This document shows, in pieces, positions 1-22,131 of a DNA stretch of 22,131 bases. Below the pieces are notes generated by a model. It saw nothing but the letters and a program-made list of their open reading frames with translations, was not told where the DNA came from and made no database searches. Positions within the stretch are counted from its first letter, which is position 1; the number at the start of each line of letters is the position of its first letter. This DNA is from Promethearchaeia archaeon. GTDB lineage: Archaea; Asgardarchaeota; Lokiarchaeia; Sigyniarchaeales; SOKP01. The DNA is taken from positions 1 to 22,131 of the forward strand of contig JAHQWJ010000117.1 of NCBI GenBank assembly GCA_029856125.1, in the 5' to 3' direction. A program made the translations under genes and the position numbers.

Positions 1-955
1 AGTTCGAGTAAATCATAAATTTGTTTGCAGAGCCTAAACTGTAAATTTCGTACTTAGTTCCCTTCTTTGTCTCACAGAACATTTGAATCATAGGAAATAG
101 ATATATTTGTGTAGTGATTTGAGCTTCTTTATCTTTTGAATAGGTTTTATGGTCACTGCTGGCGGAACTTATCGTTTTCTTAATGTTCTTATTCCAATAC
201 CCTAATGATGCTTCGCTCTTCGATTCAAGTTCTTTAAAATCGTTAAACCGGATACCTTCGACTTCTTCAATCATTTGATGAAGATCCCGTTCGATTTCTT
301 TTTCATATTTAGTTTGTGCGCTGCTGTGTAGCACTGGAATTCCTGTAACAACAGTTTTAAAAGGAACTGGTAGAGATTGGTATTTATATAAGTTTTTATA
401 TCCTCCGCAATCTTTACATTGTTCCTTACTTGTACCAATACCAAAGCAAACACCACACGAATAGGAAAATGGTTTTTCTTCCTTGATTTGCTCTTCACCA
501 GTTAAAACTTGCAACTTTTCTTCGATCTTTCCTGTGCCCTTACATGTCCTACACTTATTTTCAACGTAACCCTTCCCTTTGCAATTTTTACATGGAATAG
601 TTTGGAGCGTTTCGTAGGTTGGTACTATTTCATTTCCCTTCCAGTCGCTTTTATTGACTTTTCCTTTACCCTTAAACGAATAAAATGTTTCCCTAGCTAC
701 TTTTGGTGGTAGAACGGTATTTTCATCGGTATTTTTAGTTACTTCCCCCACAGTTTTTTTAATCGCAAAATAAATCGCAGCTTCCTTTTGTGTGTCTTTA
801 ACGTATTCTGCTGCACTTATAGCGTCTAATGAGAAAATAGCCCCCTTAGTGCCGAACTGTTTTTCCATCTGTTTTTTATTGCTTCTTACAGCACGCTGCT
901 TCCATTTTTCAAAAATTTCGTCTAAGTTTGGTGATTTAATCCTTATTTCTGGCAT
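1..955 (-). CDS. DnaJ-type zinc-finger (4x CxxCxGxG-type) protein without a J-domain, SSUH2-like; truncated by the left window edge
   Basis: Not in the ORF track. Manual translation from the ATG at 955 is open to position 2 (318 codons): MPEIRIKSPNLDEIFEKW...CKNCKGKG...CRTCKGTG...CGVCFGIG...CKDCGGYK...QIYLFPMIQMFCETKKGTKYEIYSLGSANKFMIYSN. No HPD motif in the visible part. Confidence 0.85.
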   Translation of the reverse strand, partial: MPEIRIKSPNLDEIFEKWKQRAVRSNKKQMEKQFGTKGAIFSLDAISAAEYVKDTQKEAAIYFAIKKTVGEVTKNTDENTVLPPKVARETFYSFKGKGKVNKSDWKGNEIVPTYETLQTIPCKNCKGKGYVENKCRTCKGTGKIEEKLQVLTGEEQIKEEKPFSYSCGVCFGIGTSKEQCKDCGGYKNLYKYQSLPVPFKTVVTGIPVLHSSAQTKYEKEIERDLHQMIEEVEGIRFNDFKELESKSEASLGYWNKNIKKTISSASSDHKTYSKDKEAQITTQIYLFPMIQMFCETKKGTKYEIYSLGSANKFMIYSN

Positions 956-1025
956 TTTAATATCACATTATAATTTTTAACTATTATCTAAAATTATAAA
1001 GATATAAAATAGAATAATTTATAAT

Positions 1026-1033
1026 TTTATATA
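1026..1033 (+). promoter_or_regulatory. Candidate archaeal TATA box (TTTATATA) for the 56-aa ORF
   Basis: TTTATATA ends about 32 nt upstream of ATG 1066, in the divergent intergenic region. Weak evidence given the AT-rich background. Confidence 0.3.
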
Positions 1034-1065
1034 GTAGAAATTAAAATAAATACTAACTAACAATA

Positions 1066-1236
1066 ATGTCAGCAGAAGAACGTCAAGCAGTTGAATATTT
1101 TAAGCAATGGATGGAAGGGGGAGGAGGAGGAGGCTTAGCCCAATGGATAGAGCATTTTTTAAATCAGGGTGATGAGGCTAAACTAAGGCAGTTAAAAGAA
1201 GTTTATGATAAAATTAAAGCTGTTTTTGGATTTTAG
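1066..1236 (+). CDS. Small hypothetical protein, 56 aa, helical with a Gly6 linker
   Basis: ATG1066..TAG1236 gives MSAEERQAVEYFKQWMEGGGGGGLAQWIEHFLNQGDEAKLRQLKEVYDKIKAVFGF. It is purine/G-rich relative to its flanks, shows amphipathic helices and is followed by a T-tract. It is shorter than any ORF in the track. Confidence 0.75.
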   Translation: MSAEERQAVEYFKQWMEGGGGGGLAQWIEHFLNQGDEAKLRQLKEVYDKIKAVFGF

Positions 1237-1240
1237 ATTC

Positions 1241-1250
1241 TGTTTTTTTT
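1241..1250 (+). terminator. Oligo-T archaeal terminator candidate
   Basis: TGTTTTTTTT just after the stop codon of the 56-aa ORF. Confidence 0.45.
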
Positions 1251-1288
1251 AGTTTGAACAACAATAGTAAGACTACTGTATAAAATTA

Positions 1289-3970
1289 GTGATATTTCTT
1301 TTGACAACTCTCTTTACTAAAGATTTCTTTATTGTTTTTGATAGAAATTGGGAGAACAAAAAGCAATTGTCATTCAACCTTAATTTTTTCTATCTGAAAT
1401 CATTTAAGAAAAAAAGTAAATCGTTTTCATACATAAGTAATCCCTTTTTTAGAGGAACTATTGTTTTTGGATTAGATTACCAAGATAAATTTCAACCTGT
1501 GAGTTTTTCTAAACTCCAAAATGATGGGAACCCGCAACCTATTAATCCAAGACTGTTTAAAAAATTCTTACTTGATGCTAAAAATAAATTTGTTGCCTTT
1601 TCAGATCAAACGCAACCAAACGAATTTAAACCGATAAAAGAAATGTTAGGAAATCTTCAATTTGGAGATAGTAAAATCTTAAACCTTACTTTCTGCAAAA
1701 CATGTTTAGAAAGTAAGAAATTTACCTTATTGAGCGAAACAACTAAGATAAAATCATTACAAAGCAAATATATTTGCTCAAACTGTGCATTAGACTTAAT
1801 AGTAAAACAAGCAAGGGTTGCAGGACTTATTTCATCTAATAAACTAAACCCTAAACTTAAGAACTTCTTTAATCATCTAATTTCGAAATTTAAAGATGCG
1901 AAAAGGGTTTTGGATTCTTTTAAAGTTGATTTTAATCCAGTAAATAACAAAGAGATGACACTCTACGATGTTGAAAGGAATCCACAAGTAAGTAAGAAAT
2001 ATTTAAATTATAGTGTTGATAGTCTCGAAATTCAGAAGAAATATAAAGATTTACTAAAGGCTCAGAAAATTTTAACCCTTTTACCAATACAAGCAATTTC
2101 AATTGAAAAGGGACTCATAAAAGAGCGCTCTAATCAATTAATTATGGCACCCACCTCAGCAGGTAAAACTTTAGTGGGTGAATTGGCAGGAATTTCGAGA
2201 ATACTTAATGATAAAAGAAAAATGCTTTATTTAGTTCCAATCAGGGCGTTAGCAAGTTTAAGAACTGTAGAATTCGAATCTAAGTATAAACCCCTTAATT
2301 TAACAGTTGTAAAGAAGATTGGGGAATCTTTATTAGATAAGAAAGAACCAGAAGATTTAGATTCACTAGAAAAAGCAGATGTAATAATCGCTACCTACGA
2401 GGCGATAGATCATATTTTAAGAAGCGGTAATAAAGCTTTTTTAGGTTCCATAGGAACGATAATCATAGATGAAATTCAAACTTTAAGTGATCAAGAACGC
2501 GGTTTTATCTTAGACGGATTAATTGCTAGACTGAAGTCTGTGTATAGCGATGCTCAATATTTATATTTAAGTGCTACGATAGGCGAACCAGATTTATTAG
2601 CCAAAAAACTAAATTGTATATTGATTAATTATAATAATCGTCCAGTTCCAATCGAACGACATCTAATCCTATGTCTCAACGAATCAATAAAGCTGAGAAA
2701 TATATCGAGATTAGTACGGGCTGCGTATTTTGAGAAATCTAGTTATGGGTTCAAGGGGCAATCAATTATATTTACGAATTCAAGAAAAAAGTGCGAATCA
2801 CTTGCAGCTTATCTGCAAAATAAGGATATAAGAACAAAATCATATCATTCAGGATTAACTAATGAGGAAAGATTGGTAATTGAAAATCAATTTCAAAAGC
2901 AATCTATAGCAGCCGTTGTTGCTACCGCAGCGTTGGCCGCAGGTGTAGACTTACCTGCAAAACAAGTTATTTTCGAATCGCTTTTGATGGGGATAAATGT
3001 TCTAACAGTAGCAGATTTCGAACAGATGTTAGGTCGAGCTGGTAGATTGAAAAAACACGACTTGGGAAGAGCCTATCTCCTTATTGAACCAGGGAAAAAT
3101 TATTCGTCAAGAAATAAAACTACTGAAGAAAACATTGCGATTACCTTACTTAATGGAAAAATCAAAGATTTTGAGCTACACCCCGATGAAGACAGATCGT
3201 TAACAGAACTTCTAGCTTTTATTTCAATGTTTAATGAAGGTGTTAAAAAGGAACTTATTTATAAATTTAATGACGACCTAATTAATGCCAATTATGATTT
3301 AGAAGGATTTTTAAATCGATTAATAAGTTATCGCCTTATTCGGCTAAATAACGGGGTTCTATACAAAGCTACTTTTCTAGGTCAATCTGTTGCAAAATCT
3401 TTCCTAACTGTTGAGGTGAGCTTGAGCATTATTGAAGAACTAAAGAAAAAAGAAAAAAAGATTAGTGAAATAGTCCTAGATTTAAAAAGTTTAAGAAATG
3501 TTTACCTCACTAAAAGAGTCGTTGCTGATTTATCAAAACATAGACCAGCAAAATACTCCTCAAATAATTTCTTCAGCTCAAGCAATCTATCTTTAATGGA
3601 TGCTAATTATGTAAAAAAAAGAAAAACATTTTCGGATGATTTTATAAAATATGTTGTAAAATGGACAAGAGAAATTTTCAACTGCGACTGTAAAGATAAC
3701 CCATATTGTGATTGCGGTAGACTGAATTTAGAAAAAATAATCTTGAATTTAAGAATTGAGAATAATTTTTCAATAAAAGAAATTGCTGAATACCTTGAAA
3801 GTGAATTGGAAATTATGATTTACAAAGGAGATATTACAGATTATTTAGAAAATTTAATTTACTCTTTTGAGAGCGTCTTAAACATATCTAGGGGCGTAAG
3901 TATTATAGATCCTTTATATAACGAGGATCTTTCGGATATTCCAAATATTATAGAAAAGATTAGAAAATGA
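1289..3970 (+). CDS. Ski2-like SF2 helicase, archaeal ASH-Ski2 type (C-terminal Cys4, DUF5814-like domain)
   Basis: Q-motif LLPIQ, motif I APTSAGKT, Ia VPIRALA, II DEIQ, III SAT, V ATAALAAGVD, VI QMLGRAGR. N-terminal CKTC..CSNC and C-terminal CDCKDNPYCDC. GTG start. Confidence 0.88.
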   Translation: MIFLLTTLFTKDFFIVFDRNWENKKQLSFNLNFFYLKSFKKKSKSFSYISNPFFRGTIVFGLDYQDKFQPVSFSKLQNDGNPQPINPRLFKKFLLDAKNKFVAFSDQTQPNEFKPIKEMLGNLQFGDSKILNLTFCKTCLESKKFTLLSETTKIKSLQSKYICSNCALDLIVKQARVAGLISSNKLNPKLKNFFNHLISKFKDAKRVLDSFKVDFNPVNNKEMTLYDVERNPQVSKKYLNYSVDSLEIQKKYKDLLKAQKILTLLPIQAISIEKGLIKERSNQLIMAPTSAGKTLVGELAGISRILNDKRKMLYLVPIRALASLRTVEFESKYKPLNLTVVKKIGESLLDKKEPEDLDSLEKADVIIATYEAIDHILRSGNKAFLGSIGTIIIDEIQTLSDQERGFILDGLIARLKSVYSDAQYLYLSATIGEPDLLAKKLNCILINYNNRPVPIERHLILCLNESIKLRNISRLVRAAYFEKSSYGFKGQSIIFTNSRKKCESLAAYLQNKDIRTKSYHSGLTNEERLVIENQFQKQSIAAVVATAALAAGVDLPAKQVIFESLLMGINVLTVADFEQMLGRAGRLKKHDLGRAYLLIEPGKNYSSRNKTTEENIAITLLNGKIKDFELHPDEDRSLTELLAFISMFNEGVKKELIYKFNDDLINANYDLEGFLNRLISYRLIRLNNGVLYKATFLGQSVAKSFLTVEVSLSIIEELKKKEKKISEIVLDLKSLRNVYLTKRVVADLSKHRPAKYSSNNFFSSSNLSLMDANYVKKRKTFSDDFIKYVVKWTREIFNCDCKDNPYCDCGRLNLEKIILNLRIENNFSIKEIAEYLESELEIMIYKGDITDYLENLIYSFESVLNISRGVSIIDPLYNEDLSDIPNIIEKIRK

Positions 3971-4104
3971 ATATTTTCATCTAAAGTAAAGAAAATTTTG
4001 TTATCAATGATAAAAATTTAAGAATGAAATATTATTCGATAATTAAATAATTACTCTATTTAAACTCAGTTCAATATAAAGATTTTAATAAAAAACTTGT
4101 AGAT

Positions 4105-5064
4105 ATGATTTATACAATCTTTCTTTATCAGAGTCACACGGGATTATTGATATACGATAAAAGTTTTCAAGACACAGATGCTAAAAATACAGAAATGTTC
4201 AGTTCTTTTATTTCAGCTATGAAAACATTCGTTTCAGAAATCGTAATTAATGACTCTCTGGATCGATCGAATGAGTTAACAAACATAGAATTGAGCGATT
4301 ACATCGTTATAATCACATCAATACCCAAAATCCAAATAGATATGGTTTTCGTTGCTGATAAAGAGGATACAAAAGCAATCAACAAATTAATTCCAAAATT
4401 AATTAAATTCTTAAATAAATACGAGCAATTATTTCTTAGTTGGGATGGGGATAGAGACGAATTTGGCATATTAGATCACCCATTAACCGAAATAGTATTA
4501 GCAAATGTAAGAACGGTTCGAAAATCGTTACTCAAACAACCAGATCAGATACTGAGGTCCATTTGGGCTAATAGGAAACTGTTATCAAAAGAAATAATTG
4601 AAAATCTGATTCAAGAACGGGATCTTTTGATATACAAAATTGAGAATACTGTAATTCTCCCAAGAAAAGCAGCTATGGCAAAATCGGTTATAGACCTATC
4701 TGAAAAACTCAAAGATGAGATTACTTATCTAAAATACCAAAATGAACTAAAAAGATTGAATAAAGAAATCAAAGATGCGAAGTTTAAGTTGAATTATTAT
4801 CTTGAGAAGATAAAAGTATCATTAAATGAAGCAATTGAAAACTTAGGTAATAATCCTATCCATTCTGGAGATTTTAAAAACGCTTATCTCAATCTCTACT
4901 CTTTTAGTACTAAGTTAAAACTAATTAATGAAAACGGTTGGAAAATATACCGTGATATTGCTAGTCAGCTGATTGATAAAGAAGCTTTAAATGAACACAA
5001 ATTATCTGAAATCATACAAAAGTTATTAAAAATGAGTTCAAATGTAGAAGATTATTTAGGTTGA
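4105..5064 (+). CDS. Longin-like N-terminal domain protein with a helical/coiled-coil C-terminus
   Basis: The N-terminus MIYTIFLYQSHTGLLIYDKSF..MFSSFISAMKTFVSEI..IELSDYIVII..MVFVAD..helix follows the beta-beta-alpha-beta-beta-beta-alpha longin pattern common in Asgard proteins. The C-terminal half is helical and K/E/L-rich. Confidence 0.65.
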   Translation: MIYTIFLYQSHTGLLIYDKSFQDTDAKNTEMFSSFISAMKTFVSEIVINDSLDRSNELTNIELSDYIVIITSIPKIQIDMVFVADKEDTKAINKLIPKLIKFLNKYEQLFLSWDGDRDEFGILDHPLTEIVLANVRTVRKSLLKQPDQILRSIWANRKLLSKEIIENLIQERDLLIYKIENTVILPRKAAMAKSVIDLSEKLKDEITYLKYQNELKRLNKEIKDAKFKLNYYLEKIKVSLNEAIENLGNNPIHSGDFKNAYLNLYSFSTKLKLINENGWKIYRDIASQLIDKEALNEHKLSEIIQKLLKMSSNVEDYLG

Positions 5065-5086
5065 GCGATACCGAATTAAATTTTGA

Positions 5087-6289
5087 TTATTTCGTGTGCA
5101 ACTCGATGATGTCATTCTCTTTTAATTCGTATTCTAATCCTACTTTTTTCTTTTCTTGTCTAGCATCTTTCCGAATTACTATTGCGTGATCGAACGATTC
5201 GTAAAAACTACGATGTATTTTTATAGCTACATCTCGTATTGTTGGTTTGTTGGGGCTGGAATCGATGAGGAGAGGTTTTTCAGCGATTATTCCTTTATTC
5301 ATTGTGTAGACTTTCATTTTTTGTAAGTAAGTTAACACAATTTTTCCAAAATCACCGGGGATTTTTCTCATTTTCGCACTCGTTCCGATAACCAAAGGAA
5401 ATATAGTTAAATAAGATTTCTCTAATTCGTTGAAAGTATTTTTAGTTAGCGCTAAGTCCCCTTTTGTCCCCAAAATAATAGCTTTTTTATACACTGCTGA
5501 GGGATTTAAAGAATCGACAACTTGATCAAGTTCGATCTTACCGAACACTTTAACGATCCCATTTCGTATACCTCCTGCATGAGTTATTTCCCTAATTCTC
5601 TCAGTTAATTCTTCAATATTGTTATTTTCTTTAGCTTCACTCGTTAAGTAAAACACTTGAATTTTATTAGAACCTGTCTTTTCAATGGTAACTGGAGGGG
5701 GTGGGACATTTATTCGTACATGAGCTTTATGTAATTCCTTTAGAAGTAAAATAATTTGCTCTTTATAATCACGCGATAAATCTACGCAAAAACATATCAA
5801 ATCGCAAGCTCTTAATTGAGAGATTATTTCTCTACCGTTTCCTATTCCAGTTGAGGCTCCTTGCATTATGCTGGGCATGTCAACGATTTGATAGCGAACT
5901 TTTTCGTGCTCATAAATACCAATTTCAGGAACTGGAGTGAATTTTCCAATTTTATCTCTAACTGCGCCTGTTAATAAATTTAGCAGAGAAGTTTTACCAA
6001 CACCTGGAGAATGATAATCACTTATTAGAATCAGTTGAATTCCTTCTTTTTTTATTGAAAAAGGACTAACTTTTTTACCAGTTGTTTTAATTCGGATTTT
6101 TTCCGCTTCTTGTTCTCTTCTAAGTTTAGCTAATCGAGATTTATTTAAAGCAACAATTTTTTCCGTAGCTTTATGTTTAGGGACTAAAGAAATAAATTCC
6201 TCTAAACGCGTTATTTTATCATCAATAGATGAGGCATCCAGATATTTCTGATACGCCGCAGACGCTTCTGATCCTATATTTGAACTCAT
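5087..6289 (-). CDS. DRG/Rbg-family (OBG class) GTPase with a TGS domain and degenerate G motifs
   Basis: N-terminal HTH with PKHKATEK..LKSRLAKL-like signature (LNKSRLAKL), P-loop PGVGKTS, QIVDMPS, GxGxGR (GIGNGRE), S5D2L-type insert, G4 TKGD, C-terminal TGS (TIRDVAIKIH...KVGLEYELKENDIIELH). Confidence 0.88.
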   Translation of the reverse strand: MSSNIGSEASAAYQKYLDASSIDDKITRLEEFISLVPKHKATEKIVALNKSRLAKLRREQEAEKIRIKTTGKKVSPFSIKKEGIQLILISDYHSPGVGKTSLLNLLTGAVRDKIGKFTPVPEIGIYEHEKVRYQIVDMPSIMQGASTGIGNGREIISQLRACDLICFCVDLSRDYKEQIILLLKELHKAHVRINVPPPPVTIEKTGSNKIQVFYLTSEAKENNNIEELTERIREITHAGGIRNGIVKVFGKIELDQVVDSLNPSAVYKKAIILGTKGDLALTKNTFNELEKSYLTIFPLVIGTSAKMRKIPGDFGKIVLTYLQKMKVYTMNKGIIAEKPLLIDSSPNKPTIRDVAIKIHRSFYESFDHAIVIRKDARQEKKKVGLEYELKENDIIELHTK

Positions 6290-6313
6290 GAAAAATGCCC
6301 TTTAAAGAAAAAA

Positions 6314-6769
6314 TTAGAATATGGAGCGAAACCTATCTTCCGTTTTTAATTTCAAGTCTCCTATAATATCGTCGACTCTTCCTTCAAATTTCTTAAAGAA
6401 CTTCTGTTTTTTCGTAAAAATATCATTCAGAGAATATCTATTAAGAAAAAGCGAGTTTACTTCTTTTAAATGCTTTTTAACTACTTCTGATTCTGTTTCT
6501 TTCTCAGTTATAGCAAAAGATATTAATGGTTGCTGATTGGTTTCATCGTTTGGTAAAGCAACTAAATCGCAATAACAAACTAGTTTGAATGAGGCTAAAG
6601 AAATTACATTTATATTGTCTCCAAAAACCTCAGAGGTGAAACTTTCGAGTGCAGAGAGGAATCCGGCTCTTAATTCTGGATCTAATCCTACTCCCGTATC
6701 GGAATCGTAGTATTTTTTGTTTAATATGTTCCTTACACCTAAATTTATACCAAGCTCCAGAATAGCCAT
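6314..6769 (-). CDS. Stand-alone longin-like domain protein (151 aa)
   Basis: LDPELRAGFLSALESFTSEVF helix followed by three strands (INVISL, FKLVCY, LISFAIT) and the helices VVKKHLKEVNSLFLNRY / FKKFEGRVDDII, which is longin topology. It ends 24 nt upstream of the DRG gene. Confidence 0.65.
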   Translation of the reverse strand: MAILELGINLGVRNILNKKYYDSDTGVGLDPELRAGFLSALESFTSEVFGDNINVISLASFKLVCYCDLVALPNDETNQQPLISFAITEKETESEVVKKHLKEVNSLFLNRYSLNDIFTKKQKFFKKFEGRVDDIIGDLKLKTEDRFRSIF

Positions 6770-6919
6770 TTTAAAGCGATATTATCCTATGTGTTTAATC
6801 CTAACCTTATTAGGTTGTAAGTAATATATATAAGTTTAACTTTATAAAACGAATCGATAATTTGAAATCTTTTTTATTCTAAATTCTTCTCAAAATACAA
6901 AATGATTTGTGAGTAGATA

Positions 6920-7777
6920 TTATTCACTAATTTGGCGTTTATAGGCATTATACGTGTTTTGTAGTAAAAAACTAACAGTCATAGGTCCCACTCCTCCTGG
7001 ATTTGGAGTTATCCATGAACAAGTACCTAAAACTTCCTCGAAATTTACATCTCCTCGAGTCTTTCCATTTACTCTACTTGTGCCTACATCAATAATTACA
7101 ACGCCTTCCTTAATTTTATCTTTGGTAATGAAATCAGGTTGACCAATAGCTACTACTAAAATATCCGCTTTTTTTATATGGTTTTCTAAGTCTGATGTCG
7201 AAGTGTGGCATACTGTTACCGTTGCATTCCTCTTTAAAAACATGAATATTAAAGGTTTTCCCACTAAATTTGATCGGTTAATAATAACAACATGCTTTCC
7301 CTTTAATTCTACGTTATAATATTCAAGAAGCGTAATTATACCTTTAGGAGTAGCGGGTACGATTTCCTCGTTGTAATCGAATAATTTTCCTTTATTGATT
7401 GGGTGTAGACCATCCACGTCTTTAAGTGGATCGATTTTTTCAATGAATTCAAGAGTAAAGGGTTTAAACTTCACAGGTAAAGGTAATTGTAAGATAATCC
7501 CATGAACTGTCGTGTCATTGTTTAACTCACTGATTTTTGTAAATAGTTCTGCTTTTGTACATTCTCTGTTTAACTTAACTAAAGTTGAATCGATCCCGAT
7601 TTCAGCACAAGTCTTTCTTTTAATAGTAATATACAATTTTGATGCGGGATCGTCTCCTACTAATATTGCTGCTAATTTTGGTTTAATACCCGTTCTTTGA
7701 TAATCCAAATTAATTTTGTTTTTTAATTCTGAATTCAGTCTTTCTGCTAATTCTTTTCCGTTTAATACTTTTCCCAT
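6920..7777 (-). CDS. folD: Bifunctional methylenetetrahydrofolate dehydrogenase/cyclohydrolase
   Basis: LAAILVGDDPASKLY, HGIILQLPLP, KDVDGLHPIN, PATPKG, RSNLVGKP, NATVTVCH, IDVG, ITPNPGGVGPMTV. Confidence 0.97.
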   Translation of the reverse strand: MGKVLNGKELAERLNSELKNKINLDYQRTGIKPKLAAILVGDDPASKLYITIKRKTCAEIGIDSTLVKLNRECTKAELFTKISELNNDTTVHGIILQLPLPVKFKPFTLEFIEKIDPLKDVDGLHPINKGKLFDYNEEIVPATPKGIITLLEYYNVELKGKHVVIINRSNLVGKPLIFMFLKRNATVTVCHTSTSDLENHIKKADILVVAIGQPDFITKDKIKEGVVIIDVGTSRVNGKTRGDVNFEEVLGTCSWITPNPGGVGPMTVSFLLQNTYNAYKRQISE

Positions 7778-7891
7778 AATTTTTCTTACTATTTATTATT
7801 GAGAGAGAAATTAGATTAACTATAATTTAATTTAGATATTCAAACAAATAAATAACGATTATTATACGCTTATTAAAATGTTGGAGAGGAT

Positions 7892-9001
7892 TTATATTCT
7901 TCTCCTTCGAATGAAGAAATAGATTATTCCAATAATTACTGCAATAATTGAAGGAATTATTATTACAAGTAAGAAGTTTAATTCAACCACAAATATATCT
8001 TCATTTAACTCTTCTAACGAATCAAAGGTATCTAAGAGTTTAAATGCGTAAAAGGATGCACTGACTGATGATCCTCTTTGATCATTTCCTTCAGCCCAAT
8101 CACCAAAACCACCATCAAGAAAGTTTTGGTGATTTAAAACCCAATTTACTGTAGTAACTCTATTCAATTCACTCTCATCTATTAGCTCAATACCTTTAAC
8201 ACAATAATAAGTACTACTCAACAGAGTATTATCTGCGAGGAAATCGGGTAAATACCCACCGAAATTTGCAGTGTTATCAGGATCATCGATGTAAAAGGAT
8301 TTAAAATAATCTAAAGTCTTAGTTTTGTTGACTAGATCATTAACATCTCCTAGTGCATCGACAAGATAAACGGCAAAATAAGTAGTGACTATTGTGGAAG
8401 TTAAAGATTGATTTCCTCCATAACCACCATCAGTATTATTACATGACAGAACCCAGGTTTTATGGCCTGCCTGGTTTACAACTGCTTCATCTATTATGGC
8501 ATAAATATTATATACAACGAAAGTTGAAATCATATTTGCTGTTGTTGATGTATTTGTGGTGCCAAAACCGCCCCCAACTTGATTAGTTTCATTTAAATAC
8601 TGATAAATATTATTGTGTAGAGTTGAATCTAAAGATGTTCCTAAAGACTCCATTCTGTTAAGAGCGTCTAGATAATATAATAACTTGTATAAATCAATAT
8701 TTCCATCATTAAACATAGTTTGTATTTGATCTGTCAGAAATTCTTTGAATTCCGGGATATCTACACTTTTAGTTGCCTCAAATAAAACTTCCACAGTATA
8801 TGCATTGTAATAATCTATAATTTCTATAGCATATGCTGTATCTTGATCAGCTATACCAAAAGTACCATCAGCATTCTGAGTATCGTAAAGAAAACCAATT
8901 AAGTGGTTCTGCCGGGTTTTCGCTAATGCTACTGGTGTAATACTACTAAGTAAAGTAATAATGAGTATTAGTCCTAGTGATAAATTCCGTTTGTTTTTCA
9001 T
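7892..9001 (-). CDS. Secreted, C-terminally membrane-anchored protein with prenyltransferase/squalene-cyclase (PFTB) repeats (alpha/alpha barrel)
   Basis: Signal peptide MKNKRNLSLGLILIITLLSSITPVALA (ATG 9001 preferred over TTG 9010). Repeats QNADGTFG, NQVGGGFG, NNTDGGYG, NFGGY, QNFLDGGFG. C-terminal TM helix plus RRRRI tail. Confidence 0.8.
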   Translation of the reverse strand: MKNKRNLSLGLILIITLLSSITPVALAKTRQNHLIGFLYDTQNADGTFGIADQDTAYAIEIIDYYNAYTVEVLFEATKSVDIPEFKEFLTDQIQTMFNDGNIDLYKLLYYLDALNRMESLGTSLDSTLHNNIYQYLNETNQVGGGFGTTNTSTTANMISTFVVYNIYAIIDEAVVNQAGHKTWVLSCNNTDGGYGGNQSLTSTIVTTYFAVYLVDALGDVNDLVNKTKTLDYFKSFYIDDPDNTANFGGYLPDFLADNTLLSSTYYCVKGIELIDESELNRVTTVNWVLNHQNFLDGGFGDWAEGNDQRGSSVSASFYAFKLLDTFDSLEELNEDIFVVELNFLLVIIIPSIIAVIIGIIYFFIRRRRI

Positions 9002-9136
9002 TAAATACAAACCCCAATCTGGTTTTAACTAAATTTAATTTTTTAAATTAATTAAAATTAACGATATTTTGAGTTTATAGTTGGATTATCATACAAATTA
9101 CGATAAAATTAAAAATTTGAAAGCAAAATAGTATTG

Positions 9137-10663
9137 CTAAAATATTTCACTTATGTTTTTGTACAAAGCAGCGCTGTTAGTTTTAAATTCTTCATAGGTA
9201 ACGAATAAACTTTGAAACGAGGGAAGTGATCCAAGAATACTAGCACCATTGAAGATCGCAAATTGAAGATTTTCGGGTACAAAAAACCTTACAACCTCAT
9301 CAGAATCCTCATAAAATCCAGAAAATTCCAATGCAGGAGGAGATTGTTTTATTATTTCATTCGGTACCTCTGGTAATGTTTTCGATTGAAAGCTCCCCCC
9401 ACAATAAGGACAAAAAATAGATGCTGCATCTTCTATCTTTTTCTTACAATTTGGACAGTAAATATTACCTTTATCCAACTTAGGTTTCTTAGCTAATGTA
9501 GTGCTGCCAATTGAAAGTTCTGGCAGGATAATTCTTCCGTTACAAGAAGGACAATATTCTTTACCATCAGTTAGATCTACTAAAACCCCACAATGAGGGC
9601 ATGTATCTTCTTTCTTTGCACTTCTTTCTTTTAATTTCATTTTTTGCCTTTCGTTTCTCGAGGTTTTTATTTGTTTAGGTTTTGGTATTTTGCCAAGTTG
9701 AGGGATAGATTGAACTAGTTCTGAGCGTAATCGTTCTTCGAAGCCAGAATATGATAAATTTCCACCCGAAAGCATAATGTGAGACAAAAGGTCGCTCCAG
9801 TAATACTTATCAATTGCTTGAATACTATTAATTACCGCTTGTGGAATATTTAAAATGTTATAACCTAACAAATTTGGTTTGAATAACACTTCGGGAGCTT
9901 CATGAAATAGATAGTTAGGAATATTAATATTTGATCCATCTGGCATAGTGAAGCTAAAGTTATCCTCTAAATTGGGTGGATTTTCAGGATCTAAGGCAAA
10001 AAAACAGTTTTTTTCTTTTATTACTTGTATAATCTCATCTACCGCACTCGACTCAATATTGATTCCCTCTCGCATCAGTAAATTCTTAAGATGCTGATTA
10101 ACATCTGTTCCTGCTAATGTTAATTTTTGGACAGCTTGATCTACAATCTCCCCACTTATAATTGGGCATATCCACGATGTACCATCGCCACTCTCTATTA
10201 CAATTCCAGTTGTTAATCCTACACTAAATAAAGATAATATAGGTGTTGGAATCATTATCAGACTTTTTACTCTATGCGTTTCATACAAAACGCGAGCAAT
10301 ATATTCTTTAGTTTCTTGTTGTAAAAACGGGGGTTCAGTATATAATACTGGATAATTAGAAATATTTTCAATTCGTAGAAGTGTATAGAAGATATAATTC
10401 AAAATTTCATAGTAATCATTCCAATCTATAATCGCACCCCTATCTATTGGGTGTTTAATTTTCAGAACACCTCTCATCTTGGAAGCATCATTTCCTACAT
10501 ATATGTTACGGGCGCTAACATCAACCATAACTGCTTTATATTTTTCAGTACCGGTGATTGTTGGGAATACAAATCTTGGGCTTGGTTCTCCAGCGAATCC
10601 TATTTTTGTATACGCTGAACCAATGTCTACTATAATTGGTGTTCCGGGGAGAGGTATTGCCAT
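9137..10663 (-). CDS. Actin-related protein (Asgard actin family) with a double zinc-ribbon insertion
   Basis: Phosphate-1 IVDIGSAYTKIGFAGE..PRFVFP, PVLYTEPP, phosphate-2 ESGDG, IKEKNCF, MPDG, PEVLFKP, adenosine motif LSGG, C-terminal GASILGSLPSFQ. Four CxxC motifs are inserted before the last strand. Confidence 0.93.
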   Translation of the reverse strand: MAIPLPGTPIIVDIGSAYTKIGFAGEPSPRFVFPTITGTEKYKAVMVDVSARNIYVGNDASKMRGVLKIKHPIDRGAIIDWNDYYEILNYIFYTLLRIENISNYPVLYTEPPFLQQETKEYIARVLYETHRVKSLIMIPTPILSLFSVGLTTGIVIESGDGTSWICPIISGEIVDQAVQKLTLAGTDVNQHLKNLLMREGINIESSAVDEIIQVIKEKNCFFALDPENPPNLEDNFSFTMPDGSNINIPNYLFHEAPEVLFKPNLLGYNILNIPQAVINSIQAIDKYYWSDLLSHIMLSGGNLSYSGFEERLRSELVQSIPQLGKIPKPKQIKTSRNERQKMKLKERSAKKEDTCPHCGVLVDLTDGKEYCPSCNGRIILPELSIGSTTLAKKPKLDKGNIYCPNCKKKIEDAASIFCPYCGGSFQSKTLPEVPNEIIKQSPPALEFSGFYEDSDEVVRFFVPENLQFAIFNGASILGSLPSFQSLFVTYEEFKTNSAALYKNISEIF

Positions 10664-10896
10664 ATGTAATCAATTGTAATTTTTAAGATTATATTAGTAC
10701 AATAATATAATAAAATGATTTTCCCTAATTAAATAATTTTTCCAAAAGAGGACAGATAATTACAATATTATAATAGATGTTTATTGAATCTTATAGTTAT
10801 TTAAATAGTCCTTCCATGATTGATGTCTCGTAACAACTCCAATTGCTAAGTAATTACTGTGTTTTGAAAACCTATTATAAAAATAAACTATATTTC

Positions 10897-11319
10897 TTAA
10901 TCAATTTTGAAGGTTTTTTCGAGTTTCTTTTCGATTTCTTGTAATTCAACTAAGAGGTTTTTATATGTTTTAAGCAAATAGATACCCCATTTGTTCAACT
11001 TTACCCAACCTCCCCCTCCAATACCTCCCTTTTTGGTTTCTACAGGCGATTTCCCAGTTCTCTCTTTTATCTTGTGTAAGATATTCCATGCATATTTGTA
11101 GGAATAGCCGCATTCTTTCGCTGCTTGAGTTAAAGACTTGGGTTCGTTATCGTTTGTCATATAAATACTTTCAAGAAGATTTGCCCATCCAGAGCCTAAA
11201 ATATTTTCACGTTGATTATCTTGAAATTCTAACCAAAATTTAATTCCAAATCCAACCTTCTTTTTCAAATTTTCAATATTAGGCTCTTCGTTCAAGTTTT
11301 TGCTAGAATGCTTTTCCAT
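10897..11319 (-). CDS. ModE-type winged-helix transcriptional regulator (DNA-binding domain only)
   Basis: SLTQAAKECGYSYKYAWNIL...VETKKGGIGGGGWVKLNKWG matches the ModE N-terminal HTH and the GGxxGGG wing. No TOBE/Mop domain. Confidence 0.85.
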   Translation of the reverse strand: MEKHSSKNLNEEPNIENLKKKVGFGIKFWLEFQDNQRENILGSGWANLLESIYMTNDNEPKSLTQAAKECGYSYKYAWNILHKIKERTGKSPVETKKGGIGGGGWVKLNKWGIYLLKTYKNLLVELQEIEKKLEKTFKID

Positions 11320-11425
11320 ATTATTTAATTGGTTTTCTCAATTTTAATTGTTTTTATACGAGTAAAGAGAAAAACATTAAAGTTAAGAGGTGTTTTTTTG
11401 TGTAAAATATTTACCCTGAATAATT

Positions 11426-12178
11426 ATGTTTTTTCCTGATTCCAACAGTTCTGTAAAATTAGGTAGAAGTGTTATTAAAGATGTTTATTATTTCGAGGAA
11501 TCCCCTATGTTAGATTGCAATCAGTTTATACTAGTTGACGACGCTACGGGGGATTTGTCTCTCTTCGATTCTGGCAATGGCATTAGTCTAAAAGGATTAA
11601 TTGAAGGAATGGAAAATTTAGGTTTACATTATCAAAAAATAACGAAGATTTTTCTAACTCATGAACACGTGGATCATGTTCTTGGTCTTTACCCATTAAT
11701 CGAATTATTAAAAAACAATCCGCCTACCATTCATGCTTTTGGAGAAACGGCAAAAATATTAAGAGAGGGGGACGAATCAAAAATTTTTCCGGGTAACCTT
11801 GGAATCAGTCCAGCTATGTTTGGTTTAGAAATTATACCGATAGACATAGTTGATTTGAAATTAGATGAACTCATTCGAATTGGGTCAAATTTTAGCTTGA
11901 AAGTTTTTCATACACCCGGACACTCCCATGGCTCAGTTTGTTATTACGAGGAAACTAAAAAAATTTTGATTCCCGGGGATTTAGTATTTACTGGCGGGAG
12001 TTTTGGAAGATACGATTTTCCTGGAGGGTCCTTAGATTCTCTAATCAATTCAATTAAGTTTGTAAATGATCTAGACGTTAAATATCTACTACCGGGTCAC
12101 ATGAACATAAGTGATAGCGGTAATCAGCAAATAGATTATTCTTATAAGATGGTTCAATCAATGAAAAGCTTTTTCTAA
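11426..12178 (+). CDS. Metallo-beta-lactamase-fold hydrolase (glyoxalase II-like)
   Basis: FDSG, THEHVDH (HxHxDH), HTPGHS, GDLVF..GRYDFPGG, LPGH. Confidence 0.92.
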   Translation: MFFPDSNSSVKLGRSVIKDVYYFEESPMLDCNQFILVDDATGDLSLFDSGNGISLKGLIEGMENLGLHYQKITKIFLTHEHVDHVLGLYPLIELLKNNPPTIHAFGETAKILREGDESKIFPGNLGISPAMFGLEIIPIDIVDLKLDELIRIGSNFSLKVFHTPGHSHGSVCYYEETKKILIPGDLVFTGGSFGRYDFPGGSLDSLINSIKFVNDLDVKYLLPGHMNISDSGNQQIDYSYKMVQSMKSFF

Positions 12179-12351
12179 TTTTTATTAACTTTACGCCTTT
12201 ACATTAACCTTTTAATACTCTTTAGAATCTTAATTCTCTTACCATTTGGTATTTAATTGATAAGAACATTTTTTAACCTAAACTTCTATATTGAAGTTAA
12301 TCACCTCATTTTAAATTAAAAAAATAAATCGAATTAAAAATTGTGAATAAA

Positions 12352-13014
12352 ATGCCTGATACACCACCTAAACCGGTAATTCATGTTTATTTAAGGTCTT
12401 ACCCAAAAGTTATTTTTTTCTGGCCTATGGCACTTGTTTCGTTTGTTCTGTGGCTTCTACAAATGGTTGTTGGCGAACCTGAAGCGGCGTTTGGTAATTT
12501 CTGGCTAATCGTATTTTTCGTTAACATGTTTATCGTTGCTTTCGATTTTAGTAGTTCGAAATTTTTCGTGTTAATTATGGTTGTTGTCGTTGTAGTTTTA
12601 CTGTTGATCTTCTTAGTTCCTGGATTGTTTGCCCCTCCTTCTCCAGGAGGAGGATTTGATCCGGGTTTAACAGCAGAATTTTATTTAGTATGTACTATTA
12701 TAATGGCGATTGTTTTAGGACTCGTTGTTCTGAGTTCAAGATTTGATTACTGGAAAATTGAAAGAAACGAAATTTATCATAAGACAGGAATATTTTCTTC
12801 TGCAGAAAGAATGCCTACAAAAAGCTTAAGAATCAAGAAGGAAATCCCAGATGTGTTTGAATTCTTTATCTTACGCGCAGGATCAATTACACTCATGCCT
12901 GGCCACGGAGATGTTATAAATCTTCCGACAGTACTCAATATTAATAAGAAACAGAAGCAGATAGACTATTTATTAAGCCATGTCTCAATAGAACCAGACG
13001 AATTGGACGCATAA
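12352..13014 (+). CDS. Membrane protein with about 4 TM helices and a C-terminal bacterial-PH-like domain
   Basis: Four hydrophobic segments. The C-terminal YWKIERNEIYHKTGIFSSAERMP...IPDVFEFFILRAGSITL resembles the bPH_2 pattern. ATG 12352 preferred over GTG 12343. Confidence 0.7.
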   Translation: MPDTPPKPVIHVYLRSYPKVIFFWPMALVSFVLWLLQMVVGEPEAAFGNFWLIVFFVNMFIVAFDFSSSKFFVLIMVVVVVVLLLIFLVPGLFAPPSPGGGFDPGLTAEFYLVCTIIMAIVLGLVVLSSRFDYWKIERNEIYHKTGIFSSAERMPTKSLRIKKEIPDVFEFFILRAGSITLMPGHGDVINLPTVLNINKKQKQIDYLLSHVSIEPDELDA

Positions 13015-13060
13015 ATCTACAGAAAATAAAATTCAAATTAAAAATCTAATAACTCCGATA

Positions 13061-13079
13061 TTTTTTTTTTTTTTTTTTT
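13061..13079 (+). terminator. T19 homopolymer, probable oligo-T terminator
   Basis: 19 consecutive T starting 47 nt after the stop codon at 13014. Confidence 0.6.
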
Positions 13080-13122
13080 AATCATTATATTTAAGAATTT
13101 GGCTATATTCTCCTTATTACAT

Positions 13123-13848
13123 ATGGCACATCCCCCAATTTTATTGTTCGATTTCGACGGTTGCGTGATCACCCAAAAATCTCTTGAGTATGCTGCTCTA
13201 GTTCACCTTAAAAAAAACTTTTATAACTGGAGAAACACCGAATCTCTGAGATTAATTGATATAGCAAGACTTTTTGAGGAAGGCGATTCAAAGAACAAAA
13301 TCAAGGCTATTATCAATGTTTACAGAGTATTCAAGAATTACATTCCGAGTAGATGGAAAAGAATTTTATTTTTTATAAGGTTTAGGAGGATGTATCCTAA
13401 ATATGAGAAGTATGAAACTCTAAAACCAAAACTGAGAGAAACTTTAACCGATTTACAAAAAAATGGTGTCAAATTTGGGATTGTGTCAAATACGAGCGGT
13501 GAGCGGTTAACATTATTTAGAAATAGACTAAGCTTAGACGAGTATTTCTCTGTTTATGTTTCCCGCGACGATACACCTGTAAGAAAACCTCACGGTCATC
13601 CCATTATTATAGCCTTACAACAACTTAAGAAGGAAGTAGGAACTCCAATTGAAAAAAATAGTGTTTATCTAATCGGAGACCTTCCTACAGATATCGAATG
13701 TGCTCATAACGCAGGAGTTAAGAGTATTGCATTACTTTCTGGTCATGGTACTAAATTGAGCTTAGAAAAAGCAAATCCAACAATAATCCTTCGGGATATT
13801 GAGGATATATTAGAGATTGACCCTTTCAAAAAATTATTATTAGGTTAA
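13123..13848 (+). CDS. HAD-superfamily hydrolase (subfamily IA, phosphoglycolate-phosphatase-like)
   Basis: Motif I LLFDFDG, II IVSN, III RKPH, IV LIGDLPTD..AHNAG. ATG 13123 preferred over TTG 13099. Confidence 0.9.
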   Translation: MAHPPILLFDFDGCVITQKSLEYAALVHLKKNFYNWRNTESLRLIDIARLFEEGDSKNKIKAIINVYRVFKNYIPSRWKRILFFIRFRRMYPKYEKYETLKPKLRETLTDLQKNGVKFGIVSNTSGERLTLFRNRLSLDEYFSVYVSRDDTPVRKPHGHPIIIALQQLKKEVGTPIEKNSVYLIGDLPTDIECAHNAGVKSIALLSGHGTKLSLEKANPTIILRDIEDILEIDPFKKLLLG

Positions 13849-13867
13849 ACATTATAAATCGTTAATA

Positions 13868-16600
13868 ATGTTTAATTTGGAAGAGTTTGAAAAAGATCAA
13901 GTTCTTTATTCCTTAGTTGAGAAGCTCAATAAGTTCCTTGATAAAAATAAGACTGAAAAAGTAAAACTTATCGTTGAACAACTTAATGATTTATTAGAAC
14001 AGCAAGAATCTGAAATCCAAATAACTTATATTCTTAGCGTATTAGCAGAGCAAGATTTCACACTAATAGGGAAAAATATCTTAAAGAATATAGAGAATTT
14101 AACTCGTTCAACTAATTCCAAAACAAAAGTGAATGCTCTCATTATTATAGGATTCGTTATGCTTTCAAATAAAAACGGCATTAAGACTTATTTACCAAAC
14201 TTTATGGCAAACTTGAATGATAGTGACAGAGATGTTCGAGATAACATACATTATTTTTTACATGAAGTTGCAACCGAACACTCTGATTTAATATGTAATT
14301 ATAAAAATGATCTAATAGAGGCTCTAGGCGTTGAAAAGAACGAAGAAAATTTAGTCGGTTTAATTCAACTCTTAAAAAAATGTCTCGATTATAGTTTTGA
14401 GAATCTATTCGATTTACGAACGATTATTAAATCGCTAATTAACAAATTTTATAGCAGAGAGCAAACGAAAGCGTACTCTGAATTATTATCTTATGTAAAA
14501 ATTGTTTTTCCATCAGTAAATGATCTGATAAAAGAAGGAATGGATAAAAAAGAGCTCACTAACATAATACAAAATACATTCCTTATGAAAAGAAATATTT
14601 TTTTAACGCCTACTTCTGAAATTGAAGGAAAATCAAAGAAGTTCTTAAAAAATTTAAAAAGTTTGAACAGCAAAGACCTTAAAATTTATTTTTATATTAA
14701 GAAACAAGAAAAAAAGATTCATATTTATGAGCTGGAAAAAGAAAAATTGGTAGGAGTGTTTCTAAAAAAGGATAACTTGCAGAAGAAACAATTGCTCAAG
14801 ATATTTTCTCCCATAATTGATACTGAACAGGAATTAAGATTATTTTTAAATACACTGATTAAGTTAGAGTACGTTAAAGGGTTTTATTCAAAACTGGGTT
14901 ATTTTTACTCTTATAACAACCTAAAATCAGAATTGATTGGAAAATTTCAAGAAAAGGGCATGGTGAATTTAAAAAAATACAATCATTTGCCTCCTGATTT
15001 TGTTAGTGGAATTATAAACGATATATCGAATTCAACTAAAAAAGTTTTCCTAATTGGAAAAAATAACGCTGCCTACTACTCTTTGAAAAAAATACAGCAA
15101 CAAATTAACACACAAGCAGCGAAAAATACTACAATTGACCTCAAATCTTATAGAGATCGCTTATTAGATATTGACTTTATTAAATTAATAAAAAATCTAC
15201 CAAAAGGTTATTTAAGTCATTTTAGAGCAGGAACTCAATGGTTGACTAATGTAGGGTTACCAAAAGTTAAAAGAGAAGTTGAGAACTCTCGATTAATTGG
15301 TTATTATTCAATTCCAATGCTCTCTAAGAAATTAAATATAAAAAAAGTATTGTTAATTCAAATTTTAGAGAGTTTCATAGATACAAGAAGTGGAATATTT
15401 GACAAAAACAAAGAAATTTTTTATTATTCGAAATTTCTAAATAAGAAGATCGAAGAAATAAACGCCATAACTATTCAAAAAGAGAGAGAAAGACAGATAA
15501 ATTTAATAACAAAAAAGTTAAACATCGAAAGAAGTCTCATTCTTACAAAATTAGACGAGAATTTAAAACTAATAGGGGAAGAAATAAAAGGAAAGGATCT
15601 GATCAAAATTGACGATTATATTGAGAAAACGGGTATGCCACATAATCTTTTTATCGACTTTATCAATGATTTAGGATTAACCTATTTTAAAAAAGGAGAA
15701 TTCCTCATTTTTAACGAAGCAAAAATCGAGGAATCAAAAAATGGCATAAAGTCGATGTTGATCGCCAAATCTAAATCTGAGAATTTGATTTATTTAGGAG
15801 ATATAGATATTACTTCTAGTATCGTTGAGGATTTACTAAAAAATCTACAAAATGATGAAAAAATTAAGGGTGTCTTTCATAATCTTGAAGGAAAGCTAGT
15901 TTTTTACACTGAAAAAGGAATAGAAAATTTGATGCTAGAAAATAGTTTTATGTTTTCTTTTAGCGATTTTTTTTACGGGAAAATTCTAGATGATAAGGAT
16001 ATAGAGGTTTTAACATCTATATTTAATAATTTAATAAGTACAAATCAGTTGAAAGGAACTTTTGATAATGAATCGCTAACATTTGCTAGTGCTGATGTAA
16101 TATTTGCCCAAGATTATAATACAGTTCTATTTGAGTTTGAAAAAATGATAAACGCATATACTAAAACATTCAATACTGAATTTGAAAAATTAAAAAAAAT
16201 TTTAATAAAACGCGAGGAGATAATCTACCCCCAAGAGATAAAACTTATCCAAGAAAGGATAGACATGATCAACGAAAAATATGTTCGCTGGAGAAGTGGT
16301 TTAGAAGCGTTCGTAAGAAAAGCTAGCTCGAGTCTTTTAAAAAAACAAGGTTTTACGCTCAAAAAATATAAATCTCTTTTATTATCAAACGAAAAAAGAG
16401 ATGATATTAAATTTTTTGAGGAAGATCCTGAAGTTATAGATTTAACCTCAAACTTCAATAGATGGGTTAAGTTATTCAACGAATTAGAGCTTAAATATGG
16501 AAATATCATTTTCTACCAGAAAAGAATAATAATCAAAGAGGATAATGAAGAAGATCGTAAAAAATTAGAAGAAATATTGGCTAAATTACATATAGTTTAA
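13868..16600 (+). CDS. HEAT/ARM-repeat + tandem winged-helix (PCI/UFL1/DDRGK-like) + coiled-coil protein, 910 aa
   Basis: HEAT signature LPNFMANLNDSDRDVRDNIHYFL. The middle has repeated helix-helix-helix + G-x-F/Y beta-hairpin units (LIKLEYVKGFYSKLGYFYS; IDTRSGIFDKNKEIFYY; LQNDEKIKGVFHNLEGKLVFYT; LISTNQLKGTFDNESLTF). The CDS is secure; the domain call is inference. Confidence 0.6.
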   Translation: MFNLEEFEKDQVLYSLVEKLNKFLDKNKTEKVKLIVEQLNDLLEQQESEIQITYILSVLAEQDFTLIGKNILKNIENLTRSTNSKTKVNALIIIGFVMLSNKNGIKTYLPNFMANLNDSDRDVRDNIHYFLHEVATEHSDLICNYKNDLIEALGVEKNEENLVGLIQLLKKCLDYSFENLFDLRTIIKSLINKFYSREQTKAYSELLSYVKIVFPSVNDLIKEGMDKKELTNIIQNTFLMKRNIFLTPTSEIEGKSKKFLKNLKSLNSKDLKIYFYIKKQEKKIHIYELEKEKLVGVFLKKDNLQKKQLLKIFSPIIDTEQELRLFLNTLIKLEYVKGFYSKLGYFYSYNNLKSELIGKFQEKGMVNLKKYNHLPPDFVSGIINDISNSTKKVFLIGKNNAAYYSLKKIQQQINTQAAKNTTIDLKSYRDRLLDIDFIKLIKNLPKGYLSHFRAGTQWLTNVGLPKVKREVENSRLIGYYSIPMLSKKLNIKKVLLIQILESFIDTRSGIFDKNKEIFYYSKFLNKKIEEINAITIQKERERQINLITKKLNIERSLILTKLDENLKLIGEEIKGKDLIKIDDYIEKTGMPHNLFIDFINDLGLTYFKKGEFLIFNEAKIEESKNGIKSMLIAKSKSENLIYLGDIDITSSIVEDLLKNLQNDEKIKGVFHNLEGKLVFYTEKGIENLMLENSFMFSFSDFFYGKILDDKDIEVLTSIFNNLISTNQLKGTFDNESLTFASADVIFAQDYNTVLFEFEKMINAYTKTFNTEFEKLKKILIKREEIIYPQEIKLIQERIDMINEKYVRWRSGLEAFVRKASSSLLKKQGFTLKKYKSLLLSNEKRDDIKFFEEDPEVIDLTSNFNRWVKLFNELELKYGNIIFYQKRIIIKEDNEEDRKKLEEILAKLHIV

Positions 16601-16621
16601 CACTGAAATAAATAGAGAAAA

Positions 16622-16921
16622 CTATTTCCTGCTCTCTTCAATTTGAGAGATTATATCGTCAATATCTATTTTCTGGTTTGATTTTATTTTATATGTTTTA
16701 GGAGAATACTTACCGTTCATCTCTAAAATTCCTTCTTTTTCTAAATAATTAAGAGATCTCCAAATAAAATTAATCTTTGAGCGGTTTGAGGCCTTAATAC
16801 GATTGCATCTTCTAATACTTTTAGTAGTGACTAAATTGACATTATTATCTATTAGTTTATTTATTGCTTCTAGAGTTTCCCGTAAGTTTCTTGAAAAAAA
16901 ATCCATAGAATCCTCGCTCAC
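16622..16921 (-). CDS. Small basic winged-helix DNA-binding protein (putative)
   Basis: VTTKSIRR...INFIWRSLNYLEKEGILE..(wing)..KTYKI fits a wHTH. The start is either GTG 16921 or ATG 16906. Confidence 0.7.
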   Translation of the reverse strand: MSEDSMDFFSRNLRETLEAINKLIDNNVNLVTTKSIRRCNRIKASNRSKINFIWRSLNYLEKEGILEMNGKYSPKTYKIKSNQKIDIDDIISQIEESRK

Positions 16922-16923
16922 TG

Positions 16924-16966
16924 AAAAAAGTATTTTACTAATTAGTGTATTAACTTATACTTTTTT
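16924..16966. repeat. Perfect 10-bp inverted repeat enclosing a 10-bp palindrome; candidate operator
   Basis: AAAAAAGTAT (16924-16933) and ATACTTTTTT (16957-16966) flank ACTAATTAGT (16937-16946), directly upstream of the wHTH gene. Confidence 0.4.
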
Positions 16967-17068
16967 ATTAATAAAGTTTTTTTCTACTGATATAAAAACG
17001 CTGAGATGTGTTCGCATGTAAGAGTCTTAAAAGAAATCAAAAAGGCTAAATAATAAATGATAAATTTT

Positions 17069-18667
17069 CTAATGACGAAAAACCCTTTTACCACAAAAAA
17101 CTAAAGCACAATTTAATTCGTCAGCTCGTTTTATAACCATCTCGTCCCTCATAGATCCGCCGGGATTGATTACAGAATTCGCTCCTACATTTATTGCAGC
17201 TTCTAAACCATCAGGAAAAGGGAAGAATGAATCCGTTCCCATAACAGAATTCTTCAATTCTTCTTCATGGCCGAATTCTTTTGCTTTTTGTGCTGCTAAC
17301 TTTACTACATGAACTCGACTTTGCTGGCCAGCACCAATACCAATAGTGTAGACTCCTTTATCGTACATTTGGGCAAAACAAGCAGAATTAGATTTTGTCC
17401 ACTTAGAAACCTTATATGCAAAGATTAAAGCTTCCTTTTCTTGCTCAGTTACCTGTTTTTTACTCACAACATTCCATTCTTTTATAATAGGTTTATAATC
17501 ATATTCTTGAACTAAAATTCCACCTAAAACGCCCCTAATTTCGTAATTTTCGTAGATCAAATCTCTGTTGTTTAGTAAATCACCATATTCTAATATTCTC
17601 ATATTTTTTTTCTGCTTCAATATCTCTAATGCTTCAGCTTCAAATGAAGGAGCCATTAGAACTTCAACGAAAATATTTTCTTTATTCACAATGAAGTCTG
17701 CCGCGGCTGCGGTTAATTCTGTGTTTACACCCCATATACCTCCAAAGGCTGAAAGGGGATCTGTCTTAAACGCCATCTTAATAGACATTAATTGATCCGT
17801 TTTATCGATCGCAATCCCGTTAGGGCTGGTATGCTTTAAAATCGCAGTAACATGTTCATGTTTATCAAAATCCATTAGCATTTGAATACAAGCATCAATA
17901 TCTAAGTAATTATTGAACGAAATCTCCTTCCCTCCAAGCTGTTTTAAGTTGTGAAGCCCGTAATTACATGAGAGATTTCTATAATACGCTGCTGCTTGAT
18001 CCCAGTTTTCACCGTAACGACAATCTTGTATTTTCTCATAAGCATTGAAGATATTGGGTTTCATAACTTGGTCGGGGCTGTAATAACTTTGTAAGTAATT
18101 AGAAATAGCTGCATTATAATCGGCCATTATAGCAAACACTTCTTGAGCTAAAGTTGCTCTAGTTTTATCGCTTATCCCCCCTATTTCCGTTAATTCAGTG
18201 AGAATTTTGTCGTAATGCTTAGAATTCGCTACCACTACTACATCCGGAAAATTTTTTGCTGCCGCTCTTATCATTGTTGGACCCCCGATATCAATCATTT
18301 CTAAAGCGTCAGTTAAAGTGATATCTGGCTTTGTAATGGCCTCCTTGAATTGATATAAATTACACACTACCATATCGATAGGTGGAATGTTGTATTTTAT
18401 AGCATCCTCAACATCTTTTTCAAGATTCCGTCGATATAGTATACCCCCTTCAATTTTCGGATGGAGCGTTTTTACTCTTCCGTCAAACATCTCTGGAGAG
18501 TCAGTGTAATCGGAGATTCTTTCAAACGCTATATTTTTTTCTTTTAAAAGTTTTCCAGTTCCTCCTGTGGAAAGAATTTTAATGCCGAACTTTGTTAATG
18601 ATCTCACAAAATCAACAATATTCTCTTTATCAAAAACGCTTATGATAGCTCGTTCAATTTTCTTCAT
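17069..18667 (-). CDS. purH: Bifunctional AICAR transformylase / IMP cyclohydrolase
   Basis: AIISVFDK, STGGT, GRVKTLHP, IDIGGPTMIRAAAKN, RYGEN, SFNNYLD, KH catalytic pair, SAFGG, GAGQQSR, DSFFPFPD, PGGSMRD, C-terminal FRH. Confidence 0.97.
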   Translation of the reverse strand: MKKIERAIISVFDKENIVDFVRSLTKFGIKILSTGGTGKLLKEKNIAFERISDYTDSPEMFDGRVKTLHPKIEGGILYRRNLEKDVEDAIKYNIPPIDMVVCNLYQFKEAITKPDITLTDALEMIDIGGPTMIRAAAKNFPDVVVVANSKHYDKILTELTEIGGISDKTRATLAQEVFAIMADYNAAISNYLQSYYSPDQVMKPNIFNAYEKIQDCRYGENWDQAAAYYRNLSCNYGLHNLKQLGGKEISFNNYLDIDACIQMLMDFDKHEHVTAILKHTSPNGIAIDKTDQLMSIKMAFKTDPLSAFGGIWGVNTELTAAAADFIVNKENIFVEVLMAPSFEAEALEILKQKKNMRILEYGDLLNNRDLIYENYEIRGVLGGILVQEYDYKPIIKEWNVVSKKQVTEQEKEALIFAYKVSKWTKSNSACFAQMYDKGVYTIGIGAGQQSRVHVVKLAAQKAKEFGHEEELKNSVMGTDSFFPFPDGLEAAINVGANSVINPGGSMRDEMVIKRADELNCALVFCGKRVFRH

Positions 18668-18798
18668 TTTTAATCAAATAATTTATTTAGATTATTAATA
18701 TCAACAAAAGATATATCAAATTATAGTAAAATTCGGTTTTAAGTTAATTAATAGACATTTAATAAAAGATATAACAATGCGTTGGAATTAAAGGATAT

Positions 18799-20268
18799 TT
18801 AATACCGGCTTAGTAAATTGTGGGGTTTTGATTCTCTCTGCCCTGAAAAGGATACTATACCAATTTTAGCTTTTTTCATTTCTGCAATACTTTTAGCTCC
18901 TGCGTATATCATACCATTCAATAAGCCCTCTTTTAATGAAAGCAAGACGCCATCCATATCTCCGACAAATGGAACATAGTCACTTACGCCTTCAGGAAGC
19001 ATCTTCGAGCCTTCTGTGTATCGATCTGAAACATATCCGGATGTTCTCGCCTCTTTGGAGCCCATTCCTCGATATATTTTAACTTTTCTCCCTTGGATGG
19101 TGTCAACATATCCAGGACTTTCTGTTGAACCAGCGAAAAAGTGTCCCGACATAATTAGGTCAGCACCAGCACTGAAAGCTTTAGGTAAATCTCCAGGATT
19201 TTTAAAACCACCATCTGCAACTAAACTAATTTTTGTGCCGTAATCCTCTAGAGCATCAGCAACCTGAGCAGTAGCGAAAAGTGTAGGTGCTCCAACGCCA
19301 GTTTGAATTGAAGTTGTGCAAATTGAACCAGAACCCATCCCAACCTTTATACCAATAAATTTATCTTTGTCAAAATCACCTTTTGTAATTAAATGTTCAG
19401 CCGCTTCGTAAGTTCCAATATTCCCTAGTACAAAGTCAGAATCTAAAAAATCCATGAGTTTTTTAGTTCCTTTAATATCTGATGTTTTATAGAAATCTGC
19501 TACATCTATAAAAAAGATATCGACATAGTTTTCAATTTCTTTTAATAACTTTTGAGCGTGTGTTGATTCTGGAAATTTCGGGGATAAACCTATAGCACAT
19601 ATCAAATGCCCTTCACTATCCATCGAAGCTAAAGGAAACTCTGGTGCTAAATCCTTTTTAGTTATTAAACCTTTCAAGTAACCAGTTTTGTCAATTACAG
19701 GTAGTTTTTCCTTTCTCGAATCAAAAAGAATATCAAGCGCTTTTTCTCTTGATGCTCCAGGTTCAATGGAAATTACTTCCTTTGTCATGAAACTCTTTAC
19801 TTTACCTTTGCTGATTTCATCTTCAGAGAAGGGGATATCTCTTTTCGTGAAAATCCCGCATACTTTATTGTTCCCGTCAACTACCACAATTCCACTTATA
19901 TTATAGTTTTCCATCATGTATTTTGCTTTTGATATAGGTTCATCTGGTAATATTGTAGCAACATCATCAATAACGAAGGATCTTGCTCTTTTCACTATCC
20001 GCACCATTTCTAATTGCCGTTCATAAGGACAGTTACGGTGTAAAACCCCCAGACCTCCCATAAGAGCCATTCTAATCGCCATTAATTCTTCAGTTACTGT
20101 ATCCATAGCAGCTGAGATAATTGGTAAATGCAATGTATGTGGACCTAATTTGGAAGACATATCAACTTCGGTTGGTTCAAAATTAGTATATCCCGGTTGA
20201 ATGAGGACATCGTCAAATGTAGCAATTAAATCGTTATAGTGAACTTTCTTTCTGTAGTAATCTGTCAT
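18799..20268 (-). CDS. guaB: Inosine-5'-monophosphate dehydrogenase with a CBS pair
   Basis: TFDDVL, PIISAAMDTVTE, GGLGVLHRN, two CBS domains, catalytic loop GMGSGSICTT, ADGG, YRGMGS, flap RY dyad (SDRY), PEGV. Confidence 0.93.
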   Translation of the reverse strand: MTDYYRKKVHYNDLIATFDDVLIQPGYTNFEPTEVDMSSKLGPHTLHLPIISAAMDTVTEELMAIRMALMGGLGVLHRNCPYERQLEMVRIVKRARSFVIDDVATILPDEPISKAKYMMENYNISGIVVVDGNNKVCGIFTKRDIPFSEDEISKGKVKSFMTKEVISIEPGASREKALDILFDSRKEKLPVIDKTGYLKGLITKKDLAPEFPLASMDSEGHLICAIGLSPKFPESTHAQKLLKEIENYVDIFFIDVADFYKTSDIKGTKKLMDFLDSDFVLGNIGTYEAAEHLITKGDFDKDKFIGIKVGMGSGSICTTSIQTGVGAPTLFATAQVADALEDYGTKISLVADGGFKNPGDLPKAFSAGADLIMSGHFFAGSTESPGYVDTIQGRKVKIYRGMGSKEARTSGYVSDRYTEGSKMLPEGVSDYVPFVGDMDGVLLSLKEGLLNGMIYAGAKSIAEMKKAKIGIVSFSGQRESKPHNLLSRY

Positions 20269-20456
20269 TTTCTTGGGGTGTTAAGTGTGTTTTATTAGTA
20301 TGGTAGATATAATATTTTTATTACTTTGGATTGTAAATATTAGTAATTAAGTTAGATTTAATTTAAAAGTTTTAAGTATTTAGTTTGAGAGAAATATATA
20401 GCGTCTCTTTAAATGAAGGTTGTTAAATAGATTAAGCGAAAAATAAACTTAATTCT

Positions 20457-21365
20457 TTACATTTGGATCAAATTTTTTCGCGATAAGTTCTTTATTTTAG
20501 GGTCGTTTATGTAGGAATTTAACGTATTTATAAATGCAGCTCTATCGATTTTAATGTTTGAAGATTCAATACCACAATAGTTACTAACATGATCGTTAAA
20601 GACTTGAGAAGTTACATTTTCTCCTAAACCTTTGATGATATCTCTCTCCTCTATTAAGCATTCTAGAGGGGATAGCAATTCAAAATGACCACTTTTCCAA
20701 TCCCCCCAAAGCGGAGTGTTAGGCATAATGTTTAAAGTTCGAAAACGGAAGATCGTCGGATTTATCTCTGTGAGCACTCTTGCGGTTCCTTTAACATGGT
20801 CTTCGGATAATTTTTTACCTCCTAAGCCTAACATAACATATAAGCTTAGTTTTATACCAGATTTGAGTAACTTCTTTCCAGCTTTAATCATCGATTCTGC
20901 GTTTGTTCCTTTCTTCATAATTCGTAAAATTTTGCTACTTCCACTTTCTAATCCCATATACACGATGTCTAATCCAGCTTCGGCTAGTTGTTTTAATTCT
21001 TCATCAGTTTTTCTCAAAATATCTAATGATTTTGCATAACAACTTACTCTGGGGACATTTTTCATTCGTAACCTTACATATTCAATTATTTTTACGAGAT
21101 AATCTGTAGGTGCCGAAGTAGGATTACCACCGGCTAAAAAGACGGGATATCCGTGATAATTTTTTTCAGCATAGAGATCTATATCCTTTAATACATCTTC
21201 CAAGGGGCGTATTGCATAATCTTGAGTACTTCCATAAATTCCTTTATAAGTCCCACAAAAGCGACACTGATTCCAATTGCATCCTCCAGTGACAGCAATG
21301 AGCACACTGTACGCTTCTACAGGGGGTCTAATTACTATCTGGCTTGGAGGGAGTTTAATAACCAT
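20457..21365 (-). CDS. Radical SAM protein of unknown function (RPPxEA N-terminal type, no B12-binding domain)
   Basis: IRPPVEAYS..GCNWNQCRFC (Cx4Cx2C variant), FLAGG, YMGLESG, MKKG, GLGG, PNTPL, DHVSNY. Confidence 0.88.
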   Translation of the reverse strand: MVIKLPPSQIVIRPPVEAYSVLIAVTGGCNWNQCRFCGTYKGIYGSTQDYAIRPLEDVLKDIDLYAEKNYHGYPVFLAGGNPTSAPTDYLVKIIEYVRLRMKNVPRVSCYAKSLDILRKTDEELKQLAEAGLDIVYMGLESGSSKILRIMKKGTNAESMIKAGKKLLKSGIKLSLYVMLGLGGKKLSEDHVKGTARVLTEINPTIFRFRTLNIMPNTPLWGDWKSGHFELLSPLECLIEERDIIKGLGENVTSQVFNDHVSNYCGIESSNIKIDRAAFINTLNSYINDPKIKNLSRKNLIQM

Positions 21366-21559
21366 AATAATTCTTATTTATTTGTTATAGAAACATCTAT
21401 TGTTATTTAAAATAGGTTTGAGTTATTCTAAGCATTTTAAGAATAAAGATTTAATCATAATAATTTAATGCAAAATTGATAAAATTTTTTTTATAGGATT
21501 AATTCTAATTGGCATTAGTTTTAATAATAGTTATTTTGTAATAAAATTCGGTATTAATA

Positions 21560-22131
21560 TTGATAGGAACTCATACTCAAGGAAAAAACATACTATTTAC
21601 ATTCAAAACCGTTATAGTTGGTCCTCCGAGTGTTGGTAAAACTTGTCTTTTTAATCGTTTTTGTTTTAATTCCTTTAATTTTGATACATCTCTTACAATT
21701 GGGGTAAATTTTCACTCAATAGAACTAAAAATTCGAAATATAGATGAAACGGACAATCCTAAAGAAATACATAATGTTTTAAGCATTTTTGATTTAGGCG
21801 GTCAAGAACGTTTCAAAGCACTACTTCCAAAATTTCTTGGTGGAGCAAATGGAGTTTTGTTAGTTTTTGATCTGACTAATAGTAGCTCTTTTGATCAACT
21901 AGATTTTTGGTATGATAAATTACTTAAGCACACAGATTGTTTAAACATTCCTAAATATTTAATAGGAAGTAAAAGCGATTTATTGGAAACTGTGCCAGAA
22001 AAATACCATGTTCCTGAAGTTAATATAGATAGATTTGTTAAAGAAAAGCAATTTGACGGTTTTTTCAGGACCTCAGCGCTACAGAATCACAATGTTTTGA
22101 ATGTGTTTAAAGAACTAAATAATTTGATGCT
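21560..22131 (+). CDS. Rab-like small GTPase (Ras superfamily); truncated by the right window edge
   Basis: Not in the ORF track. The frame opens after TAA 21542-21544 with a probable TTG start at 21560. G1 GPPSVGKT, G2 TIGVNF, G3 FDLGGQERF, LVFDLT, G4 GSKSD, G5 TSA. Confidence 0.92.
   Translation, partial: MIGTHTQGKNILFTFKTVIVGPPSVGKTCLFNRFCFNSFNFDTSLTIGVNFHSIELKIRNIDETDNPKEIHNVLSIFDLGGQERFKALLPKFLGGANGVLLVFDLTNSSSFDQLDFWYDKLLKHTDCLNIPKYLIGSKSDLLETVPEKYHVPEVNIDRFVKEKQFDGFFRTSALQNHNVLNVFKELNNLM

What the first reader, a model, noticed from the sequence alone, without database searches (positions are those of the whole stretch)
9300..9700. Actin-related protein with a ~130-aa basic double zinc-ribbon inserted at the Arp2/Arp3 insert loop
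Seen: between ..ERLRSELVQSIP (actin ~312-322, RMQKEITALAP) and VVRFFVPEN (actin KIKIIAPPE) there is a K/R-rich segment, then CPHC-x12-CPSC, a linker, CPNC-x11-CPYC and a Pro/acidic linker. The actin C-terminus resumes in frame, so this is an internal domain insertion rather than a terminal fusion. Established: this subdomain-3 loop (alphaK/beta15) is where Arp2 and Arp3 carry short inserts, conventional actins have no zinc fingers, and such C4 ribbons often bind ubiquitin, nucleic acid or partner proteins. Inference: an actin-fold adaptor coupling the Asgard cytoskeleton to another system (nucleic acid, ubiquitin or membrane complex). This is the strongest candidate for novel biology in the window.
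Basis: partly seen in the sequence, partly recalled or inferred. Interest (0 to 1): 0.85.

Follow-up and report, generated by a model that had tools for sequence, protein, structure and literature searches.

The report
Zinc-ribbon actin relative, likely filament cap
This is a real, conserved actin-like gene of Loki-type Asgard archaea with small zinc-binding modules spliced into the surface where the next actin subunit would dock; it keeps only the opposite docking surface, so it most likely sits on and blocks the growing end of the archaeal actin filament, a role that is untested but can be tested in cultured strains.

Summary
Observation confirmed. ORF 9137-10663 (-) is a 508-aa actin-fold protein with a 132-aa in-frame insert (two C4 ribbons) in the actin 322-326 loop. 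Contigs from three studies bridge it. Orthologues occur in 143 of 154 genomes of the order and were not found outside it; they include L. ossiferum UYP44711.1 (one ribbon) and P. syntrophicum QEE17409 (two). The core keeps the nucleotide pocket but has lost Q137 and mostly H161. It keeps the filament contacts an incoming subunit supplies (0.71) and has lost those that accept the next subunit (0.28; p=0.009). A second Loki ARP (UYP44126.1 type) leans the opposite way (interaction p=0.018). Best reading (0.4, inferred): a poorly hydrolysing barbed-end cap of Lokiactin whose ribbons tether it to an unknown partner. No binding was shown. The scan found this family before in other genomes; I saw the mirror-image paralogue in none of the notes shown. 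No paper describing the architecture was found, but key reviews were not held.

The parts
9137..10663 (-). Gene for the 508-aa zinc-ribbon actin-related protein (P0001)
   Evidence: model pLDDT 81.6, actin fold
9296..9691 (-). 132-aa insert (residues 325-456) in the subdomain-3 loop between actin M325 and K326
   Evidence: bridged by contigs of three studies
9614..9691 (-). Linker 1 (325-350): flexible, basic in this copy only; keeps G324-x-x-P327 at its base and one hydrophobic position (342)
   Evidence: pLDDT <50 at 333-348; dN/dS 0.26; charge varies
9506..9613 (-). Ribbon 1 with flanks (351-386): C355, C358, C371, C374 and a following Q/E-I-x-I motif; present in every orthologue aligned
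   Evidence: Cys 122/122; dN/dS 0.085, near the core's 0.063
9401..9457 (-). Ribbon 2 (403-421): C403, C406, C418, C421; absent in family f4 and in the L. ossiferum genus
   Evidence: dN/dS 0.195; Pfam Zn_ribbon_3
9323..9334 (-). Conserved A-x-E-F motif (444-447) near the end of the insert
   Evidence: E446 115/122, F447 111/122; dN/dS 0.10 for 443-456
10508..10543 (-). D-loop (actin 39-50), kept: K39, Y40, M44 in 25/25 diverse orthologues
10466..10477 (-). Actin 61-64 (M-R-G-V), kept: pointed-face contact
9935..9943 (-). Actin P243-D244-G245, invariant (pointed face, but also kept in the paralogue)
10244..10246 (-). T140 in place of catalytic Q137 (S/T/A in all 25 diverse orthologues)
10172..10174 (-). 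W164 in place of catalytic H161 (His in 4 of 25)
10139..10162 (-). W-loop (actin 165-172), degenerate: no aromatic at 169 in 25/25
9797..9811 (-). Actin 286-290, degenerate: D288 and R290 each kept in 1 of 25
7892..9010 (-). Downstream neighbour: alpha/alpha-toroid (prenyltransferase-like) protein with an N-terminal signal-like stretch, a C-terminal membrane helix and a 5-residue basic tail; adjacent in all four families; functional link unproven
10897..11319 (-). Upstream neighbour: ModE-like winged-helix protein, syntenic in families f1 and f3 only; functional link unproven

Best explanation
The protein is a Lokiarchaeia-specific actin-related protein that acts as a terminal (barbed-end) subunit of Lokiactin filaments. 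SHOWN: actin fold; nucleotide-pocket residues kept; Q137 lost in all and H161 in most orthologues; pointed-face contact residues kept, barbed-face ones degenerate; a 97-210-aa insert with one or two ribbons in the barbed-face 322-326 loop; ribbon 1 and the A-x-E-F motif under purifying selection close to the core's. INFERRED: it binds nucleotide but hydrolyses it poorly; it docks its D-loop, R62 and D244 on the barbed face of a Lokiactin subunit; no further subunit can add, because the W-loop, D288, R290 and E270 are gone and the insert leaves from that face; the ribbons on flexible linkers bind an unidentified protein partner, possibly at the membrane, and so cap and tether filament ends. Zinc binding itself is inferred from the C4 motif.
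For: Contacts taken from the F-actin cryo-EM paper (bioRxiv 10.1101/309534) and split by the subunit that supplies them: incoming side 0.71 vs accepting side 0.28 carrying an actin or Lokiactin residue, p=0.009; same pattern in families f1, f3 and f4 (0.70/0.34, 0.73/0.18, 0.73/0.25); all-position background 0.52. Control: the second Loki ARP gives 0.55/0.77, interaction p=0.018, so the asymmetry is not a generic ARP trait. K291E/P322K at this same barbed-face site impairs actin polymerisation (bioRxiv 10.1101/715383). The one insert-less copy also lost the D-loop tip and P243 and has a long branch. The L. ossiferum orthologue is UYP44711.1; the paper assayed it by RT-qPCR and reports Lokiactin severalfold higher than the other homologues (PMC9834061), which fits a sub-stoichiometric end factor. 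27 of 56 ribbon-like ORFs in the genome have a membrane-helix-like stretch, against 700 of 3260 ORFs overall.
Against: The case rests on sequence alone. With my first literature set scored by BLOSUM the asymmetry was not significant (p=0.20; interaction p=0.13), the paralogue's own asymmetry is not significant (p=0.25), several scorings were tried, and each side has only 11 positions. K39, P243 and D244 are also invariant in the paralogue, so they may be structural. T202, E205 and E195 on the incoming side are poorly kept and the D-loop tip is shortened in family f3. Arp2 carries an insert in this loop and still accepts actin on its barbed face (own knowledge), so the insert alone need not block. 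The kept face could bind a partner other than Lokiactin. No partner for the ribbons was identified.
Confidence: 0.4

Rival explanations
1. Closed ARP-ARP heterodimer: the kept pointed face binds the kept barbed face of the second Loki ARP (UYP44126.1 type), giving a non-polymerising two-ARP scaffold in the manner of actin-Arp4 or Arp7-Arp9, with the ribbons recruiting other subunits.
For: The two faces are complementary; both proteins lack Q137 and H161; they fall on one side of the tree against Lokiactin and eukaryotic actin (97/94).
Against: Family f4 keeps the pointed face equally well (0.73), yet the second ARP was not found in its four genomes (63-88% complete). The genes are not linked. 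Both faces stay Lokiactin-like rather than drifting together. The tree grouping may be long-branch attraction.
Confidence: 0.2
2. One reading: a monomeric actin-fold adaptor whose basic ribbons bind nucleic acid or ubiquitin and couple the cytoskeleton to those systems.
For: C4 ribbons and loss of hydrolysis recall nuclear ARPs; a ModE-like DNA-binding gene lies upstream in two families; linker 1 is basic in this genus.
Against: Insert charge ranges from +10 to -29 and is acidic in both cultured strains; 0 of 122 carry NZF or RanBP2 motifs; the linkers are the fastest-evolving part; it does not explain the one-sided filament face.
Confidence: 0.1
3. A self-polymerising or co-polymerising ARP: it forms its own filament, or enters Lokiactin filaments, through re-shaped contacts, with the insert hanging off the side.
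For: Full-length D-loop in f1 and f4, Y/F-containing plug and several family-wide substitutions such as R290 to W in 15 of 25; the insert leaves through flexible linkers.
Against: The barbed face varies within the family (modal frequency 0.52 vs 0.69 for the pointed face), which a self-contact surface should not; the catalytic residues for turnover are lost.
Confidence: 0.15
4. Partner of the downstream membrane-anchored alpha/alpha-toroid protein: a cytoplasmic anchor for a surface protein, with filament binding secondary.
For: The two genes are adjacent in all four families and have nearly the same range within the order (143 of 154 genomes each).
Against: Its cytoplasmic tail is about five residues; gaps of 75-170 bp leave room for separate transcription; three genomes of genus g13 have the ARP without it, one has both unlinked, and weaker homologues occur in other Asgard classes without the ARP; housekeeping folD shares the synteny.
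Confidence: 0.1

Closest known systems
Ca. Lokiarchaeum ossiferum ARP UYP44711.1 (NEF87_000996) and Promethearchaeum syntrophicum QEE17409
   Same: Orthologues: same clade (100), same insert site, ribbon 1, same gene neighbours. UYP44711.1 is one of the three non-Lokiactin ARPs placed in a tree and assayed by RT-qPCR in PMC9834061.
   Different: UYP44711.1 has one ribbon and an acidic insert; the paper's main text has no mention of zinc and gives no function. Databases call these 'hypothetical' or 'zinc ribbon domain-containing protein'.
Lokiactin (own copy on contig C63; solved relative HC1 actin, PDB 9wc4)
   Same: Actin fold, nucleotide pocket, pointed-face contacts; best PDB hit E 2.2e-71.
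   Different: 38% identity; Q137 and H161 lost; barbed face degenerate; 132-aa insert; restricted to one order; joint clade rejected (AU p=0.021).
Eukaryotic Arp2 (and Arp3)
   Same: Insert in the same subdomain-3 loop (Arp2 +11 residues).
   Different: Insert ten times longer and unrelated; not a clade with Arp2 (p=0.018); Arp2/3 offer their barbed faces to actin (own knowledge), the opposite polarity.
Dynactin Arp11 (Arp10) and capping protein CapZ
   Same: Functional analogy only: an actin-fold subunit that ends a filament because one docking face is missing (own knowledge).
   Different: Arp11 caps the pointed end and lacks part of subdomain 2; here subdomain 2 is kept and the barbed face is lost. 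CapZ caps barbed ends but is not an actin fold. Orthology not tested.
Nuclear ARPs Arp4, Arp5, Arp8
   Same: Non-polymerising, poorly hydrolysing actin folds with large inserts used as scaffolds (own knowledge).
   Different: Their inserts are not C4 ribbons at this loop and they do not keep an actin-like D-loop (own knowledge; not tested here).

Membership tests
Actin family / Asgard ARPs (Pfam PF00022) | Actin profile above cut-off and actin fold | tested here: met
   235.8 bits vs cut-off 27; Foldseek to PDB actins, probability 1.00, TM by target 0.80-0.85
Actin family / Asgard ARPs (Pfam PF00022) | Nucleotide-pocket residues D11, G13, K18, G156, G158, K213, E214, G301, G302 | tested here: met
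   24-25 of 25 diverse orthologues at each; D154 is E in 23
Lokiactin | Falls within the Lokiactin clade | tested here: not met
   Own clade, support 100; AU rejects union with Lokiactin, p=0.021; the genome's Lokiactin is on C63
Lokiactin | Catalytic Q137 and H161 | tested here: not met
   Q137 in 0 of 25, H161 in 4 of 25
Lokiactin | Both longitudinal filament faces intact | tested here: not met
   incoming 0.71, accepting 0.28
Lokiactin | Forms double-stranded filaments | not testable with these tools
   needs protein
Arp2/Arp3 | Insert in the subdomain-3 loop after actin 322-325 | tested here: met
   position matches Arp2; Arp3 sequence not available, not tested
Arp2/Arp3 | Orthology | tested here: not met
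   AU p=0.018 against a clade with Arp2; Arp3 not in the tree
Arp2/Arp3 | Barbed face kept to template actin | tested here: not met
   aromatic 169 in 0 of 25; D288 and R290 each 1 of 25
C4 zinc ribbon (Pfam PF13248, PF12773) | Two CxxC knuckles 10-13 residues apart, profile above cut-off | tested here: met
   34.4 bits vs 27 and 30.1 vs 27.3; Cys invariant
C4 zinc ribbon (Pfam PF13248, PF12773) | Binds zinc | not testable with these tools
   inferred from motif only
NZF ubiquitin-binding finger | CxxC-T-F/Y-x-N motif | tested here: not met
   0 of 122; motif from own knowledge
RanBP2-type RNA-binding finger | W-x-C-x2,4-C-x3-N | tested here: not met
   0 of 122; motif from own knowledge
WH2 / beta-thymosin actin-binding motif | Amphipathic helix plus LKKT/V matching the Pfam profiles | tested here: inconclusive
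   An LKKT-like word occurs in family f3 inserts only, not in this protein; no WH2 or thymosin hit, but filters drop weak matches on short peptides
Filament-end capping ARP (Arp11-like mode) | One docking face kept, the other lost | tested here: met
   opposite polarity to Arp11
Filament-end capping ARP (Arp11-like mode) | Binds a filament end and stops growth | not testable with these tools
   needs elongation assays or cryo-EM

The most novel reading that the evidence does not exclude
Lokiarchaeia control their actin with a pair of dedicated actin-fold end caps that arose by duplication: this zinc-ribbon ARP caps and tethers barbed ends, and the UYP44126.1-type ARP binds or nucleates at pointed ends, an archaeal solution independent of CapZ, Arp11 and Arp2/3, and an actin-fold barbed-end cap of a kind I do not know from eukaryotes.
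Probability: 0.22. Interest if true: 0.85.

Novelty: new variant of a known kind. Interest (0 to 1): 0.62.

Why it matters
Lokiarchaea build dynamic Lokiactin protrusions and crawl (PMC9834061, PMC13716822), yet I found no function reported for their three extra actin homologues. This gives one of them a defined architecture and a directional, cheap-to-test role, with named proteins in two cultured strains. If right, it shows that an actin paralogue can become a barbed-end cap by keeping one face and decorating the other, and that splitting the two faces of actin between paralogues happened in archaea independently of the eukaryotic Arps.

Tried and rejected
Mis-assembly or chimera: rejected. 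ESM Atlas feature search of the insert: no usable hit; the shape search returned only the family's own automatically named cluster and actins. WH2/thymosin reading of the LKKT-like word in family f3: no Pfam support, absent from this protein. Insert-less orthologues outside the order: the best outside hits checked are Lokiactins (67-75% to own Lokiactin). The insert-less copy L049 is a singleton among 161 genomes. Expression: the one RNA run laid has contigs only over the downstream gene, which shows nothing about the ARP. Promoter/terminator scan: at chance level and not suited to archaea. BLOSUM scoring of the literature contact set was not significant. Literature: nine completed searches found no description of the insert; a 2024 J Bacteriol review on archaeal actins was not held, and no paper on the Arp2/Arp3 insert was retrieved. 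Searches failed on input slips.

Full report
Observation. The finding lies in ORF 9137-10663 on the minus strand, 508 aa, uninterrupted. Pfam Actin scores 235.8 bits in two stretches, and Zn_ribbon_3 and DZR pass their cut-offs inside the gap. Against solved actins the match runs to residue 326 and resumes at 458. With eukaryotic actin numbering, P321 is P322 and V457 is K326, so 132 residues (325-456; window 9296-9691) are inserted. Arp2 has 11 extra residues at the same point. Single contigs of three independent studies span both junctions almost letter for letter, so this is not a mis-assembly.

Distribution. The query and its 120 best hits all have exactly four CxxC. In 400 Asgard genomes the orthologue is in 143 of 154 genomes of the window's order (128/135, 1/1, 10/14 and 4/4 by family, counted from best E-values) and was not found outside it with this query; the best outside hits I checked are Lokiactins. 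Records name the hosts mostly Promethearchaeota. The orthologue in L. ossiferum is UYP44711.1, shown by the paper's RT-qPCR primers and by exact look-up; in P. syntrophicum it is QEE17409. The window's genome has four actin homologues: this one, Lokiactin (C63), a UYP44126.1-type ARP (C18; the paper's primer matches its L. ossiferum counterpart) and a divergent one (C31).

The insert. Ribbon 1 is present in every orthologue aligned; ribbon 2 is missing in family f4 and in the L. ossiferum genus. Length runs from 97 to 210 aa and net charge from +10 to -29; the two cultured strains are acidic. Neither the NZF nor the RanBP2 motif occurs in 122 sequences. Among 13 close genomes dN/dS is 0.063 for the core, 0.085 for ribbon 1 with its flanks, 0.10 for the A-x-E-F stretch, 0.195 for ribbon 2 and 0.26-0.37 for the linkers. 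AlphaFold gives a confident core, two ribbons at pLDDT about 70 and three low-confidence linkers. The ribbons are of a small generic type common in this genome (56 similar ORFs, 27 with a membrane-helix-like stretch against 21% overall). So the selected parts are ribbon 1 and a short motif on flexible tethers, which reads as a protein-binding module rather than a basic nucleic-acid patch (inference). One genome in 161 has an extra insert-less copy, which also lost the D-loop tip and P243 and evolves fast.

The core. D11, G13, K18, G156, G158, K213, E214, G301 and G302 are kept; Q137 is S, T or A in all 25 diverse orthologues and H161 is kept in four. Q137 and H161 are the catalytic residues of F-actin (bioRxiv 10.1101/309534), so nucleotide binding with little hydrolysis is inferred. 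That paper names the contacts between subunits: R39-D286, K61-E167, R62-D288, D244-R290, M44 into the Y143 pocket, P38/I64 on Y169, E195-K113 and R39-E270. Split by the subunit that supplies them, the family carries an actin or Lokiactin residue at 0.71 of incoming-side and 0.28 of accepting-side positions (p=0.009), in each of three families separately; the all-position value is 0.52. M44, R62 and V64 are invariant, while aromatic 169, E270, D288 and R290 are essentially gone. The insert leaves from that same lost face, where K291E/P322K impairs actin polymerisation (bioRxiv 10.1101/715383). As a control, the C18-type ARP leans the other way (0.55 and 0.77): it keeps Y143, Y/F169, H173, E270, D286, D288 and R290 and has lost M44, position 61 and R62 (interaction p=0.018). 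Limits: 11 positions a side, several scorings tried, BLOSUM scoring not significant, the paralogue's own asymmetry not significant, K39, P243 and D244 shared by both ARPs, and T202, E205 and E195 poorly kept.

Phylogeny. The family is one clade (100). Trees that join it to Arp2 or to Lokiactin are rejected (AU p=0.018 and 0.021). It lies on one side with the C18-type ARP (97/94), which may be a duplication or long-branch attraction. Arp3, Arp10/11 and nuclear ARPs were not in the tree, and the tree is unrooted.

Neighbours. A gene for an alpha/alpha-toroid protein with a signal-like start, a C-terminal membrane helix and a five-residue basic tail follows the ARP in all four families; a ModE-like gene precedes it in two; folD follows in three. 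The toroid gene has nearly the same range but is missing in three g13 genomes that have the ARP, unlinked in one, and has weaker homologues in other classes. I treat the link as unproven.

Mechanism. Most likely (0.4) the protein docks by its pointed face on the barbed end of a Lokiactin filament, cannot accept another subunit, turns over slowly, and uses its ribbons to tether that end to an unknown partner. Lokiactin being severalfold more highly transcribed than the other homologues in L. ossiferum (PMC9834061) fits an end factor but does not prove one. Rivals: a closed heterodimer with the C18-type ARP (0.2; weakened by family f4, where that ARP was not found), self- or co-polymer (0.15), nucleic-acid or ubiquitin adaptor (0.1), anchor of the neighbouring surface protein (0.1). 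No binding was demonstrated here.

Novelty. The protein is a known-to-exist Asgard ARP, placed in a published tree and assayed for transcript, and databases flag its ribbons automatically. I found no paper describing the insert or a function, with the caveat that some reviews are not held. Earlier notes of this scan report the same family and the lost catalytic residues in other genomes; these are not independent evidence. Verdict: new variant of a known kind, interest 0.62: real, order-wide, present in cultured strains, and tied to an open question by a directional, testable prediction, but with a mechanism that rests on sequence alone.

Noticed in passing
L052:4903-6024 (G000:C18; L. ossiferum counterpart L151, UYP44126.1 by primer match): Second Loki ARP keeps the barbed-face contacts and has lost M44, 61, R62, Q137 and H161: a candidate pointed-end cap or nucleator, mirror image of the zinc-ribbon ARP. 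Not found in family f4.
   Followed up: partly
L049:4876-6030 (G196): Insert-less, fast-evolving duplicate of the zinc-ribbon ARP, with a shortened D-loop and P243 to H; single case in 161 genomes.
   Followed up: yes
L042:7875-8729 and the matching ORF in L040, versus window 6920-7777: In family f4 the folD gene two places downstream of the ARP is replaced at the same position by F420-dependent methylene-H4MPT dehydrogenase (mtd), its methanopterin counterpart.
   Followed up: partly
L031, L032, L033, L036 inserts; P0134: Family f3 inserts carry a conserved RKEKxL(I/L)KKT word followed by an acidic helix, which recalls WH2/thymosin; no Pfam support.
   Followed up: partly
window 7892-9010: Predicted surface-exposed, membrane-anchored alpha/alpha-toroid protein; UniRef calls orthologues geranylgeranyl transferase type II beta, which the signal-like start and membrane anchor make doubtful.
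   Followed up: partly
L020-L030, L045-L048: A 140-165-aa gene similar to part of the window's IMP dehydrogenase-like ORF (probably a CBS pair) sits between the ModE-like gene and the ARP in many f1 genomes.
   Followed up: no
L177:1119-3548 (G123): An 810-aa protein with an N-terminal divergent actin domain in a neighbouring order; the C-terminal half was not examined.
   Followed up: no
L181:711-1793 (G170): Extra actin-like gene, 46% to Lokiactin, with two in-frame TAA stops reported in the match: possibly a decaying duplicate.
   Followed up: no
L054 (DATKTW010000100.1): Record titled as a Nanopelagicaceae bacterium carries this archaeal ARP at 91% identity: probably a mislabelled or mixed bin.
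   Followed up: no
window 2-955 (-): Protein with a DnaJ-like CxxCxGxG zinc-finger region in an otherwise unassigned sequence; relatives lie near the ARP in some f3 loci.
   Followed up: no
window 4105-5064, 5087-6289, 6314-6769, 21560-22129: An Obg-family GTPase flanked by two unassigned proteins whose N-terminal parts look longin-like by eye (no Pfam hit), and a small Ras-like GTPase at the window end.
   Followed up: no
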